64,000 nucleotides of DNA. It comes from Waddliaceae bacterium (GTDB lineage Bacteria > Chlamydiota > Chlamydiia > Chlamydiales > SLFE01). Made by a program: the position numbers and the translations under genes. The notes beneath the pieces were generated by a model. That model was not told where the DNA came from. It worked only from the letters and a program-made list of their open reading frames with translations, and did no database searches. This document shows, piece after piece, positions 1-64,000 of the stretch. How positions within the stretch are numbered: the stretch's first letter is position 1; each line of letters starts with the position of its first letter. The stretch is taken from the NCBI GenBank assembly GCA_963771045.1, contig CAVYRW010000001.1, positions 2,211-66,210 of the forward strand. Direction: 5' to 3'.

Positions 1-1788
1 GCGACGGTTGTGCAGTTTTGGTGCGGATGGACGTTTTACAGAGGATCGTATTACTCTCTGAAGGCTTTGAGCACGAATATGGATGTGCTGATTGCTTTGG
101 GAACTTCGGCGGCCTATGGATTTTCTCTTGCTGTTTGGATTTTCGGTTTGGACGAGCCGCTTTATTTTGAAAGCAGCGCTATGATCATCACTTTGATTTT
201 GCTGGGCAGGTGGCTGGAGACGAGAGGCCGGCGGCAAGGGGCATTTGCGATACAAAAATTACTCAATTTTCAACCACGGACGGCAAAAGTCAAGCGGGAC
301 GGACAGTTTGCGACGCTTGCTGTCGAAGAGATACGGCACGGGGATATTTTTTTGGTGCGGCCGGGAGACAGCGTCGCTGTCGACGGCATCGTTCGCGAGG
401 GGGAGTCGGCGGTGGATGAATCGACCCTTACAGGAGAAAGCGTTCCTGTTTTCAAAGAGCCGGGCTCTGAAGTTTTTGCGGGAACCTTCAATGCGAACGG
501 ATCGCTTACAGTCGAGGCGACGGGGGTCGGCTTAGAAACAGTGCTCAGCCGGATGGTGAAGCTTGTCGAGGAGGCGCAAAATTCGCGGGCCCCGATACAG
601 CGGCTTGCCGACAGAATCTCCGAATTTTTTGTTCCATCTGTTGTTCTGGTCAGCGCAGCCACATTCCTTGGCTGGATTCTTTTTGGGGCTGTATTTGCGA
701 CTGCTCTGATCAATGCCGTGGCGGTCTTGGTTATTGCCTGTCCTTGCGCACTTGGCCTCGCAACGCCGACTGTCATTGTCGTGGCAAGCGGCAGAGCAGC
801 AGAGGTCGGGGTTCTTTTCAAAGAGGCCAAGGCGCTTGAAGTGGTGCAGAAAATGGATATTCTCATTGCCGATAAAACGGGAACGCTGACTTTGGGACAG
901 CCAAGGGTTCAGGAAATTGCGGCCGAGGGCGGACAGGATGAGGACGAGGTTCTGCAAATCGCGGCCTCGCTGGCTCACCGCTCTTCTCATCCTCTGTCGG
1001 AAGCCATTGTCAATTTGGCGCAGAAAAAAGATCTCCCTTTGGAGCCGGTCTATGATTTTGAATCTTTTGCAGGAAAAGGGATCACCGCGAGCAAAAGGGG
1101 GCAAAAATGCACGCTGGGATCGGTGCGCCTTGCCGAAGAGCAGGAAGTTCAGTTCGACGTAAATAAGGTGGGAGGATGGCAAGAAGATGGCAAAAGTACA
1201 GTCATTGTCTGGATAGACGGAAAAGTTTCAGGATATATTGTAATCGAAGATGAAATGCGCGACACCAGTTTCCGCGCTGTCGAACTCCTCGGCCAAATGA
1301 ATCTTAAGGTTTTAATGCTTACGGGAGATTCCCCGAAAACAGCGGAAGCTGTGGCCGGGCGTCTTGGGATTAAGGAATATTTTGCAGGGGTGCTTCCCGA
1401 AGAAAAGGCTATGAAGGTTCAGGAGGTGAAGGATTCCGGGCTGATTGTCGGGATGGTGGGCGATGGGGTCAACGACGCGCCCGCTTTGGCAACGGCGCAT
1501 GTGGGGTTTGCCATCGACTATGGAAGCGATGTTGCGATTGAAACGGCAGATATCACTTTGCTCGGCGGCGACCTCATGGGGGTGGTCAAAGCGATCGACT
1601 TATCGAAAGCTGCCTATAAAAAAATTCGCCAGAATTTGTTTTTCGCTTTTATTTATAATATTTTGGGCATTCCTCTTGCGGCTTTAGGGTTTTTAAACCC
1701 GATCATTGCCGCAGCGGCTATGGCGGCCAGCTCGCTGTCGGTTGTGAGCAACGCCCTTCTTCTCAAAAGATGGACTCCTAGACGATGA
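1..1788 (+). CDS. copA: Copper-translocating P1B-type ATPase (5' end outside window)
   Basis: TGES, CPCALGLATP, DKTGT, GDGVNDAPAL and YN..GIP motifs; the frame is open from the window edge. Confidence 0.93.
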   Translation, partial: ATVVQFWCGWTFYRGSYYSLKALSTNMDVLIALGTSAAYGFSLAVWIFGLDEPLYFESSAMIITLILLGRWLETRGRRQGAFAIQKLLNFQPRTAKVKRDGQFATLAVEEIRHGDIFLVRPGDSVAVDGIVREGESAVDESTLTGESVPVFKEPGSEVFAGTFNANGSLTVEATGVGLETVLSRMVKLVEEAQNSRAPIQRLADRISEFFVPSVVLVSAATFLGWILFGAVFATALINAVAVLVIACPCALGLATPTVIVVASGRAAEVGVLFKEAKALEVVQKMDILIADKTGTLTLGQPRVQEIAAEGGQDEDEVLQIAASLAHRSSHPLSEAIVNLAQKKDLPLEPVYDFESFAGKGITASKRGQKCTLGSVRLAEEQEVQFDVNKVGGWQEDGKSTVIVWIDGKVSGYIVIEDEMRDTSFRAVELLGQMNLKVLMLTGDSPKTAEAVAGRLGIKEYFAGVLPEEKAMKVQEVKDSGLIVGMVGDGVNDAPALATAHVGFAIDYGSDVAIETADITLLGGDLMGVVKAIDLSKAAYKKIRQNLFFAFIYNILGIPLAALGFLNPIIAAAAMAASSLSVVSNALLLKRWTPRR

Positions 1789-2840
1789 TGTTTCGGATCG
1801 ATTATTGGGCACTAGGAATCGCGGCTTTGGCCTTGATCGGTTTTCTCATCTTTTGGAAAAAGAGAATAGGCGAGGTCCCTCCTCATTTTCTCTACTCACG
1901 CATAAAAAACTTCTCGGAGGCACTCTCGGGCAGGCGGGCAGGCTATCAAACGGTTGAAAGGGGGCTTTATCTTTTATCTTTGCTTTTTTTGCTTGGGGCT
2001 TTTCTGGATCCGAGGCTGATGTCTTCGACTGGAGCAGCAAAGTCTGTCTATACGGAAGGAATCGCGATCTATCTGGTGCTGGATGTCTCCGGGTCAATGG
2101 GCGGGCAGGTTGTCGATGTTAGGAAAGAAAAAAAAGAGACGCTCCAGACCAAACTCGGCCTTCTTAAAGATGTGACAAAAGAATTTATCGAGAAGCGCCC
2201 CCAGGATCTTATCGGACTGGTGAGTTTTGCAAGAGCGGCGTGGGTATTGTCTCCGCTGACATTGAATCATAAAATGATTTTGCAGAAGCTGGAAAATCTT
2301 CAGGTGATTCAAGGCAGGGAATACAACGGATCGGCAATCGGCTATGCCATTTATAAAACTGCGAGCTTGATAGAGGCGACAAAACAATTTGGCAGCAAGG
2401 AAGGGGGGTACGACATAAAAGGGGCCGCAATGATTCTTGTGACAGACGGATTTCAGAGTCCTAACCCGGCAGACAAAGGGAAAAGGCTGAGAACAATGGG
2501 CATTGAAGAGGCAGCCGATTACGCGAAGCAGCAGAATGCGCGTCTCTACATTGTCAATATCGACCCCGATATCGAGAATCCGAAATATGCTCCTGAGAGA
2601 AGATTGATGGAAAGCGCTGCTTTAGAGACGGGAGGAAAATTTTTCGCCGCGGACGATTCCCAAAAACTTGAAGGGATATACAGCTCCATCAATCAGCTTG
2701 AAAAGTCGAAAGTGCCGATTATCTCTGCCGGAAGCTCTGCTAGAAGCTACTCGTTCTATCCTCTTTTCATTTCTCTTGGAGTCGCTGCACTTGCGGGGGC
2801 AATAATTATGGAAACGCTTATCTTAAGGAAGGTGCCGTAA
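1785..2840 (+). CDS. batA: BatA-like von Willebrand factor A membrane protein
   Basis: N-terminal TM segments, MIDAS DVSGSM, SPLT, GSAIG and LVTDG motifs, C-terminal TM; overlaps the copA stop. Confidence 0.8.
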   Translation: MMFRIDYWALGIAALALIGFLIFWKKRIGEVPPHFLYSRIKNFSEALSGRRAGYQTVERGLYLLSLLFLLGAFLDPRLMSSTGAAKSVYTEGIAIYLVLDVSGSMGGQVVDVRKEKKETLQTKLGLLKDVTKEFIEKRPQDLIGLVSFARAAWVLSPLTLNHKMILQKLENLQVIQGREYNGSAIGYAIYKTASLIEATKQFGSKEGGYDIKGAAMILVTDGFQSPNPADKGKRLRTMGIEEAADYAKQQNARLYIVNIDPDIENPKYAPERRLMESAALETGGKFFAADDSQKLEGIYSSINQLEKSKVPIISAGSSARSYSFYPLFISLGVAALAGAIIMETLILRKVP

Positions 2841-2841
2841 A

Positions 2842-3861
2842 ATGCCGACGGATTTTCAGTTTGCTAAGCCGCAGCTGGCGGTTTTGTTTTTAGGGGCAGC
2901 TGCGATTGTCATTCTTTACTGGATTCTTTGGCGGTCTAGACATAAGGTTTTGGATGTTTTTGGGTCTTCCTATCTTTTGCATGAGGCGGCCTTGCCCCGG
3001 AGTGCGATGTTTCAGAGGATGAAGGTCGGTTTTTTGTGTACAAGCTGGGTATTTGCGGTATTTGCTCTGATGGGTCCTGAAGGCAACGCCCATTATGTGT
3101 CTCAGAAAGCTTATAAGATGGGGGCCGGGGAGATTGTCTTTTTAGTTGATGTTTCCGATTCGATGAGCGTCAATGATACCCGTACTGGCATCTCCAGGCT
3201 AGGCAATGCCAAACAGATTATCGAGAATATGATCCCTGAGATCAGAGGGAGGAATGCTTCATTGTTTGCTTTCACTTCGGACCTGATTCCCCTTGCCCCG
3301 GGCACGATTGACACTCTCTTTATTCGTCTGATGCTCGACCGGTTGAAGATTAATGAAGGGGGATTGCCCGGCACTGATTTTGTTAAAAGCTTAAGCCAGT
3401 TGAAGGATCAATTGGAGTCGCAAAGGGCACAAAAGGCAAAAACAGTGATTCTCTTGAGCGATGGAGGCGATACCTTGTGGGAGTCTTTGGGGGGAGCTGA
3501 AAAGGAAGAAAGGAAAAAGAAAATTGCCCATGCGGCAAAAGAGCTTAACGCTTCAGTCATCACAGTAGGGATGGGGTCTGAAGAGCCTGTGCGGATTTCC
3601 GGTTTGCAATACGAGGGAAAACCGGTAATGACAAGGCTTCAGCCGGAATTGCTCCGCAAGATAGGAAAGTATTATAATGCAAACCGGGCGGCGTCTTTGA
3701 CTTTGGCAAAAAATCTGGCTTCTGAGGAGGTTTCGGAAAAGGAGGTTTCTTTGCAAAAAGTTGTCTATGATTTGTATTTTCAGATTCCCCTGTTTTTGTC
3801 GATATTGTTTTTCGCCGCGGCTCTTCTCATTCCTGAAACGGAGAAAAGGAAAACAGCATGA
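2842..3861 (+). CDS. batB: BatB-like VWA membrane protein
   Basis: DVSDSM MIDAS, SRL..AK and LLSDGGD motifs; follows batA. Confidence 0.75.
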   Translation: MPTDFQFAKPQLAVLFLGAAAIVILYWILWRSRHKVLDVFGSSYLLHEAALPRSAMFQRMKVGFLCTSWVFAVFALMGPEGNAHYVSQKAYKMGAGEIVFLVDVSDSMSVNDTRTGISRLGNAKQIIENMIPEIRGRNASLFAFTSDLIPLAPGTIDTLFIRLMLDRLKINEGGLPGTDFVKSLSQLKDQLESQRAQKAKTVILLSDGGDTLWESLGGAEKEERKKKIAHAAKELNASVITVGMGSEEPVRISGLQYEGKPVMTRLQPELLRKIGKYYNANRAASLTLAKNLASEEVSEKEVSLQKVVYDLYFQIPLFLSILFFAAALLIPETEKRKTA

Positions 3862-4832
3862 GATTTTTACTGCTAGCCACTTTGTTTTTTGGACAGGTTT
3901 ACAGTGCAGCGCCTGTCGAAGAACTTTTGTTAAGGGGCAATGAAAATCTGGAGGTGGGATTTTACGATCAGGCAAAAGAGGATTATCGGAAATTACTCAG
4001 CCGTCCTCTGGAATCTTGGCAACAGAATATCGTTTTTTATAATCTGGGAACCCTTGCCGTTAAACAGGGAAATTGGTGGGAGGGTGTCGGAAACTTTTTG
4101 CGGGCCGACGGAAAAAATCTTCCCCCCTATCTTAAAGCTTCTCTCAACCGCAATCTGGCTCTCGCTCTCATTGGACTTGCAAACGAGCTGCAAAGGGAGG
4201 GGGGCGGGCCGCTTGCCGGCAGGCTCTACGATTTTGCGAGCATTAATTTTGACATTGACTTTTCCCTGGAGCCTCAAAAAATTTCAAAAGAAGAGACCCC
4301 GAATGCAGCCCCTTGGTTGATCCTGCGGCAGGCTCTTCTGAAGGAAGAGAAGGCCTTTCTGACAACGCTACAAGCAGCTGTCGATAAGGTGCGGGGCAGG
4401 CAAGACGACCTTGTAGTCGAAACGGCAAAAAATCAGCAGAGCGCTACATCGGACACGGCAAAGATGTTTATCCCGGCGCTTTTGACTTGGGAAAAGAAAA
4501 CCTATAGCGAAAATCGCTGCTTGCAAAAACCGTTTGATGAAGTTGTTCCTCTGTTCAGTCAGGGATACCATGCGGCGGAAAAAGCGGGAGAACTTCTCGA
4601 AAACCGGGGGGCGCTGCCCCAAGCACTGGATTTTCAGTGGGAAGCTATCGGCGTTTGGAAAATGGCGCTAGATAATTGGACGAAAGTCCATCAGGCGAAG
4701 GAGCCTGAGATGCTCCAGGCGACAGAATCGGAAAAAGAAAGCCGGCTGGCCCAAAAAATTATTGAGATGAGTGTTGAGGATAAGCGTCCGGAAGAGGCGG
4801 GAGAAAAAAAATCGGTCAAGCGGCCGTGGTAA
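3858..4832 (+). CDS. Secreted TPR protein (BatC-like)
   Basis: Signal peptide, TPR-like helices (FYNLGTL), C-terminal RPW; position in the bat cluster. Confidence 0.6.
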   Translation: MRFLLLATLFFGQVYSAAPVEELLLRGNENLEVGFYDQAKEDYRKLLSRPLESWQQNIVFYNLGTLAVKQGNWWEGVGNFLRADGKNLPPYLKASLNRNLALALIGLANELQREGGGPLAGRLYDFASINFDIDFSLEPQKISKEETPNAAPWLILRQALLKEEKAFLTTLQAAVDKVRGRQDDLVVETAKNQQSATSDTAKMFIPALLTWEKKTYSENRCLQKPFDEVVPLFSQGYHAAEKAGELLENRGALPQALDFQWEAIGVWKMALDNWTKVHQAKEPEMLQATESEKESRLAQKIIEMSVEDKRPEEAGEKKSVKRPW

Positions 4833-4874
4833 TAATCATAAAGTCCAAGTATATAGGAAATAGGAGGTGACAGA

Positions 4875-7737
4875 GTGGAAAAGCTAAATAACCCATTAAA
4901 TACCTTAAAATCAATTGATAATGACAAACGAAGGTACTATTATTCCCTCCCGTCTCTCGAAGAGCAGGGAATCGGGAAAATCAGCCGATTGCCGGTTTCG
5001 ATCAGGATTATGCTTGAATCGGTGCTCAGACATACCGGGCTTGGTAAAATAACCGAAGACAATGTGAAAGCCCTGGCGAATTGGAACGCTGCAGAGCCGG
5101 GAGTCGCAGAAGTTCCGTTTATCGTCTCGCGTGTCATCCTTCAGGATTTTACAGGCGTCCCCTTGCTGGTGGACCTTGCGGCTATGCGGGACGCTGTTGC
5201 CGACGCGGGTTTCGATCCGAAAATTATCGAACCTCAGGTTCCCGTCGACCTTGTGGTCGACCACTCTGTCCAGGTTGACCGCTTCGGGACAAAAGACGCT
5301 TTCATGTTCAATCTGGAAACAGAGTTTAAGCGGAACAAAGAGCGTTATGAATTTCTTAAATGGGGTCAGCAGGCTTTCAAGACGTTTAAAGTCGTTCCTC
5401 CGGGAGTTGGCATTGTCCACCAGGTGAATCTCGAACATATCGGTACTGTCGTTGTGGAAAAGCAGGTGGATGGGGTCTCTCTTTATTATCCGGACACCCT
5501 TGTTGGAACCGACTCGCATACGACCATGATCAATGGACTGGGTATTGTCGGGTGGGGCGTCGGCGGCATAGAAGCGGAAGCGGCGATGCTCGGCCAGCCC
5601 GTTTTCATCCAAATGCCCGAGGTGATTGGCATGCACTTTACGGGTAAACTTCCCGAAGGGGCGACGGCAACCGATTTGACTTTAAGAGTGACCGAGATTT
5701 TGCGTGCGGAAAATGTTGTGGGAAAATTTGTCGAGTATTTCGGGGAAGGGGCCGCGGGCCTGACAGTGGCCGACAGGGCGACAATGGCCAATATGTCGCC
5801 GGAGTACGGGGCGACAATAGGATTTTTCCCTGTCGATGAAAAAACTCTCGATTATCTTAAGGTAACAGGAAGAAGCGAAGAACATATCGGTTTGGTCGAA
5901 GATTATCTGAAAGCGCAAAAGCTGCTGGGCATCCCCCGCAAAGGGGAGGTGGACTACACAAAAGTTGTCGAGTTGGATTTGAGCACAGTTCATCCGTGCG
6001 TTTCCGGCCCGAAAAGGCCCCAGGACCGCATCGATCTTCCGCAGGGTTAAAAAGCAATTTCACGATCTTCTCAAACAGCCTGTCGACAAAGGGGGCTATG
6101 GAAAGACAAAAGATGAGATGCAGCATAAAGTCAAAGTGACCACCGACGGCTCATTTCATTTGGAGACGCCGCATGAAACGGGAGGAAAGCCTGTGTTGGA
6201 AACTGGCGACCACAATACTTCATGGAGCGAGTCGGAGATGGTGACAAACCGGCCTGTAACCAATGCTGTTGCGGATCCGGGATATTCGAAAAAGCTTGGC
6301 GGGGATTTTGATTTGGCTCACGGGTCGGTTGTTATCGCGGCCATAACAAGCTGTACGAATACAAGCAATCCGAATGTGATGCTCGGTGCCGGCCTTTTGG
6401 CCAAAAAAGCTGTGGAAAAGGGGCTGTCGGTCCATCCCGAAGTGAAAACCAGCCTTGCCCCCGGTTCTCGAGTCGTGACCGATTATTTTGAAAAAACGGG
6501 ACTTCAAAAATACCTGGACGATTTGGGATTCGATCTGGTCGCTTATGGATGCACAACTTGTATCGGCAATAGCGGCCCCCTCAATGAAGATATTGAAAAG
6601 GCGATCAAAGAGCATGATATCATCACCGCCAGCGTCCTGAGCGGCAATCGGAATTTTGAAGCGAGAATTCATGGAACGGTCAAGGCAAATTTTTTGATGT
6701 CGCCTCCTCTTGTCATTGCTTACGCTATCGCTGGAAGAATCGATATCGACTTTGAAAACGAACCTCTCGGAAGCGATAAAAAAGGCAATCCTGTTTATCT
6801 GCGAGAAATTTGGCCATCTAACGAAGAGATTCAAAAAGCGGTTTCCAAGGGCATCGCTCCGGAAATGTTTAAAAAACGCTACTCGCGCATCGCCGAGGAA
6901 AACCCGATCTGGAAAACGATAACCGTTGAGGAGACGGCAAAGTACAACTGGGATTCTAAGAGCACATATATCCGCCTGCCGCCCTATTTTGAAGAGTTTG
7001 CACTTGATGTGCCGAAGACGGGAAAAATGGAAAATATGCGTCCGCTTGCGCTTTTCGGCGATTCGGTGACAACCGACCACATATCTCCTGCGGGCGCTTT
7101 TTCCAAAAATACTCCTGCGGGAAATTATCTGATTTCAAAAGGAGTGGACCCTTCTGATTTTAACAGTTACGGCAGCCGCCGCGGCAATCACGAAGTGATG
7201 ATGCGCGGAACTTTCGGCAACGTCCGGATTAGAAATCTTATGGCAGGCGGACAGGAAGGGGGATATACGAAGCTGATGCCCGAAGGGCAATTGATGGCTA
7301 TTTACGATGCAGCCCAGGAGTATCAAATAAAAAACATTCCTCTCATTGTTTTTGCCGGCAAAGACTATGGCATGGGAAGCTCCCGGGATTGGGCGGCCAA
7401 GGGAACCGTTTTGCTTGGTGTCCGTGCGGTCGTCGCCGAAAGCTTTGAAAGAATTCACAGAAGCAACTTGATCGGGATGGGTGTCCTTCCTCTGGAATTT
7501 ACAGGGGGCGGCAACTTGAAATCTTTAGGAATTACAGGAGACGAGACATTTTCGATCGAAGGGCTGCACTCGCCGATAAAACCAGGACAGCAGTGCAGTC
7601 TAAAAATCCAGTCCGAAAGGAAGACCAAAACCGCTTCTCTTAAAGTTCGGCTCGATACGCCGATTGAAGTGGAATACTATCAACATGGCGGGATCATGCC
7701 CTATGTCCTCAGGCAGCTCATCCCCTCGGAGCGGTGA
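4875..7737 (+). CDS. acnA: Aconitate hydratase A, split by one frameshift at about 6045 (probably a sequencing indel)
   Basis: [35 protein letters not shown] and [10 protein letters not shown] motifs; removing one G from CAGGG joins ORFs 4875-6050 and 6118-7737 in frame. Confidence 0.95.
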
Positions 7738-7740
7738 GAC

Positions 7741-9897
7741 ATGCGGGGGAGCGGGCTATTTTGGATTTTCCTTGTTTGTGCCTTCCCTCTTGCTGCAGTC
7801 GAGATTTCATCTAGCATCAATACGGAAAAAGTCCCAGCCTTAGAATCTGCCGGCGGGTCGATCGACATCAGACACGATTCCGATGAAAAAATCGACGATC
7901 AATCCTTTCAACAGGGCGGCAAACCGCTTCAGGTCAAGTTCTCTGGCAGTCGAGAAGAGGCAGACGGGACAGTTCTTTCTTCCTATAAGTTTGAGATCTA
8001 TCCCGAAAAGGAGGGACTCAATATTCTGGCGCCTATCTCTGCTGTTGTCGGCGGCAGGCGGTATCAGTCGAACCCTTCGACTTACAGCGTGGAATATATC
8101 ATGCCGGAAAAAGGGCTCTACCTAAGAGCTTTGATTCAAGGGAAGGAGCCTTTTTATCCCGGAGAAAGGTTGAAATTCATCTACCGCATTTATTTTCGCG
8201 GCGATGTGAAGCTCACAAAAGAAGAACTTCCCCTGATTGATTCTGAGAGCTTTCAAAAAATCGGCGGTCTCGAGTTTAAAGAATTCCAATATAAAGGTTT
8301 TAAGGTCAACGAATTTACTCAGGAAGTTCAGATCCTGGCTCCGGGCGTGTACTCCTTTGGTACATCGGTGCTGGAAGGGATGATTAACAATAAGGAAAAA
8401 GTTCGTACGGAGGTGAAGCCGTTTCAGATCACTATAAATCCCTATCCAAAACAAGGGCAGCCCCCTTCGTTTACCAAAGCTTCAGGCCATTTCAACGTGT
8501 CTACGAAGCTGCTCACCTCAGACCATATCGAGGTCGGCGACGAAGCGAGTCTTAAGATTGAAATTTCAGGAGAAGGGAACGTAGATACCATCCGTCTTCC
8601 CAACTTTCTTTGCCAGCCGGGATTCAGCGGATTTTTTTCATTGACCGGCTCGCCTCCTGTCGCCTCCACAAATGAAAACGGGAAAGTATTTACTGTCAAT
8701 ATTGTGCCTAAGACATCCCTTGTTAAAGAAATCCCTCCAATCCAGTTTTCTTCTTTTGATCCCGAAACCCGTGAGTATTTTTCTACAAGCTCTCATCCCA
8801 TACCTTTGACTGTCTCATCGAGACCCCTTCCCGTTTCTCCTCCTCCTCCGTTAAAACAATCGCCGCCTGTAGACTGGGACAAGATTTTACTTGCGGTCAA
8901 ACCGGGTCCTTTGCCTACGCCTCTTGAGTCTGCCCAAAGAGAAAGTTCAACCGATCCCTGGAATTTCCTTTGGCTGGTTCCTGTATTTGCTTTCCTTTGG
9001 CTTTTGCAATACTATGGAAAAGATTATTGGATAGCTTATCGGTCAAGGCAGAAGGAAAGGGAGCCCCGTTCATTGATTAAGGAAGCCTCGAAGTACGATA
9101 TCGGCAGCCGGGAATTTTACCGTCTGATCGCTTTGGCCTTTAAAAACGACCGCCGCAGCGAAGTGAAGGGTTTATTTAGCTTTTTGGATGCCATCCGCTT
9201 TGGAAAAATGAAAGGATCGAAAGAAGAGGTTCTGTCGAAAGCAAGGGCATTGCTGTGCTTGATTTTACTTACTTTTGGAGTACTCGGAGCGCAGAATGAT
9301 TCTTTCAACCAAAGGCTTGACGAGCTGCTTGCCCTTGAGGAAAAAGAACCCTCAGCAGCCCTTTACGTTGATATTGGGGATACCTTTTATCAACTGCAGC
9401 GTTATTCCTGGGCTCTTTTGTATGCTGGGAGGGCATTGAAATATCAGCCTGATAGCAGTACTGCAGAAACTTTGGCAAAGGAATCCCGGAAGAAATTGTT
9501 CTTGAGCGAAGAACAGGCTTTTGGCCTGGCGCCCCGGATGCCGGTGTGGACTGCCCTTATACTTTTCTTTCTCGTGTTTGCGTTTGCGTCTTTCTATCTT
9601 TGGAAAAAACACCCTTTTATTCTCGGAAGCGGTTTAGCCTCTCTTTTTGTTTTGGTGTTATTTCTTTTGCTTGCAGTTAAAATCCATTACTTTTCTCCTT
9701 TGCCTGCAATCATGATAAATCCTTCGGCCCTTTATCAGGGGGAAGGGGCTAAATATGCTATTATATCGGACAGGCCCGTAGCCGCGGGGGCGGCAGTCGG
9801 GGTCATTGGAATATCAAAAAACGGCAAGTGGTTGAAAATTCAAACTGCAAATGGTATGATTGGGTTTATACCTTTAAAAAATATCCGGATAATTTAA
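7741..9897 (+). CDS. batD: BatD-family protein fused to a BatE-like TPR/SH3b module
   Basis: Signal peptide, Ig-like repeats (I.FSSFDP..REY), TM segments, TPR, C-terminal W.KI...NG.IGFIP. Confidence 0.7.
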   Translation: MRGSGLFWIFLVCAFPLAAVEISSSINTEKVPALESAGGSIDIRHDSDEKIDDQSFQQGGKPLQVKFSGSREEADGTVLSSYKFEIYPEKEGLNILAPISAVVGGRRYQSNPSTYSVEYIMPEKGLYLRALIQGKEPFYPGERLKFIYRIYFRGDVKLTKEELPLIDSESFQKIGGLEFKEFQYKGFKVNEFTQEVQILAPGVYSFGTSVLEGMINNKEKVRTEVKPFQITINPYPKQGQPPSFTKASGHFNVSTKLLTSDHIEVGDEASLKIEISGEGNVDTIRLPNFLCQPGFSGFFSLTGSPPVASTNENGKVFTVNIVPKTSLVKEIPPIQFSSFDPETREYFSTSSHPIPLTVSSRPLPVSPPPPLKQSPPVDWDKILLAVKPGPLPTPLESAQRESSTDPWNFLWLVPVFAFLWLLQYYGKDYWIAYRSRQKEREPRSLIKEASKYDIGSREFYRLIALAFKNDRRSEVKGLFSFLDAIRFGKMKGSKEEVLSKARALLCLILLTFGVLGAQNDSFNQRLDELLALEEKEPSAALYVDIGDTFYQLQRYSWALLYAGRALKYQPDSSTAETLAKESRKKLFLSEEQAFGLAPRMPVWTALILFFLVFAFASFYLWKKHPFILGSGLASLFVLVLFLLLAVKIHYFSPLPAIMINPSALYQGEGAKYAIISDRPVAAGAAVGVIGISKNGKWLKIQTANGMIGFIPLKNIRII

Positions 9898-9947
9898 AAC
9901 GGAAAGAAATACAACCTTTCTAAACAGGGAGTGCCAAAATCAACCAA

Positions 9948-10925
9948 GTGGATCGTCGCGCGCAGTACAATTTATATCGGATGACTTTTCAGGAAGATCC
10001 CGGCATTGATGTCGACCCCTGGATGATACTCGATTATCGGAGAGAATCGCTGAATTTTCTTTTTGACCAGCTCGTGTCTTTCGATATACATCTTGACAGG
10101 ACCAGCTTTGTTGCCTATGCCGAAGCTTGCGATTCTCCCGAACAGCTTACCGAAGAACTTTTGGCTCATCTCGATAGTGAAGAAGAGCTTGAAGATTATG
10201 TTTATCTTCTGGTTTTTGAACTTTGGAGGCGTCTTGTTCCCGAAAAGCAATCGATTTCGATATTTTGCGACGAACTCGACAACCAGATCTACCTTTATGA
10301 AAATGATCAAACCAGCAGCATGGAAACCTTGGAAGATATGCTGGCCAACCTTCAATATCTTTTGGACAATCAGGTCGACGAAGGAGCCGACCCTCGGGAG
10401 CTTTTTGAGACAATTAAAATTTCTCTGGCCCACGATCTGGAAAGCTTTCTTTTTGACTTTATATCCGTTCAAATGGACAACGAAAATTATTCCTATGCTG
10501 CCGAGCTGCTTGAAGGGTTTAATTATTTTATTTCCGACCCTAAATGGTTTGCTCTTCTCAAGGCAAGGATTTTAATCGCCACCGATCCGGAAGAAGCGGG
10601 CGAGCTGATAGACAGGCTTATCGAACTGACAGCCGAAGACAAAGATCTGGAATTTCAGATCGAGTTTCTCTCTTTGCTTGTTCAGGAAGGCAAACAAAGC
10701 ACATTTTCCCAGGTTCTCAATAAAATCCTTTCTTTGATTGAAACCGAAGAGGATTTTCACGATGTCTTAATCCTCTCCGAGGAATATTTTCATTGCCTTG
10801 ACGCAGAGAATCAGCAGTCGATTGTTCAGGACATCATCGACTCTAGGGCCGATATCGATCCCTCTGAACCTATTGACCCGTCTGATTCTCACATCTCTAA
10901 TCTTAAACAAGTCTTTAATATTTAG
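9948..10925 (+). CDS. Acidic hypothetical protein (chlamydial-like)
   Basis: 325-aa ORF, very Asp/Glu rich, predicted helical. Confidence 0.7.
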   Translation: MDRRAQYNLYRMTFQEDPGIDVDPWMILDYRRESLNFLFDQLVSFDIHLDRTSFVAYAEACDSPEQLTEELLAHLDSEEELEDYVYLLVFELWRRLVPEKQSISIFCDELDNQIYLYENDQTSSMETLEDMLANLQYLLDNQVDEGADPRELFETIKISLAHDLESFLFDFISVQMDNENYSYAAELLEGFNYFISDPKWFALLKARILIATDPEEAGELIDRLIELTAEDKDLEFQIEFLSLLVQEGKQSTFSQVLNKILSLIETEEDFHDVLILSEEYFHCLDAENQQSIVQDIIDSRADIDPSEPIDPSDSHISNLKQVFNI

Positions 10926-10942
10926 ATGTTTAACCATTATTG

Positions 10943-11055
10943 TGCCCTAATCTCGTCTGACAGGTTTTTTATAAGGCCCATCTATGAACCGACGTTCCTC
11001 GCAGCGTCAATTCATATCTAGACCTTCTAAAAAATTATCAGACGAGATTAGGGCA
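10943..11055. repeat. 113-bp MITE-like palindromic element
   Basis: Perfect 18-bp terminal inverted repeats TGCCCTAATCTCGTCTGA (10943-10960) and TCAGACGAGATTAGGGCA (11038-11055). Confidence 0.75.
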
Positions 11056-11200
11056 TAATCAGGGGTTTTAAAAAGAAAGTATCATTTAAAACAATATTAA
11101 ATTTGACACAATACCTGTATAACAAATATGATATACTACCGTTTATATCTAATGAGGAGCTGTTAATAGATCCAACTAATTCTATAAATATTAAAATATA

Positions 11201-11331
11201 TTTCCCTACTATAACAATAAACACTCATTGCCTGTATTGCCCACAGAGCTGATTGTCCACATTTTTTCTTATCTGAATCCCAAAGAGTTAATAGACGTCT
11301 CTTATGTTTCAAAAGATTGGTACTGCATCAC
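11201..11331 (+). pseudogene. N-terminal F-box domain of a gene disrupted by the IS903-like element
   Basis: Translates to LPVLPTELIVHIFSYLNPKELIDVSYVSKDWYCIT up to the target-site duplication. Confidence 0.8.
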
Positions 11332-11393
11332 GGCGTTGTTGCATAAATCACCACTGAGACCACCGAGCTCACTGAGAGATTATGAGAGAGGAA

Positions 11394-11801
11394 TTAAATG
11401 ATTAGACGCCTAATCCCATTTTTTAGAAGTTTTACATTGAAATTGATGAGCAAACCTCTGCCACCACCATTATGCTTAAGATAGGATAGAAGTTGGGCCT
11501 CATGAACAGGCAAGAAATTGGCCACAGATTTTATCTCCAAAATAACCTTATCTTCCACTATCATATCGATCCGGTAGCCTGAGTCTAGCTTTTTATCACG
11601 ATAAATAATAGGTACTGGTATCTGCCGGTTAACTTTCAAACCCGCAAGGTTCAACTCGTAGCAAAGACAAGTTTCGTATGTCGATTCAAGCAAGCCTGGA
11701 CCTAATCTTCGATGAACTTCAATCGCAGCACCTATGATTTCCCCTGTTAAAAGGTCATTTCTTTTTTGGTTGGCTTCTTCAGTTGTGTGGGTACTAGTCA
11801 T
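11394..11801 (-). CDS. GxxExxY protein (PD-(D/E)XK nuclease-like fold)
   Basis: LGPGLLESTY, RIDMIVEDKVILEIKSV and QLLSYLK motifs. Confidence 0.92.
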   Translation of the reverse strand: MTSTHTTEEANQKRNDLLTGEIIGAAIEVHRRLGPGLLESTYETCLCYELNLAGLKVNRQIPVPIIYRDKKLDSGYRIDMIVEDKVILEIKSVANFLPVHEAQLLSYLKHNGGGRGLLINFNVKLLKNGIRRLII

Positions 11802-11885
11802 CTTTTCTCCAAAAAGGGCGAATGCGAGCTTGCCGACAAATACCTAATACTCTAATTTTTAGTTGCAACAAATTGGAGGATCAAG

Positions 11886-12830
11886 ATGAAGGCAAAATAT
11901 CGCATTCGCAACTGGAACGACTATAACAAATCTCTTATTCAAAGGGGAAGCATAACTGTTTGGTTTTCTGAAGATGCTATCAATAAGTGGATGGCTCCAA
12001 AAGAAATAGGAAAAAAGGGGCGTCCAAAACTCTATTCTGATGACGCTATTCTCACCGCGCTCATTATTCGATCGGTTTTTCATCTTCCATTGAGAGCACT
12101 CGAAGGATTTTTGACATCTCTTGTTATGATTTTATCTGTTGGTTTATCGATTCCTTCTTATACTCAAATTTGTCGGAGAGCTAAGTTGTTGGGGCAAGAG
12201 TTGAAGAAACTTTCGAAAAAAAAAGTCACCAATATTGTAATCGATTCAACCGGTTTGAAAGTGTACGGAGAGGGTGAATGGAAAGTTAGGCAGCATGGAA
12301 TCAGTAAAAGGCGAACATGGAGAAAGCTCCATCTGGCAGTCTGCCCTGACTCTCACGAAATTATTTTCGAAATTCTTACTGAAAATAACGTTGCAGATTG
12401 TGAAGTGTATCCAAAACTTCTCGAGGTAATGCCAAAATCAGTTAAGCGCACATATGGAGATGGGGCTTATGATACTAAGCGATGCTATGCTGCAAATGTA
12501 GTTCACGGCTCAATTCCTATTATTCCACCCAATAGGAATGCTGTTTTTCGAGAAAACATATCTCCTTCTTGGAAGATGCGGAATATCAGTTTGCTGGAAA
12601 TTTCAGGTTTAGGAGGTGATGATGATGCAAGAAAATTATGGAAAAAGTTGAAAGGTTATCATCGTCGATCACTTGCAGAAACAGCCATGTTTAGATTTAA
12701 ACGATTCTTTGGAAATGATTTAAGAAGTAGAACTCTGGAAACCCAAAGGGCTGAATCAAGGGCAAAATGTGAAGCACTAAATATAATGACAAAGCTGGGA
12801 ATGCCTGAAAGTGAATTAATAGCAGCTTAA
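11886..12830 (+). CDS. IS903-type DDE transposase
   Basis: NW.DYNKSLIQRGSIT.W, IDSTGLKVYGEGEW, DGAYD and YHRRSLAETAMFRFK motifs. Confidence 0.95.
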   Translation: MKAKYRIRNWNDYNKSLIQRGSITVWFSEDAINKWMAPKEIGKKGRPKLYSDDAILTALIIRSVFHLPLRALEGFLTSLVMILSVGLSIPSYTQICRRAKLLGQELKKLSKKKVTNIVIDSTGLKVYGEGEWKVRQHGISKRRTWRKLHLAVCPDSHEIIFEILTENNVADCEVYPKLLEVMPKSVKRTYGDGAYDTKRCYAANVVHGSIPIIPPNRNAVFRENISPSWKMRNISLLEISGLGGDDDARKLWKKLKGYHRRSLAETAMFRFKRFFGNDLRSRTLETQRAESRAKCEALNIMTKLGMPESELIAA

Positions 12831-13085
12831 ATCAAATCTCTCATATTCTCTCTGTGCGCTCTTGTGAGCTCTGTGGTTAATTACGCAACAAAGCCCTGCA
12901 TCACATATAGTTCTGTAATATGGAAAAAGCATTGTTAAAGGGTTTGCCTTAAAATTTTAAATATTGATCTTAAGGATTCGCAAAATTAATATTGTTTAGA
13001 TCACCCCTTTGAAACAGTCAAATACGCTGCGATTTGGCAAAAAGGTTGGAATCAAATCAAGGAATTTCAAACCAAAATCTCACGC

Positions 13086-13733
13086 TTGACAGAACTTTAC
13101 AAAACAGAAGAAATATTCGTTCCTTATAACGATCTTATGACAAACCCCCCTCTTTGTATTCTGGCTGATATTATCAAATCAATTTATGGACCGGATGTCT
13201 ATCAAATCATTGGACAAGACAATTCCCTCTTCTCCAAATTGACCGGAATGGAAGATGATCTGTCCAATGATTTGATAAGCTGTTTTGATAGTTTCAATCG
13301 AGTAACTTTCCCAACACCTATATTAATCGGGATCGATAATCGTCATTTTCCTTATATCATCATTGTGGCCAAAGAAACGACCACAGGAAAAATACACCAT
13401 TATCTGCTAACTCAGCGAGAGGCTATAATTGAAGTGAATTTTTCCGATAATTCGTATAAGACTGTTCCTGGGTATGAATTAGTTTTGGTCTATAGTACCT
13501 ATACAATTGCAAAAATCGCCAAGATTATGACTGAAGTGAGAGAAGAAAAGCATTTAACACCCGGGTGGATATATTCAAATAAAGAGGATTTTGATGAATT
13601 TATTGAACTGCTCATGTACTCAAAAACGATGAAAAAGGATAAAGAACTGGTCCTCTGTTTTCCTAATCCTGATAAAAAAAGTTTTCTTCCTAATAAAGAA
13701 CGATGTGGTAATGGGAGGAGGAATCGGGATTGA
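13086..13733 (+). CDS. Hypothetical protein, probably the C-terminal remainder of the IS-disrupted F-box gene
   Basis: AT-rich ORF downstream of the IS on the same strand; joining it to the F-box part needs additional frameshifts. Confidence 0.5.
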   Translation: MTELYKTEEIFVPYNDLMTNPPLCILADIIKSIYGPDVYQIIGQDNSLFSKLTGMEDDLSNDLISCFDSFNRVTFPTPILIGIDNRHFPYIIIVAKETTTGKIHHYLLTQREAIIEVNFSDNSYKTVPGYELVLVYSTYTIAKIAKIMTEVREEKHLTPGWIYSNKEDFDEFIELLMYSKTMKKDKELVLCFPNPDKKSFLPNKERCGNGRRNRD

Positions 13734-14370
13734 GGATGAAGTGGGAGATCAGGTCGAGGTCGGCGAGGCCTCGGAAGCAGGCTAAAAGGCCGACGGCAAT
13801 TGCGCAGGCTCCCATTAACGTGTTGTAGTGCTTTTTCATTCTTCCTAATAGGCGGTGGGCCTGCATGGCAAAAAAGAGAGAGGGGGATGTCAATAGAGCA
13901 AACATCAATCCGTTGAAGAGGCCCACAAGCGCACTTGCCGACAGGGCGCATGCGGAAAATACGATCAAGGTTTGTCCGCAAGGAAGAAAAACGGTAAAAA
14001 ATCCAAAAAGAAACGTAGGCAGTTTTTGATCTTTTAAAATGAGAAGCGAAAGAGTTCGTTCCACCCCTTTCCATGAGCCGGGTTTTGGCAGTGGGAGATT
14101 AAATAACGCAAAAACGCCGGCGAGTAAAATCAGGATTCCGAAAATCACGCTAATGAGAGCTGAGATATTGTATTTTGACAGAAAAAGGTTCAGAACGGTT
14201 CCAAGGGCTCCGGCGGCAGCTGCCGCAAGTGAAAAGGAAAGGGTTCTTCCCAAAAAATACCATTTGCGATACCGGTGTTTGCCGATCATCATCACAAGAG
14301 GTCCGCACATTCCCATGCAATGGAGGTTGCCGAAGAGATAGATCGGCAGCATCATAAAAAACGTTGTCAT
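13690..14370 (-). CDS. TauE/SafE-like (DsbD_2) membrane protein
   Basis: HCMGMCGP and LPCG motifs; six TM segments. Confidence 0.85.
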   Translation of the reverse strand: MTTFFMMLPIYLFGNLHCMGMCGPLVMMIGKHRYRKWYFLGRTLSFSLAAAAAGALGTVLNLFLSKYNISALISVIFGILILLAGVFALFNLPLPKPGSWKGVERTLSLLILKDQKLPTFLFGFFTVFLPCGQTLIVFSACALSASALVGLFNGLMFALLTSPSLFFAMQAHRLLGRMKKHYNTLMGACAIAVGLLACFRGLADLDLISHFILNPDSSSHYHIVLY

Positions 14371-14513
14371 TTGCCCGCTCGCATGTGCTGAATCTTCGCT
14401 GCATCGAGGCCGGTAATTCCTGAGGTTCGGTGATAGGAGGCATAGGCGACGACCCCAATTGTAATCAGAAATAATGAAGGGACGATAAACATAAGTAAAT
14501 GTATGACTTTCAT
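14367..14513 (-). CDS. Small single-TM membrane protein
   Basis: Hydrophobic 48-aa ORF overlapping the start of the next gene by 4 nt. Confidence 0.45.
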   Translation of the reverse strand: MKVIHLLMFIVPSLFLITIGVVAYASYHRTSGITGLDAAKIQHMRAGK

Positions 14514-14607
14514 ATATTTAACAATAATCCAATGAGGTTTTTCACACAACTTTAGTTGCGATTTTCCGTCATATCGGTTACTAATTGAGTGAGCAGAGGT
14601 AATATAT

Positions 14608-17154
14608 ATGGCATTGGATCTTAAAATTCAAGTGGATATGCTGGCCGCTAAGATCAAGCACTATTTGATCACTCAGATAGGGCGCGTGAATGATCAGGCA
14701 AATGATGAGGAGTTCTACCGGGCCTTTGCCTACGCTCTTCGTGAAGAGATCATGATCAACTGGCTGGCAACCTACCAATCGATGGAAAAGAATGATCTGA
14801 GGACTCTTCACTACATGTCGATGGAGTACCTACCGGGACGTCTGTTTTCCAACAATATAGATAACATTGATGCTCATGAACTTGTGATTCATGTCATGCA
14901 AAGGCTGGGCCGAAATTATAAAACAATACTTTCCCATGAGCCAGACCCCGGTCTTGGCAATGGGGGTTTGGGGCGGCTGGCTTCCTGTTTTTTGGATTCC
15001 CTGGCCACTCACCATTATCCTGTTAAAGCCTATGGCCTCCGCTACCAGTACGGAATTTTTGAACAGCAAATCACACATGGAGAACAGATTGAAGCTCCCG
15101 ACTGCTGGCTTTTGAAAGAGTACCCCTGGGAATTTCGGCGGGACTTAAGAAAAGCGGCGATTAAATATGGGGGCAGAATTACCAAAACGCGCAATATTCA
15201 TGGGGATAAAATTTATGATCTGCACGATTACGATGAAGTCTGGGCCCTTCCCTATGATATTCCAATAGTCGGATACAGCAGCGAAGACAAGTTTTCCGTT
15301 CTTACCCTAAGGCTTTGGACGACAAAAGAGTCTCCCAGGAATTTCCAGCTCCAGCGCTATAACGCCGGCCGCCTCGACCAGGCCGCCGAAAATACCGCCC
15401 TTACCGATGTTCTTTACCCAAGCGATTGGCATGAGGCCGGCAAACGGACCCGCCTTAAGCAGGAGTTCCTTTTAGTTTCGGCTTCTCTTCAGGATATCGT
15501 CCGCAATTATTTGAAAAATCATAAGAATTTTCGTGAGTTTGCCGATAAAGTGGTCATTCAAATCAATGACACGCATCCCTCCCTAGTCATTGCGGAATTA
15601 ATCCGCATACTGATTCGGGATTACGATCTTCCCTGGAATACTGCAGTGGATATTACGAGAAAAGTGACGGGCTACACAAACCACACGATTTTAGGCGAGG
15701 CTCTTGAAAAATGGGAGCAGAACCTCATGGGCTATCTGCTGCCCAGACAGTTCAAAGTCATCGAAAGACTCAATCAGGAATTTTGCGATGATGTCAGAGT
15801 GAAGTTTCCCGGAGATGAAGAGAAAGTCAGACGGATGTCGATCGTTGAAGACGGCGAGGTAAGGATGGCGAATTTGGCTATCGTTGGCAGCCACAGCGTT
15901 AATGGAGTGGCCGAACTTCATACAAACATTCTTCGGACCAAAGTGTTTAAGGATTTTTACGATATTTTCCCAGAGAAATTCAATAATGTGACCAACGGCG
16001 TGACCCAAAGGCGGTGGCTTCATCACTGCAATCCTGAACTTGCTGATTTCCTGACTAAGCGAATCGGCGATGGGTGGATTACCGATTTCAGCCAGATTAA
16101 AAAAATCAAGGAATTTGCCGCCGATACCAAAAGCCAAGAGGAATTTTTGGGAATCAAGCGGAAAAACAAGGAGCGCTTAATCGACCTTCTGGAAGAGGAA
16201 AACGAGGTTCGTGCGGAGAAATTCCCTATTGTCGACCCAACATCCCTTTTCGATGTTCAGGTCAAGAGGATCCACGAATACAAACGGCAGCTGATGAATC
16301 TTTTACATGTCATCATGCTCTACAACGATATGCGTGGCAACCCTCAACACGGCAGGATAAAAAGAACATTTATTATATCAGGCAAAGCAGCGGCCAGTTA
16401 TGAAGCTGCCAAGTCGATAATACGTCTTGCGAATGCTATAGCGAGGCGCATCAATCGGGATACTGACTTGAAAGGGGCGTTAAAACTCATCTTTTTGGAA
16501 AACTACAATGTGACAAAAGCAGGCATCTTAATACCGTCGGCCGACTTGTCAGAGCAAATTTCGACTTCGGGAATGGAAGCTTCGGGAACAGGCAATATGA
16601 AACTGACCATGAACGGGGCTCTGACAATCGGGACAAGAGATGGAGCAAACATTGAAATGGAAGAGGAGATCACTCCCGAATGGTGGCCATTTGCGTTTGG
16701 AGCGACGGCTAAGGAGATCGAAGAAATGCGTCTCAAAAATGCGTATAACGCTTGGGACATTGTCACAAACCATGCCAAAATTCAAAAAGCTGTGGATATG
16801 CTTCGCGATCGGACGTTTGCCGAAAACGATCAGGAGCATGAGGCTTTTTCCGAGCTTTACCGCAGGCTGATCGAGGGAGAGTACGAACAGCATCCCGATG
16901 TGTTTTTTGTTCTCAAAGATCTCGAAGAGTATTACGAGATGCAAAAGAAGGTCGATAAGCTCTATTCACGTCCGCTCCATTGGGCTGAAATCTGTCTTCA
17001 TAACATCGGAGGCATGGGCAAATTTTCAACGGACAGATCCATCCAGGAGTATGCCAAAAAGATCTGGCACATTTCTCCCTTTGAGGTCGATCCTGACATT
17101 AAAGAGCGGGTGAGCAACGACTTCCGCGAGGCCGACCGCTGCCGCATCTATTGA
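14608..17154 (+). CDS. glgP: Glycogen phosphorylase
   Basis: GLGNGGLGRLA, INDTHP, KRIHEYKRQ and EASGTGNMK motifs. Confidence 0.97.
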   Translation: MALDLKIQVDMLAAKIKHYLITQIGRVNDQANDEEFYRAFAYALREEIMINWLATYQSMEKNDLRTLHYMSMEYLPGRLFSNNIDNIDAHELVIHVMQRLGRNYKTILSHEPDPGLGNGGLGRLASCFLDSLATHHYPVKAYGLRYQYGIFEQQITHGEQIEAPDCWLLKEYPWEFRRDLRKAAIKYGGRITKTRNIHGDKIYDLHDYDEVWALPYDIPIVGYSSEDKFSVLTLRLWTTKESPRNFQLQRYNAGRLDQAAENTALTDVLYPSDWHEAGKRTRLKQEFLLVSASLQDIVRNYLKNHKNFREFADKVVIQINDTHPSLVIAELIRILIRDYDLPWNTAVDITRKVTGYTNHTILGEALEKWEQNLMGYLLPRQFKVIERLNQEFCDDVRVKFPGDEEKVRRMSIVEDGEVRMANLAIVGSHSVNGVAELHTNILRTKVFKDFYDIFPEKFNNVTNGVTQRRWLHHCNPELADFLTKRIGDGWITDFSQIKKIKEFAADTKSQEEFLGIKRKNKERLIDLLEEENEVRAEKFPIVDPTSLFDVQVKRIHEYKRQLMNLLHVIMLYNDMRGNPQHGRIKRTFIISGKAAASYEAAKSIIRLANAIARRINRDTDLKGALKLIFLENYNVTKAGILIPSADLSEQISTSGMEASGTGNMKLTMNGALTIGTRDGANIEMEEEITPEWWPFAFGATAKEIEEMRLKNAYNAWDIVTNHAKIQKAVDMLRDRTFAENDQEHEAFSELYRRLIEGEYEQHPDVFFVLKDLEEYYEMQKKVDKLYSRPLHWAEICLHNIGGMGKFSTDRSIQEYAKKIWHISPFEVDPDIKERVSNDFREADRCRIY

Positions 17155-17173
17155 GGGTTTTAGAAATGATTGG

Positions 17174-17443
17174 TTATATAGACATCTGAATTGCTAAAAT
17201 CACTGAGGGGGGATGATTATCCCAATGGATAAGATAGGCCAGGATAAAAAATGTAACTTTCAAGCAAAAACCGGACTCCGTTCTTGCATGAATATATCTT
17301 GGCATCCGACTCACAATGCTACTGAAAACCGTTTCAATTTTATTTCTTTCTGAACAAAGCATTCTATTTGTCTCTTGAGAATATAGTAATAACTTGATTG
17401 ATCATGATTTCCTCCATCTGTAGCGCCCAGCCTCAGATTAGGT
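17174..17443 (-). mobile_element. Internally deleted IS982-family remnant
   Basis: C-terminal transposase peptide IETVFSSI..IHART..GF.LKV; shares end sequences with 21589-23648 and 52598-52785. Confidence 0.75.
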
Positions 17444-17446
17444 AAA

Positions 17447-17609
17447 ACCCTATCAACTTAAAGATTTAGGTTGTTTGACTCATCTTTTTCCGCCCGGCTT
17501 TGTGCTCGTGCTTGACAACTTGACAAGTTGCCTGCGCACTCCGCCCTTCGCCGAACGAAAAAATCTTAAGCGCAAACAATCCTAAATTTTAATGTTGACA
17601 GAGCACTAG
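17447..17609. repeat. About 160-bp CTAG-ended MITE, copy 1
   Basis: Near-identical to 54170-54329; imperfect terminal inverted repeats. Confidence 0.85.
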
Positions 17610-18275
17610 GACCAAAAAGAACAAAACTACAATAACTGGCACTACTCGACAACACTTATCTTCCCACTCTTGCTGACTGTTAAATTTCTCTATCTTTGAT
17701 ATGAGAATTTGATTAATTTTCCTTTCCATTTTGGGAAAAAACAAGCCTTCGATCATATCAAATTTAGGAAATTTCGGGATTGCTTTGAATTTATATTTTA
17801 TGGAGTTTATGGCGCGTATTCTCAATGGTTTTATGGTCGATTTACCACAACTGTTTATTTTACTAAGAGAATTAGGTAAGATGTTCTTGACCATTTTGCA
17901 ATGATCTTCAATATCAGTGCGACCGGTTCCATCCCCAATATAAATATCAATCAGAATATAGTTGTCAGCCGAACAGATAAAACGGCCATTTTGATCTTTT
18001 CGTATTCTATTGGCGAAAGTTTGTATCCTCTCGCAGATCTGCTTTTTGCTGCTGACTATGTGGTTTTTAAGATAACTTTTGTAGCTGCCTTTGAGAGTTA
18101 AGTTGCCAAAATGGGATCGAGCTATTAGTTTCCATATAAAGTTATCTTCGGCAAAAGTTTTCCAGACTTTGCTGACCCGGCAGCATCTCGCTAAGCCGCA
18201 GGGAGAACAATTCGATAAAATGAGAAGTGAAAGTTCTGCGGGTAATTGACTAAGAAAATCAGTTTGAATATCCAT
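17589..18275 (-). CDS. F-box domain protein with a C-terminal hydrophobic tail (candidate effector)
   Basis: FLSQLPAELSLLILS..SP..L..C.RVSK.WK..AED..IW N-terminus. Confidence 0.85.
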   Translation of the reverse strand: MDIQTDFLSQLPAELSLLILSNCSPCGLARCCRVSKVWKTFAEDNFIWKLIARSHFGNLTLKGSYKSYLKNHIVSSKKQICERIQTFANRIRKDQNGRFICSADNYILIDIYIGDGTGRTDIEDHCKMVKNILPNSLSKINSCGKSTIKPLRIRAINSIKYKFKAIPKFPKFDMIEGLFFPKMERKINQILISKIEKFNSQQEWEDKCCRVVPVIVVLFFLVLVLCQH

Positions 18276-18324
18276 TTATTATTAATGCCCGTTCGCTAAG
18301 GCTCGCTCAAGGCGCTGTAAGATC

Positions 18325-19137
18325 CTATTGAGCCGCTTCTTCATCTTTTTCCGGTAGAGTTCCAGTATAGATATGAGGATCGAAGAGCCCCCATTTTTCC
18401 AGAAAATCGTGATATGTGTTGTCTTCTTTCATTTTTTTGAGACCGTCATTAAAATTTTCAATTAAATTTTGTTCGGTGGGATTTTTAAGAGTCATCAGTC
18501 TGAGGCCGTGAAGTGTCAAGGGAGGGGGGACAATTTTGAGCTCTCCCTTGTAAAAGCTCTCGATATATTCATGAGCCGGCAGAGATTCAAGTATCACACC
18601 GTCGATATGTCCTTCGGCAAGACTTCGCAATGCGAAAAGAATATTTTCAAAAGGGGTGAAAATAATGTCGGGGATTTCATCAATATTATATATGACTGAA
18701 GCTCTCGTTTGTATTCCGACGACTTTTCCTTTCATATCATTGATCGTTTTTACATTCGAATCGTAAGGAACTACCAATACCGGCCCTAAATTAAAGAAAG
18801 AATCGGAAAAATTGTATGTTCTTTTCAGTTTTTCGGTCGGTGTCTCAAAAGTGATGATCGCATCGAACACCCCATTTTGCAATTGAGAGAGCATGCTATC
18901 ATGGGTAGAAGATTCGAGATCTATGTCAAAATTTTCCATATGGGCGATAGTGTAAAGAAGATCATCAGTAAACCCTAGCATATTTTTCTCTTTGCCCAGC
19001 AAATTCAGCGGATACCAGGATTTATCTCTGGCGATGACATAAACTTTCTCCTTTGATCCTCCTTTGCAGCCATTTGCAAGCAGAACAAGCAATAAAAGCC
19101 AGGCAAAAGAATGTACTGTGTTGATGATTTTCTGCAT
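18325..19137 (-). CDS. Polar amino-acid ABC transporter substrate-binding lipoprotein (SBP family 3)
   Basis: Lipobox LANGC; GF.DDL, FSDSFF and L..MKED.TY...L.KW motifs. Confidence 0.85.
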   Translation of the reverse strand: MQKIINTVHSFAWLLLLVLLANGCKGGSKEKVYVIARDKSWYPLNLLGKEKNMLGFTDDLLYTIAHMENFDIDLESSTHDSMLSQLQNGVFDAIITFETPTEKLKRTYNFSDSFFNLGPVLVVPYDSNVKTINDMKGKVVGIQTRASVIYNIDEIPDIIFTPFENILFALRSLAEGHIDGVILESLPAHEYIESFYKGELKIVPPPLTLHGLRLMTLKNPTEQNLIENFNDGLKKMKEDNTYHDFLEKWGLFDPHIYTGTLPEKDEEAAQ

Positions 19138-19314
19138 GAATTCATCATAGTAGGTTATGCGATTTTCTCCAACTTGATAATAACCAGGGGTTCTCAATTA
19201 ATTTTTGACAGTATTTTAAGCTATGTTTTAGCTTAAAAAACAAACTTGATTTTTATATGTATAAAATATAGAGTAAAAAATAGTCAGGATTGTAACTTAT
19301 AATTTAGGTTTTTA

Positions 19315-20616
19315 GTGTCCCATTCATTGATCCATTCCCATCCGAAAGCTGAAAAAGAGCTCGCTTACGTCGATATGGACAGGGTTGCCTGCGTTATCCT
19401 TGGCGGGGGGCAGGGAACCAGGCTTTATCCCTTGACCGAGACGAAGTGCAAACCTGCCATTTGGTTTGGCGGGCGTTACCGCCTGATTGATGTTCCCGTT
19501 TCAAATGCCGTGAATTCGGGCTGTTATAAGATCGCCATTCTCACTCAGTTTCTATCCTCGTCCCTTCATCGCCATATTTTACAAACTTATCACATGGATC
19601 AGTTTTCCTCTGGATTCATCGATGTGCTAGCCGCTGAACAGACCCCGACAAGCACCGAATGGTTTCAGGGAACAGCCGATGCGGTGAGGCAGAATTACCA
19701 TTCGCTGGTTGATATCGCGGCCGATTACTTTTTGATACTCTCCGGCGACCAGCTTTACAATATGGATTTTAGGAAAATGATCGTTTTTGCCGAAGATGTC
19801 GGCGCCGACCTTGTGATCGGAGCGATACCGGTCGACAAGGAGCAGGCCTCAAGAATGGGGATTCTTAAAATTGACGATGAGAAAAAAATCTATGATTTTG
19901 TCGAAAAGCCGAAAGATCCGAAAGTTTTGGATGAGTTTGTCTTGCCCGGATCGGGCGATTGTCTTGCCTCTATGGGAATCTATTGTTTTAAAAGGGACTT
20001 GTTGTTTTCGCTGCTCGATGAGCAAAAAGGAGTGGATTTCGGCAAACACCTCATCCCTCATCAGGTTAATCGGGGAGGCGTTTGGGCCTACCAGCACGAC
20101 GGCTATTGGGAAGATATCGGAACGATTAAATCCTTTTACGAGGCTAATATCGCTTTAACCGACCCTATGCCCAAATTTAATTGCTATGACGAGGTCAATC
20201 CCATATTTGCTCAGCAAACGCAGCTTCCCGGTCCGAAAATTTTTGATACAAAAATTACTCACTCAATAATTTGCGAGGGGGCTATAATTGAAGCCAAAGA
20301 GATCAAGCATTCGATCATCGGACCTAAAACCATTCTTAAGAAAGGGACTGTAATAGAATATAGTTACATTATGGGAAATGAGCAGTATCTGCCTCCGGTC
20401 AAGGATTCCCCGCACTATCCAAAAAGGATGGGGATCGGCGAAAATTGTGTGATTCGAAAAGCGATCATCGACAAAAATGTATACATGGGAAATGGAGTGA
20501 AACTCATTAACGAGAAAGGCATTGAGAACTACGATTCCGATAATCATCTCTACGTGCGCGACGGAGTTATCGTCGTGACCCGGGGCGCCTCTTTTCCAGA
20601 CGGGTTCACTTTTTAG
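19315..20616 (+). CDS. glgC: Glucose-1-phosphate adenylyltransferase
   Basis: GGGQGTRLYPLT, WFQGTADAVR, FVEKP, ASMGIY and GYWEDIGT motifs. Confidence 0.96.
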   Translation: MSHSLIHSHPKAEKELAYVDMDRVACVILGGGQGTRLYPLTETKCKPAIWFGGRYRLIDVPVSNAVNSGCYKIAILTQFLSSSLHRHILQTYHMDQFSSGFIDVLAAEQTPTSTEWFQGTADAVRQNYHSLVDIAADYFLILSGDQLYNMDFRKMIVFAEDVGADLVIGAIPVDKEQASRMGILKIDDEKKIYDFVEKPKDPKVLDEFVLPGSGDCLASMGIYCFKRDLLFSLLDEQKGVDFGKHLIPHQVNRGGVWAYQHDGYWEDIGTIKSFYEANIALTDPMPKFNCYDEVNPIFAQQTQLPGPKIFDTKITHSIICEGAIIEAKEIKHSIIGPKTILKKGTVIEYSYIMGNEQYLPPVKDSPHYPKRMGIGENCVIRKAIIDKNVYMGNGVKLINEKGIENYDSDNHLYVRDGVIVVTRGASFPDGFTF

Positions 20617-20619
20617 AAT

Positions 20620-21372
20620 ATGACTATTTGGGCAATCGGCGATCTGCACCTCTCATTCGGAGTGGCGGACAAAAAAATGGATGTTTTCGGCGCGCATTGG
20701 AAAGATCATGACGCTAAAATCCGCCATGCCTGGGAAGAGACGGTCCAGCCTGAAGACCTCGTTCTTCTGCCGGGCGATATTTCGTGGGCGATGAAGCCCG
20801 AGGAGGCCGTGCCCGATCTTGAATGGATAGACAGCCTTCCGGGAACGAAAGTGATGATCCGCGGTAATCATGATTACTGGTGGAGTTCGCAGAAAAAGCT
20901 TTTGGAAATCCTCCCCTCCTCTATTCATGCTGTCCACAATGATGCCTTTCAGTGGGAAGGTGTCGAAATCGGAGGCGTCCGCCTTTGGGATGCCGACTTT
21001 CACTTTAACGACTACATTGTCTTTCAGGAGAACCGCCGCGCCAACAAAGTCCTTCTTGAAAAGGGTAAAGACACTCAAGAAAACGAAAAGATTTACAATC
21101 GCGAGCTCATCCGCCTTCAGATGAGCCTCAAATGCTTTAAAGATCCCGGCGCGATCCGCATAGTGATGACTCACTATCCTCCGGTCGACGCTGAAATGAA
21201 TCCCTCTCCGGTTTCAGATATTCTCGAAGAAAACGATGTCTCTATTTGCGTTTTCGGCCATCTGCACAACGTTCGCTCGGGTTCGCTTCCTTTCGGAACA
21301 AGCCGCGGCGTCCGTTATATCTTAGCCTCCTGCGACTACCTTGACTTTAAGCCGGTTAGAGTACTAGGATAA
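20620..21372 (+). CDS. Calcineurin-like metallophosphoesterase
   Basis: DLH, GD, GNHD, HYPP and GHLH motifs. Confidence 0.9.
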   Translation: MTIWAIGDLHLSFGVADKKMDVFGAHWKDHDAKIRHAWEETVQPEDLVLLPGDISWAMKPEEAVPDLEWIDSLPGTKVMIRGNHDYWWSSQKKLLEILPSSIHAVHNDAFQWEGVEIGGVRLWDADFHFNDYIVFQENRRANKVLLEKGKDTQENEKIYNRELIRLQMSLKCFKDPGAIRIVMTHYPPVDAEMNPSPVSDILEENDVSICVFGHLHNVRSGSLPFGTSRGVRYILASCDYLDFKPVRVLG

Positions 21373-21450
21373 TGGACAAAAAAACTGTGTTCAATTTATA
21401 GAATTATCTTTACTATATTCGCGGCGGCAGGTTGGAACTCGTGATTGTAA

Positions 21451-21588
21451 CCTAATCATCTTCATATTATGGTTAAAGGACATTCACAAGCTCTTATCCA
21501 CATCAAATTTCGAGATATTCTTAGAAGCAGCAAATCAATCCGTGATGAATATGCATCCGTAAAACAAAAGCTCGCTGTTCATCTTTGA
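21451..21588 (+). pseudogene. GrpB-family protein fragment
   Basis: HLHIMVKG....IHIKFRDILR.....RDEYASVKQKLA resembles the GrpB C-terminus. Confidence 0.55.
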
Positions 21589-21722
21589 ACCCGTGATTGT
21601 AACCTAATCTCGTTCGTCTCAGTGATTTTAGCAATCCATTTTATTCTTTGTATTTTCAATAATCTGTCTTCTAATTCGTAGTTTGTATAAGCTCGATTTC
21701 CAAAAATTATCGACCCCTTTGG

Positions 21723-23355
21723 GTATCTGTTCACGGGGGTACCCCCCCCAGGGGGAGTCGTAAACTTCTAACACGTTTTGTTAACCGAGAACTACCTCGT
21801 GAATTTGTGTCGTAGGAAACCGTTTTCTATTTTGAAAATATCGGCGGCGCTTGTCCGCCATGAATGTATGCTTTAAAACATTCGGTAAAATAATCGAACG
21901 AATTTTGAGCACGTAACTTCAATGTCATACCAACTGTTAACACCCGTTCGACAAATCGCTCACCTTCTTCTGATTGTGAGCCAAAGCATAGCTTCCTCCA
22001 AATGACTCCGCCTCTAAGACGTTGCTCGGCTGTATTGTTAGTCGGTTCGATATTCTCATGATAGGCAAATACCCATAACATCTCGAACCGTCCAAAAAAA
22101 TCAGCGCAAGTCGACCTCGTTTTATTGCAACATTCTTTGTGAATTGCACCAGCTTTGAGGAGGACTTTCAAATCTTCTTTTGGGCCTATTTCGATCTTCT
22201 CGATCAGTTCGTCCCTTGCAATCTCACCGTTTTTGTAGCTATGCCAAAGATTGAATATCGACTTTTTACACTCTAACAACCGTTCCCCGATCCATTTATC
22301 AAATCCATCCCTGCCTGCAATCTTTTCAAAATCTCTATCTGCATGCGACCAGCAAAGTTGTCGCAGACCTTCATGCGAATTATAGGCATTATAGCGATCG
22401 GTTGTTAAACCCCCTTTGAAAGAACCAAAGATCTCGCGGAATGCCTTGTTGCTGCGTGAAGCCTTGATTGCGAAAAACACAGTTTCCTTGCCGCTTCCGA
22501 CCCAAATCCATCTCTTTTCCGACATCGTTTTCCAACTCGTTTCATCGGCATAAATATGTTCTTCATTTAGAGTGTGTGTCCTAATTTCTTCGTATGGTGC
22601 TTTTAAAATCTGACTAGCTCGGACATGGATTTTACACACGCTGCCGGAACATATCCGAATATTGAGTCTGCCCATTAGAGCACAGACTTGACGTTTGGAT
22701 AATCTAAACTCTCCTGAAAGAGAAGTGACGAAACCCATTAATCGGGGACCAAAACCAAATCGCGCTTCTTCGGGAATATCAGCCTTTACATGCTTACCAC
22801 ATCCGCTACACTGACAGGTGTGAATGTTGTATTGAGTAACTTCCGGAGGAGCGTCCGGTAATTCCACTACTTGTCGTACATCCGTTCTGACCACCTCCGA
22901 ATTAAACGAGTGGGAGTGGCAGTTCGGACAAGTGTCCGGCTTTATGTTATGCAGCGACTGCACCTGATTAATTGGAACTAGTTGACGGGGGTGGCCCTTA
23001 TGACCTTTTTGTGCTCCCTGTTTACGCCCCGTAGGTTCCTTCTTTCTTTGAGCTCTGAAGGGATCTTGCGAGGGGGGCTTAGAGCTATTCGAAGAGTTGG
23101 TGTTGAGTTTATCTTCGAGCTCCTTAACTTTTGCCTTGAGTGCCTGGTTTTCCTTTTTGAGGATTTCAATTTCCTCCAAGGCTTTATTCAGCTTTTCAAA
23201 GAGTTCTTCGTAGGTTGGCTTCATGTTATAAAGTGGTTTTGAACAACCAGAATAATAATAAAAATCTTATTTTATGCCGTATAAAATTTTTATTATTTTT
23301 GTGGGGTAGCGCGCGAGGCGGTAGCCGTTCCTAGAGTTACCCCGTGAACGGATAC
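21723..23355 (-). mobile_element. IS66-family element (single-ORF ISBst12-like group), copy 1
   Basis: Ends GTATCTGTTCAC and GTGAACGGATAC; flanking duplication (C)CCCTTTGG. Confidence 0.93.
21827..23224 (-). CDS. IS66 transposase
   Basis: NSSNSSKPPS, zinc finger, ADET, TTDRY, QLCWSH and PTNNTAEQRLR motifs. Confidence 0.95.
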   Translation of the reverse strand: MKPTYEELFEKLNKALEEIEILKKENQALKAKVKELEDKLNTNSSNSSKPPSQDPFRAQRKKEPTGRKQGAQKGHKGHPRQLVPINQVQSLHNIKPDTCPNCHSHSFNSEVVRTDVRQVVELPDAPPEVTQYNIHTCQCSGCGKHVKADIPEEARFGFGPRLMGFVTSLSGEFRLSKRQVCALMGRLNIRICSGSVCKIHVRASQILKAPYEEIRTHTLNEEHIYADETSWKTMSEKRWIWVGSGKETVFFAIKASRSNKAFREIFGSFKGGLTTDRYNAYNSHEGLRQLCWSHADRDFEKIAGRDGFDKWIGERLLECKKSIFNLWHSYKNGEIARDELIEKIEIGPKEDLKVLLKAGAIHKECCNKTRSTCADFFGRFEMLWVFAYHENIEPTNNTAEQRLRGGVIWRKLCFGSQSEEGERFVERVLTVGMTLKLRAQNSFDYFTECFKAYIHGGQAPPIFSK

Positions 23356-23835
23356 CCCCTTTGGAAGTTCTAAATCCATATTTTTAAAAGCTTTGATGTC
23401 AGAACAACTTCCTGGAGTCAAAGAGAATTCATCGCAAACGCAGTAAATAGTAATAACTTGATTGATCATGATTTCCTCCATTTTTAAAGAAAATCATAAT
23501 AACCAATGAGGCCAATCATCTACAGCTGAAGGTCATCTTTCGATAAATTTCTCCTCCGGCATGTCTTAAGACATGCCTCTCGTCAAAATTTTCGAAATCT
23601 AACCTCCATCTGTAGCGCCTAGCCTCAGATTAGGTCTCAATCACGGGTTGAATCTCAAAATTGCTGCATCAAATGAGCAGCCGGTTATTTCTTTCTAAAA
23701 ATCTTTTTGTATTTTAGTGATCGAGGTCCAACCTATCACACCTCCTTTCCTTCGCTTTTGATTTTCTTTGCCGCCATAAATAAGATAGGCATCTTCGGCA
23801 ACAACATTCTATTTTGTTAAGTAGGGGGGGTACGA

Positions 23836-23869
23836 AAAAAGGGTTAAGCCTTAAGGTTTAACCCTTTTT
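23836..23869. terminator. Bidirectional intrinsic terminator downstream of nrdJ
   Basis: AAAAAGGGTTAA...TTAACCCTTTTT hairpin with A/T tracts on both sides. Confidence 0.7.
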
Positions 23870-23918
23870 AGATTTTCAGAGGGAATTGCAAACACCGGCA
23901 GACCGTTTTGCAATTTCC

Positions 23919-25931
23919 TCATCTGACAGGGCAGGCGCCGGTGGCGCAGTCTTCAACGAGCTCGTCGTCGCGGACTTCGATGCCCTCGTAGTCGATTGTT
24001 TTGAGGCCGGCGACATACTCTTCGAATACTTCTTCGGTCACCACTTCCTGCGGAAGGTAGGCGTAGCCTAGGTCTTCGGCGTTTTTCGTCGGGTCGTTGC
24101 GGAAAAGGAAAGAGACGCCGACGTAGCTGTCCCAGTGCTCCTGCATCCAATCGATGATCTCGGGCACTTCCGAGGGGTCATAGGAAATGGTATTGGAAAC
24201 ATTTTGCTCGCACCAGGTCTCCATGAGCGTTTTGTAGCGATCAAGCTGGAGCATGGCCGATTCCATGTTGACATCAACTTCTTCAACTTTTCCGTTTTTT
24301 CGGGTGACGTTTGTTCTGGTGAACGGAACGTTGTTGAACTTGACCGGGAATTTGACAAGGACCGATTCGGGCTCGTATGGTTTTTCCATGACCTTGTAGC
24401 CGGCTTGTTCAAAGCGGGGAACGAGGGGGTCGTGCTTGGAGTATGTGATCCAGTTGAAGACGCAGCGTCCGAGAGGCATATGGACCCCTTCAGGAACTTC
24501 GCCCCACTCTTCAGTTCCCATAATTTTACTAACAGTGCCGCTTGGCTTGATGCAGGTGACATTTTTGGGAAGCGGAGCGTTAAGCTCGCCTGCCATGCTG
24601 TAGGCGGAGCTGACTGTGATGTTGCGCATTCTTTTAAAGTCATAGGCAGAAAGGTCGGGACGGGCGGCAACACCTGTCAGGCCGACGCCGCAAAGATGAA
24701 GGAATTCATTGTTGAAATGCCAGGCTTCTTGAAGGATTTCGTCGCGAAGATTGACCATGGTTTGCCGATAGTTCATCCGTCCGGCCAGGTAAAGCGACCT
24801 TTCGAGGCCTACTTTGTCGCCGCGGAAAGCAAGGACATTGACTTCTGTCAAGATTGCAGAAGCTTTTGTTTCCGAGGAGGATTTCGACGCAAGGGTTGCA
24901 TCCCTTGAACCAGGGAGCCCTTCTTTCGGCTTCCTGAGCGTTGATGCATCCCGGTTCGGATCCTCCGGCATCGAGCATCAGCTCGAAGATCTTTTCAAGC
25001 TCTTTTCTTGACGGCTTTTGGTAGAACAGAAGGCTGTTATTTGACTGCTGGCGATGGGCGTTGCCTCTTACCCACCATTCTTTTTTCGCAAGGGCAAAGT
25101 CTTCCCACTCGGGCTGGCCATACTCGAAAAGGGCGATTTGCGCGGAGCGTCTGCTGGAAAGGATGGTGCCGAGCCAGTTGACGATATCGAGGATATCCAT
25201 ACGGGTCAGGAGCTGGTCGGCGCGGTCGGAGAGGATTTCGGCAATCGCTTTAAAGGCTTTGGCAATCTGTTCATCGCCAGAGGAGATCCATCCATAACCT
25301 TTCAGTCTTGTTCCTGCCGGACGAATTTCCGAGAAGTCCAGAATCAGTTTTCGGGCGGGGAATTTGCCGGCGACGAGTTTGCCGACAGCTTTTGCCCAGG
25401 CAATGGCGGAATCTCCGACTTTAATCGTCCATACATGGGTCTCGGGGTCGTAAGTTTCAACATTATGCTCCATGCCGCCTTTTCCTGTCCTTGTGGCGCG
25501 GATGACTTTGATTTCCTGAAGGGGCGGCGGAATCCGTTGAGCGTACCTGTAATCGGGCGGAAGCCAACGCCGCAGCCTTGAAGAAGCAGCCAAAGGACAT
25601 CGACGACATCATAGACGGTTTCGACATGTGTATAGGAGCAGTTGAACATGCAGGATTCCCTTTTTTGGCTAAGTTCTGTGCCGCCAAGCCAAAGAGTCCT
25701 TCCCGCAGGCATCATTTTCCTTTCAAAAATCAGAGCCTGACACTCTTCGAGTTCATGAAATTCCCGGTCGTTAAGCGACCGTCCCAAGGCTCTTTCCCAA
25801 AGCCATTGCTGGTGCCGGATCACGCGATCGACAACCTGCTCCCAACTTTCAAGGAGTGTTTCTCCTTCTTTGACCGGCCGATGATAGGTTCTCAATGCCG
25901 TGGCCATGGCTCTTGCTGTTGGCTTGCTCAT
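23919..25931 (-). CDS. nrdJ: Class II (adenosylcobalamin-dependent) ribonucleotide reductase, two frameshifts (about 25525 and 24850)
   Basis: RTY.R, AGRTLWLGGT, FNCS, NPCVEI, TCIKPSGT and C-terminal CATGACPVR motifs across three overlapping ORFs. Confidence 0.9.
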
Positions 25932-26034
25932 TTTAAGTATCTCCCTTCCATTATGTTGATCTTTTCCCGCCCTTTTAGACGAAAAAACCCGCGTGTTCGG
26001 CGGTGTTTTTTGAATGGCTGCATTTGGGCTGCAA

Positions 26035-26082
26035 ACACAATATGTTGTGTTTATCAGTGTCGAACACCACAACAGGTTGTGT
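26035..26082. promoter_or_regulatory. Tandem NrdR boxes
   Basis: ACACAATATGTTGTGT (26035-26050) and CCACAACAGGTTGTGT (26067-26082), 32 bp apart, upstream of the RNR; they match the acaCwAtATaTwGtgt consensus. Confidence 0.85.
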
Positions 26083-26215
26083 TTGCTTAAGAATTGTGTA
26101 TCGCTTTTTTTGACTTAAAAGTCAATCTGGAATTTCACCAAAAAGTATGTCGCTAAGCACGTGAAATTTCCGAACGATACGGGATATCTATTTTGACTGT
26201 TTCGGTAAAAAAACA

Positions 26216-29113
26216 CTAGCTGAAAATAAAAGCGACGGGTTGTTTTGAGTTTAAATAAGGTGTCAAAGCGGGCAGGGTTTCATAGGAGAGGGTGAGGGCG
26301 GCGATGTCGGCTGCATGAGTTAGTGAGAGCGCCTCGGCTCCGGCGGGTTGGGCTGTTGAGGTCAGCAAGATCCAGTCGTAGCTTTGTCTGAGGCGTAAGA
26401 GCAGCTCGGAGAAGCGCTCCGAACCAATAAGCTCCGACGAGTAGCGGCTGATGCCTCCCGGGTGTATGAGGTCGCAGCCATTTTCAGAGGTGATTTTTGG
26501 ATCCGCTGCCGATCCGTTGAGATAGTGCAAAAGTCCCGGAGATTGGCCTGGCGGGGCGGCATGAGTAAAGGAAACAGGAAGAAGAAGAACCTTGCATCCT
26601 TTTTTTGCTAAGAGCTTTGCGAGCTGCCGCGAATAGTCGGGGCCGTTGCCGAGGATAAGCAGGGCGGATTTTCCGGAGTCCTTATAGGATAGCCGCGTTT
26701 CCATGAACGATGCCAGACGCCTGAGCGTTTCAAGGTCGGGATCCGTTATGGGATCGCTTCCTGAGGCGCCTGCCGCGGGGGAAAGGTATCCGGCGATATG
26801 TTGATTCAATTGTTTGAGGTTGACGGGGGTCGCTTCGACTCCTCGGAAAAGCTGTTTGACAATAAAGAAGGAAAGGGAGAAGAGCGATCCCATAAACGCG
26901 CCCATAAGGGCAAAGAGAATTATTCGGGGGCTTTTCGGCAGAACCGGTGTGTGGGCGCTGTCAAGGGGTGTGGATTCTATAAGATCGAGGTTGTGGCTGA
27001 TGTTTTTGTTCTCTACCAATCGGGTGAGCTCTTCGACAATAGCTTTATTGAGGTCGACATTTTGCTTGATAATTTGTTCTGAAAGCCATTTATCGGGCAG
27101 CGCGGCCATATTTTGATTCACCTGGTTCATGGAATGGATGATCAGCTCTTTTTGCTTTATGAACGAATGAATTTGAGAGCCGATGAAGTCGCTTATATGT
27201 TTTTCCAGGACGGAAATTTTCTCGTGGGTCAGCTCGAGCATCACCTCCTGGAGGATTTTCACTTTTTCTTGCAAAAGAGCTTGTTGGAGGGTTTGGATTT
27301 TGATGGATTGTTCCAAATGGGCTTGCAAAAAAATCTTTTGGGAATCCATTTCGTTGCGGGTTCTTTCCTGTTCTTTGGGGCTGTGGTACTTCCGGTCGCG
27401 AAGCTGGAGGGCGAGACCGGCGGATTTCTGGATGATGTTTTGGCTGATTGGATCTTTTAGGGCACCGCTCAAGCTGTTAATTTCAAAATCAGAGTCTTCC
27501 ATTTGTTTTAGGATAAAGTCTTGTTCTTTTTGAGTTGACTCCAGGCTGTGGACTTCTTGCATGTAGGTTAAATAAAGCTGTTTTGCGGAATCGAGATCGA
27601 TGCCCCGGAATTCAGAGTGGCCGCGGGTTTGGTGGGCCAGTCTGTCTTGGATGAGGTTTTGATGCATGTCAAAAAGGCGGCGAAGATTGTTCAAATAGGA
27701 AAGAAAAGTCTTTTTTTGTTTTTGAAGCTCGTCGGAGTTTTTCTCCCACACTGCGGAGCTGCTTTCGAGTTTTTCCTTCCACTCGCCGACGAGCAGAAAA
27801 GGTTTTTCCGTGATTGAGTAATCCGCGGGGATGGAGCGGCCGCTTTCAACGCAGGCGATAATGTCTTTGATTTCTTCTTGAGCGCGGCTGACCTCGTCTA
27901 GGGAGGAGAGGTCGGCGGACAGGTTTGAAGGGGCGTGGATCTCGGGACTTTGCGAAAGAGCAAGAGTCAAGCTGTCTCTTTGCATTTTTAATTCGGTAAG
28001 CTGTTTGAGAGAAGGGTTGATTGGGGACAGCTCTTCATAGGTTAGGATCTGGCCGACCCTGTCGGTTTCTTCGGGAAGAGTTTGCAGGCGCTGTGTGAGC
28101 ATGTCGAGTTTATTGATTTTTTCGAGGCAGCTCAAGCGGTTTTTGAACAAAAATTCCATTTCCTTTTCGAAATTCACAAAACCCGATGAAGAGAGGTCGT
28201 CTGCAAGAATTTGAGCGTGTTTTTGCATAATTTTCGTTTGACTGACGAACATCTCTTCCTGTCGTTTTTTGAGGTAGGCGAGCTGGATTTCGGCAAAGCG
28301 GTTGCTTTCGGACTTGAGATAATTTTGATAGGCGGCCATGATTTCATCAAGAATCAGGCGCCCTTTTTCTGGAGTGGGATGGCTGTATTCGAGAACGAGC
28401 AGGGTGGCGTCTTCATCATCTTCGTCGATGGCGACGCTGTTTTCAAGATGGTCGACAATTTTCACAAGAGGCAGCAGCGTCAGTGTAAATCGGCGGTTTT
28501 CATAATTTTTACGGTCTTTCGAGACGAGGGTAAAGGAAAAGTGGTCAGTTCTAAAAGGGTGGCCTAATTTGCCTTCGCCGATCGTGCCGAAATGGTTTTT
28601 GACGAGATATGTACCTGAAGTTGTCAAGTCTATAGAGAGAGGAAGGGTGGTTTGTCCGAGGTACTCAATTTCGGCGATTTCAAGCGAGCATTCGGGACAA
28701 TAGACATCAACGGTTTCCTTTTTCAGGATGTGCGCCCATTGAACTTTAAGGTTTTCAAAAATTTTTCTCGGCAGGCTTGGGCTTTTACCCGCTTGCTGTA
28801 TATTTCCTTGAAGTCCCAAATTTTTGACGACCTTGCTTAAGATGCTTCGGGATTTCATCGCGGAGATTGCCTGGCTGCTCTGGATATCTTTTTTGCCCCC
28901 TAAAAGAATTTGTGTGACGGAGGAGTTGAACGACCCTTCTACTTTCCCAACTTCCCGAAAATGGGCTTTTGCCTGGTGCACCACGGGGCGGGACATTGTG
29001 TAAAAGGAGGCGAGGGCTGCGAGTGCGAGTGCGGCGATGCCGATAGATTTTCGATTTCGTTTGAAGATGTGGGCGATATCGGAAAAAGTCATTAGGTAAT
29101 CTTCAAACTTCAT
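26216..29113 (-). CDS. Wzc/GumC-like polysaccharide co-polymerase with a degenerate kinase domain
   Basis: Wzz-like N-terminal TM, long coiled coil, P.LPKSP second TM, P-loop-like C-terminus (LR.SYDWIL). Confidence 0.75.
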   Translation of the reverse strand: MKFEDYLMTFSDIAHIFKRNRKSIGIAALALAALASFYTMSRPVVHQAKAHFREVGKVEGSFNSSVTQILLGGKKDIQSSQAISAMKSRSILSKVVKNLGLQGNIQQAGKSPSLPRKIFENLKVQWAHILKKETVDVYCPECSLEIAEIEYLGQTTLPLSIDLTTSGTYLVKNHFGTIGEGKLGHPFRTDHFSFTLVSKDRKNYENRRFTLTLLPLVKIVDHLENSVAIDEDDEDATLLVLEYSHPTPEKGRLILDEIMAAYQNYLKSESNRFAEIQLAYLKKRQEEMFVSQTKIMQKHAQILADDLSSSGFVNFEKEMEFLFKNRLSCLEKINKLDMLTQRLQTLPEETDRVGQILTYEELSPINPSLKQLTELKMQRDSLTLALSQSPEIHAPSNLSADLSSLDEVSRAQEEIKDIIACVESGRSIPADYSITEKPFLLVGEWKEKLESSSAVWEKNSDELQKQKKTFLSYLNNLRRLFDMHQNLIQDRLAHQTRGHSEFRGIDLDSAKQLYLTYMQEVHSLESTQKEQDFILKQMEDSDFEINSLSGALKDPISQNIIQKSAGLALQLRDRKYHSPKEQERTRNEMDSQKIFLQAHLEQSIKIQTLQQALLQEKVKILQEVMLELTHEKISVLEKHISDFIGSQIHSFIKQKELIIHSMNQVNQNMAALPDKWLSEQIIKQNVDLNKAIVEELTRLVENKNISHNLDLIESTPLDSAHTPVLPKSPRIILFALMGAFMGSLFSLSFFIVKQLFRGVEATPVNLKQLNQHIAGYLSPAAGASGSDPITDPDLETLRRLASFMETRLSYKDSGKSALLILGNGPDYSRQLAKLLAKKGCKVLLLPVSFTHAAPPGQSPGLLHYLNGSAADPKITSENGCDLIHPGGISRYSSELIGSERFSELLLRLRQSYDWILLTSTAQPAGAEALSLTHAADIAALTLSYETLPALTPYLNSKQPVAFIFS

Positions 29114-30150
29114 GGGATAAACACCTGATAGGCCTCGTTACTGGTGGTGACACCCTGCATGCTCGGAAGCAGCTGGCTGATAAAACGGTTCCATTTCGTG
29201 ATAGGCTTTTCGGAAACGTAAACGGTATCTCCCGGTATCAGGAGCAGACTGTCGTTTGGCAGGTGGATGATGTGTTTCCAGGACAAGACGTAAATTTTTG
29301 GGTTGATCAGACCGCCGCGAATGACTTGGATGCAGTTTTTATTTCCGGTAAAGGGGATGCCGCCCGCCAGAACGAGGGCTTCGCGCAAAGACATGTAGCC
29401 CGCTGGAAGATTGACTGCTGTCGGCCGGCCGACTTCTCCCATAATCATCGTCCGCGCTTCATTTGGATCGGCGATAAAGACCTTGTCCCCCCCCCTCATC
29501 ACAATATTTTGGCTCATATCGCCTTCGACGAGAAGGCGGTACATATCGACGGGGAGAAGCACGCCGTTTCGCTCGACGTAGCTCATAAAAAAATTGGCGG
29601 AAGTCGGAACGCGGGCTTTTGAGAGGATTTCATAAAGGCGGATTTTTCCATCAACGGGGATGTAGGGGGTGCCCACGAGTCCGGCAAGGTCGACTTTTCT
29701 CGCCAGCCGGTCTTTGTAGGTGATAAAGATTTCGATTTCGCTGATATGATCCCTGTAGGCGTTTTGGATCGCGAGCCTCGCTTCTGTCAGAGTCAGCCCT
29801 TCGACAAAGATGGGGGGGATATCGGGGATATCGACGCATCCGTCGGTGACTTTAAACCCGATGGTATCATTGATGAAGCTGAAGGATGTCATCAAATCCT
29901 GTCTTAAAGGGTGGTAGACGGCGATGTTCAGAATATCGTCTTCGGAAATTTCATCTTCGTATTCAAACATGGCATCGCAGGGGAGGCATCCGAGGCAGTG
30001 CCCCTGCATTTCGAGGATGGTCAGCTTTCCTTGCCTGATATTGTAAGAGTCGATAACGAATTCATCGGCTCCTTCGACGCAGTAGTCGAATGTTTGAGGG
30101 CAGCAGCCCGTCAGGCAGAATAAACAAATGAGTATGATAAACCGTTCCAT
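29110..30150 (-). CDS. wza: Wza-like polysaccharide export lipoprotein
   Basis: Lipobox LTGC, Poly_export and SLBB motifs, PITKWNRFISQLLP C-terminus. Confidence 0.85.
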   Translation of the reverse strand: MERFIILICLFCLTGCCPQTFDYCVEGADEFVIDSYNIRQGKLTILEMQGHCLGCLPCDAMFEYEDEISEDDILNIAVYHPLRQDLMTSFSFINDTIGFKVTDGCVDIPDIPPIFVEGLTLTEARLAIQNAYRDHISEIEIFITYKDRLARKVDLAGLVGTPYIPVDGKIRLYEILSKARVPTSANFFMSYVERNGVLLPVDMYRLLVEGDMSQNIVMRGGDKVFIADPNEARTMIMGEVGRPTAVNLPAGYMSLREALVLAGGIPFTGNKNCIQVIRGGLINPKIYVLSWKHIIHLPNDSLLLIPGDTVYVSEKPITKWNRFISQLLPSMQGVTTSNEAYQVFIP

Positions 30151-30156
30151 CGGCTA

Positions 30157-30987
30157 TCAATTAAAACATGGCTTAAGCTTTTCTTTCCATTTTTTTAAGT
30201 GTTTAAATGATGGCTGCTCTAGTGATTTGAGAGAAAAGTACTGGATCGTTTGAATATTTTTCAGCTGTTTGTTTGATTTTTTTAATTTTTTAAACTCTTT
30301 TAAATGAAAAATTGCCTTGCTTTTGGGTTGTTTATAGATAACTACGGCTATCTTCAAGCCTTTGTTTTCTTCGAACAACTTAAAAAAAGTTTTGCCTGTA
30401 AGAAGTTCTTTTCTAAATAAAGGAAGTTGAATTGTTTTAGGAGGAGAAGTGTAAATTGTCAGTGTTTTTTTTATTCGTAAAATGTCTATTGATTTTGATG
30501 ATGCTTTTAAATTCAACAAAGTTATTTTTGTATCAGAGAACGAAAATTTTTGTAAATTTTGAGCACCCTCAGGTAGAGGCGGTTTATTCTTATGATAAGT
30601 TGTCATCGTTTCGTTAGAAATTAGATCTTTTTCTTTTTTTGTAAAAAATCCGCCGCTGACCGAGAAGCGGTGATACCTTGGCGTTGATGGCTTTTGCTTT
30701 CTGGCAGAAACTTCGTCGTCGCTTGAGGGCCCTATGCTGGTTTTGGCAGTATCTGGAGAGGATTTGATTTCGTGTTCTTGTGATTGGAGCAAAAGCTCTA
30801 AATTGAGCATGGGTATTTTTTCTTTTGTTTTACGCGTTGTATCGATGCTCCCGCTTCGGGTAAAAGGATAATCGGGGTCGAAGTTGTCCTCGTCGGACGA
30901 TAAGCTGCTTGACGTGTCTTCGCCTTTTGCCGACCAATCTTCGCATGGCAGGAACAAAGTCAAAGTCTTTCCTACTTTGAATGACAT
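30157..30987 (-). CDS. Hypothetical protein with a Ser-rich N-terminus (candidate effector)
   Basis: AT-rich 276-aa ORF with an AGGAG RBS. Confidence 0.6.
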   Translation of the reverse strand: MSFKVGKTLTLFLPCEDWSAKGEDTSSSLSSDEDNFDPDYPFTRSGSIDTTRKTKEKIPMLNLELLLQSQEHEIKSSPDTAKTSIGPSSDDEVSARKQKPSTPRYHRFSVSGGFFTKKEKDLISNETMTTYHKNKPPLPEGAQNLQKFSFSDTKITLLNLKASSKSIDILRIKKTLTIYTSPPKTIQLPLFRKELLTGKTFFKLFEENKGLKIAVVIYKQPKSKAIFHLKEFKKLKKSNKQLKNIQTIQYFSLKSLEQPSFKHLKKWKEKLKPCFN

Positions 30988-31056
30988 CGCAACTCCTTGG
31001 GTTTAAAAGTATGGGATAATATTACAATCCCTGATTTTATCAAATAAAAAATGAGT

Positions 31057-31710
31057 TTACGTTTTGTTCGCCGATCTGGGAGATATATTGCTTATCCGGG
31101 AACCTATTCGGTTCAATCGTTTGAATAAAGGTATTTTTTGTTTTGAGTGATTTCCTGAGATGAATTCCTGGCAGCTTGTTTGGGAATTTCCGATATAGCA
31201 AAACTCCTCATTGATTCCAGTAATATGCAGCCACCACATTTTTTTGATTTTATTTCCGGTGGCAGGGTTTAGGTTTGTCTCATCCGAAGTCCATTTAATT
31301 TTTGAGGCATCGAATATGTAGGCTTCCTTCTTCTCTTGCACAACGCAGACAGTAAAAGGCTGTTTTTTCTCAAACTGCTTAAGCATAAGATTATAGTAGG
31401 ATTTTTTTTCTTCCGATAAAGGCTCGATACAATTCAGGTCCAGTTTCAATGAGCGTCCCTCGAAAGAAAGGATTTTTAAAATCTTTGCTTTCTGAGGAAA
31501 GGGAAGCGATATAGAGCGCTGCCTGCGAGGCTTTTGTGAAAAGTTTATTTTTTCTAAGTCGGCCGGCCCCATGGATCGGCGCCTGAAAGTTTTAATGGTT
31601 TGAGACGACCCGAAAATACTAGTGGAGGTATCGGTTGTGTCCGATCCGCTTAGATCTATGCAGGAATCGTAGGGAAAATCCAAATTTTTTTCATTTTTAA
31701 AAATATTCAT
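31057..31710 (-). CDS. Hypothetical protein with a Ser/Thr-rich N-terminus (candidate effector)
   Basis: AT-rich ORF with an AGGAGG RBS before ATG 31710. Confidence 0.6.
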   Translation of the reverse strand: MNIFKNEKNLDFPYDSCIDLSGSDTTDTSTSIFGSSQTIKTFRRRSMGPADLEKINFSQKPRRQRSISLPFPQKAKILKILSFEGRSLKLDLNCIEPLSEEKKSYYNLMLKQFEKKQPFTVCVVQEKKEAYIFDASKIKWTSDETNLNPATGNKIKKMWWLHITGINEEFCYIGNSQTSCQEFISGNHSKQKIPLFKRLNRIGSRISNISPRSANKT

Positions 31711-31745
31711 ATAAACCTCCTGAAATTTACGGAATACTTTAAAGA

Positions 31746-32654
31746 TTAGCGATTTATTTTCCAATAAAAATCTTGTCCACTGCAGATTTTTTTAAACCAA
31801 AGGGGAGCGTTTTCGCTTGCTTTTCCAATGCGGTAGCCCAAATATTTGACTCCTGTCCAAACCAGGGCATAGGGGATGAGCCGGGGACTTTCGGCCTTTA
31901 GTTTTTTTAGCATTTCAAACACAAATCTGCGGGCCCGCATTTCATCGGACTGATAGTCTTTCAACAAGTCTTTATTTTTCTTTCGGGCAAGGCCGGTATC
32001 GAAGTGTCTTTGGAATTCCTGGCGGAGTGTGTAGCGATGAGAGTGTTTGACGACTGCTTTTGCCGCATAGGCGATTTTATGTCCTTTTTTCAGAAGTTTT
32101 GCCGCAGTAAAAGTATCTTCGCCGATAAGAGCGTGAGAAAATCCTCCCGCCTCATCCAAGGCCGGAGAGCTGTAGGCTGCAAAGGAGTCGGAGCAGAAGA
32201 TGGTGTAGACGCCGTAGAGGCTTCGATCGTCAAAGGAACGGATGTGGCTTTTAAGAGGGTAGTTAAACTCTCGTTGAAACGATTCAAAAAAACCGGCGCC
32301 GTCATGGGGAATCTGCCTGGCATAGGAAATGGCGGCCTTCCCTTCGATGATCGGCTCGATCAAATGTCCCAATGTCTCTTTGTCGCAAGCATAGGCGTCG
32401 GGGGTCATCATCGCGACGATGTCTGTATTTAAGTGTTTTCTTGCCTTTTCGCGGCTGAGCCCGTGATTGAATTCGTTTCGGGGGATGATCAGGGTTTCCG
32501 CTCCCATTTCTTTTGCCAGTTCGACCGTTCCGTCACGCGATGAGGAGTTCATCACAAGGACCCTGGGTTTTAGTGGAGAGCCTAGTATGGGAGGGAGGCA
32601 ATGGGGAAGATGGTGTTTGGCATTGTGAGTGACAAAGACGACGCCGACAGTCAT
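31746..32654 (-). CDS. GT2 glycosyltransferase (rhamnosyltransferase-like)
   Basis: SSSRDGT, FNHG..R, TPDA, YARQIP, GED and V.HSH.YT motifs. Confidence 0.88.
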   Translation of the reverse strand: MTVGVVFVTHNAKHHLPHCLPPILGSPLKPRVLVMNSSSRDGTVELAKEMGAETLIIPRNEFNHGLSREKARKHLNTDIVAMMTPDAYACDKETLGHLIEPIIEGKAAISYARQIPHDGAGFFESFQREFNYPLKSHIRSFDDRSLYGVYTIFCSDSFAAYSSPALDEAGGFSHALIGEDTFTAAKLLKKGHKIAYAAKAVVKHSHRYTLRQEFQRHFDTGLARKKNKDLLKDYQSDEMRARRFVFEMLKKLKAESPRLIPYALVWTGVKYLGYRIGKASENAPLWFKKICSGQDFYWKINR

Positions 32655-33556
32655 AAAATTCTCTCATTATAGTAAAGAGCCAGTTCTTCCCAAAACGTCT
32701 CTTCCTGCCAGCCCAAAAGCTTTGAGTCCAATTTGTCGGTATTATATCTTTCTTTGGGCTCGGGAAATTCTGTTTGATTGTGCAGCCTATATTCACAGGG
32801 GAGGTTGAGGCGGTTTCTCATTTGATTTGCGAATCTCTTTGTAAAGTCTTTTTGGGTGGAGACGCAGCCTGAGGGATTCAATTTATGGGAATTATTTTCG
32901 ACAAAGGAGGCATAGGCTTTGGCCAGAAGCGAAACGGGGATGTTATCCCTGACATAAAGGGGTGTTTTGATGACCGGGCAGAGTTTTTTTGCCCAATTTT
33001 TGACAAGCCAGGTTGTGAATCTCTCCTCTTCATAGGGGCCGAAGGGATTGGGTATGACAAATTTTTGCAAAGGGAGGTTGAAGCGGCGCGCCATGAGCTT
33101 GAAATAATCGCTGGTGAAGGTTTTGGAAAGTCCATAGGGCAAAAATGCTTCGAGGGGCTTTGTTCCCGCCCCTTCGTCTTTTTCAAAAACAGAGCCGGTG
33201 ATCACGATTTTTTTCCCGCCGTTTTTTTTGAATGTTTCCAAAACACGAGGCAAATTGCAGGTGTTGTTTATAAACGCTTTTGCCACGTCGAAGTTTAGGC
33301 TTTTGTAGTTCTCTACCATAGCAGCGTGATGGCAGAGGACGTCGAAAGAATTTTCATCGAGAAGGCCCAGAAAATCACTTGAGCCGAATCGGCAGTCGGC
33401 TAGGCGGCAGCCGGCTAGTTTGTCCGTCCGCAGTTTTCGAATGCCGGTGTAGTCCGATCGAAGAGTTGCCGTCACCTCGTGACCTTGGGATGTCAGCTCT
33501 TGAACAAACCAAAAACCTGTAAATGAACTGGCGCCGGTAAAGAGGATTTTCATCAT
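32651..33556 (-). CDS. NAD-dependent epimerase/dehydratase
   Basis: TGASSFTG Rossmann motif and YGLSK. Confidence 0.85.
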   Translation of the reverse strand: MMKILFTGASSFTGFWFVQELTSQGHEVTATLRSDYTGIRKLRTDKLAGCRLADCRFGSSDFLGLLDENSFDVLCHHAAMVENYKSLNFDVAKAFINNTCNLPRVLETFKKNGGKKIVITGSVFEKDEGAGTKPLEAFLPYGLSKTFTSDYFKLMARRFNLPLQKFVIPNPFGPYEEERFTTWLVKNWAKKLCPVIKTPLYVRDNIPVSLLAKAYASFVENNSHKLNPSGCVSTQKDFTKRFANQMRNRLNLPCEYRLHNQTEFPEPKERYNTDKLDSKLLGWQEETFWEELALYYNERIL

Positions 33557-34080
33557 GTTAAGTTGGGATGCGATGCGTCCTTTTCGGAAATCACAACCGG
33601 ATCCCCCGGCCACTTAATGGAAATTATCGGATCGTTCCAGCGGATTCCCTTCTCATGTTGGGAAGAGTAAAACTGCGAGACAAAATAGATGATTTCCGTA
33701 TCCGGTTCAAGAGAGTAAAAACCGTGGGCGAACCCTTTGGGGACATACATCATCAGGCCGTTTTGTTCATTGAGGTGGGCGCTGAAATGCTTGCCGAAAG
33801 TGGGAGAGTCTGGTCTTATGTCGACGATGACATCGAAAAGAGAACCCCGCACGCATTTGACAATTTTAACCTCATCGTGAGGGGGAAGCTGGTAGTGAAG
33901 GCCGCGCAGGGTCCCTCTTTCGCTGCTAAACGAGTGGTTGATTTGGACGAATTCATGCTCGAGCTCGTGGCCTTTGAAAACCTCCTGGCAAAAGAGGCGG
34001 GAAAAAAAACCGCGGTCGTCTCTTTTTTTCCAGGGTTCAATGACAAAGCTTCCTTCCAGTGGTGTTTCAATTAACTTCAT
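33553..34080 (-). CDS. rfbC: dTDP-4-dehydrorhamnose 3,5-epimerase family protein
   Basis: DDRGFF, GTLRGLHYQ, VDIRPDSPTFG and GFAHGF motifs. Confidence 0.92.
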   Translation of the reverse strand: MKLIETPLEGSFVIEPWKKRDDRGFFSRLFCQEVFKGHELEHEFVQINHSFSSERGTLRGLHYQLPPHDEVKIVKCVRGSLFDVIVDIRPDSPTFGKHFSAHLNEQNGLMMYVPKGFAHGFYSLEPDTEIIYFVSQFYSSQHEKGIRWNDPIISIKWPGDPVVISEKDASHPNLT

Positions 34081-34873
34081 ATGCATATTCCCATGGTGCC
34101 TCTTTCGTGTGCCAAAGCTTTTCCAGATGGTCGCGGTCCCGCTGGGTATCCATGCAGGCCCAGAAACCGCTGTGCCTGAAAAGATTCAGCTGACCTTCTT
34201 TGGCGAGCCTTGCCAAAGGCTGCTTTTCGAGGACGCATTCAGTGTTTTTTGATAAGTAGCGGAGCATATCCCGTTTAAAAAAGAAATATCCTCCATTGAT
34301 CCATTTTTCTTTGAATTCGGGTTTTTCGGAAAATTTTTTGACGACATCTCCTTCCAGGCAGATCTCTCCGAAACGGGAAGGAGGATTGATTCCTAGAACT
34401 GTTCCGATTTTCTCGTGCTTTAGGTGAAAATGGTATTCTTCCAGAAGGTCGGCATCGGTCAGGCCGTCGCCGTAGGTGACAGCAAAGTTTTCGGCAGCTC
34501 CCAAATAATTTTCCGCAGCAAGAGCAACGCGGGCGCCTGTCATTGCGTTCTCTCCGGTATAGGCGAGCGTGACATGCCAGTCTTCTTCGTGGTGGACCGA
34601 GTGGAGAGTGGTCTCGCGGGTGGCCAAGTCGATGCTGAAATCGCTCCCTAAAATTGAATAATTTAAGAAATAATGTTTAATGACTTCCGCTTTGAACCCC
34701 AGGCAAAGGATAAATCGCCGAAAACCGAATTTGCGGTAAGTGCGCATAATATGCCATAGAATCGGCCTCCCGCCGATGGGGACCATGGGCTTGGGTCGAA
34801 ATTCCGTCTCTTCTTTGATTCTGGTTCCGAGTCCTCCGCAGAGGATGAATACCGGTGTCTCTTCAGTTTCCAT
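34067..34873 (-). CDS. rfbF: Glucose-1-phosphate cytidylyltransferase
   Basis: GGLGTRIKEET.FRPKPMV, TYGDG, WINGGYF and H.GFWACMDT.RD motifs. Confidence 0.92.
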   Translation of the reverse strand: METEETPVFILCGGLGTRIKEETEFRPKPMVPIGGRPILWHIMRTYRKFGFRRFILCLGFKAEVIKHYFLNYSILGSDFSIDLATRETTLHSVHHEEDWHVTLAYTGENAMTGARVALAAENYLGAAENFAVTYGDGLTDADLLEEYHFHLKHEKIGTVLGINPPSRFGEICLEGDVVKKFSEKPEFKEKWINGGYFFFKRDMLRYLSKNTECVLEKQPLARLAKEGQLNLFRHSGFWACMDTQRDRDHLEKLWHTKEAPWEYAYEVN

Positions 34874-34947
34874 ATTTAGGTAAGTATTTTAGCGGTCTTC
34901 TGCGTAAATCACAATTCATAAATTAAAAGTTATGGTAAAATTAACGA

Positions 34948-36167
34948 GTGATGCAACTGAGCTTGAAAGAACATATAAATGAACGTGCCGGCACCCCGTT
35001 AGGCGGGGCTCTGCTTATCGCGGGAACATGCATGGGGGCGGGCATGCTGGCCATCCCCATCGCTACCGGGATGAGCGGTTTTTTCCGGCTATCTTTGTCA
35101 ATATTGTGTGCTGGTTGTTCATGCTGGCGACGGGTCTGCTTTTTTTAGAGGCCACGTTGTGGATGCCCGACGGGGCGAATGTGATTTCTATGTCGGGCCG
35201 CTTCCTTGGCCCTGCGGGAAAGTGGCTCGGAGGATTTTTCTTTTTATTTCTCTACTACAGTTTGATGGTTTCCTACATTGCCGGGGGAGCGCCTTTGGTA
35301 GTCGAGGCTGTCCACCGGCTGACGGGGCTTCAGATGGATGTCGCTTGGGGATTTTTCCTTTTTCCTCTGGTTTTAGCATCTATTCTTTTGGCAGGAGCGT
35401 GGTTTGTCGACAGGGTCAATTGGATTTTAATGTTCTCTCTGATCCTTTCCTATGTGCTGCTGATCGGCGCCGGCGCCGGCGATGTGAATCCTTCCCTTTT
35501 GCTTAAGAAAAATTGGAAGCTTGGCCTGTTTGCGATGCCGATTCTTTTCAGCGCCTATGGCTATCACAATATTATCCCTTCCATTTCCACCTATCTTGGC
35601 CGGAATCGCAATCACTTGCGCCTTGCGATCATTTTGGGAACGACATTGCCTTTTGTCGTTTATTTCATTTGGCAATGGCTGATTATCGGATCGGTTCCTC
35701 CAAAATATTTGGAGCATGCCGCCTCCCAGGGCATACCGGCAAATTATATCCTGGCGCAAGTTACTGGAAAGGCTTGGGTAGGCAGCATTGCCCTTTTTTT
35801 CGGTTTTTTTGCGATAGTCACATCGCTTCTTGGGATTTCCCTTTCCATGATTGACTTTATGGGCGATGGTTTCGGGATGGGGCGAAAGGGTTTTCAGCGG
35901 TTGGCGCTGACGATGCTGGTATTTGGTCCACCTGCGGCTTTTGCCTACAACTATCCGGAAATATTTGTCGAAGCTCTGGGAATTGCGGGGGGATTCGGGG
36001 AGGCCTTTCTCAACGGGCTGCTTCCCATTGCGTTGGTTTGGATCGGGAGGTATCATATGAAGCTTGAGGGGAGGCCGCTCCTTTTTGGCGGGCGGGGGCT
36101 TCTGGCGCTGCTTTTTGTCTTTACGATCTTTATCATGATTCTGGAAACAATACACCTTGTGTTTTGA
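34948..36167 (+). CDS. tyrP: Aromatic amino-acid permease (TyrP/Mtr family), frameshift at about 35080
   Basis: GGALLIAGTCMGAGMLAIP, YGYHNIIPS and TSLLG motifs across two ORFs. Confidence 0.88.
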
Positions 36168-36168
36168 G

Positions 36169-36340
36169 AGCCTTGTAGCAATATTTATCACAAGAGCACG
36201 CAGAGAGGGTATGAGATCTCATGTCCTATGCTGCTATTAACTCACTCTCTGGCATTCCCAATCTTGTCATGATATTTAGTGCTTTGCATTTTGCTCGAGT
36301 TTCCGCTCGTTGACTCTCAACTACTCTACTTCTTAATTTA
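36169..36340 (-). mobile_element. Diverged 3' end remnant of a relative of the GxxExxY-carrying IS903 element
   Basis: Minus strand encodes LRSRVVESQRAETRAKCKALNIMTRLGMPESELIAA*, followed by the same CACAAGAGCACGCAGAGAG subterminal repeat. Confidence 0.85.
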
Positions 36341-36358
36341 TACCCCGGAATTTTCAAT

Positions 36359-37540
36359 TTATGGAAAGTCGGGCATTGTTCGCACCATAAACTCTTCAAA
36401 GAGGGGAACAGTGAAAGCTATATAGCCATACGCGGGACTATAAATCATACCTTTTTTTATAAGGTTTGTTCTAACAGGGCTTAAAGTAGAAACTTTTGAA
36501 TCAAATTTCTGTGCAATTTCTGCAACTTTATAAGGTCCCTTTCCGAAAGATGCCATCATTCTCATAAATTCCTTTTCCTTAGGTGTCAGCCTATCAAACC
36601 GAACCCTGAAAAAGTTGTTATCCAACTGGTCTATGACTTCCGTTGTTGCTTGATTTATAACTTCGATGGTAATGGGATTTGATTCAGCTCGATTCCATGC
36701 CTTATATCCCCATTCTTGAAGAAAATATGGATAACCCTTTGTATTTTCATAAATTTTTTCTAGCGCTCTTTTTTCAAAATCCACCGATGCTGCAAGCGCA
36801 GGGTCTCTTAATGCTTTATAGGCATTTTCTCTTGACAACTCTCCAATGATGGGAAAATTGAACAGCCGCTCAGCATAAGACTTTGACTCTCCAGCAAGCC
36901 CAGGCAAAACAGGCAGCCCAGCTGCAAGCAAAAGCATAGGAAGTTGTTTTTGTTGGAGTTTATGCATGGCCATGATCAACGCGCCTAATTCTTTAATCGA
37001 AAGATATTGAATCTCATCTACCAATATGGCTACTGCGCAATTTTTGTCTAAAGCAGCCTCTCCTACCGCAACAAATAACTGTTGCAAATCGATTTCGAGG
37101 TCGCCGCTATCCGCAGAACCTAACTCAGGTTCGATATCTAATCCAAGCGTAATTTCTCCATAGCTAACCTTCAAAGAACCGACAAAGCTTTTCAGTACAG
37201 CAAGAGCTCTTTTCGCCTTGTTTCCAAGTCCTGTCATCCTATCGAGTTTGAATAGTAATGTTCTCAAGTAAGGAACTAGCAATGCTCCAAGCGGTTTATC
37301 TTCATGAGCTTCTACAAAAATAATTTGGTAGTCAGCTTTTTCTGCCATTCTCTGGATTTCATTTAGCAATACTGTTTTTCCAACGCCTCGCAGTCCAGTC
37401 AGCAACAAGCTTTTTTCTGGTCTCCCAGCCCGTATCCTTCCAAGTAAAATTTTTGCTTGTTTAAGAATTGGGTCTCTGCCGACGAGCTCGGGAGGAGGGG
37501 CCCCTGCTCCAGGTGAATAAGGATTTTTGATAGGGTCCAA
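36359..37540 (-). CDS. AAA ATPase with a C-terminal winged helix
   Basis: NPYSPGAG.PP, Walker A GLRGVGKT, Walker B ILVDEIQ, GYPYFLQ, C-terminal HTH. Confidence 0.88.
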   Translation of the reverse strand: MDPIKNPYSPGAGAPPPELVGRDPILKQAKILLGRIRAGRPEKSLLLTGLRGVGKTVLLNEIQRMAEKADYQIIFVEAHEDKPLGALLVPYLRTLLFKLDRMTGLGNKAKRALAVLKSFVGSLKVSYGEITLGLDIEPELGSADSGDLEIDLQQLFVAVGEAALDKNCAVAILVDEIQYLSIKELGALIMAMHKLQQKQLPMLLLAAGLPVLPGLAGESKSYAERLFNFPIIGELSRENAYKALRDPALAASVDFEKRALEKIYENTKGYPYFLQEWGYKAWNRAESNPITIEVINQATTEVIDQLDNNFFRVRFDRLTPKEKEFMRMMASFGKGPYKVAEIAQKFDSKVSTLSPVRTNLIKKGMIYSPAYGYIAFTVPLFEEFMVRTMPDFP

Positions 37541-37550
37541 CTTTTACCTC

Positions 37551-37628
37551 TGTTAGGTTATATCAAGTTATAGCAACTTATAGCATAAATTCACTATAAC
37601 TAGCTATAACTTTGTATAAGTACTAACA
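37551..37628. promoter_or_regulatory. Six 10-bp-phased GTTATAGCAA-like sites (three direct, three inverted)
   Basis: GTTATATCAA GTTATAGCAA CTTATAGCAT / TCACTATAAC TAGCTATAAC TTTGTATAAG, bracketed by TGTTAG and CTAACA. Confidence 0.65.
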
Positions 37629-37633
37629 AAAAT

Positions 37634-38028
37634 GGTTCCTGTGAAGAATTGGGGGCGGTCTCAGGTTGATTTCATGAAAAAGAGCTCGCGTGCGTGCCCG
37701 ATTACAAACTAACTACTGGGAAAGTTTGATCAGCATAGCCACAATTCTGAGCAGAAGGCTTCGCCCTTGTCTAAATAGCTGTTCACCAATTAATTGCAAC
37801 TGATTACATATATCTAATATGCTAGCGCATTCAGTTGCCGACCGCTTAGCCATTCGGTAAAATCTGATCTTCTCATTGCTCGAATATTCCCCAGCACCTT
37901 CAGCTATATTTAGAGGTACAGAAAAGTTAAATCGGGCACGGGCACGCACGCGGGCAGGGCACGATTTTATATCAAATCTTTTCCATCAGATTCCTCTAAT
38001 TTTCAACCCCCAATTTTTCACAAGAACC
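37634..38028. mobile_element. 395-bp non-autonomous mobile cassette
   Basis: 22-bp IRs GGTTCCTGTGAAGAATTGGGGG and CCCCCAATTTTTCACAAGAACC; 8-bp TSD ACAAAAAT at 37626-37633 and 38029-38036. Confidence 0.88.
37713..37925 (-). pseudogene. Four-helix-bundle protein (23S rRNA IVS protein family), 5'-truncated
   Basis: SVPLNIAEGAG.YS..EK.RFY.MA.RSATECA.ILD motif. Confidence 0.85.
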
Positions 38029-38299
38029 ACAAAAATGCGTATTTCAAGCAGAATTGACTGACTTAAACTAAGCCAAAAAGCGGTTTGCCGATTAGTCTAA
38101 ACAAACGGTGGAACGAAGAGACACAATATTGTGTCAAATTCTTAGTCCGCATTTCTGGCTCTCTAATGTTGATCGATAATCTGAATCCAAGCACACTCCT
38201 GGTATTTTTCGCAGATTTTACCGAATGGCGAAATTTATATACCAAAGTGTGTGTTTTCAACGGTTGCTGAGCTGAAAACTATTTTAAGCGTACATCTTA

Positions 38300-38547
38300 A
38301 GCAAAACGATTTAAATAATGTATTGCTTCTGAGTACAGATGAGAAAGAGATATTAAATATTAAAAAAACATCGAGTTATATTAAGAAATTAATATAAAAA
38401 TTTATTGAAAGAAAATCTTATGTTATATGTTTTTTTGAGATGAATTTAGATACAAAGAAAATTGATGAAATTTTGGTAGATACAAAAAAGATTTGTTTTC
38501 CTGCTTACGATGAGGAAGCATTCTTGGTATGGAAACGTCATGATTAG
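38300..38547 (+). pseudogene. C-terminal fragment of a paralog of the downstream gene
   Basis: Ends ICFPAYDEEAFLVWKRHD*, similar to IIVNAYDGEAYISWKAH* downstream; the start coordinate is approximate. Confidence 0.55.
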
Positions 38548-38555
38548 GTTAAATT

Positions 38556-40834
38556 ATGAAACGAATGATTCGCCACAGCTTGAATTATGAAAAAACATAC
38601 CCATATGTTCGTGATATTATTCATTGGGGTACTCCATTAACAAAGGTATTGTCAGAAAAAATCGATTTTTCGAAAGGACATTTTTTTATTGACTTACCGG
38701 AAGGGTATATTTTGAGCCGAATTTATAATTTTAAGAATGCGGGGATTTCTTATAAACTAGATGTCGGGGCTGAGAAAAAATTAACCCCAAGTGGCAAGCC
38801 TTATACTCCTAGATTTTATATGTCAACACAAGCTGAATTAGACTATTTTTTAAAGAGATATTTAGATTTAGATGACAAAAATTTCGTTATTATTGATGAA
38901 TATTGTATCTGTTCAGATGGGGTACCCCCCCCCAGGGGGAGTCGTAAACTTCTAACACGTTTTGTTAACCGAGAACTACCTCGTGAATTTGTGTCGTAGG
39001 AAACCGTTTTCTATTTTGAAAATATCGGCGGCGCTTGTTCCGCCATGAATGTATGCTTTAAAACATTCGGTAAAATAATCGAACGAATTTTGAGCACGTA
39101 ACTTCAATGTCATACCAACTGTTAACACCCGTTCGACAAATCGCTCACCTTCTTCTGATTGTGAGCCAAAGCATAGCTTCCTCCAAATGACTCCGCCTCT
39201 AAGACGTTGCTCGGCTGTATTGTTAGTCGGTTCGATATTCTCATGATAGGCAAATACCCATAACATCTCGAACCGTCCAAAAAAATCAGCGCAAGTCGAC
39301 CTCGTTTTATTGCAAATCTCTTTGTGAATTGCACCAGCTTTGAGGAGGACTTTCAAATCTTCTTTTGGGCCTATTTCGATCTTCTCGATCAGTTCGTCCC
39401 TTGCAATCTCACCGTTTTTGTAGCTATGCCAAAGATTGAATATCGACTTTTTACACTCTAACAACCGTTCCCCGATCCATTTATCAAATCCATCCCTGCC
39501 TGCAATCTTTTCAAAATCTCTATCTGCATGCGACCAGCAAAGTTGTCGCAGACCTTCATGCGAATTATAGGCATTATAGCGATCGGTTGTTAAACCCCCT
39601 TTGAAAGAACCAAAGATCTCGCGGAATGCCTTGTTGCTGCGTGAAGCCTTGATTGCGAAAAACACAGTTTCCTTGCCGCTTCCGACCCAAATCCATCTCT
39701 TTTCCGACATCGTTTTCCAACTCGTTTCATCGGCATAAATATGTTCTTCATTTAGAGTGTGTGTCCTAATTTCTTCGTATGGTGCTTTTAAAATCTGACT
39801 AGCTCGGACATGGATTTTACACACGCTGCCGGAACATATCCGAATATTGAGTCTGCCCATTAGAGCACAGACTTGACGTTTGGATAATCTAAACTCTCCT
39901 GAAAGAGAAGTGACGAAACCCATTAATCGGGGACCAAAACCAAATCGCGCTTCTTCGGGAATATCAGCCTTTACATGCTTACCACATCCGCTACACTGAC
40001 AGGTGTTAATGTTGTATTGAGTAACTTCCGGAGGAGCGTCCGGTAATTCCACTACTTGTCGTACATCCGTTCTGACCACCTCCGAATTAAACGAGTGGGA
40101 GTGGCAGTTCGGACAAGTGTCCGGCTTTATGTTATGCAGCGACTGCACCTGATTAATTGGAACTAGTTGACGGGGGTGGCCCTTATGACCTTTTTGTGCT
40201 CCCTGTTTACGCCCGTAGGTTCCTTCTTTCTTTGAGCTCTGAAAGGATCTTGCGAGGGGGGCTTAGAGCTATTCGAAGAGTTGGTGTTGAGTTTATCTTC
40301 GAGCTCCTTAACTTTTGCCTTGAGTGCCTGGTTTTCCTTTTTGAGGATTTCAATTTCCTCCAAGGCTTTATTCAGCTTTTCAAAGAGTTCTTCGTAGGTT
40401 GGCTTCATGTTATAAAGTGGTTTTGAACAACCAGAATAATAATAAAAATCTTATTTTATGCCGTATAAAATTTTTATTATTTTTGTGGGGTAGCGCGCGA
40501 GGCGGTAGCCGTTCCTAGAGTTACCCCGTGAACGGATACTGAATATTTACTAAGAGCGGGAGATAAGAATTTACAAATCGACAATGTGGCTATTGGTTTT
40601 GAAGGAGACTATGCCAGTCACATATTAACGTCTAAAAATTCAGAAGGTGATATTTCCAATTCTACAAGCTGCTCTTGTTATGACGAGCATACAGTCATTG
40701 TTTTGTCACGAGGAGATTTAATTTTTTCAAATCATTTTGTTAGTGATAATCAAGAGACGATTTTAAATAATGTCGAGTATATAATTGTTAATGCTTATGA
40801 TGGAGAAGCTTATATAAGTTGGAAAGCTCATTAA
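38556..40834 (+). pseudogene. Hypothetical protein (about 212 aa) interrupted by IS66 copy 2
   Basis: Removing the IS and one TSD joins ...VIIDEY to LLRAGDKNLQIDNVAIG... in frame. Confidence 0.8.
38905..40539 (-). mobile_element. IS66-family element, copy 2 (transposase frameshifted)
   Basis: Near-identical to copy 1; 8-bp TSD TGAATATT at 38897-38904 and 40540-40547. Confidence 0.95.
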
Positions 40835-40860
40835 TTATGCGTCGATATGCAGTGATCAGC

Positions 40861-41028
40861 CAGCAATTCCCGCTGGAGCTGAAATCGCTGAAACAGAATT
40901 AGTTAAAACAGCCTCTTTCGTAGATTCGGTCTCTAATTTAACCGATCTTGAACTATTTTTAACCACTGACTCTTTTATCGCTCTCCTAGAGGAAACGCTT
41001 GAATCAGAATTTCCAACGGGAACAGCTG
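40861..41028. repeat. 168-bp MITE with CAGCAATTCCCG-type ends
   Basis: CAGCAATTCCCGCTGGAG and TTCCAACGGGAACAGCTG imperfect IRs; a similar end lies at about 59196-59210. Confidence 0.55.
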
Positions 41029-41051
41029 TAAGTTATCTATATCTCTGCTCT

Positions 41052-41894
41052 CTAAAGCGGCGGCAGGACATGCACAAGCGCAAGCTCTTCGATGTTTTCG
41101 GCTGTGGGGGAGGCTTCGATCTCGTAGTAGTAGTCGCCTTCTCTTAGCGATTGGATTTTTGTCACCTTTGCAACATGGAGGCCGGCGGGAAAAACGCCGT
41201 CCATTCCCGTTGTGACCAGAAGGTCCCCTACTTTCAGAATGGCCGGATCCGACCGGAGGTCTCTTGCGGGGCTGAATTCATCGTCATAATCGTAATTAAA
41301 GCCGTCGCCGATGAGAGTGCTTCCGCGGGAGCGCCACATGGTTTTGGCGCTTCCGTGAAGCTCTCCTTTCGCCAGGTAAAGGGGCTCGCCTGAGCTGTCT
41401 GTGCGCTGGGCCCTCACTGATGGGGTGAGCTCAGGATCGGTTATCAGCCTCACAAGGGAACGGTTGGATTGAACGGTTTCGACAACTCCGATAAGCGATT
41501 TTCCCAAAACGACAGGGCTGTTTTTGGCTACGATTGTTTTATTAAGTTTTTGATTGTCTTTTTCGCCGACGTTGATCCAAAGCGAGCTGTTCCAGGAAAT
41601 AGGACAGCGATAGATGACGCTGGCAGAGAGTGCCTCGATATCATGATCCAGCTCATGGCGGGTCAAATCCTTATACTGTGAGATCCTGTCTTTTAGGAGA
41701 AGATTTTCCAGCTCAAGTCTGGCGATTGTCTCTTCGGCCTCGCTTTGCCGGCTTACCTGAAAAAGACTCCAAAGAGGTTTAACAAGAGCGATGGTAAGAC
41801 CCTGGAGTTTTTGCGACGAGTAAATTGAAAGGCTGAGTAAAAAAACGAGCGTGAGAGAGATCAGTAAAATTGATCGGGTTGTTATCTTTTTCAT
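41052..41894 (-). CDS. mreC: Rod shape-determining protein MreC
   Basis: N-terminal TM, coiled coil, LIG.V...S.VRLITDP and GDLLVTTGMDGVFPAGL.V motifs. Confidence 0.9.
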   Translation of the reverse strand: MKKITTRSILLISLTLVFLLSLSIYSSQKLQGLTIALVKPLWSLFQVSRQSEAEETIARLELENLLLKDRISQYKDLTRHELDHDIEALSASVIYRCPISWNSSLWINVGEKDNQKLNKTIVAKNSPVVLGKSLIGVVETVQSNRSLVRLITDPELTPSVRAQRTDSSGEPLYLAKGELHGSAKTMWRSRGSTLIGDGFNYDYDDEFSPARDLRSDPAILKVGDLLVTTGMDGVFPAGLHVAKVTKIQSLREGDYYYEIEASPTAENIEELALVHVLPPL

Positions 41895-43077
41895 AAAATG
41901 CTGGCGATGGCCTTTGCGGCAGTTTTTATATTGTTCCTAGTTCAATCCGGCTATATTGATCCTTCCGCTCGGAATCATGTAAACGGCGTGCTTGTCGATG
42001 AGGAGCTGCACTTCTGCGGGACTGAGCCCAAGAAGGGTAAACATTCCTTTTTGATGTTTAATAAACTCAAAATCAACGGGGCTTTCTAATGAACTTAAGC
42101 TCATTGGCAAAGGCGTTTCTCATTTCGACGATTCTGTTTCTCATAGCCGCAAGCTCCCCTTGCCACTCTTCTGTAAGTTCATGAGAATCAAGAATTGTCG
42201 AGACAATTCTTGCTCCTTGGAGGGGAGGTGACGAATAGATGCTTCTGATGGTTCTTTTAATATGCGAGGCAATTTTGGGAAGGTCTGCCGGGTCCGCAGC
42301 TAAAAATGCCAGGTGCCCGACCCGCTCGCCATAGAGTCCAAAGTTTTTTGCATGGGAAGTGGCGATGGCCATCTCGTGGCCGTCACCTGCGAATTGGCGG
42401 ATAGCGAAGGCGTCGGTTTCCAGATTGTCTCCAAATCCTTGATAAGCCAGGTCGAAAAAGGGAAACAGCTCTTTTTCTTTAATTAAGTGCGAGAGTTCTT
42501 TCCACTGCTCGGGGGATGGGTCCATGCCGGTGGGATTATGGCAGCTTCCATGAAGGATGATGATGCTTTTCGGAGGGGCTTCTTTAAGCGAGGCTTTCAT
42601 AGCTTCAAAATCCAGTCTGTGGCCGCGATAATACTCGTATTCTTCTATCTGATAGCCGCATCTTGAAAAGATGAGGCGGTGGTTGCCCCATGTCGGGCGG
42701 GATAGATAGATTTTAGCTTCCGGACTTACGATTTTTAAAAATTCGCCTCCGATTTTAAGGGCTCCGCTTCCCCCGACGGTTTGCGCCGCGCAGGCCCTCT
42801 CTTTATGGGGAGAGTCTTCTCCAAGTATCAGATCGAGGGTTTTTTGCCGGTAAACTGCGTCGCCGTCAATTGGGAGGTATTCTTTGTTTAGATTTTTTTC
42901 TAAAAGGATTTTTTCAGCCTTTCTGACAACGTCTAAGACATGGGGGGTTCCCCTGGCGTCCCGATAGGCGCCCACTCCCAAATTGACCTTGTTTTCCCTC
43001 TTATCTGCCGCAAACAGCGGAGGGATTCCGAGGATCGGGTCCGCGGGAAGCAGATCAATTTTGGAAAAGACAGACAT
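41891..43077 (-). CDS. aspC: Aspartate/aromatic aminotransferase, two frameshifts near the 3' end
   Basis: NLGVGAYR, HNPTG, DLAYQGF and SHAKNFGLYGER motifs; the missing C-terminus QKGMF...SGRINIAGLN lies in another frame at about 41930-42080. Confidence 0.9.
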
Positions 43078-43300
43078 AAGGACCGGCCAGGTAATATTTT
43101 TTTCAATAAAATCATAGGAAATTTTCTCTTTTTATTGTATAAAAACGTCATTGCGTATTAAAAATAGGACATACTTGACAAAAACCTCGACATATTCAAT
43201 GATATTACCTACAAGTTTTGCACGCACAGGTAAGTTTTCTTACTCTATATTCTGGGTGGGGAACTTACTTTTTTTTCGACCCTCATAAACAATTGTGAGC

Positions 43301-44964
43301 ATGAGCAAATCAGATAATAAAAACACCTTTACTCCCGGGCATCAGCAAAAAATCGAAGAGCTCGTCAATCTCGCAAAAGATCAAGGCTATATCACCTATG
43401 AGGAGATCAATGAAATCCTCCCGATGACTTTTGACACGCCCGAGCAAATTGACCAGGTGTTGATTTTCAGTCCGGGATGGATATTCAGATCCTCAACCAA
43501 GCTGAAGTGGAGCGGCAAAAAGAAAAGAAAAAAGAAGCCAAAGAGCTCGAAGGCATTCCCAGGAGAGCTGAAGGACTCTCCGATGACCCGGTCCGAATGT
43601 ATCTCAAAGAGATGGGTTCTGTTCCTCTGCTCAGCCGTGAAGAAGAAGTGGAGATTTCCAAACGAATTGAAAAGGCGCAGATCCAAGTAGAACAGATCAT
43701 CATGCGTTTTCGCTATTCGCCACCGAAGCGATTTCCATTGCCACTTATCTTTTGACGGAAAAAGAGCGCTTTGACAAGTCCATTGCGGAAAAAGAGGTGG
43801 ATGACAAGCAAAAATTCTCGTCCTGGAAGCTCCCCAGATGATGCGGACTTCTGCTGGAAGAAGATTCTCATTTGGAAGGCTTGCTCGCGCAGATGGTCGA
43901 CCCCAAGTTGAAAAAAGCGGGCCGCCAAGCTTCTTGAAGAAATCGAAAAATGCCGTATTCGGACACAGGCTTATCTGCGGCGGATGCATCTTCCGCCACA
44001 ACATCATCGAAGATTTCGGCGAGGTGATCATCGGTGGTTATAAGCGGTTTATCATCCTTGAAAAGGAGATCCAAGAACTGCGCCTCGTGCTGAAAAAAAT
44101 AAGTTTGCAGCGGCAAAGCTCGTAGCGGCGAAGAGCAAATTGCGAAAGCGAGAGCTCGCAGCGGGACGGACGATTGACGAGTTCAAGAAAGATGTCCGGA
44201 TGCTTCAGCGCTGGATGGATAAAAGCCAAGAAGCGAAGCGGGAAATGGTGGAGTCCAACTTCGCCTCGTGATCTCGATTGCCAAAAAATACACCAACCGA
44301 GGCCTCTCATTTCTTGACCTGATCCAGGAAGGAAATATGGGCCTGATGAAAGCGGTCGAAAAGTTCGAATACCGCCGAGGGTATAAGTTTTCAACCTATG
44401 CGACCTGGTGGATCCGCCAGGCCGTCACCCGTGCTATCGCCGACCAAGCCCGCACGATCCGGATTCCGGTCCATATGATCGAGACGATCAATAAAGTTCT
44501 TCGCGGTGCGAAAAAACTGATGATGGAAACCGGACGGGAACCGACTCCTGAAGAGCTGGCCGAAGAGCTGGGCATCACCGCCGAGCGGGTTCGTGAAATT
44601 TACAAGATTGCCCAGCATCCCATTTCTCTTCAGGCAGAAGTCGGCGATGGCGGCGAGAGCCAGTTCGGGGATTTTCTCGAAGATACCGCAGCCGACTCTC
44701 CATCGGAGGCGACAGGATATTCGATTCTGAAAGATATGATGGCCGAGGTCCTTGAGACGCTTGAATGATCGAGAGCGGAAGGTTCTGATCCAGCGTTTCG
44801 GGCTCAATGACGGAAAGCCGAAGACCCTCGAAGAAGTTGGCGTTGAGTTTAATGTGACCCGGGAGCGGATCCGGCAAATCGAAGCAAAAGCGCTGCGTAA
44901 AATGCGCCATCCGACAAGGTCCAAAAGACTTAGAGCCTTTCTCGATTTCCTCGAAGAAGAATAA
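43301..44964 (+). CDS. rpoD: Primary sigma factor sigma66/RpoD, multiple frameshifts
   Basis: Region 1.1 [53 protein letters not shown] and [13 protein letters not shown] across fragments. Confidence 0.95.
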
Positions 44965-45070
44965 CCCGCTTTTATCACAGGATCTCGAGGCAAGTCGGAC
45001 AAGGTGTTTGTCCGAGTTTGCAAAAACTCGAGAAGTGACATAGTTGTCAAACTAGACCGGCGAGAGTTTT

Positions 45071-47332
45071 ATGCAAAATCGGCAAACAAATTTGGCAAAT
45101 TGGCCGAGAGACTGTGATAAAAGCGGGGCAATAAGCCTCGATGCCGATTCCTTACTCAAACTCCTTGAGTCCAAAGGTCGCTTAAACGGGTTCTTAAACG
45201 GATATGAATCCCGCATTCAGCAGCAGGAGATGATGCAGGCTGTCATCCGAGCGTTCAACAGCAAGCACATTTCTTTGATCGAGGCGGGGACCGGTACCGG
45301 AAAAAGCCTCGCTTACTTAATTCCTGCTGTGGTAAAAGCTGCGGGCGACAACCGGCCGGTAGTGATTGCGACAAAGACTATCAACCTCCAACAACAGCTA
45401 ACTGAAAAGGACATCCCCCTCGTCCGGAAAGTTTTAGGCTTTGATTTTAAATACGCCCTTGTCAAGGGAATCAGCAACTATGTCTGCCTGAGAAAACTCA
45501 AAGACACCGAAAATGAACTCGATCTTCTGACGCCGGCGGAATCAAAACAGCTGGGAAGAATCCGGGCCTGGGCGTCAGCGACGCCCTCGGGATCGAAATC
45601 GGAGCTGGATTTCAAGCCTTATTCTTCTGTATGGGAAAAAGTGGGCTGCGAGTTCGACACCTGCACTTTCCGTAAATGCCCTCATTACGAAGAGTGCCAT
45701 TTCTTTAAAGCCCGCAAAGAGGCCGAAGATGCCAAAATTCTCATCGTCAATCATCACATTCTTTTTGCCGACCTTGCTATGCGGGCTGCCGATGAAAATT
45801 ATGACGATGCGGCGCTTTTGCCCAATTATCGCCATGTGATCGTCGATGAGGCGCATCACATCGAAGATGTGGCTACCGAATTTTTCGCCGATCATGTCTC
45901 CCGCCTTGATTTTATGAAAATCTTGGGGAAAATATCGTCCGAGAAGACAGGGACTGACGCGGGAAGGTTGTCAATTATAAAAAAGAAAGTGATGCAGGCC
46001 TGCAAGCAGGCTCCTAAAGATCAGTTCGATAAGCTGATGACGCTATTTAACGTTTCGCTTCTTTTTAGCCGGCGGGAAGTGATTAGGGGGGTTGCCGAAT
46101 TTTTTCACACACTGACGCAGTTTTTCAACAATAAACAAAAGGATGGTGAGGAAGAAAATAAACTCAGGCTTTTTCAAAGCTATACCAGTGACTGCTTTTG
46201 GCTGGAAGAAGTCAAGCCTCAAGCTGAAGCCTTTCTTCGGAGTATTAAAAGCTATACGCATACTCTTCATACTTTATGTCGGGAAATCAAAGAGATCGAC
46301 CATCAACCTTTGCAGGAGCAAACAGCCGGACTCATTGCCGAAATATCGGCTTATGCCGACCGCCTGGATGCAAAAGCGGCTATCGTTGAAAAATGCACTT
46401 TTGAAGAGATCGGCAAAGAGCGTGTCCGCTGGCTTGAAACATCGCTTGTCAATACCTTGCAAAACATAACAATGATTGAAGCGAAGCTCGATATTTCCTC
46501 TTACCTTGTGGAAAACTTTTTTAAGAAAATTGAAACCATTGTTTTTTGCAGCGCGACTTTGACAACAAGCGGAAATTTTACTTATTTCAAAAACAGGCTG
46601 GGGCTGTCTTCCGATGAGCTGTCCTATCGGAGTGTTGATGAGGAGATTTTTCCCTCGCCCTTTGATTATCGGAAACAAGCGATGCTGGTCATCCCCTCTA
46701 CCCTGCCTCCGCCGCAGCACAGCTCCTATATTGATAAAGCCTCCGAGACTATTCTTCAGGCGGTCAAAGCCAGCCATGGAAATGCTTTCATCTTGTTCAC
46801 TTCCTATACGATGCTTCGGCAGTGCTGCGAAAAACTCTCTCCCATACTTAGGAAACTCCGATTTGTCATATTGAAGCAAGGCGACGATCAGCGGCAGACC
46901 CTGCTTAATCATTTTAGAAATACGAACAGGTCGGTTCTCTTTGCTACCGATTCCTTTTGGGAGGGGGTTGATGTTTCCGGGGAGGCGCTCAGGCTTGTCA
47001 TCCTCGTAAAACTTCCCTTTCGGGTCCCTTCCGAGCCGATATTTCAGGCCCGCTCGGAACTGATCGCCTCTCAAGGAGGGTCGCCTTTTCTCGAATATTC
47101 CCTTCCTTCTGCCATCGTGAAATTCAAGCAGGGCTTCGGCCGTTTGATCCGCCATAAGAACGACCGCGGCGTCGTTATGGTTCTCGACAGCCGCCTCATG
47201 ACAAAAGGATATGGCAAACATTTTCTGAAAAGCCTTCCCGACTGTCCCCATCTTTTCACCGAAAATCCGCCCAAAGACTTAGAAGCATTCTATAAGCGTA
47301 CTTATCCTCTTGTTCTCTCTCGCAATTCGTGA
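45071..47332 (+). CDS. dinG: DinG/YoaA-family ATP-dependent helicase with Fe-S cysteines
   Basis: EAGTGTGKS, DEAH, SATL, FWEGVD and QGFGRLIR motifs. Confidence 0.92.
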   Translation: MQNRQTNLANWPRDCDKSGAISLDADSLLKLLESKGRLNGFLNGYESRIQQQEMMQAVIRAFNSKHISLIEAGTGTGKSLAYLIPAVVKAAGDNRPVVIATKTINLQQQLTEKDIPLVRKVLGFDFKYALVKGISNYVCLRKLKDTENELDLLTPAESKQLGRIRAWASATPSGSKSELDFKPYSSVWEKVGCEFDTCTFRKCPHYEECHFFKARKEAEDAKILIVNHHILFADLAMRAADENYDDAALLPNYRHVIVDEAHHIEDVATEFFADHVSRLDFMKILGKISSEKTGTDAGRLSIIKKKVMQACKQAPKDQFDKLMTLFNVSLLFSRREVIRGVAEFFHTLTQFFNNKQKDGEEENKLRLFQSYTSDCFWLEEVKPQAEAFLRSIKSYTHTLHTLCREIKEIDHQPLQEQTAGLIAEISAYADRLDAKAAIVEKCTFEEIGKERVRWLETSLVNTLQNITMIEAKLDISSYLVENFFKKIETIVFCSATLTTSGNFTYFKNRLGLSSDELSYRSVDEEIFPSPFDYRKQAMLVIPSTLPPPQHSSYIDKASETILQAVKASHGNAFILFTSYTMLRQCCEKLSPILRKLRFVILKQGDDQRQTLLNHFRNTNRSVLFATDSFWEGVDVSGEALRLVILVKLPFRVPSEPIFQARSELIASQGGSPFLEYSLPSAIVKFKQGFGRLIRHKNDRGVVMVLDSRLMTKGYGKHFLKSLPDCPHLFTENPPKDLEAFYKRTYPLVLSRNS

Positions 47333-47346
47333 TATAAGCCAGAAAT

Positions 47347-47805
47347 ATGAAGAGGATTGTCTTGGTCAGACACGCAAAATCCGAAAGCGGGGCGAGCAGC
47401 GAGAACCCCCCTTTAAGCGAAGAGGGGCGCGATACCCATAGTCGCATTTCGGAAGAATTGATGAATCAGGGAATCAAGCCCACAAAAATTTTGTCTTCTC
47501 CTCTTTTGCGCGCCATACAGTCCGCAGAAATCATGGCTAAGGAATTCGGACTCGATGTTCAGGAAGAGCCGATTCTTGACGGATCCGGAAGCGCTGAAGA
47601 AATTGTTAAGGAAATTCAATGGGTATCTGACGGAGAATCTGTTTTTCTTGTCGGACACGTTCCCGTTATGTCCGAACTTGCCAACAGGCTCGGCTCCGAA
47701 AAAGTGACAGATGGTGTCAGCAAAAGTGGCTGCGTTATTTTTGACTTTGCCACTGGAATCGACTTTGGAAAGGGGCAGTATGTCGGCTACATTCATCCGA
47801 GTTAG
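47347..47805 (+). CDS. sixA: Phosphohistidine phosphatase SixA
   Basis: LVRHAKS, SSPLLRA.QSA and VGH.P motifs. Confidence 0.85.
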   Translation: MKRIVLVRHAKSESGASSENPPLSEEGRDTHSRISEELMNQGIKPTKILSSPLLRAIQSAEIMAKEFGLDVQEEPILDGSGSAEEIVKEIQWVSDGESVFLVGHVPVMSELANRLGSEKVTDGVSKSGCVIFDFATGIDFGKGQYVGYIHPS

Positions 47806-47811
47806 TAGAAT

Positions 47812-48735
47812 ATGAATAGGCGGATCATTCCAAAAGAGATTTTCTGGCGCCGAATGCACTCTCTTGCAGGGCTTTGGTTGATCCTATTCATTATTGAACA
47901 CTTGCTGACAAATTCACAGTCGGCCCTTTTTTTCGGCAATGACGGACGGGGGTTTATCGAATCGGTTAATTGGATTCACAACCTTCCCTATCTGCCCGCT
48001 ATCGAAATCATTTTCCTTGCGCTTCCCTTCCTTGTTCATGGATTATGGGGAATAAAATATGCGCGGGAGGCCAAATTCAATTCATTTCCTTCGGATGGAA
48101 CAAGGCCCGCTCTGACCCGTTACAGAAGAAATCATGGGTTCACCTGGCAGAGGATAACCGCCTGGATATTAGCAGTGGGAGTTGTCGCTCATGTGGTGCA
48201 GATGAGATTTATCGATTATCCCGAGAAAACCTCTTTGGGCGCGAAGGAAAATTATATCGTCAGGGTCAGCGATGATCCCGGTCTTGAGACTCTCGCCTGG
48301 AAGTTGAATTTTAAGATTTTTACCCTGGAGAAGGTGGAAGTTTTATCAAAACAGCTTGCAGCAGAGTCCGCAGCCATGGGAGCCGTTCAGAAACAAAAAA
48401 AGAAAGAGGAAGCGGAATTTCTTTATGCTCTCCAATCAAAACCGCTTCGGCGAGGGGAGGTGGCCGTCGTCGCCCCAAATTTTGGAACTGCTTCTCTTAT
48501 GGTTGTGCGCGATACATTTAAAAGCCCTCTGATGATCATTCTCTATACCCTTTTTGTCATTGCAGCCGGTTATCACGCGTTCTATGGGCTGTGGACGTCA
48601 TTTATCACATGGGGGTTCAACATTAAACCCAAGACTCAAAGTCAATTTTTTCTTGTGACCAATACATTGATGATCGTTGTCACCGCATTGGGGTTGGCAT
48701 CGATCTTTTTAACCTATTTAAACTTGAAAAATTAG
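47812..48735 (+). CDS. sdhC: Succinate dehydrogenase cytochrome b558 subunit (long form)
   Basis: RRMHSLAG, EHL.TNS, WQRITA and H...GLW motifs; first gene of the sdh operon. Confidence 0.9.
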   Translation: MNRRIIPKEIFWRRMHSLAGLWLILFIIEHLLTNSQSALFFGNDGRGFIESVNWIHNLPYLPAIEIIFLALPFLVHGLWGIKYAREAKFNSFPSDGTRPALTRYRRNHGFTWQRITAWILAVGVVAHVVQMRFIDYPEKTSLGAKENYIVRVSDDPGLETLAWKLNFKIFTLEKVEVLSKQLAAESAAMGAVQKQKKKEEAEFLYALQSKPLRRGEVAVVAPNFGTASLMVVRDTFKSPLMIILYTLFVIAAGYHAFYGLWTSFITWGFNIKPKTQSQFFLVTNTLMIVVTALGLASIFLTYLNLKN

Positions 48736-48745
48736 GAGTGGAGTT

Positions 48746-48988
48746 ATGAAACTCAATGCTGTCAGCCTCGGCGTTGCGGGAGGCATATTGTGGGGGGCCA
48801 TGATGCTTATCTTAACCTGGATTTGCATGGCAAACGGCTATGCATCTATGTGGCTTGAAGTGATGAGCAGCGTCTATCCCGGATATAGTATAAGTTTTGC
48901 AGGAAGCATCATCGGTCTGCTCTACGGTTTTGCCGACGGATTTATTGGGCTCTTTATTTTAGGCTGGCTATATAATCAGTTAGGATAA
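48746..48988 (+). CDS. Small membrane protein (holin-like family by recollection)
   Basis: 80 aa, YPGYS.S..GSIIG..YGF.DG motif, RBS present. Confidence 0.7.
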   Translation: MKLNAVSLGVAGGILWGAMMLILTWICMANGYASMWLEVMSSVYPGYSISFAGSIIGLLYGFADGFIGLFILGWLYNQLG

Positions 48989-48991
48989 CCT

Positions 48992-50881
48992 ATGGAAAAA
49001 CAAAAAGAGATCATTGTTGTCGGCGGCGGCCTGGCGGGTCTTTCCGCCTCGATGAAGCTTGCCGAGAACGGCTGCCGGATTAAACTGGTTTCAATCACGA
49101 AATGCCGGCGTTCCCACTCTGTTTGCGCGCAAGGAGGAATTAACGCAGCCATGAATTTGATGGGAGAAGAGGACTCTCCGATCATTCATGCGTACGACAC
49201 TATGAAAGGGGGCGATTTCCTTGCCGATCAACCTCCTATTTTGGAAATGTGCCAGGCAGCCCCGTCGATCATCCGTATGATGGACCGCTTCGGATGTCCT
49301 TTTAACAGAACGCCTGAGGGAAATATGGATTTCCGAAGATTCGGTGGCACTCTTTACAACCGCACCGCTTTTTGCGGCGCCTCCACAGGCCAGCAGCTCC
49401 TCTACACCCTTGACGAGCAGGTGCGCCGTTATGAAGTGAAGGGGCTTGTCGAAAAGTTCGAAAACCATGAGTTTATGCGTCTTGTCTTAGACGGGGAAGG
49501 AATCGCGAGAGGCATTGTCCTTATGGACCTCTTCAATCTCAAATTGGAGGTTCTAAAAGCCGATGCAGTGGTGATTGCGACAGGAGGCCTCGGACTTCTC
49601 TTTAAAAAGTCGACCAATTCGACCTTTTGTACGGGCGCTGCGAATGGGCGTCTCTACAAGCAGGGGATGGAATACGCCAACGGCGAGTTTATCCAGATTC
49701 ACCCGACAGCCATTCCGGGAATCGATAAAATGCGTCTGATGTCCGAATCTGCGAGAGGAGAGGGAGGAAGAGTCTGGGTTTATGGGGACTCTTCTAAAAC
49801 CATCACGGCGCCAAACGGAGAAGAAGTGCCCTGCGGCGAAACGGGAAAGCCCTGGTATTTCCTCGAAGAGCTTTATCCCGGCTACGGCAATTTGATCCCG
49901 CGCGATATCGGCGCCCGTGTAGTTCTTAGCGTTTGCGAAATGGGTCTTGGGGTCGACGGCAAAATGCAAGTCTATCTCGATGTGTCGCACCTTCCTGAAG
50001 AAACCAAGCACAAGCTCGACGCTATTTTGGAGATTTACCAAAAATTTACCGGCGAAGATCCAAGAAAAGTCCCCATGAGGATTTTTCCCGCTGTCCACTA
50101 CACTATGGGCGGGGCTTGGGTGGACTGGCCCGCTGCGGATGATCCCGACCGACTCGAGCGTTACCGCCAAATGACAAATATCAAAGGCTGTTTCAACATT
50201 GGCGAGTCGGACTTTTCTTATCATGGAGCCAACCGCCTGGGAGCCAATGCCCTGCTTTCTTGCATCTATAGCGGACTCGTGGCCGGTCAGGAGGTGCCCA
50301 GATATATCAAAAACCTCTCAAAGACTTTTTCCGAGATTCCTAAAAGCGCTTTTGACGAGGCCTTAGAGGAGGAAAAGAGCTTCAAAGAAGATCTCTTTGC
50401 CCGCGAGGGTCCGGAAAATGTGTTCAGGCTTCACGATGAGCTTGCCGAAGCCCTGGTCAATAATGCCACCGTTAAAAGAAGCGGCAAAAATCTCCGCAAG
50501 ACACTCGCTTTCATTAAGGAAATCAGAGAGCGATTTCAACATATCTCTTTAAGCGACAAGGGACGATTTGCCAACCAGACATATGTTTTTGCGAATCAGT
50601 TTGACGCGATGATCCATCTTGCGTTAATTATTGTGAAAGGGGCCTTGCTCCGCAATGAGAGTCGAGGCGCTCACTATAAGGAAGGGTACGAAGAGCGCGA
50701 CGACGAGAATTGGCTAAAGCACACGATCGCGACCTACGACCCCAATCAGGATGAACCGGTGGTCAGTTATAAGCCGGTGGACTTAAGGCATCTGGATCCT
50801 TTGCCGCGCAATTATGTGAAAGCCAAAAAAGTGAAGCCGGAGTTGAAAAATATTCCGGATAACATTCAGTTGCCCATATAG
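48992..50881 (+). CDS. sdhA: Succinate dehydrogenase flavoprotein
   Basis: GGGLAG, RSHSVCAQGG, QIHPT, HGANRLG and ESRGAH motifs. Confidence 0.96.
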   Translation: MEKQKEIIVVGGGLAGLSASMKLAENGCRIKLVSITKCRRSHSVCAQGGINAAMNLMGEEDSPIIHAYDTMKGGDFLADQPPILEMCQAAPSIIRMMDRFGCPFNRTPEGNMDFRRFGGTLYNRTAFCGASTGQQLLYTLDEQVRRYEVKGLVEKFENHEFMRLVLDGEGIARGIVLMDLFNLKLEVLKADAVVIATGGLGLLFKKSTNSTFCTGAANGRLYKQGMEYANGEFIQIHPTAIPGIDKMRLMSESARGEGGRVWVYGDSSKTITAPNGEEVPCGETGKPWYFLEELYPGYGNLIPRDIGARVVLSVCEMGLGVDGKMQVYLDVSHLPEETKHKLDAILEIYQKFTGEDPRKVPMRIFPAVHYTMGGAWVDWPAADDPDRLERYRQMTNIKGCFNIGESDFSYHGANRLGANALLSCIYSGLVAGQEVPRYIKNLSKTFSEIPKSAFDEALEEEKSFKEDLFAREGPENVFRLHDELAEALVNNATVKRSGKNLRKTLAFIKEIRERFQHISLSDKGRFANQTYVFANQFDAMIHLALIIVKGALLRNESRGAHYKEGYEERDDENWLKHTIATYDPNQDEPVVSYKPVDLRHLDPLPRNYVKAKKVKPELKNIPDNIQLPI

Positions 50882-50890
50882 GACAGATTT

Positions 50891-51658
50891 ATGGCCGATA
50901 CGTATATTTTAAAAATTTATCGAGGAGTACCGGGCAAACAGTATTGGGAAGAATTCGAGTTTGAGTTCACGCCGCAGGCGAATGTGATTTCCTCTTTGAT
51001 GGAAATTCAAAAAAATCCCCTGAACCGCAAAGGGGAAGCGATCGAGCCGGTCGTCTGGGAGCAGGGATGCCTTGAAGAGGTGTGCGGGTCTTGTTCGATG
51101 CTTATCAACGGCCATCCCCGCCAGGCATGCACCGCACTGATCAAAAATATCATCGAAGAAACAGGAAACAGCGTCATTACCTTGGCTCCTTTCACCAAGT
51201 TTCCTCTGGTCCGCGATTTGATTGTCGACCGCTCGGCCATGTTTGACAATCTAAAAAGAGTGCACGCCTGGATTGATACCGACCTTTCCTACGACAGGGG
51301 TCCCGGCCCGAAAATCAGCCCCGCCGTCCAGAAGGTGATGTATGCGCTTTCGACATGCATGACCTGCGGCTGCTGCTCCGAAGGCTGCCCGAATGTCAAC
51401 GAGAGGTCCGATTTTATGGGGCCGGCTCCCATCTCCACCGTCCGTTTTTTTAATATGCATCCAACGGGACATACCCAGCGCCGTGAAAGGCTGGGCCCTC
51501 TTATGGAGAAAGGGGGGGTCGGCGGCTGCGGCAACGCTCAAAACTGCGTTCGCGTTTGCCCCAAGCACATTCCTCTGACCGACAGCATCGCCGAAATCGG
51601 CCGCGCCGTCACCCTCCAGGCCCTGCGCAACATATTCGGCGGTCCCGAAGAGGAATAA
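50891..51658 (+). CDS. sdhB: Succinate dehydrogenase Fe-S subunit
   Basis: CLEEVCGSC, CMTCGCC..GCP and CGNAQNC..VCP motifs. Confidence 0.96.
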   Translation: MADTYILKIYRGVPGKQYWEEFEFEFTPQANVISSLMEIQKNPLNRKGEAIEPVVWEQGCLEEVCGSCSMLINGHPRQACTALIKNIIEETGNSVITLAPFTKFPLVRDLIVDRSAMFDNLKRVHAWIDTDLSYDRGPGPKISPAVQKVMYALSTCMTCGCCSEGCPNVNERSDFMGPAPISTVRFFNMHPTGHTQRRERLGPLMEKGGVGGCGNAQNCVRVCPKHIPLTDSIAEIGRAVTLQALRNIFGGPEEE

Positions 51659-51797
51659 AATTAGTAATATGCCGATCTCTTTGTTCCCAGTGATAGCTCT
51701 TCAACTCTTTTGTTTAAGTAATTTTTGATACAACAATGTCTCCGTGACTGGTTCATTTTCATGACTATAAACGAGAATTGTACTCATTGATAAATGA

Positions 51798-52418
51798 CGC
51801 TTACCGTATTGGCGTTTGAGCTCTCCAATACCTTGGACTCCGCGTTCTGCATCAGAGCTCTCCTAGCAGCATTGGAAATCAGCCAACCACAAATCTTCAA
51901 TACGGACCAGGGAGTTCAGTTCACGAGCCATGATTTCACGTCGGTTTTGAAAGAGTACGGCATCCAGATTAGCATGGATGGGAAGGGTAGGGCCATTGAT
52001 AACGTTTTCATCGAATGTTTATGGCGGTCGGTGAAGTACGAGCTGATCTACCCCAATGATATCGACTCTGTGCCCTATCTCTACGACGGATTAAAAGACT
52101 ATTTTCGGTTTTATAACACTGAAAGATATCACCAAGCACTAGGCAATCAGCGACCGGTAGAGCTGTACACGCTAGGAAAGCACGCGAGAACTTTTATTTA
52201 GCCTCTTTGAATGGCTTTACGGAGTCTTGCTCCTAAAAAGCCCCTGCTAAGGATGGGTTGTAAAACTGGGGGCTTTGCCCCCAGACCTCCGGAAAGACGC
52301 TCAGTGGCCGTAGGTCTCTCCTTGTGGGAGCCTCGGCCTCACTGAGAAAACTTCTTCCAGGTTTGGGACTTAACTTAAAAAGTCCTTGAATCCTGTCCAA
52401 CGTATGGGGTCCACCTCA
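51798..52418 (+). mobile_element. IS3-family 3' remnant (integrase core and right end)
   Basis: IFNTDQG.QFTS and SMDGKGRA.DN.FIE.LWRSVKYE motifs; right end TGTCCAACGTATGGGGTCCACCTCA. Confidence 0.85.
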
Positions 52419-52597
52419 GAATTAGTGATTTGACTACGACTTGCCACACTTAACCCACTCAAGCTATCGATTTTTCGAATATTTTCATGTCATTTAATAT
52501 TAGAGATTTGAGATATACTTCAGTCCGTTGTCTTCGTTCACACCGACTTTCCAAATACCCTGTAAATAACTTTTTCCACCTCGCTATAGTGCTTTCA

Positions 52598-52785
52598 ACC
52601 GTGATTGTGACCTAATCTGAGGTTGGGCGCTACAGATAGAGGAGAAATTTATCGAAAGATGATCTTCAGCTGTAGATGATTGGCCTCATTGGTTATTATG
52701 ATTTTCTTTAAAAATGGAGGAAATCATGATCAATCAAGTTATTACTATTGGGATAATCGTCCCCCTCAGTGATTTTAGCAATCCA
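52598..52785 (+). mobile_element. IS982-derived deleted remnant
   Basis: Reverse-complement match to about 23450-23648, fused to the 3' CTCAGTGATTTTAGCAA segment. Confidence 0.8.
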
Positions 52786-53448
52786 TCTTCGTTTTTCTAT
52801 AATTTCGGGCACAAACGACGTGTCACTTACATATTCTTTTGTCAGGTCTACAAACAAAATTTCTTGAGTCTCTTCATCAGCTGCAAGGTGCAATTTTCGC
52901 CATTCACGTCTTTTGCCGGGTCCATGTTTTTTGACTTTCCACTCACCCTCTCCGTACATCTTAAGCCCTGTAGCATCAACGACAACATGTTTAACAGCTT
53001 TATTTTTTAGAAGATGCTTGGGAAACTTAAGTTTTTTCATCCTCTTACATATTTGAGTGTAACATGGTACGGGAAGATCAACTCCTAAAATTCTAATCAA
53101 AGATCTAAGATACCCTTCCAGAGCACGGTAAGAAAGTTTGAGGATAAATTTGATGGTCAGCGCAGTTTCAATAACTGTATCTGAAAAGATGAAAGGTGCT
53201 CCTTTTTTCCCTTTTTGAGCCTTTGCCTTCCAAGATTCGATGGCTTTTTTGTGAATCCAGAAAGTTAGACTTCCACGATTTGCCAGGGATTTGTTATACT
53301 CAGACCAGTCACGTTTTTTGTGGCTCATGGGGCATCTTCCTTTGTGCAAAAAAAAGAGTTTACCCCTGTTTTTTTTCTCCTATCAAGTCTCAATTTTGAT
53401 CTTAGCTAATTTTTTTCATTTTTTCATAAGGAATTAGGCAACACATCC
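52786..53448 (-). mobile_element. Truncated second IS903-type element
   Basis: WSEYNKSL.NRGSLTFW and DATGLKMYGEGEW motifs; left end GGATGTGTTGCCTAA; C-terminus missing. Confidence 0.88.
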
Positions 53449-53545
53449 CACCAGATGTGTAAAAATTCCTCATTCATTTTTCTCGTTTATTAAAAAATGA
53501 ATAAATCATTGCTTTCTAATTGAAAATTCTTATTCTTTTAACCTT

Positions 53546-53998
53546 ATGAATATCCAAATGACTGAATCCGATCGTAAGGAACTCTTTCAAAAGTTTTTCG
53601 ATCATGAAAAGATTGCATGGCAAAGATCCGGCGATTGCATGGAACTTCGTATCGATGATGGCTTGTTTATCTGCGCTGATAAAGCCGAGAAGTATGATGT
53701 TTTTTTGAGACAGTACGGGTTTCCGTCAATGAGAAGAAACTCTGCAATGACTTATTATTCAGTAGGTATTATTACCTTGGTATGCCGTATCCCTTTGGAA
53801 CATTTCGCGGCCAAGATCAACAGCATGTCAGAGCTTTCTGAGTGGGAAAGGTCGAAATTCATTCTTGCTACAAAAGATGTGCACCTGATCTCAGGCAAAC
53901 TTCTTTGTCTTCCAAATGAAGCGCAAACGACTCCGGAGATTAATGCCATGCTCAAACAAGCGGCTCTCTACCGCCTGAAGAAGCACAATCAAGTCTAA
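53546..53998 (+). CDS. Hypothetical protein
   Basis: 150-aa ORF in an AT-rich island. Confidence 0.55.
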   Translation: MNIQMTESDRKELFQKFFDHEKIAWQRSGDCMELRIDDGLFICADKAEKYDVFLRQYGFPSMRRNSAMTYYSVGIITLVCRIPLEHFAAKINSMSELSEWERSKFILATKDVHLISGKLLCLPNEAQTTPEINAMLKQAALYRLKKHNQV

Positions 53999-54033
53999 GC
54001 TGCCGTATAAATGAAGCAACTCAACAAAAAATA

Positions 54034-54148
54034 ATTGAAATACAGAGGCACAAAGTGTGCCATGCGGGTGAATCAAAGTGTTACCTATGATAGTGAACTG
54101 TACCCCCAATTAGGCTTTCTCTGCGACTTAGTGTCTCTTTGTTTCAAT
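54034..54148. repeat. Inverted ACAGAG(G/A)CAC repeat pair with no cargo gene
   Basis: ATTGAAATACAGAGGCACAAAGT and ACTTAGTGTCTCTTTGTTTCAAT (19/23 inverted match). Confidence 0.6.
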
Positions 54149-54169
54149 CATTCTTCAACCCCTTCAAGC

Positions 54170-54329
54170 CTAGTACCCTATCAACTTAAAGATTTAGGTT
54201 GTTTGACTCATCTTTTCCCGCTCGGCTTTGTGCTCGTGCTTAACAAGTTGCCTGCGCACTCCGCCCTCCGCCGAGTGGAAAAATCTTAAGCGCAAACAAT
54301 CCTAAATTTTAATGTTGAAAGAGCACTAG
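54170..54329. repeat. 160-bp CTAG-ended MITE, copy 2 (complete)
   Basis: CTAGTACCCTATCAACTTAAAGATTTAGG ... CCTAAATTTTAATGTTGAAAGAGCACTAG. Confidence 0.88.
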
Positions 54330-54408
54330 GCCAAATCCTTTGTCTTGACCTCTAATTTTTAAACCATATATAGTTACAGACTTGATTTTTATAAGCAGGA
54401 GATTTTTT

Positions 54409-54810
54409 ATGAATCCGATAAATGCTCATCGTTCGACCCATGACCAACAGGTTTTCGAGAAAAAAGATGCCGTTAAAGAAAGCCTTGTGGAACTACAGAA
54501 AAAAATCTGGACTCCTCCTGAATCTTCAAGAACTGTATGTATCTTAAGCGCTGAAAGAAGGTTTCGTATTTGGCGAAGAAATCAACAAAATAGTGTAAAA
54601 AATCCCCTTTGTCTTTTAGTGAGGTGGCTTCATGAAGATGATGGTATTGTGTTGATCCGTAATTACGGTGAATTCACATCATTAGTCAGAAAGTTGAATG
54701 AAAAAGCTTTTAAAGATTTTGTCTACAATCACAAATGCTATAGTTTTCTCGATGACCCGATTATAGTTAGGCTTTTTTTTGGATCTGGTTTCATAAAGAG
54801 GGCAGTATGA
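54409..54810 (+). CDS. Hypothetical protein
   Basis: ORF with an AGGAG RBS before ATG 54409. Confidence 0.5.
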   Translation: MNPINAHRSTHDQQVFEKKDAVKESLVELQKKIWTPPESSRTVCILSAERRFRIWRRNQQNSVKNPLCLLVRWLHEDDGIVLIRNYGEFTSLVRKLNEKAFKDFVYNHKCYSFLDDPIIVRLFFGSGFIKRAV

Positions 54811-55044
54811 TTTCTCGGCATGAAGATTTCGTCCAATTGGCTTCTATGCTGAATTCAGCTGGATACATTATCCCAAAGCCACCTTCGAGAGCGGAGTTTT
54901 AAAAAGCTTATTTACAAAAACCCAATTTTTCATGTATCTTGTAATTTTTCTTTTACTGAATGTTATTTTTTTTAGACAAAGCTTAAGACTTTTGGATGGA
55001 ATATGTCGTTTAATTTAGAAAATGAAGAAGCTCTATCCGTATGG

Positions 55045-56283
55045 CAGGGAAATTGCATGAAGAAATTATTTAACACTTTCCCGTCAAAATATTTATCATA
55101 TACTGCTTATTCCAACCTGCTTTTGATCGCTTATTTTTGATACCTGCTTTTGTTTTCTTGTCTGCTTTAAGTAAATTCAAAGTTGATCGTCGAATTATCG
55201 AAAAATTTTCCGCACCATTATCTTTTCGAACTTTGCTTCCATCTTCTCCATAAGAAACATCAAGCTGCCAATGAAGTTTGTTTTCAATCGACCAATGACT
55301 CCTTATGGCTTTTCCTATTCTTTCCGCATCGCCCTTTATACTTGATATATAATACCTTAGCTCTACTGTCTCTTTCTCTTTTACAATCCTTGTGCTCCTT
55401 ACACAAGCCAGAGATGATAAACCTTTCCATTCTTCCACTTGCGGCAACCAATCAAGATTCGATGTTACCCACACCTCTCTTTTCTCAAAACGATTTCTTG
55501 ATTTTTCCTCCGTTATATAGTATTCACATTCAGCTTCTTCCGGCTTAAGGTTAAGCGCTTGATTAAAAAAATGTTCCGCTTCAGCGTATAAATTTTCCTG
55601 ATTCCTCTTAAGTCCGAATACGTAATCGCCTCCTTTTTCGCGGATTAGAGATGCGATTGTTTTTTGGCAGCCAGCTGCATCTATTGTCACAGTAGCTTTT
55701 TTTAAATCCAACATCTCAATCAATAATGGAAATGCTGTTATCTCATTTGATTTGGCCTCAGTGGCCAATTGCCCTAATACAAGATCATTCTCGGCTGAGA
55801 ATGCGCTTACCAAATGAATAGCTTGTGTACCGCAACTTTTAGAGTTGCAAATAGTCTTTCCATCCAAAGCTATGACACCTTCAACGGCTTTAGAAATTTT
55901 CTGGGTCCAAGAGAGGAAACATTTTTCGAATGCAACAGGGTCTACATAGCGGAAAAAACGACTAAAAGTATCATGTGAAGGAGTACCATTTTCTCCAATG
56001 CCGTACTGTTTAAGCCAGTCTTGGTTAGATTCGCCCCATAAGGCGACATCAACCCAGTCATCGGCACCACAAAGAACCCCGAGTATGGCTATAGTTAAAA
56101 TATCGAATAACGGATATTTTTGATTTCTCGATTCCCTAGGATCAGGCAGGACGGAAAAGCTAATCATGATTGATGTCTCACTTATAAGATTTTGAGATGA
56201 CATTATATACCTCCATTTTAAGAAGGTAAAGTCTTCAAAATCTGGCTTGACATGTCAAATCATTTCTTCATGCAATTTCCCTG
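55045..56283 (-). mobile_element. ISAs1-family element
   Basis: 21-bp IRs CAGGGAAATTGCATGAAGAAA; 10-bp TSD ATCCGTATGG at 55035-55044 and 56284-56293. Confidence 0.95.
55070..56203 (-). CDS. ISAs1 transposase
   Basis: PDPR, PSHDTF, IALDGK, KSNEITA, TIDA.GCQ and HWSIENKLHW.LDV motifs. Confidence 0.96.
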   Translation of the reverse strand: MSSQNLISETSIMISFSVLPDPRESRNQKYPLFDILTIAILGVLCGADDWVDVALWGESNQDWLKQYGIGENGTPSHDTFSRFFRYVDPVAFEKCFLSWTQKISKAVEGVIALDGKTICNSKSCGTQAIHLVSAFSAENDLVLGQLATEAKSNEITAFPLLIEMLDLKKATVTIDAAGCQKTIASLIREKGGDYVFGLKRNQENLYAEAEHFFNQALNLKPEEAECEYYITEEKSRNRFEKREVWVTSNLDWLPQVEEWKGLSSLACVRSTRIVKEKETVELRYYISSIKGDAERIGKAIRSHWSIENKLHWQLDVSYGEDGSKVRKDNGAENFSIIRRSTLNLLKADKKTKAGIKNKRSKAGWNKQYMINILTGKC

Positions 56284-58799
56284 ATCCGTATGGTGGCGTT
56301 ACTCTGTTGTGATTGTCATGATCATTGGATTTTCTATTCTCGGATTCATTACCAATCTGGCTTACGAGAATGCACCCCCTATTCCTGAAAAAGTAATCGA
56401 TGTCAATAATCAAGTTATTTTCACGAAGGAAAATATCCAAAATGGGCAGTCTGTTTTTTTAAAGTATAATTTGATGGAACATGGAACTCTGTGGGGTCAT
56501 GGCGCTTATTTAGGACATGACTATACTGCAGAATACCTGCATCAGGAATTCTTAAGCTTTAGAGACTATATTGCTCAAAAAAATACCGGACAAATGTTTG
56601 AAGAACTCTCCGAGGAAGAGCAGTCTAGAATCAAAAGTACTATCCCTGCCATTCTTAAAAAGAATCGATTTAATGATGGAAACAGGAATTCTTGTTTTTG
56701 TTCCTGAAGAAGTTGATGCTTACCAACATGCTAAAAAATACTGGAACACTTATTTCAATTCAGGACTTGCTCCAGGTTTACCTAAAAATTATATAAACGA
56801 TCCCGAGGATATCGAAAACTTAACATCTTTTTTTTCTTGGGCAAGTTGGGCAGCCGTCACGAACAGGCCTGGAGAAAATTGTTCATATACAAACAATTTC
56901 CCCTACGATCCTGACTATAGGAAATTTTCCATGTGCTGATTCTTACTTCTGGAGTGCCATGAGCCTGATTTTTTTATTAGGAGCTATCGGGCTCATCTTA
57001 TTTCTTTTCGGAAAATTCAATTTTCTTGGGTGGAATGCAGATCAGAAGCCACGTCATTACCATCAAAATCATCTGGAAATTTTGCCCTTAACAAAAGGGC
57101 AACAAGCAACTATGCCGTTTTTTGCTGTTGTTGCTATCCTCTTTGTTCTGCAAGCATTAACAGGTGGTCTAATCGCACATTATCGAGTAGAGCCAACATT
57201 TTATAGTATCGCTATCGCAGAATGGATCCCTTATAACTTAGGAAGAACATGGCACTTGCAGCTTGCTATTTTTTGGATTGCAACAGCCTGGGTAGGCGCA
57301 GGTCTATTTATCGCACCAATGCTTAGCAGAGCCGAACCCAAGAACCAAAAATTAGGCATCCAAATTCTATTATTTGCACTTATCATCGTTGTTTTAGGAA
57401 GCATGTTCGGAGAATATTTAAGCTTCAATGGTTGTTTGAGGGGTGAATACTGGTTCTGGTTTGGTAATCAAGGCTCTGAATATCTAGATTTAGGACGTTT
57501 TTGGCAATATCTGCTTATTACAGGATTCTTCTTTTGGTTATGGCTTCTTTTTAGAGCGCTGCGTCCTGCTTTTTCAAATCCTAGATTGAAAGAATTCAGT
57601 TTTTTATTTTTCTTAGCTGCCGCAGCAATTCCTATTTTTTATATTCCAGCACTATTTTATCATCATCAAACTAATTTTACTGTGATTGATAATTGGAGAT
57701 TTTGGATTATTCATCTTTGGGTAGAAGGTTTTTTTGAAGTTTTTGCCACTGTTTTAGCAGCCACAATCTTTGTTCAAATGGGAGTTACACGATTAATTAC
57801 AGCAAAGAGAGTTATCTATCTGGATATCATTCTCTATCTAGGCTCCGGAGTTGTAGGAACCGGACACCATTGGTATTTTACAGGCCAAACGAACATCAAT
57901 ATGGCTTTGTCTGCTTGTTTTTCTGCGATGGAAGTTGTTCCTCTTACTTTATTAACTCTCGATGCATGGGATTTTATTCGGGTTTCTCGTCATCAATGCG
58001 AAGAATGCGGTAAGTTTTTGGCCTCTCCTCAAAAATGGACCATTTATTATTTAATTTCAGTAGGCATATGGAATTTTATAGGTGCAGGCATCTTTGGTTT
58101 TTTAATTAATTTACCCATTATTTCTTATTTTGAAGTAGGAACAAACTTGACTCCGAACCATGGACATGCTGCGATGTTTGGAGTTTTTGGAATGTTAGCG
58201 CTGGCTGTCATCATGTTCTGCATGCGCTCAATGCAATCCGAAAGTATTTGGAGCAAAACTGAAAAATGGGTAAAAATTGGTTTTTGGGGACTTAACATCG
58301 GTATGGGTTTAATGGTTGTTGTCGATCTATTCCCTTCAGGAGTTATTCAATTATGGGACTCCATGATAAATGGTTACTGGCACGCACGGCATGAAAATTT
58401 TATAATGAATGGACTTTTTCATAAACTGGAATGGATAAGAATGGGTGCCGACACTATATTTATTGTATTCGGAGTCTTACCGACAGCAGCAGCTATTCTC
58501 ATCACATATCTATCCAAAGAAAATAAACTCATTAGAAAATAAATGGAATTTTCAAGTAGAAATCTTTGATCTTTTTCCAATTAAACCCGTGATTGCATGT
58601 GAGAATGATGCTCTTTCGCTCATACCTCTCAGACAATTAGTTCAAAAAGCACACTGGTCTTGTGACTGCCTATTTGGACGTCCCCAAAGCCATCCAGAAT
58701 TAAACAATCAAATTTATCGAGCTTATTGAGGACAGAAGGATGTCAAACGACATCAGAAAGTAATCCATTTACGAAGGGTTAGAGAGGAAGTTTCTCTAG

Positions 58800-59210
58800 T
58801 CTATTCACCATGAAACCTTTAATACGTTCAAGAATTAAGGCTACCACTTTGAGCACAACTTTAAATATGGATACAAAAATCTAAGCACAGTCTTTGCTAT
58901 GTTTATGATGTTAGCATTCCTGATAGATCAGACAAAGCAGCTATGCTGTGGATTATTTCAGGATGCTTTGAAGCAATCAAGATCAAAAAAATATACTTCT
59001 GAAGAACCATCAGAGAGTTAAAAGAAATTTACGTTTTAAACATCTCGTAAAACCAAAGTTCAGCAGTGGCAGCTTTAATTTCTTGAAGCCCAGATTTTTA
59101 GGACAACGTAAATGGATAATATTTTCATGCGATACCTTATGCCTTCAAAAATTGAGGAGTATGAAATGATAGTAGAATGACTTCAAATTATTATTTCACG
59201 GGAATGGCTG
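58800..59210 (+). mobile_element. Degenerate transposase remnant (ISNCY/IS4-like) with right end
   Basis: ETFNTFKN*GYHFEHNF.YG.KNLSTVFA.FMMLAFLIDQ peptide; end CACGGGAATGGCTG. Confidence 0.65.
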
Positions 59211-59299
59211 GTCTCATATTTTTTCCCTTGAAAACTGCTGTTGTTTCTGGCAACCTTGATGGTACCATTCATGTTTATTCAGACAAATAGGTACCTTTT

Positions 59300-60937
59300 A
59301 TGCTAGAAAATTATGAAGCATTTTCATCGAAGGAAGTCGAGATTTTGGAGAATTATGTGACAAACACCTCCGGACGCATCTTCTGCCTTCGCAACTTGCC
59401 CGAGGTCATTAAAGGGGCTCTTTTTTCCCGCTATTCGCGCTCTTCTTTAGGTCTCAGGGCGCTGCTTCTCAAAGAGTTTATACTCAACGACGAGGAGACG
59501 GCATTCGGGGAAATCGTTCCCGCCTCGGGAGAGGATGAAGACAATCAGATACTGGCTTTGAAAAAAGCTCAGAATTTTTATGACCGTATTTTAGACGGTT
59601 ATGGAGACGATTCTATCGGCGAGCTTGGAGGGGCCCATCTCGCAATTGAAAACGTTTCGATGCTGGGAGCCAAGATCATTGAAGACCGCCGCATCGGGGG
59701 CTCGCCCTTGGAGAAGTCGACCCGCTACATTTATTTCGACCAGAAGGTAGGAGGGGAGTATCTCTTTTACAGAGAGCCGGTCCTGATGACTTCGGCCTTT
59801 AGGGATGTGTATGTCAACACGTGCAATATGCTTTTCGAGACCTACAGCAAGCTGATACCGCCGTTAACGACTCTTATGGAAGACAAATATTCTAAGGAAG
59901 AGGGAATTTCAACCGGGGCTTACAAAGCGTCTATCCGAGCCAAAGTCCTCGACTGCCTTCGCGGCCTTCTTCCCGCAGGGACCCTGACCAATATGGGAAT
60001 TTATGGGAACGGCCGTTTTTTCGAGAGTATGATCCAGCGGCTTCATTGTCACAATCTCGCCGAACTTCAGGATATCGGAAAAATTGCGCAGGAAGAACTT
60101 GGAAAAATTATCCCCTCGTTTATCCGGCGCTCCGATCCCGAACATCGGACGCAGCAGGGATTTGTGAAGTTTAAAGAGGCTATGGACCAGGCAATCGAGC
60201 TGATCACCGAACAAAATACTGAATTTGAGGGCAAGTCGACAGAACCGGGCGTCCGTCTGCTGTCCTGGGATCCTGACGCTGCAGCAAATGTCGCCGCGGC
60301 ACTCTTATTTGAGTGCTCCGACAAGGGGCTTCACGAGCTTCGCCAACATTGCAAAAACTTGCCTGGCGAGGAGATCGCCAGGATTTTAGACGCCGGATGC
60401 AGCGCCAGAGAGAATCGGCGCCATAAGAGCCCAAGAGCTTTAGAACACGCCGAACTGACCTTTGAAATCATTGCCGATTTTGGAGCTTATCGGGACCTTC
60501 ATCGGCACCGCATTCTCACGCAGGAAAGGCAGCTTTTGACCTGCGACTACGGGTTTTATACTCCTGTCGAGCTCCAAGGACTTGATGTAGAAGCAGAGTA
60601 TGTGGAGGCGATGTGCAGGGCAAAAGAGGTTTACGATGCCATTGCCGAGGAGCTTCCCGAGGAAGCGCAGTATGTTGTTCCCATGGCCTACAATATCCGC
60701 TGGTATTTTCATGTGAACCTCCGCGCTCTTCAGTGGATTACCGAGCTCCGGTCATCTCCTGCCGGCCATCCCAACTATCGCTACATTGCCCAAGAGATGG
60801 CCCGACAGGTTTCGGAAAAGATTCCCGAGTTCGAGAGGTTTTTCAAATTTGTCGACTATAAAGGCTACGATCTCGGCCGTCTCGGCCAGGAGCAGCGAAA
60901 AGTCGAAAAGATGAAACTCAACTCCCAAAGTCGATAA
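59300..60937 (+). CDS. thyX: Flavin-dependent thymidylate synthase (long tandem-domain form)
   Basis: SPLEKSTRY, RDLHRHR and ELRS...GH..YR motifs; 545 aa. Confidence 0.92.
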   Translation: MLENYEAFSSKEVEILENYVTNTSGRIFCLRNLPEVIKGALFSRYSRSSLGLRALLLKEFILNDEETAFGEIVPASGEDEDNQILALKKAQNFYDRILDGYGDDSIGELGGAHLAIENVSMLGAKIIEDRRIGGSPLEKSTRYIYFDQKVGGEYLFYREPVLMTSAFRDVYVNTCNMLFETYSKLIPPLTTLMEDKYSKEEGISTGAYKASIRAKVLDCLRGLLPAGTLTNMGIYGNGRFFESMIQRLHCHNLAELQDIGKIAQEELGKIIPSFIRRSDPEHRTQQGFVKFKEAMDQAIELITEQNTEFEGKSTEPGVRLLSWDPDAAANVAAALLFECSDKGLHELRQHCKNLPGEEIARILDAGCSARENRRHKSPRALEHAELTFEIIADFGAYRDLHRHRILTQERQLLTCDYGFYTPVELQGLDVEAEYVEAMCRAKEVYDAIAEELPEEAQYVVPMAYNIRWYFHVNLRALQWITELRSSPAGHPNYRYIAQEMARQVSEKIPEFERFFKFVDYKGYDLGRLGQEQRKVEKMKLNSQSR

Positions 60938-61727
60938 GAAGATCCGATTTCTGCGGCCTCTCCGGAATTGGCTGCTCGGAAAAAGGGTCCCAAATTGGCT
61001 CCGATTTAGGAGGCGGAGGAAATTGAAAATCAGGCCAGTCCCCCTTCTCATCGTTTGAGGTCGAACAATCTGAAGCGTATGAGCTTTCGGTTTCCGAGCT
61101 GCTTGACGTCGTAGGGGGGGGGACATGCGTATTTTTAACCTTCCGATCGGACCTATTTTGAGGCTCCCGCGGATCAGTCTCCAGGTTTTCAAAATAATGT
61201 TCAAAGTCAATTTCTTCAGTGATTTGCTTTATTTGCAAATTAGGCATTGAGGCAGAAAACCTTGTTAGAGCTTTTTTCTGCTGCCCCGGAGTCTCAGCCT
61301 CAGAAATTGTGCTTTGATAAATTTTAGACAATCTTTCCTTATCACATAGGTGTTGTTTTGCTATTTGATTAATCAGATTCTTTTTTCTTTTTTTATTGCA
61401 CTTCCAGATTTTTTGCTGTCCCAAAGTCAATTTAAAGAACCATGTGCGGACATAAATCTGCATTTTTTCTACAGCTGAGTCATTTTGTTCAATTGTGGAC
61501 TTTGGTATGCATTCTCGAAGCGTTATTGTATCCTTTTGTATTTTATCTGATACACGACTATAAACCCCTAAACTTTCTATTTGCCCAATGATTTCTACAA
61601 AAATTTTCCAGATTAGGTAGCAGTCGGCAACAGTTTGGCAATGATTTCTGCCTACGGTTCCCTGAGATAGGGCCTGTTCTTCGGCATAGTGTTTATCTGT
61701 CTCAGTAATGTGGTGTTTGTATATCAT
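60918..61727 (-). CDS. Hypothetical protein with a disordered C-terminus bearing eukaryotic-like linear motifs
   Basis: 269-aa ORF with an AGGAG RBS; ends ...DFQFPPPPKSEPIWDPFSEQ...DLLIDFGS. Confidence 0.7.
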   Translation of the reverse strand: MIYKHHITETDKHYAEEQALSQGTVGRNHCQTVADCYLIWKIFVEIIGQIESLGVYSRVSDKIQKDTITLRECIPKSTIEQNDSAVEKMQIYVRTWFFKLTLGQQKIWKCNKKRKKNLINQIAKQHLCDKERLSKIYQSTISEAETPGQQKKALTRFSASMPNLQIKQITEEIDFEHYFENLETDPREPQNRSDRKVKNTHVPPPTTSSSSETESSYASDCSTSNDEKGDWPDFQFPPPPKSEPIWDPFSEQPIPERPQKSDLLIDFGS

Positions 61728-61786
61728 GATTAACTCCTTTGCAATAATGCTTCAAAGTTTTAATAATAAAACCTTTATTTTTCAAC

Positions 61787-61815
61787 CCTAAATTTTAATG
61801 TTGACAGAGCACTAG
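61787..61815. repeat. Solo right end of the CTAG MITE
   Basis: CCTAAATTTTAATGTTGACAGAGCACTAG, identical to the end of copy 1. Confidence 0.8.
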
Positions 61816-61862
61816 CCTAGTTATTGAGAATAATCGTTTGAGCTGGTAGACTTATTGAACCC

Positions 61863-63068
61863 ATGGAGAGTCTTAAACATGCACATCACGGAAGTGTTCT
61901 GGGCAGTGCGCTGCTGATCGCCGGATGCTGCATCGGTGCGGGTATGCTGGGGCTTCCTGTTCTGAGCGCGCATGCGGGATTCATTCCGAGCTCGGTTTTT
62001 TTCTTCCTCGTATGGCTCTTTATGATGACAACAGGCCTTCTTCTTCTTGAGGTAAACCTTTGGTTTAAAGACGAGGATGTCAGCATTATTTCGATGGCGG
62101 GAAGAACGCTGGGAACTGGCGGGCGGATTGCCGGCTGGATCTTGTTTTGTTATCTCTTTTATTCCGTTATGGTCGCTTACGTAGCGGGCAGCGGCTCGCT
62201 TTTTGCCGGTGTGGCGGACGACTTTGGACTCATTTTGCCCAGATGGCTAGGGAGTGTGATTTTTACGGTTTTTTTCGGCGTGCTGATCTACTTTGGAACC
62301 GAAGCGGTCGACTGGTTTAACCGCTTCCTCATGATCGGCCTTGTCGCGTCCTATTTTTCTCTTTTGTTTTTTGGGGTCGGTTATATCGAGCCTTCCCTAC
62401 TAACAAGAAGCGATTGGCCTGCCGTCTTGCTGGTCATTCCGGCTATGGTCATTTCCTTCGGCTACCATAACCTGATTCCCAGCCTGACCACCTATCTGCA
62501 CGGGGACTCGAAAAAACTGATTGGAGTGGTTGTTATTGGAAGCCTGATTCCCCTGGCCATTTATCTGGCTTGGGAGTCTTTGATTTTGGGGATTGTGCCG
62601 ATAGATGGTTTCCAAAAAGCTTTGGACAGCGGCGAGATAGCCACCCTTGCTTTAAAAAATGCCGTTCACTCCAAAACGGTTATCCTTCTTGCCCAGCATT
62701 TTGCTTTTTTTGCCCTTATCTCTTCGTTTTTAAGCGTCGCTTTGAGCTTTCTTGATTTTCTTGCCGACGGACTGCACATCAAGAAAGATGCCAAAGGAAA
62801 ATTGACTCTTTGCCTGATGACTTTGACGCCGCCGTTTATTCTCGCGATGATTTACCCGGGTATTTTTCTCGTAGCGCTAAGCTATGCGGGAGCCTTCGGA
62901 GCGGTTATCCTTTTCGGCATTATGCCGGCTCTGATGGTCTGGAGAGGCAGATATCGTTTGAAAACAGATACTATACGCATTGTCCCGGGAGGGAGGACGG
63001 TCCTAAGCCTCATCATCGGGTTTGCCTCATGGGTCGTTCTTGTGAATTTATTGGAGGTCGTTTCGTGA
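61863..63068 (+). CDS. tyrP: Aromatic amino-acid permease (TyrP family)
   Basis: GSALLIAGCCIGAGMLGLP and SFGYHNLIPSL motifs. Confidence 0.9.
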   Translation: MESLKHAHHGSVLGSALLIAGCCIGAGMLGLPVLSAHAGFIPSSVFFFLVWLFMMTTGLLLLEVNLWFKDEDVSIISMAGRTLGTGGRIAGWILFCYLFYSVMVAYVAGSGSLFAGVADDFGLILPRWLGSVIFTVFFGVLIYFGTEAVDWFNRFLMIGLVASYFSLLFFGVGYIEPSLLTRSDWPAVLLVIPAMVISFGYHNLIPSLTTYLHGDSKKLIGVVVIGSLIPLAIYLAWESLILGIVPIDGFQKALDSGEIATLALKNAVHSKTVILLAQHFAFFALISSFLSVALSFLDFLADGLHIKKDAKGKLTLCLMTLTPPFILAMIYPGIFLVALSYAGAFGAVILFGIMPALMVWRGRYRLKTDTIRIVPGGRTVLSLIIGFASWVVLVNLLEVVS

Positions 63069-64000
63069 AATATGCAGGTAAAATCTTAGGGGGCGTCTTG
63101 CTTGTGGCGGGGACGACCATTGGAGGAGCTATTCTGGCTCTTCCCGTCACTGCCGGGTTGTCAGGATTGTTTCCAACCCTGTTGTTGTTTGTCACCTATT
63201 GGATTTTGACGACATTTTCCGCCTGCCTTTTTCTTGAAGTGGATCTTTGGATTCCGGATCGGCGGGTCAACATTATCTCTATGGCGGGGGCGACTCTCGG
63301 CAAATGGGGAGAAGTGGTGTCGTGGATCCTCTACCTATTTCTTCTCTATACTTTGACAACAGCTTATATGGCGGCAAGCGGCCCTTTGTTTGTGTCGTTT
63401 GTGTCCTATATGACAGGAATCGCTATGCCCGCTTGGTTCGGGCCGCTTCCATTGATTTTGATTTTTAGTTTTTTTGTCTACGAAGGGGCCAAATATGTCG
63501 ATTATCTGAATCGGCTTCTTATGTTCGGCCTGGTTTTTACGTACGTGGTGCTCAGCTCCTGGCTTCTGCCTCATATGGACTTTGATCTGCTGACGAATCA
63601 GAATTGGCGCTTTCTGCCGCTGGCGGTTGCGATGGTGGCCACATCTTTCGGCTATCATATCATCATCCCCACTGTGACCCGTTATCTAAACCGCGATGTG
63701 AAAGCTTTGATCACGGTTATTTTGATCGGGGGGGCTACCCCTTTGATTATCAATGGCATTTGGGTGTTTGTCACACTAGGCGTCATACCGATAGGAGGAC
63801 CAAGCGGCCTGATGGAAGGATATATTCAAGGGAAAAACGCTGTTGAACTGATTATCACCCATCTTGGCAACTCTTGGCTGGCGGGTGCAGCTCAGTGGTT
63901 TCAATTTTTTGCCATTGTCACCTCATTTTTAGGGGTCTCCTTAAGTCTTAGGGACTTTTTGGCAGACGGGCTTGGCATCAAAAACACCGCTGCGGGAAGG
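63065..64000 (+). CDS. tyrP: Aromatic amino-acid permease (TyrP family), runs off the window
   Basis: GTG start overlapping the upstream stop; GGVLLVAGTTIGGAILALP, SFGYHIIIP and TSFLGV motifs; no stop before the edge. Confidence 0.88.
   Translation, partial: MKYAGKILGGVLLVAGTTIGGAILALPVTAGLSGLFPTLLLFVTYWILTTFSACLFLEVDLWIPDRRVNIISMAGATLGKWGEVVSWILYLFLLYTLTTAYMAASGPLFVSFVSYMTGIAMPAWFGPLPLILIFSFFVYEGAKYVDYLNRLLMFGLVFTYVVLSSWLLPHMDFDLLTNQNWRFLPLAVAMVATSFGYHIIIPTVTRYLNRDVKALITVILIGGATPLIINGIWVFVTLGVIPIGGPSGLMEGYIQGKNAVELIITHLGNSWLAGAAQWFQFFAIVTSFLGVSLSLRDFLADGLGIKNTAAGR

Follow-up and report, generated by a model that had tools for sequence, protein, structure and literature searches.

An IS903-group insertion sequence of a Waddliaceae bacterium with a GxxExxY gene and heptamer arms inside its terminal inverted repeats

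Transporter insertion sequences (tIS) carry passenger genes between their IS ends, and REP/REPIN elements belong with RAYT genes, which encode HUH Y1 transposases of the IS200/IS605-like kind. Tn7 duplicates 5 bp at its target. Its transposase is a heteromer, TnsA-TnsB, that cuts both DNA strands at each transposon end (accessible text of 10.1101/2021.02.11.430876). For the IS903 group, the table rows accessible in PMC3281130 (e.g. ISPam1, ISPpa8) give elements of 1050-1054 bp with 9-bp target duplications, which agrees with the baseline of about 1.05 kb and 9 bp assumed in an earlier, sequence-only reading of this DNA. Here, we analyse an element that joins an IS903-group IS to a GxxExxY gene, in a window of 64,000 nucleotides (the whole stretch of DNA analysed) from a Waddliaceae bacterium. 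A fusion of a GxxExxY cassette with an IS was not found in the literature searched (GxxExxY/PDDEXK_3, IS5/IS903 group, Waddlia insertion sequences). The element offers a handle on the large orphan family GxxExxY/PDDEXK_3, which is listed as function unknown, with multiple transfers, in the accessible part of PMC3424549; a literature search on GxxExxY, within the text that the sources make accessible, returned no function for the family.

Anatomy of the element and its place in the IS903 group

The element interrupts a short ORF and has the following features, given as positions in the window.

11228-11331, plus strand: host context, a short F-box-like ORF into which the element has inserted (Pfam F-box-like, E 1.1e-11)
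11323-11331, no strand: left 9-bp target-site duplication CTGCATCAC, identical to 12896-12904
11332-12895: whole element, 1564 bp, IS5 family, IS903 group, read in the sequence
11332-11349, plus strand: left terminal inverted repeat (IR), 18 bp, of IS903-group type, starting GGCGTTGTTGC
11350-11389, plus strand: left arm, consisting of ACCAC, three phased CACNGAG units (period 9) and an ATGAGAG box, and ending at a distance of 4 nt from the stop codon of GxxExxY
11394-11801, minus strand: GxxExxY/PDDEXK_3 gene, 135 aa, intact (PF13366 and TIGR04256 matches)
11802-11885, no strand: divergent intergenic region, 84 bp, armless, from the sequence
11886-12830, plus strand: IS5-family (IS903-group) DDE transposase gene, 314 aa, intact (NF033579, PF13737 and PF01609)
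12837-12877, minus strand: right arm, matching the left arm in inverted orientation (repeat search and end comparison), reading on the minus strand ACCAC, three CACN(N)GAG units and an ATGAGAG box
12878-12895, minus strand: right terminal IR, 18 bp (sequence and repeat search)
12896-12904, no strand: right 9-bp target-site duplication CTGCATCAC, equal to the left copy

The sequence-only reading had described a 1564-bp unit with IS903-like IRs and a perfect 9-bp target-site duplication, holding an intact transposase gene and a divergent, intact GxxExxY gene. The unit was confirmed in the sequence at 11332-12895, and the two genes by their ORFs and family-model matches. A second, inner inverted pair had also been described just inside the IRs. 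This pair is present and contains CACNGAG units, but it adjoins the IR without a gap, so that a 'second layer' is a functional reading and no break is visible in the repeat. The 18-bp IRs are 0.78 identical between left and right. A repeat search returned two inverted pairs, 11332-11363/12864-12895 (77% complementary) and 11365-11389/12837-12861 (88%), with a one-base offset between them. Each end thus forms, over about 58 bp, a single imperfect inverted repeat. Since the arms lie directly inside both IRs, the transposase gene now stands between them. A promoter and terminator scan gave 4 promoter-like sites against 4.0 expected, and an Rfam search (E up to 1) gave one chance-level match of 16.6 bits against a gathering score of 86.

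The transposase is an IS5-family DDE transposase, which matches the family model NF033579 (E 3.9e-86, 289 bits, cut-off 140) as well as PF13737 and PF01609, with no extra domain; its cluster is named solely 'IS5 family transposase' or 'hypothetical protein' in the source records. As in the IS903 group, the termini start GGC.TTGTTGC, and both this terminus type, found at 23 composite ends, and the 18-bp IRs (group range 15-27 bp) are common to 21 control ends of relatives. The target duplications are 9 bp, as in the accessible table of PMC3281130, and were perfect and distinct in 12/16 copies. Unlike the group's elements of 1050-1054 bp with a single transposase gene, this element has 1564 bp, a second, divergent gene and inverted repeats that extend over about 58 bp at each end, where three phased heptamers lie internal to the 18-bp IR. 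ACCAC with at least two strict units was found at 21/23 composite ends and at 0/21 ends of gene-less IS903-group relatives. The element is a derived rather than a typical member of the IS903 group.

The 135-aa protein matched PF13366 (E 2.4e-41, 141.2 bits, cut-off 22) and TIGR04256 GxxExxY (E 3e-43, 146.9 bits, cut-off 35), and residues E39, D79, E89 and K91 are invariant in a 48-row alignment. Fold matches of its structural model (pLDDT 92.7) were nearly all PD-(D/E)XK enzymes, with Z scores of 8.0 for R.SwaI, 7.8 for CinB, 7.0 for Cas4 and 6.5 for Hjc. The protein is thus predicted to have the PD-(D/E)XK core fold, with the acidic and lysine residues in place. Foldseek against the PDB gave nothing at E <=0.001, the best match being Hjc 2wiw at E 9.2e-3, and a PDB search by sequence returned only RelE (E 0.37-0.79, not significant). 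A predicted complex of two GxxExxY copies had a score of 0.01 and a mark of 0.42, which counts neither for nor against such a complex. By analogy only, a PD-(D/E)XK-fold gene beside a DDE transposase gene and repeated subterminal sites inside the ends recall Tn7. TnsA did not come up by sequence, nor among the listed fold matches (Foldseek, and the 50 best by VIA). Unlike in Tn7, the target duplication is 9 bp, and there are no TnsC/D/E-type genes. Comparison of the window's GxxExxY gene with the solo gene of genome G002 gave a dN/dS of 0.18, and comparison with that of G255, whose internal stop was coded as X in the codon alignment, gave pN 0.080 and pS 0.736. The gene is under purifying selection.

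Copies and lineages of the composite element

We found 16 full copies of the element in this genome, with an identity of at least 99.8%. Distinct perfect 9-bp duplications flank 12/16 of them, GxxExxY is open in 16/16 and the transposase in 15/16, and all 18 PF13366 matches of the genome lie within the IS. Four of the 16 copies have no target duplications; their flanks were compared by eye, and reciprocal flank pairs, indicative of recombination between copies, were not found among them. The target duplications indicate that the DDE transposase does the moving, and DDE transposition explains all copies found in this genome. Copies with different duplications that keep both genes had been proposed as a check on the sequence-only reading and are present here, while the outcome named as speaking against it, other copies lacking the GxxExxY gene, was seen in none of the 16. 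Its proposal of a GxxExxY module fused with an IS into one mobile unit is supported by the open gene in every copy and by the arms, which among IS903-group elements occur only in those bearing GxxExxY or its remnant.

Copies in another genome (L186-L189) lie at other sites, with a transposase protein 100% identical and a GxxExxY protein 98.5-99.3% identical. Flanks of six loci (L186-L189, L047 and L156) had no match to this genome in four cases and a partial match (87-90%) in two, and perfect 9-bp duplications were present in 3/5 distinct copies examined in another genome. The element is also covered by contigs of runs X1, X13 and X20, with 12/15 pieces at an identity of at least 99%, and contigs of four runs (X1, X3, X13 and X20) break off at its left end, leaving four distinct loose ends.

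In a careful transposase tree, the composite elements formed a clade of five rows (100/99), and in a quick tree a clade of 12 rows (SH-aLRT 91) whose sister group is armless. The gene or a remnant was present in 11/12 rows and an arm only in 1/12; the 12 sampled lineages come from several chlamydial families and metagenomes. The two trees point to a single origin of the composite element, which has been stable since. As in a tIS, a non-transposase gene between the IRs moves along, here in 16/16 copies. Unlike in a tIS, the passenger comes with cis repeats of its own, which occupy both ends, and the association spans a clade of 12 sampled lineages and is no one-off.

Other capture configurations exist. 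In G016, the whole cassette lies within an element with a DUF4096+DDE_Tnp_1 transposase, and at locus L290 the gene and a hairpin lie between the left IR and the transposase gene. We further compared 12 miniature gene-less copies in G025, whose mean pairwise identity was 0.90 and 0.85 in the arms, 0.65 in the interior and 0.54 and 0.49 in the IRs. This suggests a constraint on the arms that is separate from that on the IRs. The idea that some of these copies are wholly IR-less, with arm-only mobility, was dropped; most show degenerate IRs on inspection, so we claim only the difference in conservation.

Heptamer arms and GxxExxY cassettes in Chlamydiota

Searched by regex, runs of at least two phased CACN(N)GAG units occur at 75 sites of the 2.57-Mb genome. 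Of these, 64 are in the 16 full copies, 8 in element remnants and only 3 outside both. After mononucleotide shuffling (three shuffles) the same pattern gave 1, 0 and 4 sites. The array regex detected no gene-less hairpins in this genome, which has 16 intact GxxExxY genes. Together with the three stray hits, this gives no sign of arm-based activity in this genome.

The GxxExxY family is present in 94/300 genomes of the phylum, mostly in 1-5 copies. Phased 7-mer arrays follow the GxxExxY stop codon at 22/40 loci compared with 7/160 control windows, and the regex detected an inverted CAC..GAG array up to about 115 nt upstream of the start at 11/40 loci. Arms therefore bracket the gene at these 11 loci, and they also do so in 8/8 aligned G016 copies. 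In many genomes, the ACCAC + CACNGAG x3 array follows the GxxExxY stop where no transposase hit lies within 1.5 kb, and other GxxExxY subfamilies have other units, e.g. CTTTGCG and CTCTGCG. The tie of GxxExxY genes to CACAGAG-type inverted repeats, stated in the sequence-only reading, is thus real in Chlamydiota. The element in the window has both parts of such a cassette, the array after the stop codon and its inverted partner, with the partner at the other IS end.

This organization resembles REP/RAYT systems in that the GxxExxY gene is bracketed by inverted repeats elsewhere in the phylum and in that gene-less doublet hairpins far outnumber the gene in other genomes, as in G022 with 138 pattern hits against 2 PF13366 matches. 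It differs in the predicted PD-(D/E)XK fold instead of HUH Y1, with PDDEXK_3 as the only Pfam match of the 135-aa protein, and in the arm, which consists of three direct heptamers with no palindrome. Free hairpins are also absent from this genome, and the excess of doublets is a feature of other genomes and not of this one.

Explanations for the nuclease-fold gene and its arms

We favour, with about even confidence, the explanation that two selfish systems are nested as a chimera, an IS903-group IS and a captured GxxExxY-arm cassette with putative nuclease-arm recognition. An IS of an environmental chlamydia would have absorbed a second selfish unit, the two spreading as one piece. The outer layer, seen in the copies, is the DDE transposase, which acts on the 18-bp IRs and makes the 9-bp target duplications; the inner layer is, as anatomy, the captured PD-(D/E)XK-fold gene with two cognate arms just inside the IRs. 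Each arm has three heptamers about one helical turn apart, and the nuclease would recognize the arms, presumably just as in those cassettes that have no transposase. The nuclease-arm relationship may be kept by its own constraint in a REP/RAYT-like layout, whatever benefit sustains GxxExxY cassettes elsewhere, and the cassette would ride the IS as a vehicle within and between genomes. In favour of this explanation, the element moves as one unit with both genes kept in full copies, the cassette is an independent unit in the phylum whose arms come with the gene, and there are one origin, other captures, a separate arm constraint and purifying selection on the gene. The element would be a case of nested selfish elements with inner and outer ends under different constraints.

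Other observations count against a nested cassette. The putative nuclease-arm link is drawn from adjacency, which linkage alone would produce as well, and arm-based activity was not seen here despite 16 intact GxxExxY genes. A pure rider should sometimes be lost. Dead deletion copies aside, no loss of GxxExxY was seen within the 12-lineage clade, so a role in the element's own propagation fits better than a pure rider. We also see no simple route from a gene-bracketing cassette to an enclosed transposase gene, and gene conversion or a later spread by way of the arms, instead of function, could account for the higher arm conservation in G025.

It is possible, though we hold it only tentatively, that the putative nuclease-arm pair was co-opted and would now be part of the transposition machinery, in end pairing, transposase control or second-strand cutting, for which Tn7 offers a precedent (accessible text of 10.1101/2021.02.11.430876). 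The arms mirror each other in position: at 21/23 ends they sit 0-10 bp internal to the IR on either side. Left and right arms within an element have an identity of 0.78 compared with 0.71 to other elements (17/5000 permutations reach 0.78), and the unit period is 8 in both L302 and both G283 arms and 9-10 in both window arms. The gene is kept in all sampled clade lineages despite saturated synonymous sites (pS 0.79-0.83), and it is intact in 16/16 copies of this genome. The distance from the tip to ACCAC, however, ranges from 18 to 29 nt, which sits uneasily with cutting at a fixed geometry. In G016, with a different IS type, about 45 copies have a truncated GxxExxY compared with about 15 full copies, so the gene is not required in cis there. 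Gene-less IS903-group relatives transpose well, with 5-7 copies in G066, G251, G087 and G074, and the transposase has no extra domain.

The more specific proposal that GxxExxY docks on the heptamers as a working transposition subunit, either a second-strand/end-processing nuclease or an end-pairing factor, appears doubtful. If true, the element would be the first of the IS5 family to use a two-protein transposase comparable to TnsA-TnsB, and the large orphan family GxxExxY would gain its first function. For transposon biology, the question is whether a one-gene IS can gain a second end-acting protein, and the stable clade-wide association together with the mirror placement of the arms makes this question testable. 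The element is a compact natural test system, with one nuclease-fold gene, two candidate sites in defined positions and a transposase that reports through 9-bp duplications.

We consider it improbable that the gene is host-beneficial cargo, a defence-type or repair nuclease selected by the host and merely amplified by the IS, with regulatory or terminator arms. The patchy distribution of the family (94/300 genomes), the multiple transfers of a PDDEXK_3 family of unknown function (accessible part of PMC3424549) and the presence of restriction enzymes and Cas4 among the fold matches would suit such cargo. However, it is not obvious what the host would gain from sixteen identical copies, one arm by itself forms no hairpin, the arms are 1.45 kb apart, and they persist in gene-less copies.

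Finally, we give very little credence to the arms being a mere extended transposase binding site whose likeness to GxxExxY repeats is coincidental or secondary: the 58 bp of each end form a single imperfect inverted repeat, and subterminal identity (0.73-0.89) is as high as that of the first 18 bp (0.72-0.94), but the array is missing from all 21 ends of relatives that lack the gene, ACCAC + CACNGAG x3 follows GxxExxY stops more than 1.5 kb from any transposase hit in many genomes, and old miniature copies keep their arms while the IRs decay.

An active IS903-group element carrying a GxxExxY cassette

The window contains an active IS903-group element that carries a GxxExxY cassette, i.e. a GxxExxY gene together with its arms, the repeats lying inside the terminal inverted repeats (IRs).

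Features of the element in the window
11323-11331 and 12896-12904: target duplication CTGCATCAC, both copies read in the sequence
11332-12895: element between the target duplications, 1564 bp
11332-11349 and 12878-12895: terminal IRs, 18 bp each
11394-11801, minus strand: GxxExxY ORF, 135 aa (PF13366 PDDEXK_3, E 2.4e-41; TIGR04256, E 3e-43)
11886-12830, plus strand: transposase ORF, 314 aa (NF033579 IS5-family, E 3.9e-86; PF13737 and PF01609)

A repeat search returned two inverted pairs, 11332-11363/12864-12895 (77%) and 11365-11389/12837-12861 (88%), with a one-base offset between them, so that each end of the element is a single imperfect inverted repeat of about 58 bp. Inside the 18-bp IR, the arm begins with ACCAC, continues with three CACN(N)GAG units (period 9-10) and closes with an ATGAGAG box. 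The IRs, 9-bp duplication, two intact genes and inner inverted pair of the sequence-only reading can all be seen in the sequence. The element interrupts a short F-box-like ORF (11228-11331; Pfam E 1.1e-11), which was already a small fragment before the insertion, since its frame past the element (12896-12940) would reach a stop 11 codons on. Short stretches at 36188-36336 and 52881-52958 (C1:38398-38546 and C1:55091-55168 of the genome) show 74-80% identity to parts of the transposase gene and are probably remnants of related elements.

We searched the element's own genome (2.57 Mb, five contigs) by BLASTN and found 16 full-length copies of at least 99.8% identity, besides fragments. Perfect 9-bp duplications, all different, flank 12 of the 16. 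The GxxExxY ORF is open in every copy and the transposase ORF in 15, the remaining one having a 1-bp deletion. These copies bear out the earlier proposal that insertion sequence (IS) and GxxExxY gene form one mobile unit, including the BLASTN check suggested for it, that copies should keep both genes. The 15 copies of 1564 bp differ at six polymorphic sites, five synonymous and one an F-to-L change. Every one of the 18 PF13366 matches in this genome falls in the element or in the one copy of it that is interrupted. Heptamer arrays, too, are almost wholly restricted to the element: of 75 regex matches, full copies account for 64 and remnants for 8, and 3 lie in other places (0-4 matches in shuffled-sequence controls). 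Signs of movement by way of the arms are not seen in this genome.

Four full copies lack a target duplication (C4:790462, C4:2001623, C4:116597 and C3:21526), and no reciprocal recombination pairing was found among their flanks. A variant copy with its own 9-bp duplication ATATATAAT (C4:1701314-1704285; L018, L019) is 100% identical to the window copy over its first 349 nt and 78% over the remainder; its GxxExxY gene is interrupted by 1.4 kb of inserted DNA that encodes a Mutator-family (PF00872) transposase and has an 8-bp overlap (element positions 342-349) at its flanks. In one miniature derivative (C2:86189-86491; about 305 bp), the left IR and arm (element 6-58) are fused to the final 250 nt, right arm and IR included (92% identical).

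A genome of the same genus (G001) holds at least eight full copies, and at L186-L189 the transposase copies are 100% identical with GxxExxY present. We tested six loci of other genomes (L186-L189, L047 and L156), which represent five distinct copies, three of them with perfect 9-bp duplications; the 400-nt flanks of four loci have no match in the window's genome, and those of the other two match only partially, at 87-90%. Similarity between these genomes is thus far greater for the element than for the chromosomes, suggesting a recent transfer or invasion. Two soil runs (X1, X20) and a salt-marsh run (X13) have contigs that cover the element, with 12 of 15 pieces at 99% identity or more. X1 contigs bridge the window's left junction as well, and X1 may be the sample it came from; contigs of X1, X13, X20 and X3 (salt marsh) end at the element's left end with four different loose ends.

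Arms belong to the GxxExxY cassette, not to the IS family

Arms occur in only 4 of 28 loci with related transposases from the phylum. One (G255; transposase 93% identical) has GxxExxY, one (G296; 68%) has both arms and the GxxExxY gene, and one (G147) is truncated with the right arm only. The fourth (G283) is a deletion remnant, since besides both arms only the last GxxExxY codons and a truncated transposase are left. The other 24 loci hold plain elements of some 1.1 kb, relatives at 59-62% identity among them. The composite architecture is also found in G011. In an all-phyla sample with one genome per species, the best 80 transposase loci include five with GxxExxY and one more with arms only, all chlamydial or untitled; the remaining 74 have neither. 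Among the best 80 metagenome loci, ten have a transposase identity of at least 65%: GxxExxY is visible in seven, L286 has the right arm on a contig that ends before the gene, and L287 and L311 have no right arm. Two of the other 70 (61% or less) have GxxExxY. In 21 of 23 composite ends, ACCAC lies 18-29 nt from the tip and at least two strict units are present, versus not even one heptamer unit at any of 21 control ends of gene-less IS903-group relatives.

In a careful transposase tree, from which the short row L178 was dropped, composite elements form a five-row clade (100/99). A quick tree with metagenome rows gave a 12-row clade (SH-aLRT 91), with GxxExxY or a remnant in 11 rows and an arm only in one (L286); its sister group consists of L287, L311 and a plain element, the joint 15-row clade standing at 98. 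The association of gene and IS is thus old and stable within one clade. L293, L290 and the G147 remnant are placed outside these clades, in a poorly resolved part of the quick tree, and may be separate captures or recombinants. Mosaicism among composite elements is likely, because synonymous divergence between window and G255 is unequal (0.74 for GxxExxY, 0.34 for the transposase) and the variant own-genome copy changes abruptly in identity.

The GxxExxY protein and its cassettes in other settings

Residues invariant in a 48-sequence alignment (G34, G36, E39, Y42, D79, E89, K91 and others) agree with the PD-(D/E)XK superfamily pattern, E...D...ExK. In the AlphaFold model (pLDDT 92.7), the structural elements follow the order alpha-alpha-beta-beta-beta-alpha-beta. 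Foldseek gave weak matches only, the best being the Holliday-junction resolvase Hjc (2wiw; E 9.2e-3, TM 0.45). Comparison with 48,161 chains by VIA-align returned R.SwaI (Z 8.0, rmsd 3.2, 113 aligned), CinB (Z 7.8), BpuSI (Z 7.2), Cas4 SSO0001 (Z 7.0), BglII (Z 6.6) and Hjc (Z 6.5); these Z values are middling alone, yet the matches listed are almost all PD-(D/E)XK nucleases. Substitution patterns indicate purifying selection on the gene: dN/dS is 0.18 in comparison with a solo relative, and pN is 0.23-0.24, with pS saturated, in comparison with the composites of G296 and G011.

PF13366 is present in 94 of 300 sampled genomes of the phylum, usually in 1-5 copies. We surveyed 40 such loci, none of which has a match to the window transposase within 1.5 kb. 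Many carry three CTCTGTG or CTCGGTG units ending in GTGGT directly after the stop codon, and other protein subfamilies have CTTTGCG, CTCTGCG or CTCACTG units. A unit-agnostic detector found at least three phased 7-mers downstream of the gene at 22 of the 40 loci (one of them a simple CTTT run), as against 7 of 160 control windows taken from these loci. At 11 of the 40 the gene is bracketed, since the regex picks up an additional, inverted CAC..GAG array no more than about 115 nt upstream of its start; at other loci the partner array directly follows the first, forming a hairpin. Matches to CACNGAG-N1-3-CACNGAG (reversed-pattern control in brackets) number 138 (0) in G022, 235 (0) in G016, 241 (4) in G011, 266 (58) in G025 and 62 (5) in G028, and G022 has only two PF13366 matches. 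The link between GxxExxY genes and CACAGAG-type inverted repeats, named in the sequence-only reading, is confirmed by the survey and by such gene-less hairpins.

Other insertion sequences carry the cassette too. The 1.9-Mb genome G016 (L092-L115, L266-L280) has 67 PF13366 matches, of which some 15 are whole cassettes. Its arm-gene-arm unit of about 710 bp, repeated at 94-98% identity, directly follows a two-ORF transposase (PF13340 DUF4096 and PF01609), a pair typical of the IS427 group. In about 45 further copies the two arms are kept but the gene is reduced to its last third (96-99.9% alike among 15 aligned). On metagenome contig L290 (1-1931), an IS903-group element has GxxExxY and a full heptamer hairpin between its left IR and its transposase gene, both genes on the same strand, apparently a separate capture with a different layout. 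Given these arrangements, capture of the cassette is recurrent, and the split-arm layout of the composite clade is one particular outcome. Passenger genes in insertion sequences are a known kind. Our literature searches found no published account of a GxxExxY-plus-repeat cassette or its fusion with an IS; the accessible parts of papers found under GxxExxY or PDDEXK_3 give no function, and source annotations name the proteins only generically.

Constraint on the arms and the role of the IS

We infer that the GxxExxY nuclease would recognise the arms. On a reading to which we give roughly even weight, a constraint of its own maintains the nuclease-arm pair, for which the IS serves as a vehicle. 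The main rival, that the pair has been co-opted for transposition, seems rather unlikely to us. It gains from the mirror placement of the arms at both ends, from the fact that no loss of the pair was observed and from concerted change of left and right arms. Left-right identity within elements is as high for subterminal parts (0.73-0.89) as for IRs (0.72-0.94). Arm identity is 0.78 within an element versus 0.71 against other elements; 17 of 5000 permutations reach 0.78, a count that is no probability because the elements are related. In L302 and G283 the units of both arms have a period of 8, and in the window those of both arms have a period of 9-10. The rival is weakened, however, by the variable distance from tip to arm and by G016, where the GxxExxY gene is dispensable in cis.

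Persistence of the pair by its own constraint can be set beside gene-less miniature copies in G025 (L361-L384). These are about 180 bp long (IR-arm-interior-arm-IR), with 56 matches in the genome, one copy having a perfect 9-bp duplication. Mean pairwise identity among the 12 most complete copies is 0.25-0.28 for flanks, 0.54 and 0.49 for IRs, 0.65 for the interior, 0.74 for the box, and 0.90 and 0.85 for the arms. The arms therefore appear to be kept after insertion while the transposase's own sites decay.

At L170 (G162:C24, 2695-2741), a 47-bp unit of just two abutting IS903-type IRs adjoins a full gene-less element. At L073 (G028:C1, 1564-1600), a solitary IS903-type IR and arm lie beside the apparent end of a tRNA gene and also adjoin a free heptamer hairpin.

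Follow-up and report, generated by a model that had tools for sequence, protein, structure and literature searches.

A probable ISL3-derived mobile insertion cassette carries a decayed four-helix-bundle gene between inverted hexamer arrays in a chlamydial genome

Mobile insertion cassettes (MICs) and MITEs consist of insertion sequence (IS) ends without a transposase and are mobilised in trans, and transporter ISs are ISs that carry passenger genes (PMC3129680, PMC4133298). ISPpu12a is an ISL3-family element with passenger genes (PMC4133298), and Tn7546, an ISL3-family transposon that also carries passenger genes, is accompanied by an 8-bp AT-rich duplication (PMC9782665). Small gene-bearing inserts are also found in ribosomal RNA genes, where 23S rRNA intervening sequences (IVSs) that contain an ORF, of the S23p type, are described in Coxiella, at helix 45, and in Leptospira (PMC4990558). 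The Coxiella IVS has a 28-bp stem and is cleaved by RNase III (PMC4990558). In the same account, the origin and spread of gene-bearing rRNA IVSs are described as unclear, and the old hypotheses that it recounts hold them to be either remnants of transposition or a mobile element whose ORF aids mobility (PMC4990558). Proteins of PF05635 resemble Avd, the accessory protein of diversity-generating retroelements (DGRs) (PMC10053308).

The DNA window considered here, which is the whole 64-kb stretch that was analysed, comes from a chlamydial genome of 2.57 Mb in five contigs that is 90.6% complete. Within it, a 395-base element at 37634-38028 is probably a non-autonomous derivative of an ISL3-family IS, in other words a MIC, that carries an IVS-type cassette. 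Judged from its sequence, the cargo is such a cassette, in which a four-helix-bundle (4HB, Avd-like) gene of the PF05635/TIGR02436 family is placed within inverted arrays of six-base repeats and about 28 nt of outer repeat. The class, a MIC of an ISL3 IS, is known; the kind of cargo is unusual and apparently undescribed. An initial annotation of the window had described a transposase-free unit delimited by IS-type inverted repeats and an 8-bp duplication, with inner repeat arms around a 5′-truncated gene, and each of these features was found where it had been placed, with no transposase ORF inside and with exact copies of the duplicated 8-mer.

The terminal inverted repeats are 22 nt long and lie at 37634-37655 (+ strand, GGTTCCTGTGAAGAATTGGGGG), beside the cargo gene's 3′ end, and at 38007-38028 (- strand), where a pattern match identifies the complement of GGTTCCTGTGAAGAATTGGGGG with 2 mismatches. 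This pair is the sole match to the pattern in the 64-kb window when up to 3 mismatches are allowed, and two such matches arose in 0 of 100 shuffles. An exact 8-bp duplication (8/8), ACAAAAAT, abuts both ends at 37626-37633 and 38029-38036. Inward from the left end, 37656-37683 holds 8 nt of subterminal sequence and then that portion of the cassette's inverted repeat which lies outside the hexamers (GGTTGATTTCATGAAAAAGA); in alignments this portion follows the downstream arm in the relatives L122, L123 and L124 and in an element of the congener G001. It is succeeded at 37684-37703 by an arm of about 3 hexamer units of the GTGCCC type (GCTCGCGTGCGTGCCCGATT), downstream in the sense of the gene, that recurs in this genome's other copies. 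The arm that faces it across the gene, of the GGGCAC type with about 5 units (AATCGGGCACGGGCACGCACGCGGGCAGGGCACG), occupies 37930-37963 on the upstream side, and its 26-nt core is also present in other Chlamydiales genomes. Pairing between the arms occurs in two registers, offset from each other by 6 nt: one of 17 nt at 94% and one of 11 nt at 100%. Beyond the upstream arm, 37964-38006 comprises the outer part of the cassette's inverted repeat (ATTTTATATCAAATCTTTTCCATCAG...) and about 12 nt of subterminal sequence, as aligned with the G001 element and L122. Sequence that separates the IS ends from the outer repeat of the cassette therefore amounts to 8 nt on one side and 12 nt on the other. 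The only ORF of at least 60 aa wholly within the element is the 78-aa PF05635 remnant; a 61-aa ORF (37876-38061) overruns the right end.

The neighbours of the element are an AAA ATPase gene, whose start lies 94 nt away and which the element precedes, and an IS66-family transposase gene. Upstream of the ATPase gene (AAA_16, 36359-37540) there is an imperfect 26-nt palindrome of TTATAGC-like units at 37558-37619, which is kept with the gene in L002 (another family, 83% identity), where homology ends 7 nt before the duplication. On the far side of the element, the 218 nt at 38211-38428 recur at C4:12894-13111 with 100% identity, and 38162-38210 has matches of 96-98% at C4:1197702 and C4:1237760; this repeat (38162-38428) is adjoined by the IS66-family transposase, which is split in two ORFs (390 aa, PF03050; 81 aa, DUF6444) at 38976-40408. 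An orthologous empty site was not found in 40 relatives searched with a 1195-nt query: in an alignment of six loci, homology upstream of the ATPase gene stops at 37619 and the right flank is unmatched, and two congeners are without the region. Relatives that carry the ATPase gene without the element do exist. Among three soil DNA runs of one study, X1 yielded a contig of 180 nt that agrees with 37592-37771 throughout (0 differences) and spans the left junction with the insertion in place. A joint skipping the element was not seen in the three runs, of which X3 gave diverged pieces only. The search of public reads listed no RNA run containing this stretch.

The ends of the element are, on sequence grounds, those of an ISL3-family IS, a family in which 8 bp is the usual length of the target duplication. 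Complete ISs are bounded by the same end of about 25 nt, as illustrated by L033:1557-2951 from a scan of species-representative genomes, with a 402-aa transposase (PF01610 E 8e-72; NF033550 299.7 bits, cut-off 180), and by L117:228-1611 from a 4-Mb chlamydial genome (G136), with an open transposase frame of 426 residues (PF01610/NF033550). With up to 3 mismatches, the end is present in 7 of the 251 genomes of the order. G136 has 43 ends, and next to its full IS it holds the transposase-less elements L118 (133 bp) and L119 (328 bp). A further transposase-less sibling lies in the window's own genome at C4:1230676-1231746 (L202:77-1147; 1071 bp, flanks AAAAACAT and AAAAAAAT), and its cargo is a frameshifted Cass2/GyrI-like gene together with the last 42 residues of an ISL3 transposase. 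L118, L119 and this sibling are all flanked by 8-bp AT-rich duplications that match at 7 of 8 positions. Two congeners hold elements with the same ends, one of 633 bp with unrelated non-coding contents (G002:C214) and one of 164 bp that is gene-less (G001, L007:365-528), and no clear duplication was seen around either. Both ends together with a perfect duplication are seen in the window copy only. As these ends enclose unrelated contents in transposase-less siblings of 133 to 1071 bp, we place the element among the mobile insertion cassettes.

The initial annotation had made its reading depend on other elements sharing these ends, and they do recur on other elements. It had also called for a search for an autonomous parent in this genome; complete ISL3 ISs were found in L033 and L117, but none here, where the one PF01610 match among 12 candidates is the 42-residue C-terminal remnant and an intact ISL3 transposase was not found (in a genome 90.6% complete). 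When the genome_contigs set was scanned for more MIC copies with the junction of outer repeat and IS end, the G001 record alone was returned.

The cargo gene is recognisable from its 3′ portion. The 78-aa ORF at 37713-37949 (- strand) matches PF05635 (23S_rRNA_IVP) with E 6.3e-15 and 55.7 bits (cut-off 33.8) over profile positions 41-105 of 106, and TIGR02436 with E 1.3e-14 and 54.3 bits (cut-off 24) over positions 37-104 of 109. Because these partial matches begin at positions 41 and 37, the ORF is 5′-truncated, which agrees with the initial annotation's view of the cargo as a truncated 4HB gene of the IVS-protein/Avd-like family. A complete four-helix domain is absent from the ORF, with profile positions 1-40, corresponding to helix 1 and part of helix 2, missing. 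Over the part that both have in common, the ORF is 99% identical to P0001, a full-length relative of 115 aa. Alignment with P0001 and L122-L124 assigns 37713-37922 to P0001 codons 47-115 and the stop, and 37923-37949 to the first nine codons of the ORF (MRARARFNF), which read the junction and the repeat arm. The same alignment indicates that the window copy is without about 190 nt, made up of a leader of about 50 nt and codons 1-46. A protein search returned 2163 relatives, mostly of 115-130 aa and many on very short contigs, and the solved relative 2GSC was matched at E 8.8e-13 using an alignment profile.

Comparison across the homologues indicates that the inner arms belong to the gene cassette and not to the IS, and that they are a family-wide trait not peculiar to this locus. 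Arms were scored as the best inverted repeat between the 300-nt flanks of a gene, a repeat of the test at an offset of 1 kb serving as the control, and a score of at least 14 was reached by 54 of the 84 gene copies in genome_contigs versus 3 of 149 shifted controls. The gene was located in 79 loci of the genome set, 18 of them from one 4.26-Mb record (L069). For metagenome contigs (80 loci), arms were present in 34 of the 66 copies that had 100 nt or more of sequence to each side. Pooled, 90 of 153 homologous gene copies from many phyla lie between inverted hexamer arrays, about 22 of the arm-positive copies coming from one multi-copy genome and hence not being independent. Each cassette uses one unit for both arms, in opposite orientation and often in unequal numbers, and the arms of relatives reach 60-106 nt. 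The unit itself varies by lineage, with CGTGCC in the window clade and in some delta-proteobacterial, planctomycete and lentisphaeral records, and CGTGCT, CGTACT, CCCTTG, GTTCAA, AACTTA and others elsewhere. Rfam at its gathering threshold, applied to 14 loci including the window region, returned tRNA and a group II intron domain only and no family matching the arms, and no description of hexamer-repeat arms around this gene family was found in the literature searched on the family and flanking repeats, in which the family is named by six papers only.

Several individual loci show further arrangements. L069 has four 4HB genes in tandem within 4.2 kb, with spacers bounded by inverted CGTGCT/CGTGAA arms in an array-like pattern. 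At L055:1654-2350, a cassette lies by a tRNA gene and the whole hairpin (arm, conserved loop of about 50 nt, arm) is found on both sides, so that the hairpin is duplicated around the gene. At L063:2364-2534, a group II intron domain (RF02001, 120 bits) lies about 130 nt downstream of a 4HB gene.

How cassette and IS are joined can be followed in the closest relatives. Two metagenome contigs, L122 and L123 (83% identity), hold a full gene between CGTGCC-type arms. Beyond the arms of L122 there is about 28 nt of further inverted repeat (GATTTCATGAAAAAGATTTGATAAAAAG), for a total of 67 nt, and in the window element this same outer repeat separates the arms from the IS ends. A complete pair of ISL3 ends was not found at L122 or L123. 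L124 presents, in order, an ISL3 transposase gene (PF01610 E 2e-57, frameshifted), the 4HB gene, one arm, the outer repeat and an ISL3-type end; the 3′ side of the window gene is arranged alike, with similar spacing, and the two junctions bear a moderate resemblance only. The 4HB gene of L124 has lost its start and contains one internal stop. We take L124 to represent the parent type, in which an IS carries the cassette as its passenger, and not the parent itself, because it is decayed and has no upstream arm. The 164-bp G001 element corresponds to a window element from which one arm and the gene have been removed; it keeps both outer repeats, has an AATCG/CGATT microhomology at the junction, and is therefore derived from a cassette-bearing form.

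The direction of capture could also have been the reverse. A self-mobile 4HB hairpin cassette may have entered the centre of an existing ISL3 MITE or IS, much as IVSs occupy the tips of rRNA helices, and been carried along without ever being captured, which we regard as possible, if unlikely. The cassette does sit in the middle of a palindromic element, G136 has MITEs of the same IS family without hexamer arms, the same-clade cassettes L122 and L123 are without a complete pair of IS ends, and the gene plus one arm is bounded by short direct repeats (CGATT). Insertion of a cassette is documented in another chlamydial family, where a full 4HB cassette with the same arm core lies between rnc, the RNase III gene, and radA (G012:C6:276600-277700; L204); in G202, G210 and G084 the two genes either adjoin directly or are separated by 19 nt, which provides the empty site, and the insert is flanked by a possible imperfect direct repeat of 9-10 bp (AATAAACGAT / AATAACGAT). 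Gene-less hairpins with the same arms, consisting of inverted pairs of the GGGCAC-type arm of about 26 nt around unrelated loops of 10-230 nt, are scattered in G012 and occur also in G210, G025 and G005 (e.g. L011-L028, L205, L206). G012 contains 27 arm units versus 0 in a reversed-pattern control, and G210 gave 43 BLAST matches, mostly to the arm part of the query. Several points stand against entry of the cassette into a pre-existing element. The interior left to such a MITE, between the IS ends and the outer repeat, would be nearly nil (the 8 and 12 nt given above); the gene-less G001 element keeps one arm and both outer repeats, and so derives from a cassette-bearing form and not the reverse; consistent outer duplications were not found around cassettes without IS ends (14 examined); and we know of no mechanism or enzyme for cassette insertion.

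The idea that the 4HB protein drives the spread of the gene-less hairpins is weakened by two genomes, G210 (98% complete) and G202 (99% complete), in which a PF05635 match is absent; it is thus not obvious that the hairpins depend on the protein for their persistence. A broader and rather doubtful proposal is that the hexamer-armed 4HB cassette constitutes a distinct, undescribed small selfish module, an extra-ribosomal form of the gene-bearing rRNA IVSs, which would enter new sites alone, leave gene-less hairpins behind, and invade the centres of palindromic DNA such as an IS or a MITE that then spreads it with the efficiency of a transposase. If true, the locus would capture in the act the connection of IVS-type elements with classical transposons, a connection suspected ever since the discovery of IVSs.

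Under the preferred reading, that of a MIC with the cassette as its passenger, the element in this genome is a fossil, because its gene has lost codons 1-46 together with the leader, a cognate transposase in intact form was not found, and all sibling copies are damaged. PF05635 matches in the genome are two only (7 candidates scored), the window copy and C4:375260-375672. The latter has one IS end, both arms, the leader and a true start, with an in-frame deletion of codons 25-62 and no second IS end. C4:1597083-1597204 has both arms, the last ~50 nt of the gene and one IS end, and shorter fragments with the same junctions lie at C4:1482012, C4:326988 and C4:2267040. All five share either the junction of IS end and arm or that of arm and gene, and each is damaged differently. 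No tRNA is present at the C4:375260-375672 copy or in the window. A promoter and terminator scan of 37500-38150 found sites no commoner than in shuffles and none positioned to drive the ORF, and this absence of an excess of promoter-like sites agrees with the loss of the leader.

These same data bear on whether the locus retains a function. The position of the element, 94 nt upstream of the ATPase start and beside the conserved palindrome at 37558-37619, might suggest that the nested hairpin was co-opted as a regulatory or a terminator/insulator element for the AAA-ATPase gene, and an open frame 99% identical to P0001 over the shared part might suggest that the 78-aa ORF is still a working protein. 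Both are highly improbable, however, given an ORF that is without profile positions 1-40 and the leader, promoter-like sites that are no commoner than in shuffles and not placed to drive it, relatives that bear the ATPase gene without the element, and sibling copies that are all differently broken. That two solo ISL3 ends, which do occur in this and other genomes, came to stand by chance around an unrelated cassette and that the unit never moved as one is scarcely credible in view of the exact 8-bp direct repeat immediately outside both ends, the two end-pattern matches in none of the shuffles, and an end/arm junction that recurs at four other places in the genome and in a congener.

The initial annotation had also suggested that the inner repeats could fold a transcript into a stem around the ORF. 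Predicted MFE folds are in keeping with this, with nested stems on both strands (z -5.7 and -5.4), a result that any inverted repeat would give likewise, and the stem in the window element is short (17 nt). The candidate that the element is itself an IVS within a 23S rRNA gene was rejected: it lies upstream of the ATPase gene, and the genome's own 23S genes, at C4:933572 and C4:2027446, are full-length, matching the model over positions 1-2925 in 2951 nt. Similarity to 23S was found at 0 of 159 homologue loci.

The mechanism by which the element could have reached its present state comprises several steps. The line would begin with an ISL3 IS in which the cassette rode as a passenger beside one end, in the arrangement of L124, and which subsequently lost its transposase gene. 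An ISL3 transposase acting in trans would then have cut at the ends of about 22 nt and, in a single insertion event, placed the unit 94 nt ahead of the AAA-ATPase gene, which would have created the duplication. Further deletions between microhomologies may have produced the copy in the window, the fragments at other places of this genome and the congener's gene-less element of 164 bp. In an intact cassette, the arms would be expected to pair in a read-through transcript and form a long stem like the RNase III-cut stems of rRNA IVSs, and by analogy such an RNase III-type stem might excise or insulate the module.

In essence, the locus is sequence evidence that a 4HB-gene module with stem-forming arms can sit inside the ends of a DDE transposon and insert as one unit, the latter because the 8-bp duplication is exact. 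Together with its relatives it places a decay series at hand, from an IS with a passenger, to a MIC, to a gene-less MITE. What it adds to the hexamer-arm cassettes is a duplication made by a transposase along with this series, and its value lies in the evidence that ordinary transposases can move IVS-type gene-in-hairpin modules and in the defined substrates that it offers for trans-mobilisation and RNase III tests. The initial annotation had gone further, proposing that repeat-bracketed small-gene modules hitchhike on IS ends as a general dissemination route; what is shown here covers one lineage and stops short of a general route, and the idea is already known from MICs and transporter ISs (PMC3129680).

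It had likewise matched the layout to that of the GxxExxY element at about 11330-12893 of the window. The likeness extends to a small IVS-type gene inside IS ends, but the GxxExxY element is an autonomous IS5-family IS of 1564 bp with its own 314-aa transposase (NF033579, 289 bits) at 11886-12830 (+). Its passenger gene at 11394-11801 (-) is of TIGR04256, PD-(D/E)XK, and its IRs of about 58 nt hold three 9-mer subterminal repeats and are flanked by 9-bp duplications. The window's genome has 18 PF13366 matches, 16 of them full-length. The IS5-family transposase that belongs to the GxxExxY element is also represented by a C-terminal remnant, a short ORF at 36226-36399 (-) that ends ...RAETRAKCKALNIMTRLGMPESELIAA and lies immediately downstream of the ATPase gene.

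Relative to described systems, the element resembles MICs, MITEs and transporter ISs in having the IRs of a known IS family, a duplication of the length usual for that family, no transposase, a passenger gene, and siblings with other contents. It differs from MICs and MITEs in that the cargo is itself a repeat-bounded module, the IVS-type cassette, in its low copy number with all copies decayed, and in that its trans-mobilisation is deduced. With ISPpu12a and Tn7546 it shares ends of the PF01610/NF033550 family, an 8-bp AT-rich duplication and, in L124, a passenger beside one end; unlike them, the window element is without a transposase gene, and the passenger is a four-helix-bundle gene and not a metal or lipoprotein gene. 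As in the 23S IVSs, a gene of the same family lies between complementary termini that are predicted to be able to form a long stem. In contrast to those IVSs, the window cassette lies outside rRNA, and its arms are arrays of six-base units. Finally, the cargo belongs to a protein fold family homologous to Avd, whereas, unlike in a DGR, there is neither a reverse transcriptase nor a template/variable repeat nearby, and the genome's one RVT_1 match, at C2:84164-84775, is on another contig, away from both 4HB copies.
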